Assembly (NCBI GenBank): GCA_963720755.1
Contig: CAVRGP010000011.1
Coordinates: 864,001 to 928,000, forward strand
Source of the DNA: an uncultured Chloroflexia bacterium
GTDB taxonomy: Bacteria > Chloroflexota > Limnocylindria > Limnocylindrales > CSP1-4
DNA: 64,000 nt
Direction: 5' to 3'
Within the stretch, counting starts at the first letter, position 1; every line of letters starts with the position of its first letter. This document shows positions 1-64,000 of the stretch, piece by piece. The notes under the pieces are model-generated. The model had not been told where the DNA came from, ran no database searches, and was given only the letters and a program-made list of their open reading frames with translations. The translations under genes and the position numbers were made by a program.

Positions 1-943
1 CGAGGATCGCCTTGAGGCCGTTGTACCCGATCGTCTTCTTCGTGCCCGGGAAGAGGTCGCCACGCCGGTGGATCGACGTCCACCAGCCGTTGATCTTGCC
101 GGTGTAGACGGGCCCATACGCAGCGCGAGCCGGTCCCGACGGGGTCGGGATGTCGACCATGTCCCGGGGCAGGGTGAACATCGTCACCTGCTTGGTCGTC
201 GGGTCGACGGATACGACGATCATCGTGTCGGTATTGAATGTGCCCTCGTTGGGCCGCTGATCGGCTCCGATGAGCAGGATGTTGAGGCGTTGCTTGCCGT
301 CCCAGGGCGGGATGGAAACCTCCGGCAGGTCGCTTCCGGCCGGGGTGGTCTCCGGGACGGGCGAATCGGTCGAATCGACGCCGACGACGTCGGTCGGCGT
401 TGCGGCGGCCGAGGAGCCAGGCGACGGGGTGGCGTCCAGAACGCAGTCGCTGGACGTATCGCTGATGAAGATGCAGCCGTTGGACAGGAACTGCTGCGCC
501 AGCACGTCGTACCGGGCCACGACCACGTGGCTGCCGGCCATGACCAGGATGATCGCGATGAGTCCGGCGATCGACAGGGGGTCCCGGGCGATCCGTACCC
601 GGCCGGCACGGGCCGAGCCAGATGCCGATGTGCCGTTCAGGTACACGGTCACCCGATAGGCGTCGACGATGGCGACCAGGCGATAGACCAGGACCCCGAG
701 GTTGATGAAGAAGACGGCGCTCAGGACGGCCGGGTCGATGACGAACCCGAGCAGCGCGATCCGGTCCAGGCGGAGCGCCATCCCGGCGCCCAGGGCGAGG
801 ACCAGGATCGGGCCTGCGGCGAAAGCAAGGGCACGCATCGGCGCACCAGCGTAGAGCTGGCCAAGGCCGGGGAAGATCAGGGAAAGGAAGGCCGCCGCGA
901 ACGGCGATCGAGCGCGCGCTCGCGCACCCTCAGGTTCTTGCAT
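1..943 (-). CDS. LytR-CpsA-Psr (LCP) family protein with N-terminal membrane segments; partial, runs off the window start
   Basis: Manual translation from ATG at 943: MQEPEGARARARSPFAAAFLSLIFPGLGQLY..., several hydrophobic helices, then RLNILLIGADQRP..NTDTMIVVSVD..TLPRD..KIN (LCP motifs). Not in the ORF track because it has no stop inside the window. Confidence 0.88.
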   Translation of the reverse strand, partial: MQEPEGARARARSPFAAAFLSLIFPGLGQLYAGAPMRALAFAAGPILVLALGAGMALRLDRIALLGFVIDPAVLSAVFFINLGVLVYRLVAIVDAYRVTVYLNGTSASGSARAGRVRIARDPLSIAGLIAIILVMAGSHVVVARYDVLAQQFLSNGCIFISDTSSDCVLDATPSPGSSAAATPTDVVGVDSTDSPVPETTPAGSDLPEVSIPPWDGKQRLNILLIGADQRPNEGTFNTDTMIVVSVDPTTKQVTMFTLPRDMVDIPTPSGPARAAYGPVYTGKINGWWTSIHRRGDLFPGTKKTIGYNGLKAIL

Positions 944-949
944 CGCGGG

Positions 950-956
950 TAGGATA
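950..956. promoter_or_regulatory. Overlapping bidirectional -10 elements (TAGGAT on +, TATCCT on -) between the LCP gene and ileS
   Basis: TAGGATA at 950-956; the minus-strand hexamer lies 7 nt upstream of the LCP ATG. Confidence 0.55.
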
Positions 957-1034
957 ACCGGACCCATCGAATCGAGCACCAGCGCGCAGCGCCCCCTGCG
1001 CGCCACCGCGAACCGGCCAGTCGCCCGAGGCAGA

Positions 1035-4000
1035 ATGTTCCGATCCGTCAACTCGAAGCCTGACTTCGTCGCCCAGGAATACGCCATCCTGGACATGTGG
1101 CGCGAGCGTCGGACGTTCGCTCGCCTTCGCGCCCAGAACGCGGGCGGAGCCCGCTGGAGCTTCCTCGATGGGCCGATCACGGCCAACAACCCGATGGGCG
1201 TCCACCATGCCTGGGGTCGTGCCTACAAGGATCTCTACCAGCGCTTCCACGCGATGCTCGGAGAGGACCAGCGCTACCAGAACGGTTTCGACTGCCAGGG
1301 CCTGTGGGTGGAGGTCAACGTCGAGCGAGACCTCGGTTTCACGTCCAAGCGCGACATCGAGGCATTCGGGATCGACCGGTTCGTGACCCTGTGCAAGCAG
1401 CGTGTCCTGACCTACGCCGCGCGCCAGACGGAGCAGTCGATCCGGCTGGGCATGTGGATGGACTGGAACGATCCCGATGAATTGCGCCGGCTGCACGACC
1501 TGCTGGCGACCGACCCGGCGACTGTCACGACGATCGAAGGCCCGCAGGGCCCGGTCAGCGACACCGTCGAGATGCTCGTCGGGCGCCTCGGGATGCCGGA
1601 CACCGGAGGCAGCTACTTCACCTTCAGCAACGAGAACAACGACCTGATCTGGGGGTTCCTGTCCGAGTGCCATCGTCGCGGCTGGCTGTACAAGGGCCAC
1701 GACACGATGCCGTGGTGCGCCCGGTGCGGGACTGGCCTGTCGCAGATGGAGATGAACGAGGGCTACCAGGATCGGGAGGACCCCGGGCTGACCGTTCGGT
1801 TCCCGCTGGTCGACCGCCCTGGAGAATCGTTGCTCGTCTGGACCACGACGCCGTGGACCCTGACCTCGAACGTCGCCGCGGCGGTCGGTCCGGCCGTGCC
1901 CTACGTCCGGGTCCGTCAGGGCGAGGATCGGTTCTGGCTGGGCAAGGACGCGCTGAAGACGGCGCTCGTCGGGCCGTTCACGGTCGAGGAGGAGGTCACG
2001 GGCGAAGACCTCATCGGCTGGCGGTATCGGGGACCGTTCGACGAGCTTCCGGCGGTGCAGGAGGCATTCGTCGGCGCCGGGTATGAGCATCGGGTCATCC
2101 CGTGGGACGAGGTCGGCGCCGACGAAGGCACTGGCGTGGTCCACATCGCACCCGGCTGTGGCGCGGAGGACTACCAGCTGGGCAAGACCCTCGATCTACC
2201 GATGATCGCGCCGCTCGATGAGTCGGGCATCGTGCTCGACGGGTTCGGGTCGCTCAGCGGTCGAGATGTCCGCGACGTGGCCGAGCCGGTCGTGGACCAC
2301 CTCAAACGGGAAGGGACGTTCTATCGGCTTGAACCGTACCTGCACCGCTATCCGCACTGCTGGAGATGCAACACGCCCCTGGTGTTCCGCCTCGTGGACG
2401 AGTGGTACATCAGCATGGGCCCCGTCTACGACCAGCCGCGCGAGACCTTGACCAAGGCCCAGGTCGACGCGAGCCTGCGCTACCAGATCATGGACGTCGT
2501 GGACAGGATCCGCTGGATCCCGGAGTTCGGCTACGACCGTGAGCTCGACTGGCTCCGCAACATGCACGACTGGATGATCAGCAAGAAGCGGTATTGGGGT
2601 CTCGCGCTCCCGATCTACGATTGCTCCGCGTGCGGGACGGTCGACGTCATCGGTGGTCGCGACGAGTTGGAGAAGCGAGCGGTCGAGGGCTGGGAGCAGT
2701 TCGAGGGACATACGCCCCATCGGCCGTGGGTCGATGCGGTTCGGATCGCCTGCCCGTCCTGTGGCGCACCCGTGGAGCGGATCAGCGATGTGGGCAATCC
2801 GTGGCTGGACGCCGGGATCGTCCCGTATTCGACGCTCCATCACCGGGAGGATCCCGAGTACTGGGCGAAGTGGTTCCCGGCCGACTTCATCACCGAGAGT
2901 TTCCCCGGTCAGTTCCGCAACTGGTTCTACTCGATGCTGGCGATGTCGACCGTGCTCCGCCGCGAGGAGCCGTTCAAGACGATCTTCGGGTACGCGACGC
3001 TGTTCGCCGAGGACGGCCGGCAGATGCACAAGAGCTGGGGCAACGCGATCGACTTCGATGAAGCCGCCGATCGCATGGGCGTGGACGTCATGCGCTGGAT
3101 GTTCGCCAAGGCACGACCCGAGGACAACATCCTGTTCGGCTGGCATGCCGCCGACGAGGCGCGCCGCGAGCTGCTCATCCTCTGGAATGTCTACGCGTTC
3201 TTCATCACCTATGCGCGACTCTCCGGCTGGACCCCCGCGGATATCGCACCCCCGGTCGAACAACGACCCGTCCTGGACCGCTGGATCCTGTCGCGGGCGG
3301 CCGGGACCGTCGCGGCGGTCGAGGACCGGCTGCGGGACTTCGATGCCGTCGGAGCGACCAGAGCCCTGTCGAGCTACTTCGATGGCCTGTCGACCTGGTA
3401 CCTCCGCTTGTCGCGGCGCCGATTCTCCCGCCCGGACGATCCGACCGACCAGCGGGCTGCCTTCGCCACGCTCCACGAGGCCCTCGTGGTCACGGCGCGG
3501 ATGCTGGCGCCCATCCTGCCGTTCCTGGCCGAGTCCCTGTACGACAATCTCGTCAGTTCCGTGGCTCCGGATGCCCCCGACAGCGTTCATCTGACGGGTT
3601 GGCCCGGCGCGGGGTCGACGCTCCGCCACGATCCGGACCTCGAAGCCTCGATGGCGATCGCCCAGGGCGCGGTCGACCTTGCCCGAACCCTTCGGAGCAG
3701 CTCGCATATCCGGACGAGGCAGCCCCTGGCCACGGCCTGGCTCGCCCTCCCGGACCGTGGGCAGGCGGCGGAACCCGCCCTGCTGGCGCTGATCGCCGAC
3801 GAGATCAACGTGAAGCGGATCGAACGGATCGATGACGAGTCCGGGCTGGTCGATCGACAGGTGAAGCCGCTCCTCCCACGTATCGGCAAGCGCCTGGGGC
3901 CGGCCATCCCGGCGGTGATGGCCGCGGCCCGATCCGGCGAGGTGACCTTCGAGGCCGACGGTTCGGTCACCCTGGCCGGTGTCACCCTCTCTCCCGACGA

Positions 4001-4364
4001 GGTCGAGATCCAGGCGACGCCTCGCCCGGGCACGGCCGTCGCCCACCACGACGGCCTGGTCGTGGTCCTCGATACCGCCCTGACGCCCGAACTCATCGCC
4101 GAGGGCGACGCTCGTGAGCTCGCCCGGGCCGTCCAGGACCTCCGCCGCGAGGCCGGCCTGGAGCTCGACGATCGGATCGACCTGTGGGTAGGCCCGATTC
4201 CTGAGCTCGTCGCGAGTCATCTCCCGGCCGTCGCCGTGGACACGCTCGCCTCCCTGCAGACCGGTCCGGTCGCGGCCGACGCTCATGCGGCGACGGTCGA
4301 ATCGGCGTCGGGATCGGTGGCGATCGCCCTGCGGCGGACGCCGGCCGGGGGTGATGCCCGGTGA
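1035..4364 (+). CDS. ileS: Isoleucine--tRNA ligase (type 2-like)
   Basis: DGPITAN-x-MGVHH, GFDCQGL, WTTTPWTL, GTGVVHIAP, DWMISKKRYWG and QMHKS motifs; followed by lspA. Confidence 0.97.
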   Translation: MFRSVNSKPDFVAQEYAILDMWRERRTFARLRAQNAGGARWSFLDGPITANNPMGVHHAWGRAYKDLYQRFHAMLGEDQRYQNGFDCQGLWVEVNVERDLGFTSKRDIEAFGIDRFVTLCKQRVLTYAARQTEQSIRLGMWMDWNDPDELRRLHDLLATDPATVTTIEGPQGPVSDTVEMLVGRLGMPDTGGSYFTFSNENNDLIWGFLSECHRRGWLYKGHDTMPWCARCGTGLSQMEMNEGYQDREDPGLTVRFPLVDRPGESLLVWTTTPWTLTSNVAAAVGPAVPYVRVRQGEDRFWLGKDALKTALVGPFTVEEEVTGEDLIGWRYRGPFDELPAVQEAFVGAGYEHRVIPWDEVGADEGTGVVHIAPGCGAEDYQLGKTLDLPMIAPLDESGIVLDGFGSLSGRDVRDVAEPVVDHLKREGTFYRLEPYLHRYPHCWRCNTPLVFRLVDEWYISMGPVYDQPRETLTKAQVDASLRYQIMDVVDRIRWIPEFGYDRELDWLRNMHDWMISKKRYWGLALPIYDCSACGTVDVIGGRDELEKRAVEGWEQFEGHTPHRPWVDAVRIACPSCGAPVERISDVGNPWLDAGIVPYSTLHHREDPEYWAKWFPADFITESFPGQFRNWFYSMLAMSTVLRREEPFKTIFGYATLFAEDGRQMHKSWGNAIDFDEAADRMGVDVMRWMFAKARPEDNILFGWHAADEARRELLILWNVYAFFITYARLSGWTPADIAPPVEQRPVLDRWILSRAAGTVAAVEDRLRDFDAVGATRALSSYFDGLSTWYLRLSRRRFSRPDDPTDQRAAFATLHEALVVTARMLAPILPFLAESLYDNLVSSVAPDAPDSVHLTGWPGAGSTLRHDPDLEASMAIAQGAVDLARTLRSSSHIRTRQPLATAWLALPDRGQAAEPALLALIADEINVKRIERIDDESGLVDRQVKPLLPRIGKRLGPAIPAVMAAARSGEVTFEADGSVTLAGVTLSPDEVEIQATPRPGTAVAHHDGLVVVLDTALTPELIAEGDARELARAVQDLRREAGLELDDRIDLWVGPIPELVASHLPAVAVDTLASLQTGPVAADAHAATVESASGSVAIALRRTPAGGDAR

Positions 4365-4909
4365 CCGACGACACCGCCGCGGTCATCGCCGACGACGAAC
4401 CTGTGGTGCGTCACCGACGCGCGGGTGGTCATTGGTTCGTCTTCCTGGGATTGGCGACGACCGTGGTCATCCTCGATCAGGTGACCAAGGCGTGGCTGGT
4501 CGCCAACGTCTCACCCGGTGAGATCGTCGAGGTGGTGGGCGATCTGATCCGACTCACGCTCAGCCAGAACTCCGGCGCGTTGTTCGGGATGTTCCCGGCC
4601 AACGCGGCCGTCCTGGCGATCGTGTCGCTTGGCGTGATCGGCCTGATCGTCGCCTATCACGCCCGGGCGACCCGGAGCCTGTACTTGTCGATCGCCCTCG
4701 GACTGCTGCTCGGCGGGGCGATCGGGAACCTCGCCGACCGGATCCGCCTCGGCTATGTCGTCGACTTCGTCGACATCGGGCTCGGCACGCTTCGCTTCTA
4801 CACCTTCAACCTAGGCGATTCGGCGATCACCGTCGCCATCCTCATGCTCATCGGCGCGGCGCTCTTCCCGTCGCTGGCAGACCTTGCCGAGGGACCCTCC
4901 GATGGTTGA
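4361..4909 (+). CDS. lspA: Lipoprotein signal peptidase II
   Basis: DQVTK, NSGALFG, GAIGNLADR, VVDF and FNLGD motifs. Confidence 0.96.
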   Translation: MTDDTAAVIADDEPVVRHRRAGGHWFVFLGLATTVVILDQVTKAWLVANVSPGEIVEVVGDLIRLTLSQNSGALFGMFPANAAVLAIVSLGVIGLIVAYHARATRSLYLSIALGLLLGGAIGNLADRIRLGYVVDFVDIGLGTLRFYTFNLGDSAITVAILMLIGAALFPSLADLAEGPSDG

Positions 4910-5852
4910 CCCGTCGTACGCGCCTGGGGTTCGGACCCTTCGCGTGCCCGACGGTTCGGCCGGTCGCGTCGATCGATATGTCGCGGACGCGACGGGCATG
5001 TCGCGGAGCTACATCCAGAAGCTCATCTCCGATGGTCGGTTGACGACGGACGGCGGCGCCCTGCGGGCGAACAGCATCGTCGGCGTCGGGACCGAACTGC
5101 ACCTGGACGTTCCCGAGCCGGTGGCGCTCGACCTGGCACCGGAGCCGGAGATCGGGCTGTCGGTCGTCTACCAGGACGACGATCTGCTGATCATCGACAA
5201 GCCTGCCGGGCTCGTCGTCCACCCGGCGCCCGGACACCAGGCGGGCACGCTCGTCAACGCACTGTTGGCCCATGGTGACGGCTCGACCTGGGGAGGGATC
5301 GCCGGTGTCCAGCGCCCGGGCATCGTCCATCGTCTCGACCGGGATACGAGCGGACTCCTCATGGTCGCCCGAACGGACGCTGCCCAGGCCTCGATCATGG
5401 CCCAGCTCAAGGCCCGGCGGATCAAGAAGACCTACCAGGCGCTCGTCCAGGGCAGCGTGTCCGCGGCCGTCGGTCGGATCGAGGCGCCGATCGGACGGGA
5501 CCCGAAGCACCGCACTCGGATGGCGGTCGTACAAGACGGGCGGCCATCGGTCACGGGCTATCGGGTCCGGGAGCGCTTCGCCGATTGGTCGCTCCTCGAG
5601 CTCGACCTGGTCACCGGACGGACGCACCAGATCCGGGTGCACCTCGATGCGATCGGGCATCCGGTCGCCGGCGACCCGGTCTATGGGACCGGGACCTCGC
5701 GTCGCGGCCCCGACAGGCTCGATCGGCTATTCCTTCACGCCTGGCGGCTCGAGTTGACCTCTCCGTCCGGCGGGCACCTCATCCGAGCCACGGCGCCGCT
5801 GCCGCCCGAACTCGAAGCGACCCTCGACGGTCTCCGTGCAGTGCGCCGATGA
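4902..5852 (+). CDS. rluD: RluA/RluD-family 23S rRNA pseudouridine synthase
   Basis: S4-like N-terminus, KPAGLVVHP, HRLDRDTSG and GRTHQIRVH; ATG at 4902 preferred. Confidence 0.93.
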   Translation: MVDPSYAPGVRTLRVPDGSAGRVDRYVADATGMSRSYIQKLISDGRLTTDGGALRANSIVGVGTELHLDVPEPVALDLAPEPEIGLSVVYQDDDLLIIDKPAGLVVHPAPGHQAGTLVNALLAHGDGSTWGGIAGVQRPGIVHRLDRDTSGLLMVARTDAAQASIMAQLKARRIKKTYQALVQGSVSAAVGRIEAPIGRDPKHRTRMAVVQDGRPSVTGYRVRERFADWSLLELDLVTGRTHQIRVHLDAIGHPVAGDPVYGTGTSRRGPDRLDRLFLHAWRLELTSPSGGHLIRATAPLPPELEATLDGLRAVRR

Positions 5853-6484
5853 CCGAACCGCTGTCGACGACTCGTGGCGCGATGCTGGTGATCATCTCGG
5901 GGCCGAGTGGCGTCGGCAAGGACACCATCATCGATGCGATGCGCCGGCGGCCACACGATCCGGCCTATCACTACGTCGTCACCTGCACGACCCGAGCGCC
6001 GCGGACCGGTGAGCTCGACGGAGTCGATTACCACTTCCTGGCCCGGGACGAGTTCGTGGAGCGGCGAGCGGCCGGCGGCTTTCTCGAGGCGAACGAGGTC
6101 CACGGGAACTGGTACGGGACACCTCGCAGCCAGGTCAGTGACGCCCTCGAGGCCGGTCACGACGTCATCCTCAAGATCGACGTGCAGGGGGCCCAGGTAG
6201 TCAAGACCAAGGTCCCGGGAGCCCTCCTGATCTTCCTCATCCCGCCTTCGCTGCAGGACCTCTTCGACCGCCTGCGGAGCCGGGCCACGGAGACCGCCGA
6301 TGAGCTCGAGCTCCGTCAGCGGAACGCAGCCATCGAGTTGGCCCGGCAGGAGGACTACGACTACGTGGTGACCAATGAGACCGGACAGGTCGAACGGACC
6401 GCGGAACGGATCGACGAGATCATCGACGATGAACATCGTCGACACCCGGACCGCCAGGTCATCGTCTACCCGCGGTCGCCTTGA
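5849..6484 (+). CDS. gmk: Guanylate kinase
   Basis: SGPSGVGKDT, TTRAPR and YGTP motifs; ATGA overlap with the rluD stop. Confidence 0.96.
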   Translation: MTEPLSTTRGAMLVIISGPSGVGKDTIIDAMRRRPHDPAYHYVVTCTTRAPRTGELDGVDYHFLARDEFVERRAAGGFLEANEVHGNWYGTPRSQVSDALEAGHDVILKIDVQGAQVVKTKVPGALLIFLIPPSLQDLFDRLRSRATETADELELRQRNAAIELARQEDYDYVVTNETGQVERTAERIDEIIDDEHRRHPDRQVIVYPRSP

Positions 6485-8934
6485 CCCTGGCCGTCGAGGT
6501 GGCGGTCGATGCCGCCGGGCGAGGCGGCGATCGGACCTACACCTATCTCGTGCCGGAGGCACTGGCCGACCTCGAGCCGGGTGAGGCGGTCCTGGTCGGG
6601 TTCGGACGGCGGCAGGCCCTCGGGATCGTCGTGGGCGATCCGACACCCGAGCCGGTCGGTCCTGCCGGTCGATCGGCCCTCAGGCCGATCATGGATCGAG
6701 TCCGGGCGGATGGCCCGCTCATGCCACGCCTGACCCTGTCCCTCGCCCGCCAGATCGCAGCGCACTACCTCGCGCCGCCCGCACTCGTCCTTCGGGCGAT
6801 GCTCCCGCCTGGCCTGCTCGAGCGACTCGAACTCGTGGCCGAGTCGGCCCCCACCCAGAGCGGCCCATCCGCGCCTGACGACCCGATCGTCGAGGATCTG
6901 CTGGGCCAGCTCGAGCGCGGACCGAGACCTGTCCGGGACCTTGCCGGGCCCGATGGTCGGGCGGGCCTGTTGCGGCGGCTTCGCTCATTGGAGGCGGACG
7001 GTCGGATCAGTCTCGCCTGGACCTTGCTCGGTGCCGGTGCAGGCCCCCGCTTCGAGCGCTGGATCCGCCTGACCGACGACGGCCGGAGCGCGGCCGCGAT
7101 GATCGCGAGCGGAGGCCGGCCGGCGGGTCGTCCGCTCGGGCCGCGGCAGGTCGAGGCGATCGCAGCCCTCGCCGGCACGGGGGAAACGGGCCGGCGCGCT
7201 GCCGATCTCGACGCCGGCCTCGGGGGTGGATCCGTCGCCGGACTCGTTCGCCGCGGCCTCGTCGAATCGAACGTGCGCGAGCGCCCGAGGCGACCGCTCG
7301 CGACTCGACCCGTCGGCCTGCGTGGCGGCCGACCGTCCACGAGCGACCTCCTGCCCGCCCAGGCTGACGCCGTCCGTCGAGTCCGGTCGGCCATCGTTGC
7401 CCGCGATCCACGGCCGCTGCTGCTCGACGGCGTGACCGGTGGCGGCAAGACGGCCATCTACGTGGAGGCGATCGCGACCGCGCTCGAGTCGGGACGTCCG
7501 GCTGTCGTGCTCGTGCCGGAGATCGCGCTCGCCCTGCCATTGGTCGATCGTCTTCGAGCCGATCTGGACGCTCGGGTCGCCCTCGTCCACTCCGGCCTTG
7601 GCGACGGGGAACGTGCGGACGAGTGGCGGCGGATCCGGTCGGGCGACGTGGACATCGTCGTCGGGACGCGGCTGGCGGTCGTCGCCCCGCTGGCCGATAT
7701 CGGCCTGATCATCGTGGACGAGGAGCATGATCCGGCCTACAAGAGTGACCGGACGCCTCGCCTCCAGGCGCGCGATGTCGCCATCCGGCTCGCCGGACTG
7801 GCGGGCGCGGCGATCATCCTCGGATCGGCATCACCCGCTGTCGAGACCGTGGGACGGGCGAGGTCGGGGGAGTACGACCGGGTCGTCCTGCCCGTCCGGC
7901 CGGCCGGGGCGGCTCCCACGGTCGAGGTCATCGACCTCCGGGCCGAACTGGCAGCTGGCGAACGCGGGCTGCTGTCGCGGGCGCTGGCCGGCGCGCTGAC
8001 AGGCCTGGACACGGCGGCTGGCGAGCAGGCCATCCTGGTCCTCAATCGGCGGGGGACCGCCTCGGTCGTCCTGTGCCGGGATTGCGGTTACGTCCAGCAA
8101 TGTCCGGATTGCGAACGACCACTGGTCTACCACCAGGCTGGGGCAACCCTGCGCTGCCATCACTGTGGTCGGGCGACGCCGCTGGCGACGCGCTGCCCGG
8201 CATGTGCCTCGCCGCGCATCCGGTATCTCGGTGGTGGCACGGAACGGGTCGAACGGGAGGTCCGGACCAGGTTCGAGGACCTCCGGGTCGGGCGCCTGGA
8301 CCGTGACATCGTCGCCCATCGGGGAGCGGCCGAGCGAGTGATCGACGCCTTCACGGCGGGCCAGCTCGACGTCCTGGTCGGCACCAGCCTTGTGACCAAG
8401 GGGCTGGACATCCCGGCCGTCACCCTCGTCGGGATCGTCTCATCGGACGTGGCCCTCAACCTGCCCGATGAGCGAGCCGCGGAGCGGACGTACCAACTTC
8501 TGGTCCAGGCGATCGGCCGGGCGGGACGTGGCGATCGGGCCGGCCACGCGATCATCCAGACGTATCAGCCCGACCACCCAGCGATCGTGGCGGCGGCGAC
8601 GGCTGACCGGACGGCGTTCTATGACGCCGAATTGGCGATCCGGGAGCGGTTCGGTTCGCCGCCGTTCGGGCGTCTCGTCAAACTGACCGTCGGATCCCCC
8701 GATCGAGCCGAAGCCGAGCGCGAGGCGCAGGCGATGGCAACGCGGCTGCGCGAGCGAGCGGTCGAGTCGGGTCTCGTCGTGGCCGTCGTCGGGCCTGCTC
8801 CAGCCTATGTCGCCAAGCGGGCCGATCGATGGCGCTGGAACGTGATCCTCCGCGGTGCAAACCCGGCTGGACTACTGGCCGATGGGGTCGAGGCCCCGTG
8901 GTCGGTCGATGTCGACCCGGAATCGCTCCTCTGA
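6481..8934 (+). CDS. priA: Primosomal protein N' (replication restart helicase)
   Basis: GVTGGGKT, DEEH, four CxxC pairs and GRAGR; TTGA overlap with the gmk stop. Confidence 0.96.
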   Translation: MTLAVEVAVDAAGRGGDRTYTYLVPEALADLEPGEAVLVGFGRRQALGIVVGDPTPEPVGPAGRSALRPIMDRVRADGPLMPRLTLSLARQIAAHYLAPPALVLRAMLPPGLLERLELVAESAPTQSGPSAPDDPIVEDLLGQLERGPRPVRDLAGPDGRAGLLRRLRSLEADGRISLAWTLLGAGAGPRFERWIRLTDDGRSAAAMIASGGRPAGRPLGPRQVEAIAALAGTGETGRRAADLDAGLGGGSVAGLVRRGLVESNVRERPRRPLATRPVGLRGGRPSTSDLLPAQADAVRRVRSAIVARDPRPLLLDGVTGGGKTAIYVEAIATALESGRPAVVLVPEIALALPLVDRLRADLDARVALVHSGLGDGERADEWRRIRSGDVDIVVGTRLAVVAPLADIGLIIVDEEHDPAYKSDRTPRLQARDVAIRLAGLAGAAIILGSASPAVETVGRARSGEYDRVVLPVRPAGAAPTVEVIDLRAELAAGERGLLSRALAGALTGLDTAAGEQAILVLNRRGTASVVLCRDCGYVQQCPDCERPLVYHQAGATLRCHHCGRATPLATRCPACASPRIRYLGGGTERVEREVRTRFEDLRVGRLDRDIVAHRGAAERVIDAFTAGQLDVLVGTSLVTKGLDIPAVTLVGIVSSDVALNLPDERAAERTYQLLVQAIGRAGRGDRAGHAIIQTYQPDHPAIVAAATADRTAFYDAELAIRERFGSPPFGRLVKLTVGSPDRAEAEREAQAMATRLRERAVESGLVVAVVGPAPAYVAKRADRWRWNVILRGANPAGLLADGVEAPWSVDVDPESLL

Positions 8935-8959
8935 CGCCCTACCGAGGCCGTTGACCCGG

Positions 8960-8981
8960 ATCCTCGCGTTCGTGCGAGGAT
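8960..8981. promoter_or_regulatory. Inverted repeat / UUCG hairpin after priA, overlapping a possible promoter
   Basis: ATCCTCGCG-TTCG-TGCGAGGAT; TTGACC at 8951-8956 just upstream. Confidence 0.45.
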
Positions 8982-9011
8982 TAGGTGCCACAGCGCACCG
9001 AGGAGCCGACC

Positions 9012-9503
9012 ATGACCGAACCGACGGGGACCGACAAGCCGGAGACGCCGGCAGCCGACGAGACCTTCACCTGGACCGGCGATGATGAGCCGGGGACCGC
9101 GGCGTCGGGGGCTGGCGCCACGGCGGCCGCGATCCTGGAATCCATCCGTGAGGCCGTCGATGACCTCGCAGAGCGCGCCTCGCCGTCGGTTCGTGAGTTT
9201 TCGGCCCGCGCGGCGGAGATGGCCGCCTTGGCCGCAGACCGCGCCGCGCCGATGGTGAAGCGAGCCGGCGACGTGACGTCGGAAGCCAGCGACAAGATCG
9301 CCTCGAGGTCGCGGGCCTGGGCGGCCGACATTCGGAGCACCCTTCCGGCCGACACGGCCGGTGGCACAGACGATGCACCGCCGTCGACCACGACCGCGGT
9401 CGTCGACCCCATCGCCGGGTCCGGCCGAGCGCCGAGCGCCGATCCAGCGGCCGGTCCCGATGCGGCCGAATCCACGGCATCCGAGTCGTCGTCCCAGGGC
9501 TGA
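9012..9503 (+). CDS. Hypothetical protein with an amphipathic helical core and disordered ends
   Basis: GAGGAG Shine-Dalgarno at about 9000-9006, ATG at 9012, GC3-rich codons. Confidence 0.75.
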   Translation: MTEPTGTDKPETPAADETFTWTGDDEPGTAASGAGATAAAILESIREAVDDLAERASPSVREFSARAAEMAALAADRAAPMVKRAGDVTSEASDKIASRSRAWAADIRSTLPADTAGGTDDAPPSTTTAVVDPIAGSGRAPSADPAAGPDAAESTASESSSQG

Positions 9504-9526
9504 CCGCCCATCCGTATACTCCGCCC

Positions 9527-10042
9527 ATGAGTGTCCGACCCATCGTCCTGCTCGGCGATCCGCGCCTTCGGCTCAAGGGCAAGCCCGTCGACAGCTTCGG
9601 CAAGTACCTGCACGAACTCCTCGACGACCTTGCCCATACCATGCGCGACGCCCCCGGTGTCGGGCTGGCAGCGCCGCAACTCGGTGAGGCCGTGCAGGCG
9701 TGCGTCATCGAGGTCGAGGGACAGCTGCACGAGCTGGTCAACCCGCGCATCGTTCGTTCGATCGGTGACGACCGCGATCTGGAGGGCTGCCTGTCGATCC
9801 CGGGCTACGTCGCCTATGTCACTCGGCGCGAGCGCGTGTGGGTCGTCGCCCAGGACCGGCAGGGCCGGAAGATCCGGGTCGCCGGCTCCGGGCTTCTGGG
9901 TCGTGCTCTGCAGCATGAACTCGACCACCTCGACGGCAAGCTCTACATCGACTACCTCGAATCGATGGACGAACTGATGGCCGTCGGAGTGGGCAACGAG
10001 GACGACGCGGAGGTCCGCGAGGCGACGAGCGCCCTCGCGTGA
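9527..10042 (+). CDS. def: Peptide deformylase
   Basis: GVGLAAPQ, EGCLS and QHELDHL motifs. Confidence 0.97.
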   Translation: MSVRPIVLLGDPRLRLKGKPVDSFGKYLHELLDDLAHTMRDAPGVGLAAPQLGEAVQACVIEVEGQLHELVNPRIVRSIGDDRDLEGCLSIPGYVAYVTRRERVWVVAQDRQGRKIRVAGSGLLGRALQHELDHLDGKLYIDYLESMDELMAVGVGNEDDAEVREATSALA

Positions 10043-10998
10043 CGGTGCGGCGGGCCGACGGCTCGCGCGTCCGGACCGTGTTCCTGGGCAGTGGTCCATT
10101 CGCGACCGGGATCCTCGATGTCCTTGCCGCGCATCCAGCCGTCGATGTCGTCGGTGTGGTCACGGCGCCGCCGCGCCCGGCAGGACGCGGTCGACAGCTC
10201 GAGCCGACCGTCATCGAGCGGCGAGCTCGAGCGCTCGTCATCGAGCGAATCCTGACGCCCGAACGTCTTCGTGCCGCCGACGCCACCGAGTCCGTGCTGG
10301 CGCTCGAGCCCGGGTTAGTCGTCCTGGCCGACTACGGCCAGCTGGTTCCCGGCGCGATCCTGCGCGTGGCGCATGGGGCGCTCAACCTGCATCCATCGCT
10401 CCTGCCCAGGCACCGGGGGGCGACGCCCATCCCGGCGGCGATCCTGGCCGGCGATCGACAGACCGGCGTCACGTTGATGCAGATGGATGAGGGATTGGAC
10501 ACCGGCCCGATCGCAGCGCAGCGGATCTGGCCGCTGGACGGGACCGAGACCGCGCCCATCCTCGGATCGAGCCTGGGTCACCTTGCGGCGGAGCTTCTGG
10601 CCGAGGAACTCGGGCGGTGGCTGGATGGCGCGATCGCCCCGGTCGCCCAACCGGTCGACGGCGTGACCGTCACCCGCGCTCTTCGCCGAGAAGACGGAAG
10701 GCTGGATCCGCGCCACTCGAGCGCCGCCCTGGAACGGCAGGTTCGCGCCTACCAGCCCTGGCCGGGATCGTTCATCGACACGATCGCCGGTCGGATCGTC
10801 GTCTGGAGGGCAGCCGATGCTGACCGGACGGGATCGGCCCTCGCCGGGGAGCTCGACCCGATCGGTCTGGCGACCGGTGACGGGCGTCGGCTCATACTCG
10901 AGGAAGTCCAGCCGGCCGGACGCGGGCGGATGTCCTGGGACGCGCTCCTCCGCGGTCGTCCGTCCCTTATCGGCAGCACGGTCGTCCCGGGTCGATGA
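10039..10998 (+). CDS. fmt: Methionyl-tRNA formyltransferase
   Basis: NLHPSLLPRHRGATP and LDTGPI; follows def. Confidence 0.96.
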   Translation: MTVRRADGSRVRTVFLGSGPFATGILDVLAAHPAVDVVGVVTAPPRPAGRGRQLEPTVIERRARALVIERILTPERLRAADATESVLALEPGLVVLADYGQLVPGAILRVAHGALNLHPSLLPRHRGATPIPAAILAGDRQTGVTLMQMDEGLDTGPIAAQRIWPLDGTETAPILGSSLGHLAAELLAEELGRWLDGAIAPVAQPVDGVTVTRALRREDGRLDPRHSSAALERQVRAYQPWPGSFIDTIAGRIVVWRAADADRTGSALAGELDPIGLATGDGRRLILEEVQPAGRGRMSWDALLRGRPSLIGSTVVPGR

Positions 10999-11020
10999 AC
11001 CCGTGCGCTAGCATCGACCG

Positions 11021-12199
11021 GTGACGATCGATCCGCGCCCAGGCTTGTCGGGGCTCCAACCCGATGCCCTCGCGCGCTGGCTCGATGAGCGATCGCTCGA
11101 GGGGTACCGAGGTCGGCAGATCGCCGACGCCGTGTGGGGCGGCAGGGTGGGCTCCATCGACGAGATCCAGACGCTCCCCGCGATCCTGCGCGACGGGCTC
11201 GCCGATGCGTTCCAGTTCGATACGCTGTACTCCACGGAGCGAACGGAGGCCGATGGTGGGCTGACCGAGAAGGGGCTCCACACCTTGGCCGACGGCGCCC
11301 TCATCGAGTCGGTCCTGATGCACTACCCGGCCAGGGCCGGCTCCCGTGAGCGACACACGCTGTGCATCTCGAGCCAGGCGGGGTGTGCGGTCGGTTGCCC
11401 GTTTTGTGCGACCGGGGAACTCGGCTTCGGGCGCGACCTCGAGGTGGCCGAGATCGTGGACCAGGTACGGTCTGCCTCGCGCCGCCTGATCGCCGACGGG
11501 AAGCGGTTGACCAACATCGTGTTCATGGGGATGGGCGAGCCGCTCCTCAATCTCGATCGCGTCCTGGCGGCGATCGAGGCGCTCAACGATCCACGCCGAT
11601 TCGGCCTCGGCGCGCGCCACATCACGGTCTCCACGTCGGGAGTGGTGCCCGGGATCCGGCGGCTCACCGCGCTCGGCCCACAATTCACTCTGGCCGTCTC
11701 GCTGCACGCTGCCCGCGACCCGTTGCGCGACGTGCTGGTGCCCCTGAACCGCCGCTGGCCGGTTGCGGAAGTCGTCGCGGCCGCGCGCGATCATTCGCGA
11801 GCGACGGGTCGACGGATCAGCTACGAGGTCACCATGATCGGCGGGGTGAACGACACGGAGGCGGATGCGGAGGCGATGGTGGACCTGCTGCGGGGCGACC
11901 ACGCCCATGTCAACCTGATCCCGATGAACGCCGTCGCCCACACGCCGTGGACCGCCAGTCCGATGCCGGTGATCGAGCGGTTCGCGGCGACCCTCCGGGC
12001 GACCGGGATCGAGACGACCATCCGTCGGAACCGCGGCGCGGAAGTCGGGGCGGCGTGTGGCCAGCTGGCTGCCGAACGGGCAGGTGAGCCGCCGGCGCCG
12101 GCGGTCGCTCGACGCCGGGCGCGACTCATCGCGGAGAGCGCAGCCGCATTCCAGGGCCGGCGCAGCGATGAGCGGGCGCCAGTCGGGACGGGGGACTGA
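11021..12199 (+). CDS. rlmN: 23S rRNA m2A2503 radical-SAM methyltransferase
   Basis: CISSQAGCAVGCPFC, MGMGEP and AACGQL motifs. Confidence 0.96.
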   Translation: MTIDPRPGLSGLQPDALARWLDERSLEGYRGRQIADAVWGGRVGSIDEIQTLPAILRDGLADAFQFDTLYSTERTEADGGLTEKGLHTLADGALIESVLMHYPARAGSRERHTLCISSQAGCAVGCPFCATGELGFGRDLEVAEIVDQVRSASRRLIADGKRLTNIVFMGMGEPLLNLDRVLAAIEALNDPRRFGLGARHITVSTSGVVPGIRRLTALGPQFTLAVSLHAARDPLRDVLVPLNRRWPVAEVVAAARDHSRATGRRISYEVTMIGGVNDTEADAEAMVDLLRGDHAHVNLIPMNAVAHTPWTASPMPVIERFAATLRATGIETTIRRNRGAEVGAACGQLAAERAGEPPAPAVARRRARLIAESAAAFQGRRSDERAPVGTGD

Positions 12200-12201
12200 T
12201 C

Positions 12202-13197
12202 GTGGCGGACGGTCGGGCCCGGGTCGCCGCCAGCATCCTCGACGCGGACCTGTCGAACCTCGGTCATGCGGTCCGTCGCGTCGAACGGGCCGGTGCGGAC
12301 CGGATCCACCTGGATGTCATGGACGCGCACTTCGTGCCGAACCTGACGTTCGGAGCCAAGACGATCAAGCACCTCCGCCGCCGCACCGAACTGCCATTCG
12401 ACGCTCACCTCATGGTGGACGAGCCGGGTCGGTTCCTCGACGAGTATCTCGACGCCGGGTGCGATTCGATCACGGTCCACGTCGAGATCGAGGAACCGAT
12501 CGCGCCGACGCTCCAACGGATCAAGGAGGCGGGCCGCGCTGCCGGCCTGGCCGTGAAGCCGGGGACCCCGTTGACCGCGCTCGAGCCGTATCAGGAGCTC
12601 CTCGACATCGTCCTGGTGATGACGGTCGAGCCTGGGTTCGGTGGCCAGACGTTCATGCGCGACGTGGCGGCCGCCAAGCTCCTGGCGGCACGCGACCTCC
12701 TTCGACACAAGGCCTACGGCGGGGAGGTGCATGTCGACGGCGGGATCAACCGAGAGACGGCGGAATTCGCCGGCGGGCTCGGGGTCGACGTCCTCGTGGT
12801 TGGATCCGCACTCTTCCTCAGGGGCCGGGACATGGGTCGCGAGATCCGATTGATCCGGGCGCTCGCGGACGAGGGCTACCAGTACAACCTGAACGACGGG
12901 GTCCCGCCGATACCGCGCGACCGGATGGTCGCGTTCACCTCCCTGCCGCGGCATCTGAGCGTGAAGTTGATGGAGCAGATCGAAGCGGGCGGCATCCCGG
13001 TCATCATGCTCCGCGGCGATGGCCAGCTGAACCCGGACGGCGTGCGCGACTACGACCTGCTCGTGCCCGCCTCGACCGAAGCGGTCGTGGTCGAGCGGCA
13101 TTCGGCGGCCCGGGCGGCCCTCCAGGACGAGGCAGTCTCCTGGCGGAGCGCCTTCGTGGCCGAGCACGGGATCGTCCCGCCGCCGACCAATTCGTGA
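12202..13197 (+). CDS. rpe: Ribulose-phosphate 3-epimerase with a ~105-aa C-terminal extension
   Basis: HLDVMD, HLMV, MTVEPGFGGQ and VDGG motifs; stop overlaps the dtd GTG. Confidence 0.93.
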   Translation: MADGRARVAASILDADLSNLGHAVRRVERAGADRIHLDVMDAHFVPNLTFGAKTIKHLRRRTELPFDAHLMVDEPGRFLDEYLDAGCDSITVHVEIEEPIAPTLQRIKEAGRAAGLAVKPGTPLTALEPYQELLDIVLVMTVEPGFGGQTFMRDVAAAKLLAARDLLRHKAYGGEVHVDGGINRETAEFAGGLGVDVLVVGSALFLRGRDMGREIRLIRALADEGYQYNLNDGVPPIPRDRMVAFTSLPRHLSVKLMEQIEAGGIPVIMLRGDGQLNPDGVRDYDLLVPASTEAVVVERHSAARAALQDEAVSWRSAFVAEHGIVPPPTNS

Positions 13198-13640
13198 GAG
13201 CCCTCCTCCAGCGGACGAGCAGCGCGGAAGTCCGGATCGGTGACGAGGTGGTCGGGGCGATCGATCAGGGCCTCGTGGTGTTCCTCGGGGTGGGTCCCGA
13301 TGACGATGAGCGGATCGGCCGTGACCTAGCTACCAGGGTGGCCGATATCCGGATCTTCCGGGACGAGGCGGGCCGGACGAACCGGTCGCTCCGGGAGGTC
13401 CACGGTAGTGCTCTGGTCGTATCCCAGTTCACGCTCTACGCGGATACCCGTCGAGGGCGTCGACCAGGGTTCACCGGTGCGGCGCAGCCCGAACTGGCAC
13501 AGCGCTGCTACGAGCGATTCGTCGAGGCGCTGACCGGTCTCGGGGTCACGGTCGCGACGGGCCGGTTTGGCGCGGAGATGGCGGTCAGCCTCGTCAACGA
13601 CGGCCCATTCACGATCTGGCTCGATACCGCCGATCGGTAG
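13194..13640 (+). CDS. dtd: D-aminoacyl-tRNA deacylase
   Basis: (M)RALLQR, SQFTL and NDGPFT motifs; GTGA overlap with rpe. Confidence 0.95.
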   Translation: MRALLQRTSSAEVRIGDEVVGAIDQGLVVFLGVGPDDDERIGRDLATRVADIRIFRDEAGRTNRSLREVHGSALVVSQFTLYADTRRGRRPGFTGAAQPELAQRCYERFVEALTGLGVTVATGRFGAEMAVSLVNDGPFTIWLDTADR

Positions 13641-13658
13641 GGCAGGGGAGGCGGACGA

Positions 13659-13856
13659 CTACCGGGACGCCTTGAGCATCGTCCGCCGGCAGCGAGTACA
13701 GACGAGGGCCTTCGTCGGCTGACCCTTCTTCTCGATGACGAGCGGCTGGAGGTTCGGTTTCATCCGGCGGTGGGCTCGAACGCGGTTCATCCCCGAAGAC
13801 TGGGGGTTGAAGCCGCCCATCGATACCTTGCCGCAGATCGCGCAGGAGCGGGCCAT
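13659..13856 (-). CDS. rpmB: 50S ribosomal protein L28 (zinc-binding C+ form)
   Basis: MARSCAICGK...PNLQ...VCTRC; divergent from yloU as in Firmicutes. Confidence 0.93.
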   Translation of the reverse strand: MARSCAICGKVSMGGFNPQSSGMNRVRAHRRMKPNLQPLVIEKKGQPTKALVCTRCRRTMLKASR

Positions 13857-13917
13857 GCGAGGTCCTCTGGAGGGCGAGATGGAGGTTGCCGTGCCCGGTA
13901 GGGCGCGAACGGAGCGG

Positions 13918-13928
13918 TAGAATAGCAC
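13918..13928. promoter_or_regulatory. Overlapping bidirectional -10 elements (TAGAAT on +, TGcTATTCT on -) for yloU and rpmB
   Basis: TAGAATAGCAC at 13918-13928, in the divergent intergenic region. Confidence 0.6.
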
Positions 13929-13991
13929 ACGGCCCTCGACGACCGTGTCCGGGGATCCTGACCCCGTGTTCGCCAGGAGGACCTCGCCCGC

Positions 13992-14414
13992 GTGCCGATT
14001 CGACCCAACCCCGGCCGATCCCTCGTCACACGCCAGGTCGTCATCGACCTCGTTCGCGCGGCCGCCGTCGGATCGTACGGCGTGACCGGGTTTGCCGGCT
14101 CGTGGCGGAAGCGGCTGCTCGGGCGTCTCGGACTCGCCCAACCGGGGATCGACGTCCACCTCGGGGCCGTCATCGATATCGATCTGGACCTGACGGTGGC
14201 GTACGGCGTGCCGATCGCCGAGGTGGCCCGCCAGGTCAATTCGGCGGTCCGCTACTCGCTCGCCCGGGCGATCGGCCGCGACGTCCGCCGGTTGATGATC
14301 CACATCGATGGCCTCCGGTTCGGACCCGGCGGGATCCCTCCTGCCACGACCGACCGACCGGCCGACGTCGTCGGGCCTCGCGAGTTGGCCGATAGCGGCA
14401 CGGACGTCGCCTGA
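13992..14414 (+). CDS. Asp23/Gls24 family protein (YloU-like)
   Basis: AAVGSYGVTG and YGVPIAEVARQVNSAVRY; lies upstream of the DAK2 gene; AGGAGG at 13975-13980. Confidence 0.88.
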   Translation: MPIRPNPGRSLVTRQVVIDLVRAAAVGSYGVTGFAGSWRKRLLGRLGLAQPGIDVHLGAVIDIDLDLTVAYGVPIAEVARQVNSAVRYSLARAIGRDVRRLMIHIDGLRFGPGGIPPATTDRPADVVGPRELADSGTDVA

Positions 14415-16069
14415 TGGCTCGGCGGGCCTGCGACGGGGACAGCCTGCTCCGCGCCTTCCGCGCCGCCGTCACCAACCTCGAGGCCCACGTCGAGGAGATC
14501 AATGCGCTGAACGTGTACCCCGTGCCCGACGGCGATACCGGTTCGAACATGGTCGCGACCGTGAAGGCCGCCCTCGATGAGGCCGAGCGCGCGGCGGATC
14601 GATCGGCCGAACGAGTCGCGGCCGCGATCAGCTTCGGTGCGCTGATGGGTGCCCGGGGGAACTCGGGTGTCATCACCAGCCAGATCTTCCGCGGCATGGC
14701 CGACGGTCTCGGCGGGAAGAAGCGGTTCAACGGTCTCGATCTCGCGAACGCGCTGGCCATGGGCTCCAAGAGTGCGTATGCCGCGGTCTCCAAGCCGGTC
14801 GAGGGGACCATCCTCACCGTCATCCGGGACTCCGCCGACGCGGCCGTCAGCGCAGCCGAGGCCGACGAGGATATCGAGACGGTCCTGGCAGCGACGCTCG
14901 ATGCAGCCGAGCACTCGGTCGCGAGGACGCCCGGCCTCCTTGCGGTCCTGCGCGAGGCAGGGGTCGTCGACGCCGGCGGCCAGGGACTCTACCGGCTGTT
15001 CCAGGGTGCGCTCCTGTATCTCCTCGGCCAGGCGCCCGCCGGCGCCGGCCGCGATCGCGGACGGACGAGCCCCACGGCCAAGCCGTCCACCTTGGTGGCG
15101 CACGCGGATGAGGGCTTCGGCTACGAGACCATGTTCCTGCTTCGACCGAATGGGTCCGGGGCTCTCGACGTCGACGCGATCCGTGACCATTTCGAATCGA
15201 TCGGCGAGTCGGTCCTCGTGGCCGGCGATCGTCGCGCGCTCAAGATCCACGTCCACAATGAGCGTCCGGACCTGGTCGTCGGCTTCGCACTCGGCATCGG
15301 ATCGATCAGCCGGATCAGTATCGAGAACCTGGACGATCAGGCTCGCGATGTCCGCGAGGCGCGCGCCGTCGCATTCACCGGGCAGGCGGCCGCCCCGGCG
15401 TCGGCCGAGCGTCCCCGGCTGGGGGTCGTCGCGGTGGTCGCCGGCGACGGCCTGGCGGCGATCTTCCGCGATTTCGGCGTTTCCGCCGTGGTCCGGGGCG
15501 GCCAGACGTCGAACCCGAGCACCGGCGAGCTACTGGCCGGGATCGAGGGGGTCGAAGCGCACGAGATCGTCATCCTGCCCAACAACCCGAACGTCATCCT
15601 GGCCGCTCGCCAGGTCGCCGAAATGACCGATCGACCGATGGTCGTCATCCCGACTCGGAATGCCGCCGAGGGCTTCGCCGCGCTGCTGGCACTCGATCCG
15701 ACCCTCGATGCGGCGGCGAATGCCGAACCGATGGCGAAGGCGGCCCGCGAGATCCAGACCCTGGTCGTGACCGAAGCCGTGCGCGACGCGACGATCGGTG
15801 GGCGGAAGGTGAAGCGCGGACAGACGATCGCGCTCGACCCGGACGAAGGATTGGTCGCGTCGGGTAGCGATCGAGGCAAGGCCGTCCTGGCCGCCGTGGC
15901 GGCCCTGACCCCCGGGTACGAGCTGTTGACCTTGTTCTACGGCGATGGCGCGGACCTCGCCGAGTCGGAGGAGATGGCGCGACGGATCGGTTCGGTCGCG
16001 CCCGAGGTCGAGGTCGAGGTCCGTCACGGTGGACAGCCGTTCTACCGGTATCTGATCGCAGCCGAGTAG
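14414..16069 (+). CDS. fakA: DAK2 domain fatty acid kinase subunit (YloV/FakA)
   Basis: INALNVYPVPDGDTGSNM, GARGNSG, DAGG and GGQP..Y motifs. Confidence 0.92.
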   Translation: MARRACDGDSLLRAFRAAVTNLEAHVEEINALNVYPVPDGDTGSNMVATVKAALDEAERAADRSAERVAAAISFGALMGARGNSGVITSQIFRGMADGLGGKKRFNGLDLANALAMGSKSAYAAVSKPVEGTILTVIRDSADAAVSAAEADEDIETVLAATLDAAEHSVARTPGLLAVLREAGVVDAGGQGLYRLFQGALLYLLGQAPAGAGRDRGRTSPTAKPSTLVAHADEGFGYETMFLLRPNGSGALDVDAIRDHFESIGESVLVAGDRRALKIHVHNERPDLVVGFALGIGSISRISIENLDDQARDVREARAVAFTGQAAAPASAERPRLGVVAVVAGDGLAAIFRDFGVSAVVRGGQTSNPSTGELLAGIEGVEAHEIVILPNNPNVILAARQVAEMTDRPMVVIPTRNAAEGFAALLALDPTLDAAANAEPMAKAAREIQTLVVTEAVRDATIGGRKVKRGQTIALDPDEGLVASGSDRGKAVLAAVAALTPGYELLTLFYGDGADLAESEEMARRIGSVAPEVEVEVRHGGQPFYRYLIAAE

Positions 16070-16071
16070 GC

Positions 16072-18246
16072 GTGGCCAGGGCAGCGCGACAGGCTCCGCC
16101 ACCGACCGATCCGGTCGAGTTGCTGTCGACGCCGCTGGCATCGTCGGGCCTCGTGGCGGGCGCCACCCTTCGTCGGGCCGGGATCAAACTCGATTTCTAC
16201 ACCGTCCGTGACCTGCTCTTCCACCTCCCGCGACGCTACGACGACCTCCGAGAGATGCGGAAGCTCGGCGACGTCGGCTGGGCCGGGGATGGGACCGTCG
16301 TCTCTGCCCGGGCCAGAGTCGCCGACATCCGGGTCGAGCCCGGCTTCCGTGGCCGAACGCAGCGGACCATCGCCCGCCTCGTGGACGACACCGGGTCGAT
16401 CGACGCCACCTGGTTCGGGCGACGCTTCATCGAGCGCCGGCTGGAGGTCGGCGGTGAGATCGTGGTGTCCGGCAAGGTCAAGCACTTCGGTCGTCGACTG
16501 ACCCTGGACAACCCGGAGTTCCAGGTCGTCGATGGTGAGACCGAGCTCCTCCACGCGGGCCGCATCGTGCCGGTCTATCGGCTCACCGGCGGTCTGACCG
16601 CCGCCCGCCTGCGGACCGCCATCCGGGAGGCGCTCGACCGGGCCGGTGATGCCTATCCGGAGTACCTGCCCGGATCGATCGTCGCCGACGAGCAGCTCGT
16701 CCCGATCGCCCGGGCGATCGAAGAGGCGCACTACCCCGACTCGTTCGAGGGCCGGGATGCGGCGCTCCGCCGCCTCGCGTTCGATGAATTGCTGGCCCTG
16801 CAACTGGGCATGGTGGCGCGCCGGCGTCAGCGCGTCCGCGATGCGGCCCCGGAGGTGACCGTCGATCCGGCGACCGACCGCCAGATCCGGGCCGGGCTGA
16901 CCGCCGCGCTGACCATTCGCGTCGGTCGCCCGGTCGAGCTCACCACGGACCAGGGATCCGCGATGACCGCCATCCGCGACGACCTTGCCCGCTCGATGCC
17001 GATGCTCCGGTTGCTCCAGGGCGACGTGGGCTCCGGGAAGACCGCGGTTGCTGCCTACGCCCTGGCCGCGACCGCGGGGGCCGGGCTCCAAGGGGCCCTT
17101 CTGGCACCGACGGATCTCCTGGCTCGACAGCATCTTGAAACCGTCGGCGCCCTGCTCGAGGAAGTCGGTATCGGGGTGACGCTGCTGACCGGTTCGCTGA
17201 AGGCCGACGTGAAAGCCAAGGCCGTCGAGGCCATCGCCACCGGGCAGGCGAGGGTGGTGGTCGGGACCCACGCACTGATCCAGGAAGCCGTGACCTTCGC
17301 CGATCTGGGTCTCGTGGTGATCGATGAGCAGCATCGCTTCGGCGTCGACCAGCGCGGTGCCCTGGAGGCCAAGGCGGGCGGGCGGTCGCCGCACGTCCTG
17401 CTCATGACGGCAACGCCGATCCCGCGGACGCTCGGACAGGTCCTGTACGCCGATCTCGATGTCTCAGACCTGCGGACACCACCGGCAGGTCGTGTCCGGA
17501 TCAGGACCGGGATCCGTCATCCGACCGACCTCGACGGGACCTGGCGGAAGGTTCGTGACGAAGCCGCGCTCGGCCATCGGACATTCGTCGTGGTCCCACT
17601 CATCGAGGACAGCGGCGATGAGGGTGACGGTGCGGTCGCGGCGGAAACAGAGGCGGTCAGGATCGCCGCCCTGCTCGACCCGTTGCGGGTGGGCATGGTC
17701 CACGGTCGGCTCAAACCAGCCCGACGCGACGAGGAGATGCGTCGGTTCCGTGACGGCGAGCTGGATGTCCTCGTGGGCACGACCGTGATCGAGGTCGGGG
17801 TCGATGTGCCGGCCGCGACGATGATGGTCGTGGAGGGAGCGGACCGCTTTGGACTCGCCCAACTCCACCAATTGCGTGGTCGGGTCGGTCGGGCGTCGGA
17901 CGAGTCGTACTGCGTGCTCGTATCCGATTCGAGCGATGAGGTCGCGCAGGCCCGACTCAAGGCGGTGGCGGAGACGCACGACGGCTTCGAACTTGCCGAG
18001 CGCGACTTCGAATTGCGGCGTGAAGGCGACGTTCTGGGCCTGGCCCAGAGTGGGTTCCCGCGCCTGCGCGTCGCGTCGCTCCAGATCCACGAGCATCGTC
18101 AGCTCGCCGTTCGTGCCAGGTTCCACGCGGAGGCACTGCTCGACGCCGCCGGACGGATGGACCCGGCCCGGCCGGCGTTGAGCGCTGAACTCGAGGCCGG
18201 GTGGTTGCGCCGGGTCGCGGCCGGCGAACCGGCAAGTGGCGCATGA
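16072..18246 (+). CDS. recG: ATP-dependent DNA helicase RecG
   Basis: GDVGSGKT, DEQHRFG, TATPIPRT and QLHQLRGRVGR motifs. Confidence 0.97.
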   Translation: MARAARQAPPPTDPVELLSTPLASSGLVAGATLRRAGIKLDFYTVRDLLFHLPRRYDDLREMRKLGDVGWAGDGTVVSARARVADIRVEPGFRGRTQRTIARLVDDTGSIDATWFGRRFIERRLEVGGEIVVSGKVKHFGRRLTLDNPEFQVVDGETELLHAGRIVPVYRLTGGLTAARLRTAIREALDRAGDAYPEYLPGSIVADEQLVPIARAIEEAHYPDSFEGRDAALRRLAFDELLALQLGMVARRRQRVRDAAPEVTVDPATDRQIRAGLTAALTIRVGRPVELTTDQGSAMTAIRDDLARSMPMLRLLQGDVGSGKTAVAAYALAATAGAGLQGALLAPTDLLARQHLETVGALLEEVGIGVTLLTGSLKADVKAKAVEAIATGQARVVVGTHALIQEAVTFADLGLVVIDEQHRFGVDQRGALEAKAGGRSPHVLLMTATPIPRTLGQVLYADLDVSDLRTPPAGRVRIRTGIRHPTDLDGTWRKVRDEAALGHRTFVVVPLIEDSGDEGDGAVAAETEAVRIAALLDPLRVGMVHGRLKPARRDEEMRRFRDGELDVLVGTTVIEVGVDVPAATMMVVEGADRFGLAQLHQLRGRVGRASDESYCVLVSDSSDEVAQARLKAVAETHDGFELAERDFELRREGDVLGLAQSGFPRLRVASLQIHEHRQLAVRARFHAEALLDAAGRMDPARPALSAELEAGWLRRVAAGEPASGA

Positions 18247-18821
18247 GCGGCGCGGCCGCCGGCCGGATCATCGCCGGGTCCGCCCGGGGTACCCGGTTGG
18301 ACGCACCCGGACCCGGCACCCGGCCGCTGGGGGATCGGGTCAAGCAGACGCTCTTCGCGATCCTCGCTCCCGATCTGCCGGGCTCCCGTGTCCTCGACTT
18401 GTTCGCGGGATCCGGGGCGGCCGGGCTCGAGGCGTTGTCGCGGGGCGCGGCCCACGCCACGTTCGTCGACCGGGATCGGATCGCCGTCGAGGTCATCGCC
18501 CGAAATCTTGCGCGAACGCACCTCGCAGGAGCCGCCGCCACGATCGTCCGAGCCGAGGCGTTGGGCTGGTTGCGCGGACTCGGCGCCGACCGTCTTGGCG
18601 AGTTCGACGTCGCGATCGTGGATCCGCCATATGCGGAACCCGGCCTGCTGGCGGCCGCCCTCGAAGCCCTCGCGCCCTACCTGTCCGAGGACGCCCGGGT
18701 CGTCGCCAAGCATTTCTGGCGCGACCGACCGCCACCGGCCGTGGGACTGCTAGCATCGGAGCGCGAACGTCGGTTCGGGGAGACCACCCTCACCTTCTAC
18801 CGCGCACAGGAGGATCGATGA
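18243..18821 (+). CDS. rsmD: 16S rRNA m2G966 methyltransferase
   Basis: RIIAG, DLFAGSG and DPPY motifs. Confidence 0.93.
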   Translation: MSGAAAGRIIAGSARGTRLDAPGPGTRPLGDRVKQTLFAILAPDLPGSRVLDLFAGSGAAGLEALSRGAAHATFVDRDRIAVEVIARNLARTHLAGAAATIVRAEALGWLRGLGADRLGEFDVAIVDPPYAEPGLLAAALEALAPYLSEDARVVAKHFWRDRPPPAVGLLASERERRFGETTLTFYRAQEDR

Positions 18822-19315
18822 ACACGATCGCGGTCTATCCGGGGTCGTTCGACCCGATCACGAACGGCCACCTTGACATCGTGGCCCGCGCCACGGACGT
18901 CTTCGACCGGGTGATCGTGGCGGTCCTCGCCAACCCGCGCAAGGCGCCACTGTTCCCGGTCGACCAGCGCATCGGGATCATCGCCGAGGCGCTGGCGGGG
19001 ACCCGGGTCGATCCGAGCCGCTTCGAGATCACCGCGTTCGATGGCCTGACGGTGGCCCTGTGCCACGAGCAGGGGGCGACGGCGATCGTTCGAGGGTTGC
19101 GGGCGATCAGCGACTTCGAGACAGAGATGCAGCTCGCCCACAACAACCGCATCCTCGCCCCGGATGTGGACACGGTCTTCTTCATGACCGCGAGCGCCAA
19201 CGGCTACGTGAGTTCGAGCCTGGTCAAGGAGATCGCGAGCCTGGGTGGTGACGTGTCCGCGATGATCCCGGCCGCGGCCCTCCGGGCGCTTGACGGCGCA
19301 GTTCGAACCGGCTGA
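18818..19315 (+). CDS. coaD: Pantetheine-phosphate adenylyltransferase
   Basis: YPGSFDPITNGH, RGLR and SSSLVKE motifs. Confidence 0.97.
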   Translation: MNTIAVYPGSFDPITNGHLDIVARATDVFDRVIVAVLANPRKAPLFPVDQRIGIIAEALAGTRVDPSRFEITAFDGLTVALCHEQGATAIVRGLRAISDFETEMQLAHNNRILAPDVDTVFFMTASANGYVSSSLVKEIASLGGDVSAMIPAAALRALDGAVRTG

Positions 19316-19387
19316 CCGGGACGCGCCCGTGCCATACTGGCGGCCAGCCGGATAGACACGAGCCTCGCCAGCCGGGAGGGCAGTCCG

Positions 19388-19921
19388 ATCGACATCATCT
19401 TTCTCGTGGAGCGACTCGAATCGCTGATCGCGAATGGCAAGAAGCTGCCGCTCACGACGAATGTCGTTCTCGACCAGAACGCCGCCCTCGGCCTGATCGA
19501 CGAGCTCCGCGTGGCGGTCCCTGAAGAAGTCCGGGCAGCCAAACGGATCAACGCCGAAGGCGAGCGGATCATCGAGAAGGCCCAGGAAGAGGCTGAACGG
19601 ATCGTCGGTCGCGCCCAGGAGCAGGCCGCCTTCCTCATCGATGAGCGGGGACTGACTCAGGCGGCGGATGCCCAGAGTCAGGCGATCATCGCCGATGCGC
19701 ACGCCACCGCAGACCAGATCCGGGGCGGCGCGGACGAGTACGCCGTCAGCGTGCTCATCGGGCTCGAGGACGACGTCAAGAAGACGCTGACCAGTATCGA
19801 GAAAGGCATCGCGATGCTGGATGAGCGGCGCGCCTCGATCTTGCCCGAGGGCGATGGCGCCGATCCGGATGCCCAGCGGTGGGAAGACGTGGAGGCCGCA
19901 CCAGCCGAAAGTCCGAGGTGA
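19388..19921 (+). CDS. DivIVA/SepIVA-like coiled-coil protein; probable ATC start
   Basis: Typical coaD-X-yceD position. GGAGG at 19375-19379 is followed 8 nt later by ATC GAC ATC ATC TTT CTC GTG GAG (IDIIFLVERLE). TGcCATACT promoter-like element at 19330-19338. Confidence 0.85.
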   Translation: MDIIFLVERLESLIANGKKLPLTTNVVLDQNAALGLIDELRVAVPEEVRAAKRINAEGERIIEKAQEEAERIVGRAQEQAAFLIDERGLTQAADAQSQAIIADAHATADQIRGGADEYAVSVLIGLEDDVKKTLTSIEKGIAMLDERRASILPEGDGADPDAQRWEDVEAAPAESPR

Positions 19922-20475
19922 CGTCGGCCCAGCCGGTTGAACGCCAACTGACCTGGAACGTCGCCGGGCTCCTTGCCGACGATCCCGGTTCCGATCGGGT
20001 CACCGTCGTCGATGGTGTGTCGATCGATCTCGGACCCGACCTTGCCCTCGCGGCGCCGATCGGGGGGCGGGTGCGGTTGATCCGGACCAACCGCGGGATC
20101 CTCGCCCAGGCCGACCTCGAGACCGCCCTCCGGCTGGACTGCAGCCGTTGCCTTCGCGATCTGGAGTTGCCGGTCGTGATCCGGCTCAGCGAGGAATTCC
20201 TGCCGGCCCTCGACCTGGCGACGGGACGGCCGCTTGCCGTGGACGACGAGCCCGACGTCGCACGATTGACCGATCACCATGAGCTCGACCTCGAAACGGC
20301 AGTCCGCGAAGCCATCCAGCTGGCGGAGCCGATCGCCCCGGTCTGCCGACCCGATTGCCCGGGTCTCTGCAGCGTCTGCGGCGGCCGACTCGACACTGGA
20401 CGCCACGACCATCCCGACGAGGACATCGATCCCCGGTTGGAGGCGCTGCGCGGCTTCCGGGCGGACGATACGTGA
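19918..20475 (+). CDS. yceD: YceD/DUF177 family protein
   Basis: CSRC, CRPDCPGLCSVCG and DPRLEAL motifs; upstream of rpmF. Confidence 0.93.
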   Translation: MTSAQPVERQLTWNVAGLLADDPGSDRVTVVDGVSIDLGPDLALAAPIGGRVRLIRTNRGILAQADLETALRLDCSRCLRDLELPVVIRLSEEFLPALDLATGRPLAVDDEPDVARLTDHHELDLETAVREAIQLAEPIAPVCRPDCPGLCSVCGGRLDTGRHDHPDEDIDPRLEALRGFRADDT

Positions 20476-20495
20476 CGGCGGTAGCCGATTCGCGG

Positions 20496-20501
20496 TAGAC
20501 T
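20496..20501 (+). promoter_or_regulatory. Putative -10 element (TAGACT) for rpmF-plsX
   Basis: TAnnnT hexamer in the intergenic region. Confidence 0.5.
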
Positions 20502-20600
20502 CCGCCGTCGGTCCGACGATCTCACCCGAGGTTTCCGGCACCCCCAGCGAACAAGCCAATGCATCGCGTCCCGCGATGACCCGAAGGAGCCCGCGATCTC

Positions 20601-20801
20601 ATGGGAGTACCCAAGCGACGCGTCTCGCATGCCCGACAGGGCGAGCGGCGCGCACACCTCGCGATCAGCGTCCCGACGCTCGAGGAGTGCTCGCACTGCC
20701 ACGAGATGAAGCTGCCGCATCACGTCTGTCCGAACTGCGGCTATTACCAGGGGCGCCTGGCGGTCGAGCTCAAGCCAGCCACCGACGACGCCGCGCGCTG
20801 A
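20601..20801 (+). CDS. rpmF: 50S ribosomal protein L32
   Basis: MGVPKRRVS...CSHC...HHVCPNCGYY. Confidence 0.97.
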   Translation: MGVPKRRVSHARQGERRAHLAISVPTLEECSHCHEMKLPHHVCPNCGYYQGRLAVELKPATDDAAR

Positions 20802-20805
20802 CGCG

Positions 20806-21861
20806 GTGACCCGACCCGACCCCCAGCCGACGAGCGTCGACATGGCGGGGGTCCGTGTCGCGGTCGACGCGATGGGCGGCGATCACGGGCCTGCCGAGGT
20901 CGTTCCCGGAGCCATCGATCACGCCCTGGCCCACCCGGAGGATCGGATCATCCTCGTCGGCGACGATGCGGCCATCCGGGCGATCGGTCGCGATCTCCCC
21001 GCCAACGTGTCGATCGTCATCGCCACGGAGGTCGTGGGCATGGACGAGCATCCGGCACTTGCCCTGCGGGAGAAGAAGGATTCTTCGATCCTCGTCGCGG
21101 TCGACCTCGTGAAACGTGGCGAGGCTGACGCCGTCGTGACCGCCGGTCACACGGGGGCTGGGATGGCGGCCGCGGTGTTGCGGCTCGGCCGGCTTCCAGG
21201 GGTCGACCGGCCCGCCCTCGCCGTCCAGATGATGACCGCCACCGGCCCCATCGTCCTTCTCGATATCGGGGCGAACCCGGATTCGACGCCCGAGAACCTC
21301 GTCCAGTACGCACGGATGGGCGCGATCTTCGCCGAGCGGGTCCTCGGGGTGGCCGAACCCCGCGTCGCGCTCCTCTCGATCGGCGAGGAGAAGGGGAAGG
21401 GCGATGCCCGGATCCAGCGCGCAACCGAGTTGCTCGATGCGTCCGACATGCACTTCCAGGGCAACGTCGAGGGCAAAGATCTGACGACCCATGGCGCCGA
21501 CGTCGTGGTCTGCGACGCCGTGCTGGGCAACGTCGTGATCAAGTTCTACGAGGGACTCTCGACCTTCATCTTCGACCTGTGGCGGGGCGAATTCCGAGGT
21601 TCCATCCGCGGCCGGCTGGCGTATCTGCTGATGCGCCCGGGGATCGGCCGGATCAGGGACACGTTCGACTACGAGCAGGTCGGTGGATCCCCGCTGCTCG
21701 GGGTCCGCGGGTCGGTCATCATCACCCACGGTCGGGCGAGGCGTCGGATGGTCGCATTCGCGTGCGGCGTCGCCGCCACCACCGCTCGGACCGGGGTGCC
21801 CGGTCTCATCGCGGAGTCGCTCGGTCGATCGACGGTGCAGCAGCCCGGAGCCACGCCGTGA
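20806..21861 (+). CDS. plsX: Phosphate acyltransferase PlsX
   Basis: VAVDAMGGD, LDIGAN, IGEEKGKG and GNVEG motifs. Confidence 0.96.
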   Translation: MTRPDPQPTSVDMAGVRVAVDAMGGDHGPAEVVPGAIDHALAHPEDRIILVGDDAAIRAIGRDLPANVSIVIATEVVGMDEHPALALREKKDSSILVAVDLVKRGEADAVVTAGHTGAGMAAAVLRLGRLPGVDRPALAVQMMTATGPIVLLDIGANPDSTPENLVQYARMGAIFAERVLGVAEPRVALLSIGEEKGKGDARIQRATELLDASDMHFQGNVEGKDLTTHGADVVVCDAVLGNVVIKFYEGLSTFIFDLWRGEFRGSIRGRLAYLLMRPGIGRIRDTFDYEQVGGSPLLGVRGSVIITHGRARRRMVAFACGVAATTARTGVPGLIAESLGRSTVQQPGATP

Positions 21862-22172
21862 GCGGCCCCGAGGTCACGGTCGGGCGGGGTGTCATCGCCG
21901 AACTCGTTCGTCTGGCGGCGTTCGAGGTTCCCGGGGTTGCCCGGGTGGGTCGGGGCGGTCCCGCCTGGCGACGCTTGCTCGGGGGACGGGCCGTGGCGGT
22001 ACGGATCCACGATGACCGGGTCCTCGTTCGGATCCGGATCGTGGCCCGGCCGGGCCGATCCCTGACAGCGGTGACATCTGAAGTCCGTAGCGCGGTCGCG
22101 GCGACCGTCGAGCGGTTGCTGGGTCTCGAGCTCGAGACGGTGACCGTGCTGGTCGATGGCGTCGGGGGCTGA
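21858..22172 (+). CDS. Asp23/Gls24 family protein (YqhY-like)
   Basis: VIAELVRLAAFEVPGV...VTVLVDGV; upstream of nusB as in Firmicutes yqhY-nusB. Confidence 0.85.
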   Translation: MSGPEVTVGRGVIAELVRLAAFEVPGVARVGRGGPAWRRLLGGRAVAVRIHDDRVLVRIRIVARPGRSLTAVTSEVRSAVAATVERLLGLELETVTVLVDGVGG

Positions 22173-22686
22173 CCTCGTCCGCGGCCGGCGGGCCGGGCGG
22201 CGACTCGCCCTTGCCGCGGTCTTCGAGGCCGATTTCGGGCAGCGGACCGCCGATTCCGTCCTCGAGCGCCACCTGGCCGAATCGGAGCGCAGCGACGACG
22301 CGGCAGGCCTTGCCCGGGAACTCGTGGCGGCGGTCACGACCTATCGCGACGCCATCGATGCCGAGATCACCCGACGAGCGCCGCAGTATCCGGTGACCGG
22401 GCTTGCCCGGATGGATCGGACCCTGCTCCGTTGCGCCATATCCGAGGTGCTACACTCGGCCACGCCGGCCCGGGTGGCCATCGCCGAGTGGGTCGAGCTG
22501 GCACGCACATACAGTGGAGAACCGATGCGGCGCCTCATGAATGGCGTCCTCGGGAGCATCGCAGCGGAGCCCAGCGGCACGCGGCCGACGGCACCAGCAC
22601 CCATCTCCGAGGAGGGAGTCAGTGGCAACAACGTACGAGCGCCTCAAGAAGATCGTGGTCGAGCAGCTCGGCGCGGACGAGGATGA
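22156..22686 (+). CDS. nusB: Transcription antitermination factor NusB
   Basis: [24 protein letters not shown] and NGVL motifs. Confidence 0.92.
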
Positions 22687-22858
22687 GGTCAAGCCCGAGG
22701 CGTCATTCGTCGATGACCTGAATGCCGATTCCCTCGACCTGGTCGAACTCATCATGAGCCTCGAAGAGGAGTTCGGGACGGAGATCTCGGACGAGGATGC
22801 GGAGAAGATCCGCACCGTCCAGGACGCTGTCGATTACATCGACGAGCGATCGTCCTAG
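22622..22858 (+). CDS. acpP: Acyl carrier protein
   Basis: [14 protein letters not shown]; GAGGAGG Shine-Dalgarno ahead of the GTG at 22622. Confidence 0.97.
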
Positions 22859-22893
22859 CACCACCCGCGGGCGTCGGCCGGGACCTCGACGGC

Positions 22894-23619
22894 GTGCGTC
22901 CGGCCGAGGCCCTCGCTGCGCGGATCGATCTGCCGGTCCGCGATCTGGCACTGCTCGATCAAGCGCTCGTTCACTCGAGCTGGTATCACGAGCATCGTGA
23001 CGCCGGTCCCGGCCATAACGAGCGCCTCGAGTTCCTCGGTGACGCCGTGATCAACCTGGCGATCTCGCAGGCCCTCTACGCGCGCCATCCGCTCGATGAC
23101 GAGGGTGATCTGAGTGCCCGGCGGGCGGCGATCGTGTCAGCTGCCGGCCTTGCCCGACTGGCCGGCCGCATCGACCTCGGACGGTTCCTGCTCCTCGGCG
23201 AGGGCGAGGCGCAACGGAGCGCGCGCAAACGACCGACCCTCCTGGCCTCCACCTTCGAGGCCGTCGCTGGCGCCCTCTATCTGGATCTCGGGTTCGAGGC
23301 GGTCACCACGTGGCTCCTCGACCTGGCCGATCCGGAGCTGACCGCAGAAGGGCCCGTGGGTGCGCTCAAGAGTCCCAAGAGCCGCCTGCAGGAGTACACC
23401 CAGCGGACATCGGGTTCCCGGCCGTCGTATCGACTTCTTGACGCGACCGGACCGGATCACGAGAAGTCGTTCCGGATCGAGGCCTGGGTCGATGGCGTGC
23501 TCCTGGGGACGGGTGAAGGACCGTCTCGACGCATCGCCGAGACGGCTGCCGCGGCACAGGCGATGGATGCGCTCCGGGTCACGACCGAGGCGTCGGGTGG
23601 GGAGGGATCGGGCGCATGA
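22894..23619 (+). CDS. rnc: Ribonuclease III
   Basis: NERLEFLGDA signature plus a dsRBD. Confidence 0.97.
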   Translation: MRPAEALAARIDLPVRDLALLDQALVHSSWYHEHRDAGPGHNERLEFLGDAVINLAISQALYARHPLDDEGDLSARRAAIVSAAGLARLAGRIDLGRFLLLGEGEAQRSARKRPTLLASTFEAVAGALYLDLGFEAVTTWLLDLADPELTAEGPVGALKSPKSRLQEYTQRTSGSRPSYRLLDATGPDHEKSFRIEAWVDGVLLGTGEGPSRRIAETAAAAQAMDALRVTTEASGGEGSGA

Positions 23620-26600
23620 GCACGATAGGCCCGCCCACGGAACCGCGGCTGCTGGCATTGCGCCTGCAGGGGTTCAAGTCATTCGCGGAACGGACGAACG
23701 TCGAGTTCGGGCCGGGCATCAGCGCGGTCGTCGGGCCGAATGGTTCGGGCAAGAGCAATCTCGCGGACGCCCTCCGCTGGGCCCTCGGCGAGCAGGGTCG
23801 GGCGCTCCGGTCGCGCAAGTCCGAGGACGTGATCTGGGCCGGTTCAGAGAAGCGCGCGGCGCAGGGCATGGCGGACGTCACCCTGGTCCTGGACAACGCT
23901 GACGGTCTCCTGCCCGTCGAGTTCCAGGTCCTCGAGCTCGGTCGCCGACTGTATCGGTCGGGCGAGAACGATTATCTGCTCAACAAGAGTCGGATCCGAC
24001 TACGGGATCTGGTCGACCTGCTCGATGCGGCCCACCTCGCCGACAACGCCTTCCTGTTCATCGGCCAGGGGATGGTCGACCAGGCGCTCGCCCTCCGACC
24101 CGAGGAGCGCCGGCCGCTGTTCGAAGAGGTTGCCGGGGTGCGTCGCCACGAACGCCGCCGCCGGAAGGCCGAAGAGCAGCTGGTCGAGTCCGAGGCGAAC
24201 CTGGCCCGGGTCGAGGACATCCTGGGCGAGCTGCGACCGCAGGCTCGTCGACTTGCAGCCCAGGCTGAACAACAGGCCAACCGCGATACGACCGCCGACG
24301 AACTCATGGCCGCGCTGCTGATCAGCATGCATACCCGATGGTACGAGGCAGCCCGGCGTTCGGAGATCGTCGAGGGCGTTCGTGCGCGAGCCGCGTCCGC
24401 GGTGGAGCAGGCCATGCGCGAGCTGAGCGTGGCCGAGCATGCGGCGACGACGCTGTCGGGCGAGCTCGCCGCTCGTACCAGGCTCGAGCGCGATCGGCGC
24501 GAGGCACACGATGCCGCCCAGGCGGCCGTGACCGAGGCTCGACTGCGTGACGCCCGGCTCGCTTCCGAACTCGAAGCCGTCGAGCGTGATCGTGAGCGTC
24601 TTCAAGCCGAGCGTCTCGCGGCGGAAGCGGAACTGGCCACTGGCCGACGAGCGCTCGCAAGCCCTGTCCCGTCGAGGGACCTGGACCTCGAATTTGCCGC
24701 GGCAACTGCCGAGCGCGACCTCGCCGACGCCCTCGCCGAGTTGGTCGCGCTCCGGACCGCGCGCCAGGCGCAGGGGCAGGAGTTGGCCGCGCTGCGCCGC
24801 GTCGCTGCCGCGCGCCAGGCCGAGCGCGAGACCATCCGTCGCCAGTTGGTCGACATCGAGGAGCGGGCGTCGGAGGCCGCTGCCGAGGCCGAAGTCGCGA
24901 CGATCCGCCGAACGGCGCTCGAGTCGGAGGTGGCCCTGGCCGGGGCCGCGGTCGTCGAGGCGACCGAACGGGAGCGCGTGGCGGCGACGGACCGGGAAGC
25001 GGCGCGTGACGGAGCCAGCACCGCAGAAGCCGCCCGTGTGGCCGCCAACGAGCAGGTCGTTGCTGCCAGCTCCAGTCTGGCCGCCCTCCGTGCCCGTCTC
25101 GATGGATTGGAGCGCCGTCTTGCCGAAGAGGAGCAGCGCGGCATCGCCACGGCCGCCCGGCGGATCGGCGGTCGCCGCCTTGACGAGGACCTCGATATCG
25201 ATCCGACCCTTCGTGCGGCGTCCGAGGCGGCGCTGGCAGACGCGACCCGGGCGTATCTCGTCGGAGCGGACCATGTCCAGGGCCTCGCCAACGAGCGGGG
25301 CGCGCTTGTCGTCACGGAGCGCGCGACCGGGCCGGCCGGACCGGTCGACGCGCGTGAACGTCGGTTCCGAGAGGCGATCCAGGCCGCCGGTGGCGGGACC
25401 CTCGATGCCGCCGTGCGCCGCGACGCAACGGGCGCCGCACGTCGCATCCTGGCCCGGGCGGCCTGGCTGCCCGACCTCGCGACGTGCCTGGAGGTCCAGG
25501 CCGGCTTGCCCCCGGGTTGGATCCTCGTTCCCCGCGATGGGAGCGCCGTGGTCACGGATCTCGGCGTCACCTTCGGAGCTGGCGAGTCCGTCCTCGAACG
25601 TCGTGCCGAGGCGACTCGATTGACCCATGAGATCGAGGTGATCGACTCCAAGCTCGACACGCTCCGGGAGATCGACGAGCGTCGGACGATCGCGGCCCGG
25701 GATGCGCTGGCCGCGGTGGAGGCGGCACGGGCGGAGGAGAGCCGGGCGAGCGGCGAACGCCGTGCTGCAGAGGAAGCCGAGCGCGTCGTCGCCCGTCGAC
25801 TCGAGACGGCCGTTCGCGAATCGACCTGGCACGAAGCGCAGGCCGCCAGACTCGAGCTCGATCGGGCGCGAGCCGCTGAGGCCGTCGCCGCCGATGAGGC
25901 GGTCCCGAGCGGGCCCGACGATCATGCCGACGGACGTCCGGGGGACGAGTCGGACGACGGCGCCGCGCTCGCGGCCTGGGAAGCCCGTGCGACCGAGCTG
26001 CGGGTCCGGCGCGACCGTCTGGCGGCCAAAGTGAGCCAGGGTGAAACGGCGCGTCGAGAGGCCGACAATCGCCGCGCCAACGCAGAGGCATCGACCCGCA
26101 TCGCGGAAGAGCGGATCGCCCGCGCGGACGCGGACAGCCTGCGGCTGGGTGAGCGGGAGCGCGCGCTTCACGAAGAACGCGACATCCTCCGGACGGATCT
26201 CGCGACCAGCATCGCCAGGGGCTCCGCCGCGCGTGATGCCCTCGCCGAAGTCCATGCTGCCGATGCTGCCGATCGCGACCGACTGGCCGCGGCCGAGCGT
26301 GACGCGAGCGCCTCCCGGGAGCGGCTTCGCGCGGTCGACAGCCGCCTCCGTGGAGCGGACCACGATGCCCTCGAGGCACGACTTGCCCTCGATTCGCTCC
26401 ACGAAACGATGGTCGCGGAGCTGGCCAGCCTCGGCGATCTCGCATCGGATCGATTGACCGCGCTTGCCGGGGCGCCGGCGACCGAGGCCGAGCCTGCCCG
26501 CGCCGGCGACGGGCCGGACGGCGAGGGTGGAGGGTCGGCCGCCGACGGAGCGGACGACATCGTCGCCCTGGAGGCCCTCCTGGGTCGGGCAACCGCCCGC

Positions 26601-27320
26601 TGGGCTGCGGCGCCATCTCCGATGCCGGCGCCGAGCCCGGCGCGGCTTGGCCAGCTTCGTCGTCGGTTCCACGAGCTTGGCGCGGTGAACCCATTCGCCG
26701 TGGGCGAATACGCCGCGCTCAAGGAGCGGCTCGATACGCTCGAGACCCAGGCATCCGACTTGACCACCGCGATCACCCGAACCCGCGAGTTGATCGCGGA
26801 GCTTGAGACGATGATCGCGGACCGCTTTCGGACCACCTTCCAGGCGCTGGAAGCGGCGTTCGCCACCAGGTTCGAGCAGCTATTCGGGGGTGGGTACGCC
26901 CGGCTGTCATTGACCGACCCAGCGGATCTCGGGTCGACCGGGATCGAGATCGTGGCCAGGCCGCCTGGCAAGAAGGCGCAGGCGCTCGCGATGCTGTCCG
27001 GTGGCGAGCGAGCTCTCACCGCGGTGGCCCTGTTGTTCGCGATGCTCGAAGTCCGACCGGTCCCGTTCTGCGTCCTCGACGAGGTCGATGCCGCGCTCGA
27101 CGAAGCCAATATCGGTCGGTTCGCGGATGCCCTCCGCAGCCTCGCCCACCAGACCCAGTTCATCGTGATCACGCACAACCGAGGCACGATCGAGGCGGCC
27201 GATGCCCTGTATGGCGTGACCGTTGGCGATGATTCGGTCAGCCGGGTGATCAGCCTGCGGCTCGATGAGGCCCAGGCCCTGGCGGCGCGCGACGGCGAGC
27301 GCGCGTCAGTCGGCGGGTAG
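23616..27320 (+). CDS. smc: Chromosome segregation ATPase SMC
   Basis: GPNGSGKSN, long coiled coils, LSGGE and LDEVDAALD; rnc-smc-ftsY synteny. Confidence 0.96.
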   Translation: MSTIGPPTEPRLLALRLQGFKSFAERTNVEFGPGISAVVGPNGSGKSNLADALRWALGEQGRALRSRKSEDVIWAGSEKRAAQGMADVTLVLDNADGLLPVEFQVLELGRRLYRSGENDYLLNKSRIRLRDLVDLLDAAHLADNAFLFIGQGMVDQALALRPEERRPLFEEVAGVRRHERRRRKAEEQLVESEANLARVEDILGELRPQARRLAAQAEQQANRDTTADELMAALLISMHTRWYEAARRSEIVEGVRARAASAVEQAMRELSVAEHAATTLSGELAARTRLERDRREAHDAAQAAVTEARLRDARLASELEAVERDRERLQAERLAAEAELATGRRALASPVPSRDLDLEFAAATAERDLADALAELVALRTARQAQGQELAALRRVAAARQAERETIRRQLVDIEERASEAAAEAEVATIRRTALESEVALAGAAVVEATERERVAATDREAARDGASTAEAARVAANEQVVAASSSLAALRARLDGLERRLAEEEQRGIATAARRIGGRRLDEDLDIDPTLRAASEAALADATRAYLVGADHVQGLANERGALVVTERATGPAGPVDARERRFREAIQAAGGGTLDAAVRRDATGAARRILARAAWLPDLATCLEVQAGLPPGWILVPRDGSAVVTDLGVTFGAGESVLERRAEATRLTHEIEVIDSKLDTLREIDERRTIAARDALAAVEAARAEESRASGERRAAEEAERVVARRLETAVRESTWHEAQAARLELDRARAAEAVAADEAVPSGPDDHADGRPGDESDDGAALAAWEARATELRVRRDRLAAKVSQGETARREADNRRANAEASTRIAEERIARADADSLRLGERERALHEERDILRTDLATSIARGSAARDALAEVHAADAADRDRLAAAERDASASRERLRAVDSRLRGADHDALEARLALDSLHETMVAELASLGDLASDRLTALAGAPATEAEPARAGDGPDGEGGGSAADGADDIVALEALLGRATARWAAAPSPMPAPSPARLGQLRRRFHELGAVNPFAVGEYAALKERLDTLETQASDLTTAITRTRELIAELETMIADRFRTTFQALEAAFATRFEQLFGGGYARLSLTDPADLGSTGIEIVARPPGKKAQALAMLSGGERALTAVALLFAMLEVRPVPFCVLDEVDAALDEANIGRFADALRSLAHQTQFIVITHNRGTIEAADALYGVTVGDDSVSRVISLRLDEAQALAARDGERASVGG

Positions 27321-27330
27321 GCTCGACCGC

Positions 27331-28491
27331 ATGCCGTTCTGGCGCCGCAAACGCGATGAGGAAGAGGCGGCCGTCCCGGGTCCCGCTGTCCCGGATCCCG
27401 CTGTCCCGGATCCCGCCTCCCAGCCGACCGACGCGGGCGCGTCCGACGAAGTCGTCGCCGACTGGGAGCCACCGGCGACCGACTTCGACGATCCGAGCGA
27501 CGTTGCCGCCACCCCGGCCGAACCGAGCGGAGTGCCACTCGAACCCACCCTGCTCGAGCCCACCCCGCCCGAACCGGTCGTCGCCGTCGTCGAACCGGCC
27601 AGCCAGTCCCTCGAGGACGGCCTCGAGCGCACCCGGGGCGGGTTCATGTCACGCCTGCGCGGCGTGCTGGAGAGCGGCGCCGAGGGCGGTCCGTCCTGGG
27701 ACGAGGTGGAAGAGACCTTGATCGCCGGCGATGTCGGTGCCGCACTGGCGATCGATCTGGTCGAGCGCGCGAGGCTGAGCCGTGAACCCGGCGGACCGGA
27801 GGCCGCGATCCGGACTGAGCTCGCGGCGTTGCTCGTGCCGCGCGACCTGGCCTGGCGGCCGACGTCGGCCGTGGCCGGCGGGCCGGCCGTCGTCCTGGTC
27901 GTGGGCGTCAACGGGACCGGCAAGACGACGACGATCGGCAAACTCGCCAGCCGCTACAAGGCTGAAGGCAGCACGGTGATCCTGGCGGCCGCCGATACCT
28001 TCCGTGCGGCCGCGATCGACCAACTCAGGATCTGGGCGGATCGGGCCAGGGTGCCGATCATCGCCCACGCGCCGGGCGCCGATCCGGGGGCCGTGGTCTA
28101 CGACGCCCTCGATGCGGCGGTCGCCCGGGGCGTGGATATGGTCATCGCCGATACGGCGGGTCGCCTGCACACCCGCTCGAACCTGATGGACGAATTGGCC
28201 AAGGTCCGTCGCGTGATCGACAAGCGGCTGCCCGGGGCCGAGCCCGAGACGATCTTCGTCCTGGACGCCACGACGGGGCAGAACGGATTGGCCCAGGCCA
28301 AGGCGTTCCACGAGGCCGTCGGATTGACCGGGGTCGTCCTGACCAAGCTCGACTCGACGGCCAAGGGCGGGATCATCTTCGCGATCGAGGATGCGCTCAA
28401 GGTGCCGGTCAGGTTCGTCGGCGTCGGCGAGTCGGTCGGGGACCTGCTCCCGTTCGACCCTGACGCATTCGTGGCCGCGCTGTTCGACTGA
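27331..28491 (+). CDS. ftsY: SRP receptor FtsY
   Basis: [14 protein letters not shown] and TKLD motifs; acidic N-terminus. Confidence 0.97.
27373..27417 (+). repeat. In-frame 15-nt tandem repeat (about 3 copies) in the ftsY N-terminus
   Basis: gtcccgggtcccgct gtcccggatcccgct gtcccggatcccgcc, encoding [15 protein letters not shown]. Confidence 0.8.
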
Positions 28492-28506
28492 CAGACCAGG
28501 GTCCGC

Positions 28507-29829
28507 TCAGGCGCCCGGGGGCTGGTCCATCTCCACGGCGACGGCGACCGCCACCGGATCGATCAACGGACTGCCCGCGACGGCAGGTGGCAGGACCATC
28601 AGGTGGCGAACCGGCGAGAACCACAGGACGGCCGCCCCGGCCAACCCGCCAAGTGGAGCCAGCCACGATGTCGCCCGCAGGCCGATCACCTCGGCCAGGA
28701 CGCCCGCCGCCAGGGTCGCCACGAGCTGGGCCAGGACGGCGGCCACATGAAACGTCGAGGACACGCGGCCGAGTGCTCGATCGTGGACCAGGGTCTGGCG
28801 GACGGACACCTCCGTGATGTCGTAGACGGTGGCAGCCGAATCGGCCACGAGCTGCTGGACGACGAGACAGCCGATCGCGACGATGGGCAGCCCCGCTGGA
28901 GCCAGGGGAACGAACGCATTCCCGATCGCAGCCAGGATCATCGCGCCGACCGCAACTCGTCCCACCCCCCACCGACGGGTCGCTCGGCCGGCGGCGACCG
29001 CCCCGATGAACGACGACGCGCCGCCGACGCCCGCGACGACACCGAGCACGGCCGGGCTCAGTTCGAGCTCGTCGAGGACGAACAGGAACCAGGTCGCTCC
29101 GAAGACGCCCCACAGGACGGCCAACGACATCTGCGCCCCGGCGAATGCCCGCAGGATCGGGTCGTGTCGCACAAGCGCGAGTCCGACCCGGATCTCAGTC
29201 AGGACCGATTCGCGATCCTTGACGTCCGGCGGCGCGGGCTCGGGCCGTCGGATCGACAGGAGCAGCAGCGCCGACACGAGGTAGGTCACGGCGTCGATCG
29301 CGATGGCGATCGGCGCGGTCAGGAGCTGGACGAGGAAACCGCTGATACCGAATGCGGTGAATTCCGCTGCCGACCCACTGGCGGCCAGCGCGCTGTTCGC
29401 GCCGACCAGCCCTTCTCGCTCGACGATCGTCGGCAGGTAGGCGTTGTCGGCGGCGTCGAAGAACGTCGTCAGGATCGCCGCCAGGCCTGAGACGACGAAC
29501 AGTTGCGGGAGACCGAGGACCCCGAGCGCGAACGCGATCGGGATGGAGCCGAGCAGGGCCGCCCGGCCGAGATCGGCCCAGATGAGGACCGGACGTCGCC
29601 GAAGCCGATCGACCCACGCTCCCGCGACCAGGCCGAACAGGAGTGTTGCCCCGAGATCGAGCCCGCGCAGGGCGGCGACCTCGATGGCGCCGGATCCGAG
29701 GACGAGGATCGCCACCAGCGGCAGCGCGATCCGCGTGATGAGTGACCCGAAGATGGAGATCGACGCCGCTGCCCACACCCGAACGAAGGCATGATTGCGC
29801 CAGAGCGGAGCGGCGAACGGATTGGGCAC
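28507..29829 (-). CDS. MFS transporter (DHA3/macrolide-efflux-like)
   Basis: About 12 hydrophobic segments and the GAWVDRLRRR motif A; GTG at 29829 preferred, with TATGCT upstream. Confidence 0.9.
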   Translation of the reverse strand: MPNPFAAPLWRNHAFVRVWAAASISIFGSLITRIALPLVAILVLGSGAIEVAALRGLDLGATLLFGLVAGAWVDRLRRRPVLIWADLGRAALLGSIPIAFALGVLGLPQLFVVSGLAAILTTFFDAADNAYLPTIVEREGLVGANSALAASGSAAEFTAFGISGFLVQLLTAPIAIAIDAVTYLVSALLLLSIRRPEPAPPDVKDRESVLTEIRVGLALVRHDPILRAFAGAQMSLAVLWGVFGATWFLFVLDELELSPAVLGVVAGVGGASSFIGAVAAGRATRRWGVGRVAVGAMILAAIGNAFVPLAPAGLPIVAIGCLVVQQLVADSAATVYDITEVSVRQTLVHDRALGRVSSTFHVAAVLAQLVATLAAGVLAEVIGLRATSWLAPLGGLAGAAVLWFSPVRHLMVLPPAVAGSPLIDPVAVAVAVEMDQPPGA

Positions 29830-29963
29830 GGGACGCGCAGCATAGTGCCCGCGACAAGCCTGCGGTACACTCCACCCACTCGGTGCGTCAGAACTCGCGC
29901 ACCACCCCGGTTCGACCACGCGACGATCCGGCCCACCGACACCCTTGGAGTCCTACCCGGACC

Positions 29964-31295
29964 ATGTTCGATAGCCTGAGCGACCGACTTCGCAAGACAC
30001 TCGGTGACCTGACCGGCCGCGGCCGGATCAGCGAGGCCGATGTCGATGCCGCCATGCGCGACATCCGATTGGCCCTGCTCGAGGCGGACGTCAATTTCAA
30101 GGTGGTCAAGGAATTCGTCGCCCGCGTCCGTGAACGGGCGATCGGTCACGAGGTCCTCGACAGCCTGTCGGCCGGTCAGCAGGTCGTGAAGATCGTCAAC
30201 GATGAACTCGTGGCGCTCCTCTCGGCGGGCGATCGGAACTTCCACCTCTCGGGGAACCCGGCGGTCATCGCGATGGTCGGCCTCCAGGGTTCCGGCAAGA
30301 CGACGTCGAGCGCGAAACTCGCGCGCCACGTCGTTCGACTCGGCCGTCGGCCGCTCCTGGTCGCCGCCGATCCGTACCGGCCGGCCGCCGCCGATCAGCT
30401 CGAGACGCTCGGCAAGAGTCTCGATATCCCCGTCTACCGGGCTCCCGTCGGGACCCCGGTGGTGGAGATCGTCCGGGGCGGCGTCGAGGCGGCCAGGCGC
30501 CAGGTGCGCGACGTCGTGATCCTCGACACCGCCGGCCGCCTGTCCGTCGACGAAGCCCTGATGGCCGAGATCGCCGCGGTCAACGCGGCCGTCAAGCCGG
30601 TCGAGACATTGCTCGTGGTCGATGCGATGACCGGACAGGAAGCGGTCGCCGTGGCGCAGGCGTTCGTCGCCGCCGTTCCGGTCACCGGCCTGATCCTGAC
30701 CAAGATCGATGGTGACGCGCGCGGCGGCGCTGCCCTGTCCATCTCGGCCGTGACCGGCGTCCCGGTGAAGTTCCTCGGGACCGGCGAGAAGACCGATGCC
30801 CTCGATGTCTTCCACCCCGATCGCCTGGCCAGCCGGATCCTCGGCATGGGCGACATCCTGACCCTCGTCGAACGGGCGCAGGAACACGTCGACCAGACCC
30901 AGGCAGCCCGTCTCGAGGAGAAGATGCGCAAGGGCGGGTTCACCCTCGACGACATGCTCGAGTCGATGCAGCAGATGCAGAAGATGGGTCCGCTCGGGCA
31001 GGTCATGTCGATGATCCCCGGGATGGGCAACCTGGCCGGTGAAGCCCAGGCCGCCGTTGATCGTGGCGATCTGAAGCGGACGGAGGCGATCATCCGGGCG
31101 ATGACGTCGTCCGAACGACGCGACCCCAACGTCCTGAATAGCTCACGACGCCGACGGATCGCCGCCGGCTCGGGCACCACGCTGCCGGACGTCAACCGGC
31201 TGGTGAAGCAGTTCCTCGAGATGCAGAAACTCATGAAGCAACTTTCCGGGGGCGGCAAGCGAGCCGCCCTTGGCGCGTTGACGGGCCGGCGATGA
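29964..31295 (+). CDS. ffh: Signal recognition particle protein Ffh
   Basis: MFDSLSDRL, GLQGSGKTT, DTAGR and the M domain SRRRRIAAGSG; TACACT at 29866-29871 upstream. Confidence 0.97.
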   Translation: MFDSLSDRLRKTLGDLTGRGRISEADVDAAMRDIRLALLEADVNFKVVKEFVARVRERAIGHEVLDSLSAGQQVVKIVNDELVALLSAGDRNFHLSGNPAVIAMVGLQGSGKTTSSAKLARHVVRLGRRPLLVAADPYRPAAADQLETLGKSLDIPVYRAPVGTPVVEIVRGGVEAARRQVRDVVILDTAGRLSVDEALMAEIAAVNAAVKPVETLLVVDAMTGQEAVAVAQAFVAAVPVTGLILTKIDGDARGGAALSISAVTGVPVKFLGTGEKTDALDVFHPDRLASRILGMGDILTLVERAQEHVDQTQAARLEEKMRKGGFTLDDMLESMQQMQKMGPLGQVMSMIPGMGNLAGEAQAAVDRGDLKRTEAIIRAMTSSERRDPNVLNSSRRRRIAAGSGTTLPDVNRLVKQFLEMQKLMKQLSGGGKRAALGALTGRR

Positions 31296-31314
31296 GCCGG
31301 CAGGAGGCCCCGCG

Positions 31315-33219
31315 ATGACCGACGATCGTGATCCACGCCCCGACACGACGACGACCGACCTTGACGCGACCACGCGGATCGATGCGGCGCCACCGCCGCT
31401 GACGCCCCTCCGGGGAACGACGCCGGCGGACTCAGGCCTCCAATCGGGGACGGCATGGGCCAGTCCGGAGCCGGTCGTGCCGGCGGGCAGCCCGCCCACC
31501 CATCGCAGCCGACTTCGGTGGGCGGCCGCGATCGGCGTCGTGGCCGTCGTGCTCGCGGCGTCGGCGGCGGTGGCCGCCCTCCTGACCGGCGCGGCTCCCG
31601 CGTCCAGCGTCGTCGGGTATGTCCCGGCAGACACGGTGGTGTACGGCGAGGTCCGGCTTGACCTTCCGGGCGACCAGCGACAGGCCGTCGGTTCATTCCT
31701 GCAGAAGTTCCCGGGGTTCGCCGACCAGGCCAGCCTCGACGCCAAGCTGGACCAGGTCCTGGACGACCTGGTTCGCAACGCCACGAACGACACCCAGACC
31801 TACACCGGCGACATCAAGTCCTGGTTCGGCGGTGAGATCGCCTACGGTGTCGGCCCGCTGCCGGCGGCCTCGTCGATCACCGGCGGTGGCTCGATGGCGT
31901 CGGCCCGGGCGCTCGTGGTGGTGTCCATCACCGATGGCGCCCTCGCCCAGACGTGGCTGTCGACGGCGGTCGCCGGCACGGGTGCGTCGACCACGACCGA
32001 GTCGTATCAGGGAACGACGATCTACGTCCTCGACCAGGTCGACGGCGTCCAGGCCGGGTACGCGATCCTCGGTGACAAGGTGGTCGTCTTCGGCGACCTG
32101 ACATCGGTGAAGGCCGCGATCGACTCGAACGGCAACAGCAGTTTCGCATCCGAGCCTGGCCCCAAGGCGGCATTCGCGTCCGTGGACGGGGACTACGTCG
32201 CCTTCGGCTACCTCGCCCTGCGTCCGCTGCTCGACTGGTCGACCGCCCTGTCCGATACCGTGGGCGCCGGGTCCGACCAGGCCGGCGCGCTGACCGGTAT
32301 CACCGATACGATGCTCAAGGTCGTTCCTGACTGGACGGCCTATTGGCTCCGGTTCGAGAGCAACGCGCTCGTGATGGAGTCGAGCGCCCCGCAACCTGCG
32401 ACGCCGATCGGGCCATCCGAAAATCGGACCTCGGCTGTCATCGGGCATGTCCCCGCCAGCGCGATGTTCGCCGCGACCAGCAACGATGTCGGGTCGACCA
32501 TCCAGCAGGCGCTCGATCTGATCGGTACCGACCAGACCGCAAAGGCGATCGTCGATCAGCTCGACCAGGCGCTCGGTCTGGTCGGCGGTCGCGACGCCGT
32601 CCTTGGGTGGATCGGCGATACGGCGGTCGTCCTCGATGCATCCGGCGGGACACCGGATGGCGGCATCGTCATCGCCCCGACGGATCAGGCGGCTGCCAAG
32701 CAACTGTTCAATACGATCAAGTCGCTCCTCGCCTTGGGCGGCGCCTCGCAGGGTCTGACCGTCAGCGACGAGAGCTACGCGGGCACCACGATCACGACCG
32801 TCACCCTTGGCGACGTGGCGGGTCTGGCCGGCGATGTCGGCGCAGCCGCCGGCCTGCTGCCGATCCCGGACCAACCACTGAAGATCAGCTTCGCGGTGAC
32901 CGACGAACTGGTCGTCATCGGGTCGGATTCGGCCTTCGTCAAGTCGGTCCTCGATACGAAGGCTTCCGACTCGCTCGCCTCCGACCCGGGGTACAAGAGC
33001 GCGGCCGACCAGGCGGGACCAAGCACGAATACGGCCTTCATCGACATCACCGCCGTTCGCGGATTGATCGAGAAGGCTATCGCCGATGGCGACCCATCGG
33101 CGCTGTCCGACTACGAGACCAGCGTCAAGCCGTTCCTGGCTCCGCTCGACACGCTGTTCGCGTCGGGCTCGGTCGACGGCAACCTGACCAGGTCCGAAGT
33201 CATCATCACGGTCAAGTAG
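31315..33219 (+). CDS. Membrane-anchored extracytoplasmic protein, DUF3352-like
   Basis: One N-terminal TM helix, two repeats starting 'YVPADT' and 'HVPASA', each with a W-x-G-x-E/T segment; AGGAGG Shine-Dalgarno. Confidence 0.75.
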
Positions 33220-33236
33220 GGAGGAACCCACAGAAC

Positions 33237-33491
33237 ATGGCAGTCCGGATCAGACTCACGCGCGTCGGGGCGCACAAGCAACCGAGCTATCGGGTCGTCG
33301 TCGCCGATGGCCGGAACGCCCGCGACGGCCGGTCGCTCGAAACGCTCGGGCACTACAACCCGCGGAGTGAACCGACCGAGTTCGTCGTCGATGCCGACCG
33401 GGCGAAGGCCTGGCTCGACAAAGGCGCACAGCCGTCGGACACCGTCGCGCGGCTCTTCCGTCAGGCGGGCATCCTGCCCGCAGCCAAGTAG
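33237..33491 (+). CDS. rpsP: 30S ribosomal protein S16
   Basis: [11 protein letters not shown]...RDGR...GAQPSDTV. Confidence 0.97.
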
Positions 33492-33502
33492 GGGTCGCGA
33501 CG

Positions 33503-33736
33503 ATGGCAGCCAAGGATCTGGTCGAATACGTCGCGAAGTCGCTGGTGGATGACCCCGATGCGGTCACGGTGGAGGTGGTGCGCGAGGAGGGCGCGACCGT
33601 CATCGAGCTCCACGTCGCCGAGGACGACATGGGCAAGGTCATCGGGCGCAACGGCAGCGTTGCCAAGGCGCTTCGGACCCTGCTCAAGGTGACCGCCGCC
33701 CGAGATGGGGAGCCGGTCCAGCTCGAGATCCTCTGA
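33503..33736 (+). CDS. khpA: KH-domain RNA-binding protein KhpA (YlqC)
   Basis: DMGKVIGRNG; lies between rpsP and rimM. Confidence 0.95.
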   Translation: MAAKDLVEYVAKSLVDDPDAVTVEVVREEGATVIELHVAEDDMGKVIGRNGSVAKALRTLLKVTAARDGEPVQLEIL

Positions 33737-34443
33737 GCGTCGACGAGCGGCTCGTGGTCGCCCTCATCCGGGGCGTCCACGGGCTCCACGGCGCGGTCCG
33801 GGCCGAGGTCCTCACGGACCGTCCGGAAGATCGTTTCGCGGTCGGTGGCGTCCTGTACCGGGAGGGCGATGACCGCCCGTTGACACTGGTCGCGGCCGAA
33901 GCCATCGCCGACGGGCCCGGCTGGCGGCTCCGGTTCCGCGAGATCACGACCCGTGACGCCGCCGACACGCTTCGTGGTGCGTACCTCGAGGTGGTATTGC
34001 GACCCGACGCGGACCTCGCACGGGGCAGCTACTACTGGCACGAAGTCATCGGTTGCGCGGTCCGGGGCGTCGATGGTGCGGAACTCGGGTGGGTGAAGGA
34101 CATCTATCGGGTGGGGGAGACCGAGGTCTTCACGGTCGAGGGTGGGCCGTATGCGAGTTTCGACCTGCCGGCCGTCCGGGCCTTCATCCGGATCTTCGCG
34201 CCCAGACGCGGCGAGATCGTGATCGACGCCGATGCCCTCGACCTGCGGCCTGCACGACCCACCACACCGGATCCGGATCGCCCGAAGGCACCTCGGCGTC
34301 GAAACCGCCGGGACCCAGCGGCCGCGGACGCACCGACGAGCGCCGACGCACCGGCGAGCGTCGAACCGCCTCCGAGCGCGGAGCCACCTCCGAGCGCGGA
34401 GCCGCCTCGGATCGCGGGGCGACCGGCGGACGCCGCGCCGTGA
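33733..34443 (+). CDS. rimM: Ribosome maturation factor RimM; probable CTG start (alternative GTG at 33754)
   Basis: SVDERLVVALIRGVHGLHG and YYWHEVIG; CTGA overlap with the khpA stop; Pro/Ala-rich repeat tail. Confidence 0.92.
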   Translation: MSVDERLVVALIRGVHGLHGAVRAEVLTDRPEDRFAVGGVLYREGDDRPLTLVAAEAIADGPGWRLRFREITTRDAADTLRGAYLEVVLRPDADLARGSYYWHEVIGCAVRGVDGAELGWVKDIYRVGETEVFTVEGGPYASFDLPAVRAFIRIFAPRRGEIVIDADALDLRPARPTTPDPDRPKAPRRRNRRDPAAADAPTSADAPASVEPPPSAEPPPSAEPPRIAGRPADAAP

Positions 34444-35114
34444 CCCTCGAGATCGACGTCATCACCCTCTTCCCGGCGATGCTGGCTGGTCCGCTCGCCG
34501 AGAGCATCCCGGGTCGGATCCAGGAGCAGGGGTTGGTGACCATCCGGACCCACGACCTGCGAACCTGGGGGATCGGCCGGCACCGTTCCGTGGACGATGC
34601 CCCGTACGGCGGCGGGGCCGGGATGATCCTTCGACCCGAGCCGGTCGCCGGCGCCCTGGATGCGCTGCGGCGGCCCGGTTCTCTCGTGATCCTGCTCGAC
34701 CCGGGCGGGGAGGTCTTCCAGCAGGCGCGGGCGGCCGACCTCGCCGCCCGGTCGCACCTCGTCTTCGTCTGCCCGCGCTATGAGGGCGTCGACGAGCGGA
34801 TCCGCTCCCTCGTCGATCTCGAGCTTTCGATCGGGGACTATGTCCTGACCGGTGGCGAACTGCCGGCGCTGGTCGTGATCGACGCCGTCATCCGCTTGCT
34901 GCCCGGCGCGATCGAGGACGCCTCGACCATCGAGGAGTCGTTCTCGGATGGCCTGCTCGAGTATCCCCAATACACGCGTCCGGCCGTGTTCCGGGGGATG
35001 GACGTCCCGGCGATCCTGACCTCGGGCGATCACGGGGCGGTCGCACGCTGGCGCCATGCCGAGGCGGTCGCGCGGACTCGTCGCCGCCGGCCCGACCTCG
35101 TCTCGGACGACTGA
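34440..35114 (+). CDS. trmD: tRNA (guanine-37-N1)-methyltransferase
   Basis: DDAPYGGGAGM, RYEGVDER and SIGDYVLTGGE motifs. Confidence 0.97.
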   Translation: MTLEIDVITLFPAMLAGPLAESIPGRIQEQGLVTIRTHDLRTWGIGRHRSVDDAPYGGGAGMILRPEPVAGALDALRRPGSLVILLDPGGEVFQQARAADLAARSHLVFVCPRYEGVDERIRSLVDLELSIGDYVLTGGELPALVVIDAVIRLLPGAIEDASTIEESFSDGLLEYPQYTRPAVFRGMDVPAILTSGDHGAVARWRHAEAVARTRRRRPDLVSDD

Positions 35115-35129
35115 TCGTGGGCGAGGCCG

Positions 35130-35217
35130 TGCTATACTCCGCCGCCGACGCTCCAGCGCGTCGTCTCCGAACGCCCCACCGCAGCCACGGCTGCCCAGAT
35201 GAGTCAGGAATCGCCAC
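35130..35217 (+). promoter_or_regulatory. rplS extended -10 promoter (TGcTATACT) and possible L19-leader-like UTR
   Basis: TATACT at 35133-35138; the UTR holds CCGCAGCC-AC-GGCTGC followed by ATGAGT. Confidence 0.5.
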
Positions 35218-35568
35218 GTGACCGTGCTCGACGAGATCGTCCAGGACCAGCTTCGAACGGACCTCCCGCCACTCGCGACCGGCGACACCGTGAAGGTGTC
35301 GGCCAAGGTCGTCGAGGGCAACCGCGAGCGCGTCCAGGTCTTCGAGGGGACCGTCATGCGCCTGCGCGGCGGCGGGATCACCCGGTCGATCACGGTCCGT
35401 CGCATCGCCTCCGGTGTCGGGGTCGAGCGAACCTTCAAGATCAACAGCCCGCGGATCGAGAAGATCGAAGTCGTCCGCCACGGGGTCGCCCGGCGGGCCC
35501 AGCTCTACTTCCTGCGCGACCGCGTCGGCAAGGCAGCCACCCTGCGAGAGCGCCGCACCAACAGCTGA
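35218..35568 (+). CDS. rplS: 50S ribosomal protein L19
   Basis: [19 protein letters not shown] and RRAQLYFLR motifs. Confidence 0.97.
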
Positions 35569-35628
35569 TCCCGGCCGATCCGTTCGATCGGGGCGCGCGC
35601 TTCGAGGATTCAAGTAGGCTATCGGTCG

Positions 35629-36402
35629 ATGGCTCCGATCGTCCCGACCCTTCGCCACGAGCGCCGGCTCTGGAACGATGGGCTCCAACGGGTCGTCGGG
35701 GTCGATGAGGTCGGGGTCGCCCCGACATGTGGGGCGGTCGTCGCGGCGGCCGTGGTCATGCGCCCCGGTTGCCATCGCATCCCGGGTGTGCGCGATTCCA
35801 AGACACTGTCGGCCGCGCAACGCGAACGGCTGGCGCCGATCATCCGGTCCCGGGCCGTGGCCGTCGGGGTCGGGGCTGCCTCCGTGCGCGAGATCGACCA
35901 GCTCAACATCTACCACGCCACTCACCTGGCGATGCGCCGGGCGATCGCCCGGATCGGCGATCACGACCACGTCCTCGTTGACGGCAACCGGATCGCCGGT
36001 TTCGAGACGCTCGTCGGGCCGTACTCGAACGTGGTCGACGGCGACGCTCGGGTCTATTCGATCGCCTGCGCTTCGGTCGTGGCCAAGGTCGTCCGCGACC
36101 GGATGATGGAGCGACTGGCCGTTCGATATCCCGGATACGGCTGGGAGCGGAACCAGGGGTACGCGACGCTGGAACACCGCCAGGCGATCCGCCGGCTGGG
36201 TCTGACGCCATTCCACCGGCGCTCCTTCCTGGCGCTTCAGCGGACCCTGGCTGGCGACCAGCTCGAGCTCGACCTGATGGCCGACCCGGCGGCATCGGCC
36301 GAGACGCATGGGCTCCTGGCTCGGGAGCTCGTCCCGGTCATGGCCGACGACGCGATGCTCGATGCGGCCGATCTCGACTCGCTGGAGATCGCGCCCGCCT
36401 GA
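35629..36402 (+). CDS. rnhB: Ribonuclease HII
   Basis: GVDEVG, DSK, LVDG, GD, SIACASVVAKVVRD and GY motifs; follows rplS. Confidence 0.93.
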   Translation: MAPIVPTLRHERRLWNDGLQRVVGVDEVGVAPTCGAVVAAAVVMRPGCHRIPGVRDSKTLSAAQRERLAPIIRSRAVAVGVGAASVREIDQLNIYHATHLAMRRAIARIGDHDHVLVDGNRIAGFETLVGPYSNVVDGDARVYSIACASVVAKVVRDRMMERLAVRYPGYGWERNQGYATLEHRQAIRRLGLTPFHRRSFLALQRTLAGDQLELDLMADPAASAETHGLLARELVPVMADDAMLDAADLDSLEIAPA

Positions 36403-36462
36403 CGCCCGCGTGCATGCCCGGACCCTGACGCCCGGATTCTGACGCCCGCGTGGATGCCTGGA
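36399..36462. repeat. Short direct repeats (3x CTGACGCCCG)
   Basis: Copies at 36399, 36425 and 36439; copies 1 and 3 extend to 24 nt with 2 mismatches. Confidence 0.75.
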
Positions 36463-36500
36463 TAGGCGACCGGTAAGCGTCGGTTGCGACGATGCGCGAC

Positions 36501-36899
36501 ATGGCTGACCCACCCGATGTTCCGACCCGGACGGCTGCCCAGCTGGCCGGTGATGCCGCCGAAACGCTGGTCGCTGCTCGCTTGGAGCGCTCCGGGTGGA
36601 TCGTCCTGGCCCGGAACATCCATATCGGTCGCTACGAGCTCGATCTCGTCGCCATCGACCCGGATCCGCCGCCCACGCTCGTGATCGTCGAGGTCCGCTG
36701 GCGCGCAGGGCGCGAATTCGGCCTGCCCGAGGAGACCGTGGACCATCGGAAGCGAGCTCGCGTCCGGGCGGCCGCCTACGGTCTCATCGATCGCGGGACC
36801 ATGCCCGACGGATCGCCAGTGCCGCGGCTGCCCCTGCGGTTCGATCTGGTCGTGGCGGAACCGGGCCATCGGCTCCGCCATCATCGTCATGCGATGTGA
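36501..36899 (+). CDS. yraN: YraN (UPF0102) family putative endonuclease
   Basis: G..AE, ARN, ELDLVA, VEVR and RFD motifs; start at 36501 or 36492. Confidence 0.9.
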   Translation: MADPPDVPTRTAAQLAGDAAETLVAARLERSGWIVLARNIHIGRYELDLVAIDPDPPPTLVIVEVRWRAGREFGLPEETVDHRKRARVRAAAYGLIDRGTMPDGSPVPRLPLRFDLVVAEPGHRLRHHRHAM

Positions 36900-36911
36900 G
36901 CCGCGATGGGA

Positions 36912-37367
36912 TCAGTTCGTACGCTCACGACGCTCGCGATTGCCCCGACGAGCCACCAGCCCGATCACCACGATCGTCAGCGAGACCGCGCACACGAGGA
37001 GCACCGCGAAGACGTTGCCCGCCAGTAGCGCTCCGGCCGCGAACCATACGAGATATGGCACGACATAGATCAGGCACCCGAAGCCGAAACCTTGCGAGTC
37101 GCTCCGACCCGGTACGCCTGGCGCCGCGGGCGAGGTGGATCTGATCCCGACCAGCCCGGCGAGAGCCAGAATGATGCCGGCCGGCAGCACCATCACAAAT
37201 GCCGCGAATCCCCGTGTCCCGATGATCCCGGCGAGACCCTGAGCCGCAACAAACACGCCGACAACGAGCACGCCCAGGAAGACCGGCCTCGTTGACGGGA
37301 CCTTTGCCGAGAACGTGAGTATTCCGACCGCGACCCAGGCGACGATGTCGAGCAGGTAGATCACCAA
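36912..37367 (-). CDS. Hypothetical multi-pass membrane protein with atypical codon usage
   Basis: About 5 hydrophobic segments and a basic C-terminus; more A/T-ending codons than its neighbours; start uncertain. Confidence 0.65.
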   Translation of the reverse strand: MVIYLLDIVAWVAVGILTFSAKVPSTRPVFLGVLVVGVFVAAQGLAGIIGTRGFAAFVMVLPAGIILALAGLVGIRSTSPAAPGVPGRSDSQGFGFGCLIYVVPYLVWFAAGALLAGNVFAVLLVCAVSLTIVVIGLVARRGNRERRERTN

Positions 37368-37806
37368 ATCGGTCGAAGTGATCTGCGGACAGTCCGCCGA
37401 GAAGCAATCGCCGTCCAGGTTAGAAAGATCGAAGCCGGGCCAAGGACGTCAGTGCGACCCACGCGGCGAACATCAAACCGCGGGCGAAGGCCGCGCGATC
37501 GGGTTCGACAGCGGCTGGCACGGCCCCATCTTGCCTCAACTCGGGCTGTAACTTGGCAAGGTGGTCATCCCCAGACCGCTATGGCAAGTCACGCGGTTCC
37601 CGAGGCTCGACCCCGGCCGGATTGGAGCCCACGTGAGCGTGGATCGAGCGGGAACGGCTGGTCTGGCGCCTTCATAGGCGTCCAGAACCTGGCATTACGG
37701 TCCGTGTGAGGAAGTTCTGCCAGGTAGGGCGCCGGAACGGGCGCGGCCCGCCCCAGCCCCCCGGGCCCCGCCGACCGAGCCTGGCCACGGCCCTCCCGCG
37801 GACCCG

Positions 37807-37815
37807 TGCTACACT
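37807..37815 (+). promoter_or_regulatory. rpsB extended -10 promoter (TGcTACACT)
   Basis: Extended -10 match upstream of the S2 leader. Confidence 0.65.
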
Positions 37816-37877
37816 CCCGCCCGACTCTGGGTCCACCTGGGTCGAAGCCGTCAACGCCCACGCCATCAGGCGTGGAG

Positions 37878-37967
37878 CACACACGCGAACCGTTCCGACC
37901 GGGACGGTGTCGGCCAGGCCAGCAGCCTGACCGGCCCCCGGCGATGAGGTCCGCGGAGGATAGAACC
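37878..37967 (+). ncRNA. rpsB/S2 autoregulatory leader (t44-like)
   Basis: CACACACGC...GGTG...ATGAGG..CGCGGAGG..AACC layout typical of the t44/S2 leader, directly ahead of AGGAGG and rpsB. Confidence 0.75.
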
Positions 37968-37985
37968 GACAGGAGGTCGCTCACC

Positions 37986-38978
37986 GTGCCGTCCGTTTCC
38001 ATGCGGCAACTGCTCGAAGCCGGGGTCCACTTCGGCCACCAGACCCGACGCTGGAACCCCAAGATGAAGCCGTTCATCTTCGCCGAGCGCAACGGGATCC
38101 ATATCATCGATCTCGCCCAGACCGTGCAGCACCTGGATGTCGCCCTGGCCTTTGTTCGCGAAACCGTCGCCCGTGGTGACCAGGTCCTGTTCGTCGGGAC
38201 CAAGAAGCAAGCCCAGGAGCCGGTCGCCCAGGAAGCCACCCGGGCCAACCAGCCCTACGTCAACAAGCGCTGGCTTGGCGGGATGCTGACAAACTTCACC
38301 ACCATCAAGAAGCGGATCGGGCTCCTGGAACAGCTTGAGGCTCGCCAGGCGAACGGCGACTTCGAGCGCATGTCGAAGAAGGAAGCCGCGAAGCTGACCG
38401 AGGAGATGATCAAGCTCCAGGGGACCCTCGGCGGGATGCGCAAGATGAAGCGACTCCCGGGTGCGATCTTCATCGTCGATCCGCATCGTGAACGGATCGG
38501 TGTCACCGAGGCGAACAAGCTCGAGATCCCGGTGGTCGGCACCGGCGACACCAATGTCGACCCCGACGAGCTCGACTACATCATCCCGGCCAACGACGAC
38601 GCGATCCGGGCGATCCGCCTGCTCTGCACCTTGGTCGCGGATGCAGCCATCGAAGGTGCGGTCGAACGATCGGCTCGCGGTTCGGCTGAACCCGAACAGA
38701 TGGAAGCGATGGCCATGGCGGAATCCGAGGAAGAAGTCCCAGGCGCCACCGACGAACTCGTCGCGGCTCTGGCCGGCGGAGCTGCCCTGTCCTTCGAGCC
38801 GGATGCCGATGACGACGACTTGCTGCCCGGCGACCGCGTCGCTCGAGCTGAGGCCGCCGTCGCGGAGGCCCCGGCCGAAGCGACTCCCGAGGAGATCGCG
38901 GTCGAGCTGGCCCGGGAAGCCGCCGAGAAGGCCGAGGACTCCGGCGACGCGCCCGAACCGGCGGCTGCCGGCGGTTGA
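37986..38978 (+). CDS. rpsB: 30S ribosomal protein S2 with an acidic C-terminal tail
   Basis: [19 protein letters not shown] and PANDDAIR motifs. Confidence 0.98.
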
Positions 38979-38982
38979 CCTC

Positions 38983-39004
38983 GATGCCGGTTTCGGCCGG
39001 CATC
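38983..39004 (+). terminator. Hairpin between rpsB and tsf
   Basis: GATGCCGG-TTTCGG-CCGGCATC; weak U-tract. Confidence 0.4.
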
Positions 39005-39062
39005 CCTTCGACACACGAAATGGCGGCCCTCCGGCCGCCGCGCAACAGGAGAACGATCGAGC

Positions 39063-39662
39063 ATGGCGGATATCTCGGCGGAACTCGTCAAGGAGCTTCG
39101 CGAACGGACCGGTGCCGGATTCATGGACTGCAAGCGAGCCTTGACGGAGGCTGACGGAGACCTCGAGAAGGCTGCCCTCGTTCTGCGTGAACGGGGACTT
39201 GCGGCAGCCGCGAAGAAGGCAGACCGCGATGCGCGAGAGGGTCTCGTGTCCAGCTACATCCATACCGGGGGTCGTGTCGGCGTCCTCATCGAGGTGAACT
39301 GCGAGACCGACTTCGTGGCCAGGACCGACGAGTTCCAGAAGCTCGTCCGTGACCTGGCGATCCAGGTCGCCGGGCTGGCACCCCTGTACGTCGATCCGGA
39401 ACGCATCCCGGCGTCCGATCTTGCCGCCAAGCAGGCCGAGCTTGCGGATGATCCGTCGACCCTGAAGAAGCCCGAGAATATCCGGGCTCAGATCGTCGAG
39501 GGCCAGATGAAGAAGTGGTACTCGCAGGTGTGTCTGTACGACCAGCCGTTCCGGGACGAGGAGCGGACCGTCCGCGATCTGATCACGGAGAAGGTCGCGA
39601 CCATCGGCGAGAACATCCGGGTCCGTCGATTCACCCGGTATGTCCTTGGGGAAGAACTTTGA
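39063..39662 (+). CDS. tsf: Elongation factor Ts (short form)
   Basis: [19 protein letters not shown] and GENI motifs. Confidence 0.97.
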
Positions 39663-40453
39663 CGATACCCGGCCCTGGTGGGCCCCGAGGGTCGGCTGGT
39701 CCGGGTCTCCGCTATTCCCGGGTCCTCCTGAAACTGTCGGGTGAGGCTCTCCTGGGCGATCGTCAGTACGGCGTCGACCCCGCGTTTTGCGCATTCATCG
39801 CCGGCCAGGTCGCGGAGATCCACGGCCTCGGGGTACAGGTCGGGATCGTCGTCGGCGGCGGCAACATCTTTCGAGGTCTCGCGGCATCCGCGCGAGGGAT
39901 GGACCGAGCGACCGGCGACTACATCGGCATGCTCGCGACCGTGATGAACGGCTTGGCCCTCCAGGACGCGCTCGAGCGAGCCGGCGTTCCGACCCGGGTC
40001 ATGACCGCGATCGCGATGAACGAAGTCGCCGAGCCGTACATCCGTCGGCGGGCGATCCGGCATCTCGAGAAGGGGCGGGTGGCCCTGTTCGTGGCCGGCA
40101 CGGGCAACCCATATTTCACGACGGATACGGCTGCCGCGTTGCGAGCCGTCGAGATCAACGCCGAGGTGCTGCTCAAGGCAACCAAGGTGGATGGCGTCTA
40201 CGACAAAGACCCCATGGCGCACGCCGATGCACAGCGCTACGCTCAACTCGGTTACACGGACCTCCTGCGCGACCAGCTCAAGGTGCTCGATGCGACCGCC
40301 GTGAGTCTGTGCATGGAGAACGACTTGCCGATCGTCGTCTTCGACCTGAATCGCCCCGACAACATCACCCGTGTGGCTGCCGGCGAGCCGGTCGGCACCC
40401 TCATCTCGGGTGCTCCGACCGGACCAGATGCCACCGACCCGGGAGGTGCCTAG
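39659..40453 (+). CDS. pyrH: UMP kinase
   Basis: [17 protein letters not shown] and FTTDTAA motifs; TTGA overlap with tsf. Confidence 0.97.
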
Positions 40454-40454
40454 C

Positions 40455-41012
40455 ATGAGCAGCCAGACGATCATCGACGCGGATCACAAGATGGCCCGCG
40501 CCGTGGAAGCCATGGAGCGCGACTTCCAGGGCATTCGGACCGGCCGTGCGTCGACCACGCTGGTCGAGCGCATCCACGTGGATTATTACGGCACGTCGAC
40601 ACCGTTGAATCAGCTGGCGGGTATCAACGTCCCCGAACCCCATCAGATCGTCATCCAGCCCTGGGACCGCGGGGTGCTCGGGGCGATCGAGAAGGCGATC
40701 ACCAAGAGCGACCTTGGGCTGATGCCCACCGTGGATGGCACGGTGGTCCGGCTGAATATCCCGCCGTTGACCGAAGAGCGTCGCAAGGATCTCGTCCGGG
40801 TCGTCCACAAAAGGATGGAAGAGGCGAGGGTCGAGATCCGCAACACCCGGCGAGATGCCGCCGACGCGATCAAGAAAGAGGAGCGCGACGGCACGGTCGG
40901 GGCCGACGAGTCCCATCGCGACCTGGACGCGCTCCAGAAGACGACCGATCGCCACATCGCGGACGTGGACCGAGTCGGGGCGGGTAAGGAGCAGGAGGTC
41001 CTCGAGGTCTAG
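40455..41012 (+). CDS. frr: Ribosome recycling factor
   Basis: IRTGRA and PPLTEERRKDL motifs. Confidence 0.97.
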   Translation: MSSQTIIDADHKMARAVEAMERDFQGIRTGRASTTLVERIHVDYYGTSTPLNQLAGINVPEPHQIVIQPWDRGVLGAIEKAITKSDLGLMPTVDGTVVRLNIPPLTEERRKDLVRVVHKRMEEARVEIRNTRRDAADAIKKEERDGTVGADESHRDLDALQKTTDRHIADVDRVGAGKEQEVLEV

Positions 41013-41797
41013 TGGCGCGAGCCCACCTGGCGAGGCCGATCGACGCACAGCAGCCTGAGCCACCGTCGCGGTCGGACGCACCCACGATCCTCAGTCCCGG
41101 GGACCTGCCGCCCGAAGAGCTGCCCCGCCATGTGGCGATCATCATGGACGGAAACCGCCGCTGGGCCAGATCCCGGGATCTTCCCGAACTGGAGGGGCAT
41201 GCCGCCGGCGTCGAGGCGATCCGCGAACTGCTCCGCCACGCCGTTCGCCGGGGCGTTCCGGTATTGACGCTCTATGCGTTCAGCCGTGAGAACTGGGCCC
41301 GTCCGGACGATGAAGTGACCGGCCTGTTCGGGCTCCTCGAGGCCGCCATCCGCAGTGAGACGGACGAGCTCCGTGCGAATGGCGTGCGGGTCCGGTTGCT
41401 CGGACGGCTCGACGAGCTGCCGGAAGCGACTCGAGCATCCATCGCCGACGCCATCGACGCGACCGCAGGCGGGCAACGGTTGGTGCTGAACATCGCCTTC
41501 AATTACGGCGGGCGAACGGAGATCATCGACGCCTGTCGTCGGCTCATCGAGAGCGGCATCGCCCCCGCAGCGATCGACGAATCGGCCTTCAGCGAGGTCC
41601 TGTACACGGCTGGTCTGCCGGATCCGGACCTGGTCATCCGGACGGGCGGCGAACAGCGGCTCTCCAACTTCCTCATCTGGCAGGCGGCCTACGCCGAGTT
41701 CTACACGAGCGATGCGCTGTGGCCAGACTTCGACCCAGCTGCGTTCGATGCGGCCCTGCTCGAGTTCGCCCGGCGCCAACGGCGTTTCGGACGCTGA
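41012..41797 (+). CDS. uppS: Polyprenyl diphosphate synthase
   Basis: HVAIIMDGNRRWA, FSRENW and RTGGEQRLSNF motifs. Confidence 0.97.
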   Translation: MARAHLARPIDAQQPEPPSRSDAPTILSPGDLPPEELPRHVAIIMDGNRRWARSRDLPELEGHAAGVEAIRELLRHAVRRGVPVLTLYAFSRENWARPDDEVTGLFGLLEAAIRSETDELRANGVRVRLLGRLDELPEATRASIADAIDATAGGQRLVLNIAFNYGGRTEIIDACRRLIESGIAPAAIDESAFSEVLYTAGLPDPDLVIRTGGEQRLSNFLIWQAAYAEFYTSDALWPDFDPAAFDAALLEFARRQRRFGR

Positions 41798-41817
41798 CGG
41801 CGAACGGGAGGGCGACC

Positions 41818-42645
41818 ATGCGCGAGCGGGCGATCAGCGCTGCTGTCCTGGTACCGGTCTTGCTGGTCGTGCTCGCCCTTGGCGGTTTCGTCCTGGCCGC
41901 GGCCGTGGCGCTGATCACGATCTTCGCGGCGATCGAAGTCTTCCGGCTGCTCAAGGCAGCTGGGTACCTCGCGTTCGCGTCGCTCGGCACCGTGCTGGCG
42001 CTGTTCGTGGTCCTCGATGCCGCCTTCCCGCAGGTCCTCGAAGGGAGCGGCCTGCTCCTGGTGGCGATCGGGATCATCCTAGCCGCGGTGGCGTCGTTCA
42101 CCAGGGTCGACCCGCGTGATTCGCTCCAGACGTGGATGGCCACGGTCTTTGGCGCCCTCTACGTCTCGCTGCTGTCGTTCATCATCCGCCTCGGCCAGAC
42201 GGCACCCGACGTGCCCGCCGGGTCGCCGCTCGAGATCGTCGGGGCCGAACGCGGCTGGATCCTCCTCCTCGTCCTGGCGGTGTGGTCCTACGACACCGGG
42301 GCCTTCCTCGTCGGCAAGAACTTCGGACGGACGAAGTTCCTGACCCATATCTCGCCATCGAAGACGCTTGAAGGCCTCGCCGGGGGAGTCGTCGCGACGA
42401 CGCTGGTGGTGGCATTGCTCCTGTGGGGTCTCGGTCAGGTTCCGGTCCACGCGCTCATCCTCGGGCCGCTGACCGCGCTTGCGGCGCAGGCGGGCGATCT
42501 CGCCGAATCGGTCATCAAGCGAGCCGCCGGAGCGAAGGATTCCGGGACCCTGATCCCCGGCCATGGCGGGATGCTCGATCGGGTCGATTCGTTCATCTTC
42601 GCGGCCCCGGTCGTGACCCTGTATGTCATCGCCTTCATCCGCTGA
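41818..42645 (+). CDS. cdsA: Phosphatidate cytidylyltransferase
   Basis: SPSKTLEG and KDSGTLIPGHGGMLDRVDS motifs. Confidence 0.96.
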   Translation: MRERAISAAVLVPVLLVVLALGGFVLAAAVALITIFAAIEVFRLLKAAGYLAFASLGTVLALFVVLDAAFPQVLEGSGLLLVAIGIILAAVASFTRVDPRDSLQTWMATVFGALYVSLLSFIIRLGQTAPDVPAGSPLEIVGAERGWILLLVLAVWSYDTGAFLVGKNFGRTKFLTHISPSKTLEGLAGGVVATTLVVALLLWGLGQVPVHALILGPLTALAAQAGDLAESVIKRAAGAKDSGTLIPGHGGMLDRVDSFIFAAPVVTLYVIAFIR

Positions 42646-43876
42646 GCGGCGGGACCCAGGGGAGCGCCGCCCACATCGGGTCGCGTTGCTTGGCTCGACC
42701 GGCTCCATCGGGCGTCAGACCGTCGACGTCCTGGCGGCGCACCCGGACGCGTTCGAGGTCGTCGCCCTGGCGGCCGGATCGAATGCGGCACTCCTCGCCA
42801 GCCAGGCCGCTCGGTTTCGACCCCTGATGGTTGCCCTGGCGGACCCCGGGGCCAGGGCGGGACTCGATCTGCCGACCGGCACGGCACTCGTCGGTGGTGC
42901 GGATGCCCTTGAGGTCCTGGCGACCCGTGATGACGTCGATCTGGTCATCGTCGCGACGGGCGGCGTCGTCAGTCTCCGGCCGGTGCTGGCTGCGTTGCGG
43001 GCGGGCAAGGTCGTCGCCACCGCAAACAAGGAGACGCTGGTCGCGGGCGGCCACCTTGTGATGCCGCTGGCTCGGGCGCTCGCGGCCCGGGTGCGCGATG
43101 CGGGGCCCGCGGATCCGTACGAGAGCCCCCTCGCCTGGCTCCGGCCGATCGATTCCGAACATTCGGCGATCTGGCAATGCCTGGTCGGCGAGTCGAGCAC
43201 CAGCGTCGCGGGCCTGATCCTGACCGCATCGGGCGGCCCGTTCCTCGACTTCGAGTCGGCTCGACTCGCCGTGGTCACACCCGAACAAGCCCTGCGCCAT
43301 CCGACCTGGACGATGGGCGCCAAGATCACGGTCGACTCGGCCACCCTGGCCAACAAGGGCCTGGAAGTCATCGAGGCACACTGGCTGTACGATGTCGATT
43401 ACGACGACATCGAGGTCGTTATCCATCCTCAGAGCGTCATCCATTCGGCCGTTCGGTTCGTCGATGGATCGCTCAAGGCCCAGCTGGGCACTCCTGACAT
43501 GAGGCTCCCGATCCAGTACGCCTTGACTTACCCAGACCGACGGCCCTCACCGGCTGCACCACCGGACCTCGTCGCCACCGGGCGACTCGAGTTCGAGGCG
43601 CCCGATGTGGAGAGATTCCCGGCGCTCCGGATCGCTCGGGAGGCGGGCCGGCTCGGACCTCATGCGTCGGCGGCCCTGATCGCCGCGGATGAGATCGCCG
43701 TGAGCCGCTTCCTCGAGGGGTCGCTGGGCTTCTCGGAGATCCCGGCGCTCCTCGAATCCGCCGTCATCCGCTTCGGCACCACCGACCGTCCAGATCCGGA
43801 CGTCGAGGCCCTGGTCGTCCTCGACCGGGCCGTTCGCGAGACATTCGCCAAGACCCGCTTCGGAGTATCAGCGTGA
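42623..43876 (+). CDS. dxr: 1-deoxy-D-xylulose-5-phosphate reductoisomerase
   Basis: LGSTGSIG, ANKE, PIDSEH and HPTWTMG motifs. Confidence 0.97.
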   Translation: MSSPSSAERRDPGERRPHRVALLGSTGSIGRQTVDVLAAHPDAFEVVALAAGSNAALLASQAARFRPLMVALADPGARAGLDLPTGTALVGGADALEVLATRDDVDLVIVATGGVVSLRPVLAALRAGKVVATANKETLVAGGHLVMPLARALAARVRDAGPADPYESPLAWLRPIDSEHSAIWQCLVGESSTSVAGLILTASGGPFLDFESARLAVVTPEQALRHPTWTMGAKITVDSATLANKGLEVIEAHWLYDVDYDDIEVVIHPQSVIHSAVRFVDGSLKAQLGTPDMRLPIQYALTYPDRRPSPAAPPDLVATGRLEFEAPDVERFPALRIAREAGRLGPHASAALIAADEIAVSRFLEGSLGFSEIPALLESAVIRFGTTDRPDPDVEALVVLDRAVRETFAKTRFGVSA

Positions 43877-44976
43877 CCGGTGTTATCCAATCGGCGATCA
43901 CGATCGTCCTGTTCATCCTGATCCTGGGTGGGCTCGTGCTCATCCACGAATTGGGGCACTTCATCACGGCACGCCGGATGAACGTGCGGGTGCTCGAGTT
44001 CGGGATCGGCTTCCCGCCGCGCGCCAAGGTCCTCCGTTCGAAGGGCGAGACCGTCTACACCCTGAACTGGCTGCCGATCGGCGGCTTCGTCAAGCTCGAG
44101 GGCGAGGACGGCGACGATGCGGACGATCCGCGATCGTTTTCACACCAGGGGCTGGCCAGGAAACTGCTGATCCTGGTGGCTGGCGTCGCCATGAACATCC
44201 TGCTCGCATTCGTGATCTTCACGGGCATCGCCTGGCTGGCCTCGCCACTCGTCGGGGTCAAGTTCTTCGAAGTCCAGCCTGATTCGCCGGCGGCGGCCGC
44301 CGGCCTCCAGCCCGGCGACGCGATCATCGCCGTCGATGGGGACCGATACCAGTTCATCACGGGGTCGAATGCCCTGACCGGGCTTCGGGACCGGGCCGGC
44401 CAATCGATCGACCTGACGATCGCAACCGTGGACGGCGAGCGCAAGGATGTGACCGTCGTGCTCCGGTCGGAGTCGGAGATCGATGCCGAGCACGGCGCCC
44501 TCGGTATCTCGGGCGTGGACCGACCGTTCGAAGGCTATTTCTACGGCGAGTACACGACCAACGATCTGCCTACGGCCATCGGTATCGGCGTCGAGCAGAC
44601 GACCCACTGGATGGGCCTGATCGTGGGCGGCCTGGGCAGTCTCGTGACATCCGTCGTGTCGGACCCGACCGCGCCACCGCCGGTCTCGGGTCCGGTTGGG
44701 ATCGCGACTCAGATCGGCGACATCTTCTGGAACAGCGGACCGATCATGACCCTGTATGTCGCGGGCATCCTGTCGGCCAATCTGGCAGTCGTCAATATCC
44801 TGCCGTTCCCTCCGCTCGACGGCGGTCGGATGCTGATGATCACGCTCAAGCGCATCTTCGGATCGCGGATCAGCCTGCGGGCGGAGCAGCTGACGTATGT
44901 GGTCGGATTCGTCTTCCTGTTCGCGTTCATCATCTGGGTGACCGGGTTCGACATCATCCGAAGCCTGGGCGGATGA
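43873..44976 (+). CDS. rseP: M50 site-2 protease with a PDZ domain
   Basis: HELGH, PDZ and [11 protein letters not shown] motifs. Confidence 0.95.
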
Positions 44977-44998
44977 CCGGGCGGATGGATTCGCCTCG

Positions 44999-46267
44999 AT
45001 GACCGCACCGGATCTGCTCCGTCCGAGACGGCGCCCAACGGTCAGCGTGGATGTGGGCGGGGTCCTGATCGGCTCGGCCCACCCCGTCGTCGTCCAGTCG
45101 ATGACGAATACCGACACCGCGGACGCTGACGCGACGGCGATCCAGGTCGCTCGATTGGCCCATGCCGGGTCGCAGCTCGTCCGGGTCACGGTCAACTCGG
45201 ACGCGGCGGCAGCGGCGGTCCCGGAAATGGTTCGGAAGGTGCGGGGCCTCGGCGTCGACGTCCCGATCGTCGGCGATTTCCACTACAACGGGCACAAGTT
45301 GCTGCACGATCATCCAGCCGCCGCGGCGGCGCTGGCGAAGTACCGGATCAACCCCGGCAATGTCGGTGCAAAACGACACGACGAGCATTTCGCGACGATC
45401 GTCAGGATCGCCATCGATCTCGACAAGCCCATCCGGATCGGCGTCAACTGGGGATCCCTGGATCAGGCGATCCTGACCGAGCTGATGGACGTCAACGCGA
45501 ATGCCGCGGAGCCACGCGACGCGCGGGACGTGATGATCGAGGCGATGCTCCAATCGGCGATGCGGTCTGCGGAGCTGGCCGAGGCGACCGGGATGCGTCA
45601 CGACCGGATCATCCTGTCGGCCAAGGTGTCCGGGGTCCGAGATCTGATCGACGTCTACCGCCTGCTAGCCGCCCGAAGCGACTACCCGCTCCATCTCGGC
45701 CTGACCGAGGCGGGGATGGGCGATCGCGGGATCGTCGCCTCGACCGCCGGGCTCGCCGTCCTGCTCAACGAGGGGATCGGTGACACGATCCGCGTGTCGC
45801 TGACGCCCGAACCCGGAGCGCCCCGTGAACGTGAGGTGGAGGTAGCCCAGCAGGTCCTCCAGTCGATGGGCCTGCGTTCGTTCCTGCCGCAGGTGTCGGC
45901 CTGCCCGGGATGCGGCCGCACGACGTCAACGTTCTTCCAGGAGATGGCCCAGCAGATCCAGGCATATCTGAAGGATCAGATGCCGGTCTGGCGCCAGACC
46001 CATCCCGGTGCCGAGTCACTCCGTGTGGCGGTGATGGGCTGCGTCGTGAACGGTCCGGGTGAGAGCAAGCATGCGGATATCGGGATCTCGCTGCCCGGCA
46101 CCTTCGAGGAGCCCGTCGCGCCCGTCTTCATCGATGGGCGGCTGGACCGGACCCTTCGCGGTGATGGTCTGGTGGCGGAGTTCATCGACATCCTCGAGGC
46201 GTATGTCGCCGACCGGTTCCCGACACCGGCGCCGTCGACCCCGATCGGAAGCAGGGCGTCCGCGTAG
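44999..46267 (+). CDS. ispG: HMBPP synthase (flavodoxin-dependent)
   Basis: QSMTNT, RINPGN, CPGCGR and GCVVNGPGE motifs. Confidence 0.97.
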
Positions 46268-46330
46268 GTCGCTCTCGACCCGTGGGTGGGACCTGGGGTC
46301 GGGCAGCCCGGCCGTCCACGCTCCCGGGTG

Positions 46331-46390
46331 TATACTTCGGCGCAACTGAACGGCCGCTCCGGGACGTGGGTGACCCCCACGTCTCTTTTT
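46331..46390 (+). promoter_or_regulatory. nusA operon promoter (TATACT) followed by a leader terminator (rimP-leader-like attenuator)
   Basis: TATACT at 46331-46336; 10-bp stem GGGACGTGGG/CCCACGTCTC at 46361-46385 followed by TTTTT. Confidence 0.75.
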
Positions 46391-46432
46391 GAGTGGCGCA
46401 CGACGAAACACGCACAGCGAACGGAGGCCATC

Positions 46433-47917
46433 GTGAGTCGAGACTTCGTGGGTGCCCTCCTGCAGCTCAACGCCGAGAAGCAGATCTCGCGCGAGCAACT
46501 GATCGGAGCCGTCGAGGACGGGATCCAGTCGGCGTATCGGCGGGTAGCCGGGGACGAAGATATCCATGTCCGGATCGATGGCGAGACGGGCAAGATCCGG
46601 GTATTCCGTGCCCGCCGCGTCGTCGCCGAGATCGAGGATGAAGCCACCGAGATCACACTCGCGCAGGCGCAGGGACACGAACCCAACGCCGAGATCGGCG
46701 ACCTTGTCGAGACCGAGCAGCTCGACGGCGATGTCTTCGGCCGGATCGGGGCGCAGACCGCGAAGCAGATCGTCCTGCAGCGGATCCGCGAGGTCGAGCG
46801 CGACCAGGTCTTCGACCAGTTCGCGAGTCGCGAGGGCGAGCTCATGAACGGCACGGTCAATCGGGTCGAGCCGCGGGCGATCATCCTGGACGTCGGCAAG
46901 AACGTCGAGGCCATCCTGGCCACAACGGAGCAGTCGACCCTCGAGCACTACCGGATCGGCCAGAACGTCAAGGCGTACGTACTCGAAGTGCGGCGCTCGA
47001 CGAGAGGCCCGCAGATCTTCGTCAGTCGCAGCCATAAGGGCTTCCTGAAGCGCCTGTTCGAACTCGAGGTGCCCGAGATCAGCGCCGGCACCGTCGAGAT
47101 CAAGGCCATCGCGCGCGAAGCCGGGAGCCGCTCGAAAGTGGCCGTCGCTTCGCGACAGGAAGGGCTCGATCCCGTCGGGGCGACCGTCGGGCAACGTGGT
47201 GCCCGTGTCCAGGCGGTGGTCGCGGAGCTCGCGGGCGAAAAGATCGATGTGATCCCGTGGAGCGACGACGCCGGCGTGTTCGTGGCCAATGCTCTCAGTC
47301 CGGCCCAGGTCCTGGGGGTGGACATCGACGAGGAGCACCGCATCGCCAGCGTGACCGTGCCGGAGCGGATGCTCTCCCTGGCGATCGGACGCGAGGGCCA
47401 GAACGCTCGACTCGCCGCCCGGTTGTCGGGCTGGCGGATCGACATCCGGAGCGATGTGTCGGTCGCCGAAGCGAAGGCGGCCGCCGATGCAGTCGAGGAG
47501 GCGGCACCGGTCGCCGCGGTCGAGCCGCCGTCCATGCCAGACCCGGCTGGGTCGACGCCGGGACTGGACGCGCTCGCCGAGGATGCGCCGGAGGTCCCGG
47601 CCGCCAAGAAGGCCGCCGCGAAGACCAAGGCCACGGCCAAGATCCCAACGAAGACCGCAACGACGGCTACTGCCAAGGCCACCACCAAGGCCGCGGCAAA
47701 GAAGGCCCCCATGGCCAAGAAGGCCCCCGCAGCCAAGGTGACCGCGGCCACGGACGTCCCCGAAACGAAGAAGGCGACGGCCAGCAAGCGCTCCACGACC
47801 GCCAAGGTCGCGCCGGTCGATGAGCCGTCGACCGCCGACACGCCGGCCGCCGCGAAGCCGAAGCGAGTCGCCAAGAAGGTGGTACCGGCCGCCGTCACCG
47901 AGGAGGTGGCGTCGTAG
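46433..47917 (+). CDS. nusA: Transcription termination factor NusA with a Lys/Ala-rich tail
   Basis: FGRIGAQTAKQ, AREAGSRSK and AIGREGQN motifs; GGAGG ahead of the GTG at 46433. Confidence 0.97.
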   Translation: MSRDFVGALLQLNAEKQISREQLIGAVEDGIQSAYRRVAGDEDIHVRIDGETGKIRVFRARRVVAEIEDEATEITLAQAQGHEPNAEIGDLVETEQLDGDVFGRIGAQTAKQIVLQRIREVERDQVFDQFASREGELMNGTVNRVEPRAIILDVGKNVEAILATTEQSTLEHYRIGQNVKAYVLEVRRSTRGPQIFVSRSHKGFLKRLFELEVPEISAGTVEIKAIAREAGSRSKVAVASRQEGLDPVGATVGQRGARVQAVVAELAGEKIDVIPWSDDAGVFVANALSPAQVLGVDIDEEHRIASVTVPERMLSLAIGREGQNARLAARLSGWRIDIRSDVSVAEAKAAADAVEEAAPVAAVEPPSMPDPAGSTPGLDALAEDAPEVPAAKKAAAKTKATAKIPTKTATTATAKATTKAAAKKAPMAKKAPAAKVTAATDVPETKKATASKRSTTAKVAPVDEPSTADTPAAAKPKRVAKKVVPAAVTEEVAS

Positions 47918-48237
47918 CCGGCGCGAGCCGACTCGCCGCGCGGCGGGTCCCCGATCGAACCTGCGTCGCCTGCCGGACGGTCCGACAGAAGCGTGATCTG
48001 CTGCGCGTCGTTCGGACGCCAGCCGGGGAGGTCGTCGCCGACGAGACCGGCCGGGCGAACGGCCGCGGCGCGTATATCTGTCGGACGACGGACTGTCTCG
48101 ACCGAGCGATCAAGAAGGGCGCCCTCAGCCGGGCGCTGAAATCTCCACTTCCGGCCGACCTGCGTGAGCAGCTCGTCGGGAGCCTGGAGTCCGAGATGAC
48201 ATCGACCATCGAAGGAGGGGCCCATGGCCAGGAGTAG
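47914..48237 (+). CDS. ylxR: YlxR/RnpM (DUF448) nucleic-acid-binding protein; no canonical start, probable GTA
   Basis: Manual translation: RRVPDRTCVACR..KRDLLRVVR..GRGAYIC..C..A.KKGALSRAL; nusA-ylxR-infB synteny; absent from the ORF track. Confidence 0.9.
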   Translation, partial: VAGASRLAARRVPDRTCVACRTVRQKRDLLRVVRTPAGEVVADETGRANGRGAYICRTTDCLDRAIKKGALSRALKSPLPADLREQLVGSLESEMTSTIEGGAHGQE

Positions 48238-50119
48238 GAGCGGCACCCGCGGCCGACGCGGACCCCGCAAGCCGCCGCGTCGAGACAGCGCGTTCAGTGG
48301 AGCTGGCGTCCAGACGCTCGATCCGCGCGAGCGTGGTCCGATCGAGCTGCCCGGTACGATCACCGTCAAGGAGCTGGGCGAACTCCTCGGGGTCAATCCG
48401 GCCGACATCATCCGCGAGCTGATCAAGAGCGGGATCTTCGCGACCATCAACCAGCTGATCGACCGCGATACCGCTTCACTGGTGGCCGGGGAACTTGGCT
48501 ACGAAGTGGCCGAGACCGAGCCGGCGGGCAGTGGCGACGAGGTCGAGGTCGAGGTCGGTGAGGCGACCAAGGAAGTCCTGTTCGAAGAGGACGATCCTTC
48601 CCTCCTGCAGCCGCGGGCACCGATCGTGACCGTCATGGGTCACGTGGACCACGGCAAGACGAGCCTGCTCGACGCGATCCGGACGACCGAGGTCGCGTCC
48701 GGCGAACGTGGCGGGATCACCCAGCACATCGGGGCCAGCGAGGTCGTCCACGACGGCAAGCGCGTGGTCTTCCTCGACACGCCGGGTCACGAGGCGTTCA
48801 CGGCGATGCGCGCACGTGGCGCCAAGGTCACGGACATCGCGATCGTGGTCGTGGCGGCCGACGACGGGGTCATGCCCCAGACGCTCGAGGCGATCAGCCA
48901 CGCCAAGGCCGCCAAGGTGCCGATCATCATCGCCCTAAACAAGATCGACAAGCCGGATGCGAACGCCGATCGGGTCAAGACCGAATTGACCGAAGCCGGG
49001 ATCGTGGTCGAGGAATACGGCGGCGACGTGCCGCTCGTCCCGGTGTCCGCCAAGACGCGGATCGGGCTCGAAGAACTGATCGAGATGATCCTGCTGGTGG
49101 CCGATCTCCAGGAGCTCAAGGCCAACCCGAAACGATCGGCCATCGGCACGATCGTCGAGGCCAAGCTGGACAAGGGCAGAGGCCCCGTGGCCACGGCGCT
49201 GGTCCAGACCGGGACCTTGAAGGTCGGCGACATCATCGTGGTCGGTGAGACCTTCGGTCGCGTCCGGGCCCTGGAGAACGACCAGGGCAAGCGAGTCACC
49301 AAGGCCGGACCGTCGACCGCGGTCGTCATCCTTGGCCTGTCCGACGTCCCGCAGGCCGGCGACATCCTCCGCGTCGTCGGCGACGAGAAGGCCGCCCGCA
49401 CCATGGTCGAGACCCGCAAGTCCGCGTCCGCGGCCAAGAGCGGCGAAGCCAGCCGGGCGACCCTCGAGGACCTGTACAGCCAGATCCAGGCGGGTCAGGC
49501 ACGCGAATTGCGGGTCATCCTCAAGTCAGACGTGTCGGGCTCGCTGGGTGCGATCACCCACGCCCTCGAACAGCTCGACCAGGACGAGATCCGCCTCAAT
49601 GTCCTGCTCGAGGGGGCAGGGGACATCACCGACAACGACATCATGCTGGCGGCTGCTTCGAACGCGATCGTCATCGGCTTCAACACCAAGATCACCGAGA
49701 CCGCTCGTCGCGCGGCCGAGTCCGAGGGTGTCGATGTCAGGCTCTACGACATCATCTACAAGCTGACCGACGACGTGGAGGCCGCGCTCAAGGGCCTCCT
49801 CGAGCCCGAGATCGTGGAAGTCGTCGAAGGCCGAGCCGAGGTCCGACAGGTCATCCGGGTCGGGAAGAACACGGTCATCGCCGGCTCGTTCGTGACCGAC
49901 GGCCGGATCGTCCGCGGCGGCAACGCCCGGGTGTGGCGTAGTTCCAAGGTCATCGCCACCGACCGGATCGAGTCGCTTCGGCGCTTCCGCGATGACGTGC
50001 GTGAGGTGCAGACGAACTACGAATGCGGGATCGGGCTGGCCGCCTTCCACGACATCGTCGAAGGTGACGTGATCGAGTGTTTCACCTCGCAGACCGTCAG
50101 CCGGGTTTCGGCGAACTAG
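48224..50119 (+). CDS. infB: Translation initiation factor IF-2 (short form)
   Basis: [13 protein letters not shown] and NKID motifs. Confidence 0.98.
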
Positions 50120-50149
50120 GGTGACACGTCCGGTCACGGACGGGCAGGG

Positions 50150-50689
50150 TTGGCAGTGAGCCAGCGAACCGAGCGCGTCGACGAATTGCTGCGCCAGGAG
50201 ATCGGGTCGATCCTGACCCGGGATGTGGCCGATCCTCGGATCGGATTCGCGACGATCACGTCCGTGGAGACGACCACGGACCTGCGGCACGCCAAGATCT
50301 GGGTGTCGGTCATCGGGCAGCCGGCCGAACGCGATTCGGCCGTCGCGGCGTTGCGCCATGCGATGCCGTATGTCCGTCATGAGTTGGGGAAGCGGCTACG
50401 CCTGAAGCGGATCCCGGATCTCCACGTTCACGTCGATGACACCGCGGAACGTGGGACACGCATCCTCCAGCTCCTGGCCGAGATCGAGGTGGGCTCCGTG
50501 CCGAGCGCGGACGTGCCGATCGTGGAGTCACTGCCGACACCGGTGGATCGGCTCCACCAGCCCGACGATCTGGCCGAAGAACCACCGTCGGCCGTCCGAC
50601 CGCCCGTGTCGTCGTCGAGACCTCGCCGGAAGCGGCCCGACCAGCATTCCGGAAAGGCCCACGGGGCGCATCGCAAGGCGTCGAGATGA
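50150..50689 (+). CDS. rbfA: Ribosome-binding factor A with a C-terminal extension
   Basis: RTERVDELLRQEI, DLRHAKI and LKRIPDL; start TTG at 50150 or GTG at 50156. Confidence 0.94.
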   Translation: MAVSQRTERVDELLRQEIGSILTRDVADPRIGFATITSVETTTDLRHAKIWVSVIGQPAERDSAVAALRHAMPYVRHELGKRLRLKRIPDLHVHVDDTAERGTRILQLLAEIEVGSVPSADVPIVESLPTPVDRLHQPDDLAEEPPSAVRPPVSSSRPRRKRPDQHSGKAHGAHRKASR

Positions 50690-51705
50690 GCGTGGATCTG
50701 GCCACCTACTTCGACGCCGTCCCGCCGGGCCTCATCGAGCGGATCCGCGGGTCGCGGCGAGTCGTGGCGCTCAGCCACGAGAACCCGGATGCCGACACCA
50801 TCGGCGCGACGCTCGGGGTGGTCCGCCTCATCGAGTCGATGGGCGGGAAGGCGGACCCGGTGTCCACGGATCCGATCCCTGCCCTGTACGACTTCATCGA
50901 CGGGGTCGAGCGTTTTCGGACGGATCCGGACCCCTCGGCGTCGTATGACCTGCTGGTGATCTCGGATTGCGGGTCGCTCCAGCGGACGGGGGCGGTCGCT
51001 GATCGCCACGCCGATCTGTTCGCACGGCTGCCCCTGGTCGTCATCGACCACCATGCGTCGAGCGAACCCGCCAGCGACGCGGACTGGATCGACCCCGGAT
51101 CGGCGGCCACCTGCGAGATGGTGACGATCCTGGCCGCCCGATTGGGCGTCGACCTCGCCGCGGGTGGCGGTTCGCTGGCGGCCGGCTTGATGGCCGGGAT
51201 CGTGATGGACACGGCGACCTTCGCCCACCCGAATGCCACGCCCAGGACCCTGGTCGTGTCCGCCGCCCTGGTCGAGGCAGGCGCGCCGCTGTCCGATATC
51301 TCGAGACGGCTCTACCGGACCAAGCCGGACGCGCAACTACGCCTGTTCGGGGTCGTCCTCGATCGACTCCAGAGCACGGACGATGGACGGATCGTGTGGT
51401 CGACCCTGACCGACGTCGACTACGCCGCAACCGGTGCCGAGCGCGCGCACAGCGAGGGCATCATCGATCTTCTGTCGCAGGCGGAGCATGCCGAGGTCGT
51501 CATCCTGTTCAAGCAGGCTGACAAGGCGACCCGGGTCAGTGTCCGGACCAGACCGGGCGGTGTCGACGCGACGGTCCTGACCGGGATGTTCGGCGGCGGC
51601 GGGCACGCTCGGGCCGCCGGTGCGTCGCTCGACCTGCCGCTCGACGAAGCTCGTGTCCCGGTCCTTGCCGAGGCGAACCGCCTCGTGGCCGCACTCGGGC
51701 GCTAG
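50686..51705 (+). CDS. nrnA: DHH/DHHA1 nanoRNase / pAp phosphatase
   Basis: HENPDAD, DHH and GGGHARAAG motifs. Confidence 0.92.
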   Translation: MSVDLATYFDAVPPGLIERIRGSRRVVALSHENPDADTIGATLGVVRLIESMGGKADPVSTDPIPALYDFIDGVERFRTDPDPSASYDLLVISDCGSLQRTGAVADRHADLFARLPLVVIDHHASSEPASDADWIDPGSAATCEMVTILAARLGVDLAAGGGSLAAGLMAGIVMDTATFAHPNATPRTLVVSAALVEAGAPLSDISRRLYRTKPDAQLRLFGVVLDRLQSTDDGRIVWSTLTDVDYAATGAERAHSEGIIDLLSQAEHAEVVILFKQADKATRVSVRTRPGGVDATVLTGMFGGGGHARAAGASLDLPLDEARVPVLAEANRLVAALGR

Positions 51706-51706
51706 G

Positions 51707-52693
51707 GTGGCCCGTTCGTCGCTCGGACCCGGACTTGACGGGATCCTGGTCGTCGCCAAGCCCACCGGGCCGACATCTCACGACATGGTGGCGCTCGTTC
51801 GGCGGCTCGCCGCCACCAAGCGCGTCGGTCATGGTGGGACGCTTGACCCATTCGCCTCGGGCGTGCTGCCGATCTTCCTCGGGCATGGGACGCGGATCGT
51901 GGAGTACCACCTGGGCGACCAGAAGCGGTATCGAGCGACCGTTTGTTTCGGGGCGTCGTCGACCACGGACGACCTCGAGGGCGACCTCATGCCGGTCGAT
52001 GGTTCGGAGCCGGCGCGCGAAGCCGTCGAGGCGGCGCTCCTGGCGTCGACCGGCACCATCCAGCAACGACCACCTGCCTACAGCGCGATCAAGGTCGGCG
52101 GTCGCCGCGCGTATGCCATGGCCCGTGCCGGTGAGACAGTCGTCCTGGCCGAGCGCACGGTCACCATCGACCGACTCGATGTCGTGTCGTGGGACGTGAC
52201 CGACCCCGCCCGGCCGATCGTCGTCATCGACGTGGTGTGCTCCGCCGGCACGTATGTCCGGGCCATCGCACGCGACCTTGGGGCTGCGGTGGGCAACGCT
52301 GCCTACCTGGGTGCGCTCACCAGGACGGCATCGGGTCCGTTCTCGCTGGACGACGCCGTGTCGCTCGATACGCTCCGGTCGGCGGCCGCCGAGTCGCCCG
52401 ATGGCCTCATCCCGTTCCTGCTTCCGATCGATTCTGGGCTCGATGCGTTCCCCTCCATCGTCCTCTCGTCGGATGAGGTCGCCGCAATCGCCCGCGGGCA
52501 GTTCGTTCGGCCCGGCCACGGGGTCCCGGATCCCTCGGAACGCTACCGACTCCACGGACCGGATGGGACGCTCGTCGCCATCGCCGCCTGGACGAATGGC
52601 CGCCTGGCGCCGGACAAGGTCTTCGTGGCGCCGGCCGGGTCTGGGTCGTCGGGCGCCGCGGCGCAGCCGAACGCTCCGGCGGGCGGTTCGTGA
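51707..52693 (+). CDS. truB: tRNA pseudouridine-55 synthase
   Basis: GHGGTLDPFASG, PPAYSAIK and GTYVR motifs. Confidence 0.96.
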   Translation: MARSSLGPGLDGILVVAKPTGPTSHDMVALVRRLAATKRVGHGGTLDPFASGVLPIFLGHGTRIVEYHLGDQKRYRATVCFGASSTTDDLEGDLMPVDGSEPAREAVEAALLASTGTIQQRPPAYSAIKVGGRRAYAMARAGETVVLAERTVTIDRLDVVSWDVTDPARPIVVIDVVCSAGTYVRAIARDLGAAVGNAAYLGALTRTASGPFSLDDAVSLDTLRSAAAESPDGLIPFLLPIDSGLDAFPSIVLSSDEVAAIARGQFVRPGHGVPDPSERYRLHGPDGTLVAIAAWTNGRLAPDKVFVAPAGSGSSGAAAQPNAPAGGS

Positions 52694-53445
52694 TGCAGGT
52701 CGTCCACGGGATCGACGAACTCCGGCCGGAACTCGGTCCGATCTTCGCCGTGGTCGGTGTCTTCGACGGGATGCATCGCGGCCACGCGTACCTGCTCGAT
52801 CACCTGGTTGCCCAATCCCGGGCCCGCGATGCCCGATCCACGGTCATCACCTTCGACCATCACCCCGATGAAGTCCTGCGAGGGACGGCCCCGCCGCTCC
52901 TGCTCGATCCCGACGAACGCCTCGATCGACTCGAGGCTGCCGGGGTCGACGTGACCGTCGTCCAGGCATTCGATGACGCCCTCCGTCACACGCCGTACGA
53001 CAGTTTCGTGGACCGGATCCGGGCGCGAGTGGAGTTGGCCGGGTTCCTCATGACCCCCGATGCCGCGTTCGGGTTCGAGCGAGGCGGGACGCCGGCGTCG
53101 CTGACGGCCCTCGGCCAGCGCGACGGGTTCGAAGTGGTCGTCATCCCGCCATTCGCCCTGGATGGCGAAGAGGTTCGCAGTTCGGCCATCCGTGCGGCCA
53201 TCGCCCGCGGCGACCTGGCGTCCGCGGCTCGGCTACTGGGCCGGCCGATCACCATCACGGGTTCGGTCGGCGGTTCGATCGATGGTCGGGCCCGGCTGGA
53301 CCCCTCCCTTCCCGTCGCACTGCCACCGGACGGCGAGTACCGGGCTTCGATCGGCGGCCGCGGCGTGACCCTGTGGATCGTCGACGGCGACGCGTATCTG
53401 CCCGTGGGAGAGTACCCGAGTCAGCGGGTCACGCTCGTACTCTGA
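52690..53445 (+). CDS. RibF-like FMN adenylyltransferase with a degenerate or absent riboflavin kinase domain
   Basis: GVFDGMHRGH, TFDHHP and SSAIR motifs in the truB-ribF position; no PTAN or ExH kinase motifs; only 251 aa. Confidence 0.85.
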   Translation: MMQVVHGIDELRPELGPIFAVVGVFDGMHRGHAYLLDHLVAQSRARDARSTVITFDHHPDEVLRGTAPPLLLDPDERLDRLEAAGVDVTVVQAFDDALRHTPYDSFVDRIRARVELAGFLMTPDAAFGFERGGTPASLTALGQRDGFEVVVIPPFALDGEEVRSSAIRAAIARGDLASAARLLGRPITITGSVGGSIDGRARLDPSLPVALPPDGEYRASIGGRGVTLWIVDGDAYLPVGEYPSQRVTLVL

Positions 53446-53453
53446 GAGCGGCC

Positions 53454-53675
53454 TCAGCCGCCGAGGATCTCAGGCGCGGCGTCAGGATCATCGCGGCCCT
53501 GTTCCGGCTGGTCGACCCGATCACCGGCCTCCCAGGCCGGCTCGCCGGTCTCGTGGTGTCGTCGTCGGCCGGCTTCGCGGCGATCGTGGCGAGACGCGTG
53601 CGCATCAGCGGACGGGCCGGGCGCAGCCTCGGGCGACTTCGAGAAGATCCCGGCGAGTCTTGACAGCAGCGACAT
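53454..53675 (-). CDS. Small hypothetical protein (73 aa)
   Basis: TGATG coupling to the upstream adenosyltransferase stop. Confidence 0.55.
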   Translation of the reverse strand: MSLLSRLAGIFSKSPEAAPGPSADAHASRHDRREAGRRRHHETGEPAWEAGDRVDQPEQGRDDPDAAPEILGG

Positions 53676-54238
53676 CAGAGACCTGGCCTCCAGAGCGGTT
53701 CGCCGACGTTGCGTTCGTGGTTCTCGTACCGGGCCATGACGAACAAGGCATCGGACAGTCGATTGAGGTAGGGGAGGACGCTCGGCCCGATCGTCTCGTC
53801 GCGAGCCAGCGCCGTCGCCTGGCGTTCGGCCCGGCGACAGATCGTCCGTGCGACATGGAGCTGCGCCGCGCCGGGAGCCCCGCCCGGCAGGAGGAAGTTG
53901 GCCAATGGGCCGACGACCGCATTGAGTTCATCGATGAGCCGTTCGAGCGCTTCGACGTGGCGCGGCTGGATCGTGGGTACCGGATGGCGGGCCTGGCTGC
54001 TGGCCGGCGTGGCCAGGTCCGAGCCCAGATCGAACAGCTGGTTCTGGATCGCCTCCAACTCGGTCCGGAGTCGCTCGCACACGCCGGTCGCCTGGGCGAC
54101 CCCGATCTGCGAGTTGAGTTCGTCGACGGTCCCGTAGGTCTCGACCCGCGGCAAATCCTTGGCTACCCGCTGACCGCCACCGAGGCCGGTCGTGCCGTCG
54201 TCGCCGGTCTTCGTGTAGATCTTGGTGAGGCGTGGCAT
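53675..54238 (-). CDS. PduO-type ATP:cob(I)alamin adenosyltransferase
   Basis: [30 protein letters not shown] and YLNRLSD motifs. Confidence 0.95.
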
Positions 54239-54337
54239 GGGCCTATTGTCCCGCACGCAAGGCCCGCATGGCGCGCGACCGTGCGACGTGACGGTCGCGG
54301 TGATGCCGGCACGCCATTTGCCGCGTCGGAGTGAGCC

Positions 54338-54346
54338 TGCTACCAT
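54338..54346 (+). promoter_or_regulatory. rpsO extended -10 promoter (TGcTACCAT)
   Basis: Extended -10 match about 55 nt upstream of rpsO. Confidence 0.55.
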
Positions 54347-54399
54347 CCGTCGGTCATAGATGGAAGACATCACGTCACACGTCGTGTTCGGAGGAACGA

Positions 54400-54669
54400 G
54401 TGCCGCTCGCGCGGGAACAGAAGCAGGAGATCATCACCGGGTTCGCCACCAAGGAAGGTGACACCGGATCGCCGGAGGTCCAGGTCGCGCTCTTGACAGA
54501 GCGGATCAAGGAGCTGACCGGGCATCTCAAGAGCTTTCCCAAGGATAATCATTCGCGCCGCGGCCTCCTCAAGCTCGTCGGCCAGCGCCGCCGCCTTCTC
54601 GCTTACCTGATGAAGAAGGACAGCGCGCGCTACCGGGTCGTCATCGGACGACTCGGACTCCGCCGCTAG
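54400..54669 (+). CDS. rpsO: 30S ribosomal protein S15
   Basis: [19 protein letters not shown] and LGLRR motifs; GGAGG Shine-Dalgarno. Confidence 0.97.
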
Positions 54670-54791
54670 GCGCCACCGCATCCGGGCCCCGGCACAGACC
54701 GGGGTCCCCTCGCGTTCGGCGCTCAAGGCCCAGTCGGCCGACCTGCCGCAGGTCGTCGCCCTCCTCCGCGACATAAGGAGGAACAGTTCCC

Positions 54792-57374
<2,583 letters not shown>

Positions 57375-57397
57375 GACCTCGTCTCCCGCGCACGACC

Positions 57398-57434
57398 GAT
57401 GGAGCCGCCGGGTGACCGGCGGCTCCATCCTTCT
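57398..57434 (+). terminator. Terminator hairpin after pnp
   Basis: Perfect 14-bp stem GATGGAGCCGCCGG-GTGA-CCGGCGGCTCCATC followed by CTTCT. Confidence 0.75.
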
Positions 57435-57470
57435 GACGATCGGGCCGCTTCGGGACCGCCAGATAGCCGC

Positions 57471-57479
57471 TGGTATACT
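57471..57479 (+). promoter_or_regulatory. asd extended -10 promoter (TGgTATACT)
   Basis: Near-consensus extended -10 downstream of the pnp terminator. Confidence 0.6.
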
Positions 57480-57527
57480 CGGGCTCGTGCCCGACCCTGC
57501 GCCAGGACGAGCGAGGCCGCCCGCACC

Positions 57528-58616
57528 ATGAACCGCCAACCCCTTACCGTTGCCGTCGTCGGCGCGACCGGCGTCGTCGGACGGACGATGATCCGGGTCC
57601 TCAACGAGCGTGAATTCCCGCTCGATGAGCTGCGTCTGCTCGCCTCGGCGAATTCGGCCGGACGGACCCTGTCCATCGATGGCCGAACGCTTGAGATCGG
57701 TGAGGCCACCCCCGAGTCGTTCGACGGTGTCGATCTCGCCCTGTTCTCGGCGGGAGGCGGCGTCTCGCTTGACCTCGCCCCCGCGGCCGTCGCACGAGGT
57801 GCGACCGTGATCGACAATTCCTCAGCGTGGCGGATGGATCCGTCCGTTCCGCTCGTCGTGTCGCAGGTCAACCCTGGCGACCTCGAAGGGCATGGAGGGA
57901 TCGTCGCCAATCCGAACTGCTCGACGATGCAGATGGCTCCGATCCTGATGGCCATCCGGGATGCGGTCGGCCTGGAGCGCGTGGTCGTGGACACCTACCA
58001 GTCGGTTTCCGGCACCGGCGCCGACGCCCTTGCCGAACTCGAGGGCCAGGTTCGGGCGCACGTTGCAGGGGATGCGCCGGTGGCCGATGTCTACCCACAC
58101 CCGATCGCCTTCAACGCGATCCCGGAGATCGATACGTTCCTGCCGAACGGGTACACGAAGGAGGAGTGGAAGGTCGTCAGCGAGAACCGCAAGATCCTGC
58201 ATCTGCCGGACCTCCGGATCTCCTGTACCGCGGTCCGCGTCCCGGTCTTCGTCAGCCATTCGGAAGCCATCCACGTCGAGACCCGCGATCCGATCACCCC
58301 GGGCCAGGCTCGTGCCCTCTTTGCGCGGGTGGCCGGCGTCATCGTCGAAGACGATCCGTCTCAGCACCGGTACCCCCTCGCGACGGACGCCGCCGGCCGC
58401 GACGAGATCTTCGTCGGGCGCATCCGCCAGGACGCATCCATCGCCGGCGACCGCGGGCTGGCCCTGTGGGTCGTGTCGGACAACCTGCGCAAGGGCGCGG
58501 CGACGAACGCGGTGGAACTGGCCGAGATCCTGCTCGAGCGGGACTGGGTCAGGCCGTCCGGGGCCCGCGGGGCTGCACCGTATCGGGCCGCGGCGACACT
58601 CGAGGTCACGGCGTGA
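57528..58616 (+). CDS. asd: Aspartate-semialdehyde dehydrogenase
   Basis: GATGVVG, NPNCST, YQSVSG and DNLRKGAA motifs. Confidence 0.97.
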   Translation: MNRQPLTVAVVGATGVVGRTMIRVLNEREFPLDELRLLASANSAGRTLSIDGRTLEIGEATPESFDGVDLALFSAGGGVSLDLAPAAVARGATVIDNSSAWRMDPSVPLVVSQVNPGDLEGHGGIVANPNCSTMQMAPILMAIRDAVGLERVVVDTYQSVSGTGADALAELEGQVRAHVAGDAPVADVYPHPIAFNAIPEIDTFLPNGYTKEEWKVVSENRKILHLPDLRISCTAVRVPVFVSHSEAIHVETRDPITPGQARALFARVAGVIVEDDPSQHRYPLATDAAGRDEIFVGRIRQDASIAGDRGLALWVVSDNLRKGAATNAVELAEILLERDWVRPSGARGAAPYRAAATLEVTA

Positions 58617-59359
58617 CCGACGCCGAGCGCCGGGCGGCACTCGAGGACATCGCTGTGGAGGTCCGGGCCTGCACCGGGTGTCGGCTGCACGAGACGCGCA
58701 CCAAGGCCGTTCCCGGAGAGGGTGATGCCGAGACAGAAGTCGTGTTCGTCGGCGAGGGTCCGGGGTTCAACGAGGATCGCCAAGGACGACCGTTCGTGGG
58801 CCGGGCGGGCGATCTGCTGGTCAAGTTGCTGGCCTCGATCGGCTGGCGGCGCGAGGATGTCTTCATCACCAACGTCGTCAAGTGCCGGCCGCCCGAGAAT
58901 CGTGACCCGCAGCCCGACGAGATCGCAGCATGCGCGCCGTTCCTGCGTCGTCAGCTCGAGGTCCTCGATCCTGCCGTGGTGGTGACGCTCGGCCGGTTCT
59001 CCATGGCGACGTTCATGCCCGGTGTCCGGATCTCCCAGGCCCATGGGACGGTCCGGCCGGTCGATCCGACGACCGGGGCACGGTCAGCCGTGGCGTTCGC
59101 GATGTATCACCCCGCGGCCGCGCTTCGGACCCCGGCCATCGAGCGCGAGAGTTACGCCGACATCGCGGCCGTCCCCGCCACCTTGCTGGCGTCCCGCGAG
59201 CGCCGAGCGGCGGCCACGATCCCTGAGCCGGACGCGATCGCGGATCCGGGCCCAGCGCCCCTCGCGAAGAACGCCACCGACGATCTCCCGGCCGCCGCCG
59301 AACCGGCGGATGCAAGCGAGTCGAACGATGGTTCGACTCCCCAACTGACCCTCTTCTAG
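58613..59359 (+). CDS. Family 4 (Fe-S) uracil-DNA glycosylase
   Basis: CTGCRL, GEGPG, PFVG, KCRPPENR and YHPAA motifs; C-terminal QLTLF. Confidence 0.95.
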   Translation: MTDAERRAALEDIAVEVRACTGCRLHETRTKAVPGEGDAETEVVFVGEGPGFNEDRQGRPFVGRAGDLLVKLLASIGWRREDVFITNVVKCRPPENRDPQPDEIAACAPFLRRQLEVLDPAVVVTLGRFSMATFMPGVRISQAHGTVRPVDPTTGARSAVAFAMYHPAAALRTPAIERESYADIAAVPATLLASRERRAAATIPEPDAIADPGPAPLAKNATDDLPAAAEPADASESNDGSTPQLTLF

Positions 59360-59363
59360 CCGT

Positions 59364-61049
59364 ATGCCAAGGACCAAGATGCCCATCACCGACGACCAGC
59401 CGCTCCGCATCATCCCGCTCGGCGGGGTGGGTGAGATCGGCAAGAACATGTACGTCTTCGAGTACCGCGACGAGATCGTCGTCATCGACTGCGGCCTGAT
59501 GTTCCCCGACGAGGAGATGTTCGGGATCGACCTCGTGATCCCCGACATCACCTACCTCAAGGAGAATCGGGCAAAGGTCAAGGCGTTCCTCATCACCCAC
59601 GCGCACGAGGACCACGTCGGCGCCTTGCCGTATGTCCTCCCCGAATTCCCGGGCGTGCCGGTCTACGCGTCCACCCTGGCCCGCGGCCTGCTCGGGAACA
59701 AGATCAAGGAACACAAACTCCACAACAACCCGCTCATCGCCCTCGAACCCGGCGACGAGGTCGACATCGGAGCGTTCCGCGTCATGCCGTTCCGGGTGGG
59801 GCACTCCATCCCGGACGCGATGGGGATCGCGCTGCGAACCCCGGTCGGGACGATCGTGCACACCGGCGACTTCAAGTTCGACCACACCCCGGTCGACGGC
59901 AAGCTGTCTGATTTCGCGATCCTCGCCCGACTCGGACAGGAAGGCGTCCTGTGCCTGCTGTCCGACTCCACCCGAGCCGAGAACCCGGGCTATACCCCAT
60001 CTGAACGAACCGTCGGCGACGCATTCCGCGAGATCATGGAGCCGCTCGAGGGTCGGGTCATCGTGGCAACCTTCGCGAGCAACATCGCCCGGGTCCAGCA
60101 GGTCCTCGACGCCGCCGCGGATATGCATCGGAGTGTCTCGGTCATCGGCCGGTCGATGGAGCAGAACTTCCGGATCGCGACGGATCTCGGCTACCTCAAG
60201 TACGACCCGGCGCAGATCGTGCCGAAGGACAAGATCAGGGACCATCCGGACCCCCGGATCGTCATCGCCACGACCGGTGCCCAGGGCGAGCCGATGGCCG
60301 GTCTCGCCCGGATGGCCAACCGCGACCATCGGTTCGTCGAGATCCAGCCCGGGGATACGGTCATCGTCAGCGCCAGCCCGATTCCCGGCAATGAGGAGTC
60401 GGTCTCACGAACCATCGATAACCTGTTCAAGGCCGGCGCAAACGTCTACTACCACACGATCAAGCGTGCCCACGTCTCGGGGCACGCGAGCCAGGAGGAG
60501 CTCAAGCTCATGCTCGGCCTGACCAAGCCGAAGCACTTCATCCCGATGCACGGCGAGTTCCGGATGCAGGTCCAGCATGGCCGCCTGGCGATCGAGACGG
60601 GCGTCGCGCCTGAGAACGTCTTCATCATCGAGAATGGCACGCCGATCGAGCTGTTCGCCGATGGCAGTGCCAGGCGGGCAAACCCGGTCACCGCCGGGTA
60701 CGTCTACGTCGACGGCCTGTCGGTCGGGGAAGTCGGTGACATCGTGCTGCGTGACCGACGCGCCCTCGCCAACGACGGGATGTTCATGATCGTCGTGACC
60801 GTCGACAAGCAGACCGGTTCGGTCGTCGGGCGACCCGAGATCATCACCCGGGGCTTCGTCCATCTCAATGAACAGGATCCGATCATGAAGGAGGCGCTCG
60901 AGCGCGTGATCGCGTCGATCCACACGCCGGGCGACCACATCAGCGAGATCGCCCTGCTCAAGACCCAGATCAAGGACGGCGTCTCGCGTTTCCTGTACGA
61001 ACAGACGAAGCGTCGGCCGATGGTCTTCCCGGTCGTCGTCGAGGTCTGA
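59364..61049 (+). CDS. rnj: Ribonuclease J
   Basis: GGVGEIGKN, THAHEDH, HSIPD and HVSGH motifs. Confidence 0.97.
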   Translation: MPRTKMPITDDQPLRIIPLGGVGEIGKNMYVFEYRDEIVVIDCGLMFPDEEMFGIDLVIPDITYLKENRAKVKAFLITHAHEDHVGALPYVLPEFPGVPVYASTLARGLLGNKIKEHKLHNNPLIALEPGDEVDIGAFRVMPFRVGHSIPDAMGIALRTPVGTIVHTGDFKFDHTPVDGKLSDFAILARLGQEGVLCLLSDSTRAENPGYTPSERTVGDAFREIMEPLEGRVIVATFASNIARVQQVLDAAADMHRSVSVIGRSMEQNFRIATDLGYLKYDPAQIVPKDKIRDHPDPRIVIATTGAQGEPMAGLARMANRDHRFVEIQPGDTVIVSASPIPGNEESVSRTIDNLFKAGANVYYHTIKRAHVSGHASQEELKLMLGLTKPKHFIPMHGEFRMQVQHGRLAIETGVAPENVFIIENGTPIELFADGSARRANPVTAGYVYVDGLSVGEVGDIVLRDRRALANDGMFMIVVTVDKQTGSVVGRPEIITRGFVHLNEQDPIMKEALERVIASIHTPGDHISEIALLKTQIKDGVSRFLYEQTKRRPMVFPVVVEV

Positions 61050-61050
61050 C

Positions 61051-63396
61051 ATGGCGACACGCCGCCGATCGACGGCCAGCAAGACGCCTGCTCGTCCGTC
61101 ACGGGCCCGACGCAAGGCCACCTGGAGCTCGCGGATCACGCCGGAGGTCGTCCGATCGCTCATCGGACTGACGCTCCTCGTGCTCGGAGCGATGACCCTG
61201 ATCGCCCTGGCGCTCCCCGGTCAGGGCGCGCTGACCAGCTGGTGGACCGGTGTCTTCGCGCCATGGTTCGGGGCGATGCGCTGGCTCCTGCCGTTCCTGA
61301 TGCTTGCGGCTGGGTGGTGGCTCGAATGGGGCCCGGGCACGCGTCCGGGATCCGGATGGGGGATCACCCTCGTCGGCCTGTGTATCGCCTACGCGGGCGT
61401 CCTTGGTGCGGCCCAGGTCGTCGGGTTCAGCAGTGGGCGCATCGGTCGAGCCCTTGCCGGGCCCGCGAGCGATCTCTTCACCCCGTTGGGGGCCTTCATC
61501 CTGCTCCTCGCCCTGGCGCTTGTCGGCATCATCGTCGGGTTCGGGATCCCACTCCGGCAGCTGACCCGGCCGGCCGTCGGGACGGCGCGCTGGATGGGGA
61601 CGACCGCAGCGGCCTCGCTCCGTCGAGATCCAGCGGACTCCGGCACCGTCCCGCCGGCCAAGTCGCCGGTTGCGGTGCCGGTGGCATCCGACGCCCGGGG
61701 CCGGTCGAACGGCAAGCCCGTTGGTGCGACCCCATCGCCAGGTCAGACGGGCGTCTGGGGCAACAATTCGAGCAGCGCGATCCCGGCGGCCGTTCCCAGC
61801 GTCGCGCCGAATTCGGCCACCTTCGCACCAGCCCGAACGGGAGTCGCGGCGTCGGCCACGCTCGTCGCTCCCCGGCCCGAGCGCGACCCCGACGATGTCA
61901 CCGATGCCGCCGACTCACCCCCGACGAAGGACCGGATCGACTACGTCCTGCCGCCGCTCACGACCCTCGACGACATCGCGGTGCCGATCGCTGCCGGCGG
62001 CGACGAGGCGGCCCACCAGCGCAACGAGGAGATCATCGTCAAGAAGCTGGCCGGCTTCGGGATCCCGGCCAGGATCGAGACGCGAAACGCCGGTCCGGTC
62101 GTCACCCAGTACGAAGTCCAGCCTGCGCCCGACATCAAGGTGAGCCGGATCGAGGCATTGTCGGACGACCTGGCGATGGCCCTGGCCGCCCGGTCCCTCC
62201 GGATCGAGGCGCCGATCCCGGGCAAGAGCGCAGTCGGGATCGAGATCCCCAACAAGGACTTCAACATCGTCGCCCTCCGCCGGATCCTCGAGGAGGTCGA
62301 CTTCAAGGGATCGGGTTCGACCCTGACCTTCGCCCTCGGCCGGGATGTCGCCGGCAAGGCCCAGGCGGTCGACCTGGCGAAGATGCCGCACCTGCTCATC
62401 GCCGGGGCGACCGGGTCGGGCAAGAGCGTGATGGTCAACGCGCTGATCACCAGCCTCCTGTGCGAGGCGACCCCGGACGACGTGCGGATGATCCTGATGG
62501 ACCTCAAGCGGGTCGAGCTGGCCGCCTACAACGGGTTGCCCCACCTGCTCGTCCCGGTCATCACCGAGCCCGAGCGGGCCAAGGCGGCGCTCAAGTGGGC
62601 GGTCAACGAGATGGAGGCGCGCTACCGACGGCTGGCCGGCGCGACGGCCCGTAACATCCGCGCATTCAACGAGACGCGGGTGGATCCGGACGATCGGATG
62701 CCCTATATCGTGATCATCATCGACGAGCTCGCCGACCTGATGATGCGCGAGGGCAAGAACGTCGAGGACCCCATCGTCCGACTCGCCCAGAAGGCCCGGG
62801 CCACCGGGATCCACATGGTCCTCGCGACGCAACGGCCGTCGGTCAACGTGGTCACCGGCCTGATCAAGGCCAACTTCCCGAGCCGGATCGCCTTCGCGAT
62901 GGCGTCCCAGATCGACTCCCGTACGATCCTCGATGCGCCGGGCGCCGAGGACCTGATCGGGCGGGGCGACATGCTCTACCAGCCGTCGGACCTGCCCCGG
63001 CCGATGCGCCTGCAGGGCGTGTTCGTGTCGGACGCGGAGATCGCCCGGGTCGTCGAGCATTGGAAGGGCCAGATCGAGGATCCGCACTACGACATGGGCA
63101 TCATCGACACCGGCGACGAAGGGACCGGTTCGACCGACGACCTGGCCGACGAGGAAGCGGATCGGTTGCTGCCGGATGCCGTGGAGGTGATTCGGGAGTA
63201 CGATCGGGCCTCAGCGTCGCTCCTCCAGCGCCGCCTCAAGGTCGGCTATGCGCGAGCCGCCCGGATGATCGACCAGCTGGAGGCGCGTGGGTACATCGGT
63301 GCCTTCGATGGCTCCAATGCCCGACCGGTCCTGCGACGCGATGAGACGACGGGGTCGACCGGGGCCGACGAGGACCCCGATGGGGACGACGGATGA
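61051..63396 (+). CDS. ftsK: FtsK/SpoIIIE DNA translocase
   Basis: N-terminal TM helices, GATGSGKS, DELADLM and the gamma domain LQRRLKVGYARAAR. Confidence 0.97.
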   Translation: MATRRRSTASKTPARPSRARRKATWSSRITPEVVRSLIGLTLLVLGAMTLIALALPGQGALTSWWTGVFAPWFGAMRWLLPFLMLAAGWWLEWGPGTRPGSGWGITLVGLCIAYAGVLGAAQVVGFSSGRIGRALAGPASDLFTPLGAFILLLALALVGIIVGFGIPLRQLTRPAVGTARWMGTTAAASLRRDPADSGTVPPAKSPVAVPVASDARGRSNGKPVGATPSPGQTGVWGNNSSSAIPAAVPSVAPNSATFAPARTGVAASATLVAPRPERDPDDVTDAADSPPTKDRIDYVLPPLTTLDDIAVPIAAGGDEAAHQRNEEIIVKKLAGFGIPARIETRNAGPVVTQYEVQPAPDIKVSRIEALSDDLAMALAARSLRIEAPIPGKSAVGIEIPNKDFNIVALRRILEEVDFKGSGSTLTFALGRDVAGKAQAVDLAKMPHLLIAGATGSGKSVMVNALITSLLCEATPDDVRMILMDLKRVELAAYNGLPHLLVPVITEPERAKAALKWAVNEMEARYRRLAGATARNIRAFNETRVDPDDRMPYIVIIIDELADLMMREGKNVEDPIVRLAQKARATGIHMVLATQRPSVNVVTGLIKANFPSRIAFAMASQIDSRTILDAPGAEDLIGRGDMLYQPSDLPRPMRLQGVFVSDAEIARVVEHWKGQIEDPHYDMGIIDTGDEGTGSTDDLADEEADRLLPDAVEVIREYDRASASLLQRRLKVGYARAARMIDQLEARGYIGAFDGSNARPVLRRDETTGSTGADEDPDGDDG

Positions 63397-64000
63397 CGAC
63401 TCGTGAACAGCTCAAGCGGGTGACCCGTGCCGATCGAGGTGATGCAGGCCGCATCACGATCGATGAACCGGGTCCGACACTGCCCGAGCGCCTCTATGCA
63501 GCGCGCGAACGCAAGGGTGTCGACCTGTATCGGGCCGAGCGCGACACCAAGATCCGGGCGCGCTACCTGGGTGCGTTGGAGCGAGGCGATTACAAGGACC
63601 TGCCGGGCGCCGTCTACACCAAGGGGTTCCTCCGCAACTACGCGTTATATCTGGGGCTGGATCCCGATGACGTGCTGCTGCAATGGCGGCGCGAGCGGGG
63701 CGAGGCGAAGGATCAGCCGCCGCCCATCGCCGTCCCGAAGCCGATCGCGGCCCCACGAAAGGGCCTGACGTTCTCGCCAGGTCTCGTCGTGGCGGCGCTC
63801 CTGACCGTCGCCATCGTCGCGTTCGGCGCCTACCTTGGCGTCCAGATCCTGCGCTTCGCCAAGCCGCCGACCATCGCGGTGACCCAGCCGGCGACGGCGG
63901 TCGTCGACGTTCCCGACTCCACGACCCGCTACACCTTGTCTGGCACGACCCAGCCAGGAGCGACCGTCTCCATCCTCACCCCCGGGCATGATCCGTTCCT
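63393..64000 (+). CDS. RodZ-like HTH membrane protein; partial, runs off the window end
   Basis: Manual translation from ATG at 63393: ARERKG..TKIRARYLGALERG..LPGAVYTKGFLRNYALYLGLD, then a TM helix. Confidence 0.88.
   Translation, partial: MTTREQLKRVTRADRGDAGRITIDEPGPTLPERLYAARERKGVDLYRAERDTKIRARYLGALERGDYKDLPGAVYTKGFLRNYALYLGLDPDDVLLQWRRERGEAKDQPPPIAVPKPIAAPRKGLTFSPGLVVAALLTVAIVAFGAYLGVQILRFAKPPTIAVTQPATAVVDVPDSTTRYTLSGTTQPGATVSILTPGHDPF

Follow-up and report, generated by a model that had tools for sequence, protein, structure and literature searches.

A putative GUA start codon of rnpM (ylxR), overlapping the nusA stop codon, in a family of Chloroflexota

Natural start codons that are both non-canonical and conserved are known in just a few bacterial genes. 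The infC gene has been reported to start with AUU in E. coli (PMC2268962) and with AUA in S. aureus (PMC13009471). For ccpN (AUA) and cvfC1 (AUU) of S. aureus, Ribo-RET and reporters demonstrated conserved starts for which an extended Shine-Dalgarno sequence (SD) compensates, with an output of about 10%, and the output of ccpN was described to vary with the medium (PMC13009471). GUA was reported to initiate at 7-14% of the AUG level in TEM-1 in E. coli (PMC4032126), and a survey of all 64 codons placed 57 of them at 0.1-1% (bioRxiv 10.1101/063800). In another study, the output was 238 units for AUA, 48 for ACG and 7314 for AUG (PMC3643588). A recJ mutant of E. coli carrying GUA was reported to be subject to IF3-mediated suppression (Haggerty and Lovett 1997), and excess IF3 was described in E. 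coli to inhibit non-canonical initiation as well as reinitiation, less so in the presence of an SD (PMC2268962).

Termination-reinitiation at four-base overlaps of stop and start has been described for AUGA-type pairs with canonical starts (PMC6728339). The RNase P modulator RnpM (YlxR) of B. subtilis was reported to limit RNase P in vitro and to be highly expressed (PMC10853771). Our literature search, with most subscription papers and all supplements outside its reach, turned up neither a natural conserved GUA start nor a non-canonical start of ylxR/rnpM; within this literature, GUA starts were seen in laboratory mutants only.

Here, we analysed a stretch of 64,000 nucleotides (the window), in which rnpM, encoding a regulator of tRNA processing, appears to start with GUA, a codon that hardly ever begins a protein. 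Like infC, rnpM is a translation-related gene with a conserved near-cognate start behind an SD, where near-cognate codons replace one another. In contrast to infC, the gene encodes RnpM instead of IF3, which excludes direct autoregulation in a loop; its codon has two mismatches to AUG and overlaps the upstream stop codon. With ccpN and cvfC1 (PMC13009471) it shares a weak conserved start supported by an extended SD, but codon, gene and phylum differ, as do the stop/start overlap and the recurrence in several lineages, and while the two S. aureus starts were demonstrated experimentally, that of rnpM is predicted from comparison. In the reports on recJ and TEM-1, GUA was able to initiate weakly; those codons are laboratory mutations, whereas the GUA of rnpM is natural and conserved in a family. 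The four-base overlap and the SD inside the upstream gene resemble the known reinitiation pairs, except that the overlap is GUAG instead of AUGA. As in described RnpM loci, the protein matches the family profiles, the gene lies between nusA and infB, and the genome encodes the RNA and the protein of RNase P; it differs in lacking an adjoining rimP or rplGA ORF, in its start, and probably in being expressed at a low rather than a high level.

The nusA-ylxR-infB region of the window

The gene order is nusA, ylxR/rnpM, infB, rbfA, with the following features:

46433..47917, + strand: nusA (TIGR01953, 386.7 bits, above the cut-off)
47901..47908, + strand: extended SD of ylxR, AGGAGGTG, within nusA, pairing with the 3' end of the genome's 16S rRNA
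47914..47916, + strand: proposed GUA start of ylxR (GTA in 72 of 78 family genomes; initiation predicted)
47914..48237, + strand: ylxR/rnpM, 107 aa, RNase P modulator family (NF047356 and PF04296, both above the cut-off)
48212..48218, + strand: AAGGAGG, the infB SD, embedded in the coding sequence of ylxR (-12.7 kcal/mol)
48224..50119, + strand: infB (IF2), ATG start (TIGR00487, 763.6 bits)

The product of the ylxR frame scores 96.8 bits with the NCBIfam model NF047356 of RnpM (cut-off 80) and 99.2 bits with Pfam PF04296 (cut-off 26.9), in agreement with its position between nusA and infB. Following an in-frame TGA at 47821-47823, the frame is open from 47824 to 48237. A first-pass annotation of this DNA had stated that no canonical start lies between this TGA and the conserved PxRTC motif, and our analysis agrees: the first in-frame CTG is found at 47998 and the first ATG, GTG or TTG is an ATG at 48196, 94 codons after the GTA, both past the motif. 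The same annotation had pointed to a strong SD ahead of the GTA, which is indeed present as AGGAGGT(G) at 47901-47908. The final codons of nusA (EEVAS*) double as SD and proposed start of ylxR, with the nusA stop TAG (47915-47917) and the GTA overlapping as GTAG. This arrangement had been likened to the -4 overlaps of the window. We counted 15 canonical -4 overlaps among 55 crudely called plus-strand genes (GTGA 8, ATGA 5, TTGA 2), which bears out the likeness. At its other end, ylxR stops with TAG (48235-48237), overlapping infB by 14 nt from the ATG at 48224, as had also been noted.

Some further features of the region may be mentioned. A terminator made up of a hairpin and a T-run lies immediately before nusA (46361-46392). 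Ahead of nusA we found no rimP ORF in the window, and neither rimP nor rplGA was found next to ylxR; the ORF upstream of nusA is presumably ispG, judging from its sequence. The tail of NusA (47460-47917) is long and rich in Ala, Lys, Thr and Pro, similar to histone-like repeats. Its length varies over the family, and an EEVAS-like end, which encodes the SD, always closes it. The opening of infB (48224-48250) reads AGG AGT AGG AGC, rare codons for a GC-rich genome that supply the ylxR stop; in loci L033 and L045, AGG AGC AGG AGC is kept at the infB start, although the ylxR stop lies upstream.

The nusA-ylxR junction within the family

For comparison, 79 loci of the family were taken, of which one (L407) ends before a readable junction; one genome (G331) is unpublished. 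The named relatives are Chloroflexota, a close protein carries the label Candidatus Limnocylindrales, and the family, one of soil bacteria, probably belongs to the Limnocylindrales. In the 78 readable genomes the junction is GTAG in 71, ATAG in four, and GTAA, CTAG and GTGA in one each. The codon at the start site is hence GTA in 72 genomes, ATA in four, CTA in one and GTG in one, that is, a near-cognate, non-canonical codon in 77 of 78, with a strong SD at proper spacing. The alignment of relatives proposed in the first-pass annotation supports the junction, with GTAG or GTAA in 72 of 78 genomes. Reading in frame from the nusA core leads directly to the TAG as the stop of nusA in 70 of 78 loci. 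Five loci (L004, L016, L019, L390, L395) have a frameshifted nusA tail whose other frame yields the usual C-terminus, in three the nusA core is missing, and the junctions of L039 and L396 were read by eye, the script having chosen a downstream site. Since these genomes are kin and not independent, the 78 junctions represent few events. Which codon came first depends on the tree: ATA is basal in the NusA tree and nested in the tree of NusA and IF2.

The single canonical genome (L395) carries GTG at the same -4 position and is nested among GTA genomes, which fixes the start site by positional homology. The GTC one codon upstream (47911) was rejected as a start; it varies to GAC, AAC, ACC, CCC and GCC. 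From the junction to the first Cys the spacer is 14-22 codons and in frame in 48 of 48 loci. No ATG, GTG or TTG occurs in this interval in 35 of the 48, and none in the whole open frame before the first Cys in 28.

The base preceding the nusA stop is the third position of a Ser, Pro, Thr or Arg codon, and all 49 genomes have G or A there (77 of 78 in the extended set). At four-fold degenerate columns of nusA (46 genomes), none of 94 lacked a pyrimidine, none was invariant, and the mean identity was 0.53, so that the purine at the junction exceeds what chance would give. Avoidance of CTAG as the reason for G or A was ruled out: CTAG has an observed/expected ratio of 0.38 in the source genome as a whole, but it is the commonest context at TAG stops, where C precedes 295 of 585; after Ser, Pro and Thr codons at TAG, C was found 43 times and G 41 times.

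A sequencing error was likewise ruled out. All 24 same-genus genomes that gave a match have GTAG at the junction (one of 25 gave none), and contigs from two runs, which belong to one study and possibly to the source sample, cross it. One contig (depth 3) shows a single difference, at 47835, and the other (depth 5.4) shows three, two listed elsewhere and the third without a listed position. A base or indel error restoring a canonical start, which had been named as the observation to look for in reads, was not among the differences listed for these contigs. A pseudogene was ruled out by conserved motifs and protein constraint. CxxC and the GRGAY motif are present in all 70 family loci scored, and the pN/pS of ylxR is 0.45, compared to 0.40 in the sister family f4 with ATG starts (both uncorrected and near saturation). 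Judged by these values, RnpM of the GUA-start family is as constrained as that of its sister family.

An altered initiation machinery that makes near-cognate starts common would be a more general explanation, and the initiator tRNA was not assembled in the source genome. However, its anticodon arm is canonical, with CAU, in 20 of 20 relatives, and among 29 in-frame GTAG junctions of the source genome, ylxR alone combines a very strong SD with no canonical codon nearby. These two results rule out genome-wide relaxed initiation, and taken together with the conservation and constraint of ylxR they leave an altered machinery, a dead remnant or a base error with hardly any credit. Another GTAG junction (G000:C8:22520, plus strand) is immediately preceded by an SD-like GGAGGAGG, and a canonical codon is missing over 26 codons; its SD spacing looks too short.

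RnpM could also be made as a fusion to NusA through frameshifting near the nusA stop. The frame relation of nusA stop and ylxR is fixed within the family, and the alternative frame is often open upstream, as this would require. On the other hand, a slippery sequence is absent, the frame is interrupted by stops 3, 4 and 5 codons ahead of the GTA in L017, L022 and L032, and L395 has a plain GTGA. Moreover, three loci of a second family (f2) carry an extra base that shifts the frame relation, and the ACG found there at the start site remains in frame. We consider such a fusion very improbable.

The SD of ylxR forms a duplex of -16.4 kcal/mol with the 16S 3' end of its own genome, a strength reached in only one of 492 canonical -4 overlaps. 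Within the family the median is -14.7 kcal/mol, with 49 of 49 at or below -9, while 2.4% of the control windows in the nusA tail reach this value; a few loci of the extended set (L391, L400, L403) have weaker SDs of -6.3 to -7.9. In the ATG family f4 the median is -9.5. The opening cost of the ylxR ribosome site is 18.0 kcal/mol compared to a control median of 14.2, near the 75-90th percentile of the controls, and a more folded site of this kind would fit a dependence on nusA translation.

Start codons of ylxR in other lineages and of infC

In contrast to the GUA family, f4 has ATG in all 27 loci fetched (of 30). In f2, ACG directly follows the nusA stop in 14 of 14 loci. Family f22 has ATA, ATC or ATT at codon -9 in 16 of 16, where its sister family has ATG, GTG or TTG in seven of nine genes; the SD median is -6.9 kcal/mol in f22 and -4.3 in the canonical sister family. 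Three f22 genes additionally have a TTG that belongs to the nusA stop and directly abuts the SD. Families f3 and f5 (29 loci) are ambiguous and were left out of the non-canonical lineages: in 13 loci an ATG with a strong SD lies 50-53 nt within nusA, 14 offer nothing but ATC at -8/-5, with a weak SD, one has ATC at -44 and one GTG. Outside the class, a canonical codon was found 6-33 codons before the first Cys in 62 of 68 loci (read by eye; 84 matches). Among named loci it was found in 77 of 80, two of the exceptions being of the GTAG type, and the Bacillota have a canonical start in 30 of 30 loci (of 33 matches). That the non-canonical starts have independent origins is judged mainly from taxonomy and from the differing codon positions; the NusA tree lacks the f14 loci, whose match to NusA was short, and the tree of NusA and IF2 misplaces f2.

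As side observations, in f3 (L043-L097, L332-L339) NusA ends in DEDE...LLGGKKKK, and the ATG inside nusA and the possible ATC 8 nt before the stop belong to different genera with a complementary distribution. Several YlxR proteins of f22 (L148, L155, L255, L257, L263, L266, L269) have only one of the four cysteines left (CxxT, second pair missing) and are still under constraint.

The infC start is non-canonical in 13 of 13 family genomes, with ATC in seven, CTG in four and ATA in two, and infC shows the same swapping among weak codons as ylxR. In the source genome, IF3 is encoded away from ylxR (L101, G000:C15:510711 region) with an ATC start of its own; unlike in the infC loop, the product of ylxR is not the factor that discriminates the codon. 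The other infC loci are L366-L377, and CTG as an infC start is noteworthy in itself.

A weak start might simply be tolerated, with a low need for RnpM, drift, and an overlap that freezes whichever near-cognate codon is present. The differing codons across lineages would fit, as would family f24, where ACG, GCG and CTG are scattered and a canonical codon is missing from 4 of 30 loci (two of them with ACG), the absence of a ylxR match in 6 of 6 genomes of g39, a genus of the sister family of f22, and the one viable reversion to GTG in L395. Yet a synonymous path from GTAG through GTAA to GTGA is open and TGA is preferred as a stop (it ends 2023 of the 2700 genes crudely called in the source genome), and GTGA still occurs once in 78 genomes, despite four-fold sites that are near saturation. 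Neither the strengthened SD nor the unrelaxed protein constraint would be expected from drift, and we regard a start of no regulatory meaning as quite unlikely.

Dosage of RnpM and its relation to infB

We favour the reading, with a probability of about 0.7, that rnpM truly starts with the GUA at 47914, coupled to nusA, and that this start sets the dose of RnpM below that of NusA and IF2 in a manner responsive to IF3. From the sequence, its conservation, the codon swaps, the SD strength and the protein constraint we infer the following course of initiation. Ribosomes ending nusA at UAG would be retained by an SD pairing of 8 nt and, stepping back by one base, would begin again on GUA with a normal fMet-tRNA; part of the initiation may be de novo. 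As GUA pairs poorly with the CAU anticodon, a minority of restarts would succeed, and RnpM would therefore be made well below NusA and IF2 of the same mRNA. The weak codon and the strong SD would be maintained together by selection as a dose-setting device. As with infC, abundant IF3 would lower the output of RnpM and a shortage of IF3 would raise it.

That GUA initiation limits YlxR had been proposed in the first-pass annotation. The proposal is well supported by comparative evidence, because the position is invariant, the swaps are to near-cognate codons, GTGA occurs once, the SD is strengthened and the protein is intact. Holding RnpM below NusA and IF2 is the likeliest role of the GUA, and together with the other weak codons at the same spot this suggests that the cell deliberately keeps RnpM scarce. 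Such scarcity would not be a need of the whole RnpM family, since RnpM of B. subtilis is abundant (PMC10853771). Sensitivity to IF3 is a probable consequence, following from the work in E. coli, where the reinitiation data also indicate that the SD may blunt this control. RNA runs share 0.04 of words with the genome. The source genome carries both RNase P genes (RF00010, 184.5 bits; PF00825, 69.1 bits), and it is predicted from B. subtilis that RnpM of the window binds and limits RNase P RNA.

It had further been proposed that coupled IF2 synthesis is sensitive to the level of IF3. In such a feedback device, infB would depend on ylxR translation, either through coupling at the 14-nt overlap or through Rho-dependent polarity over 324 poorly translated nucleotides. 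In 46 of 48 family loci the end of ylxR overlaps or adjoins the beginning of infB, Rho is encoded in the source genome, and melting of the upstream RNA lowers the opening cost of the infB site from 11.6 to 7.4 kcal/mol. However, control genes gain similarly (14.2 to 11.0), and the infB site is more open than theirs to begin with (medians 11.6 vs 14.2). Moreover, infB has its own strong SD, and we found no conserved hairpin masking its site by folding. The overlap is shared with ATG-start ylxR (4 of 4 loci examined in f4) and absent in L034 and L095, and the coding strand of ylxR is G-rich and not C-rich (G119, C107). An essential factor strictly bound to a weak start would also be expected to become limiting. 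A control of IF2 through the ylxR start appears unlikely.

A broader and tentative idea is that rnpM is a second, repeatedly evolved sensor of initiation fidelity. At least three lineages of Chloroflexota would have swapped the start independently, to GUA/AUA, ACG or AUH, and the status of IF3 (free 30S) would set the level of RnpM; RNase P and tRNA maturation would in this way be matched to the capacity for translation, as would perhaps the supply of IF2 via the ylxR-infB overlap. If this holds true, GUA would be a natural start codon kept across a whole bacterial family.

These starts also have a practical effect, as 28 of 48 genomes offer gene callers no canonical codon before the domain. 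The callers set the ylxR start at arbitrary codons upstream or within the domain, giving extensions of 133, 125 and 120 aa or 77-aa forms without the first CxxC.

Overall, the comparative data indicate that the non-canonical start of rnpM is real, conserved and recurrent. The family-wide GUA and the parallel ACG and AUH starts mark rnpM as dosage-sensitive or regulated. They offer a direct way of testing what RNase P requires a modulator for, which the report on B. subtilis RnpM (PMC10853771) left unanswered.
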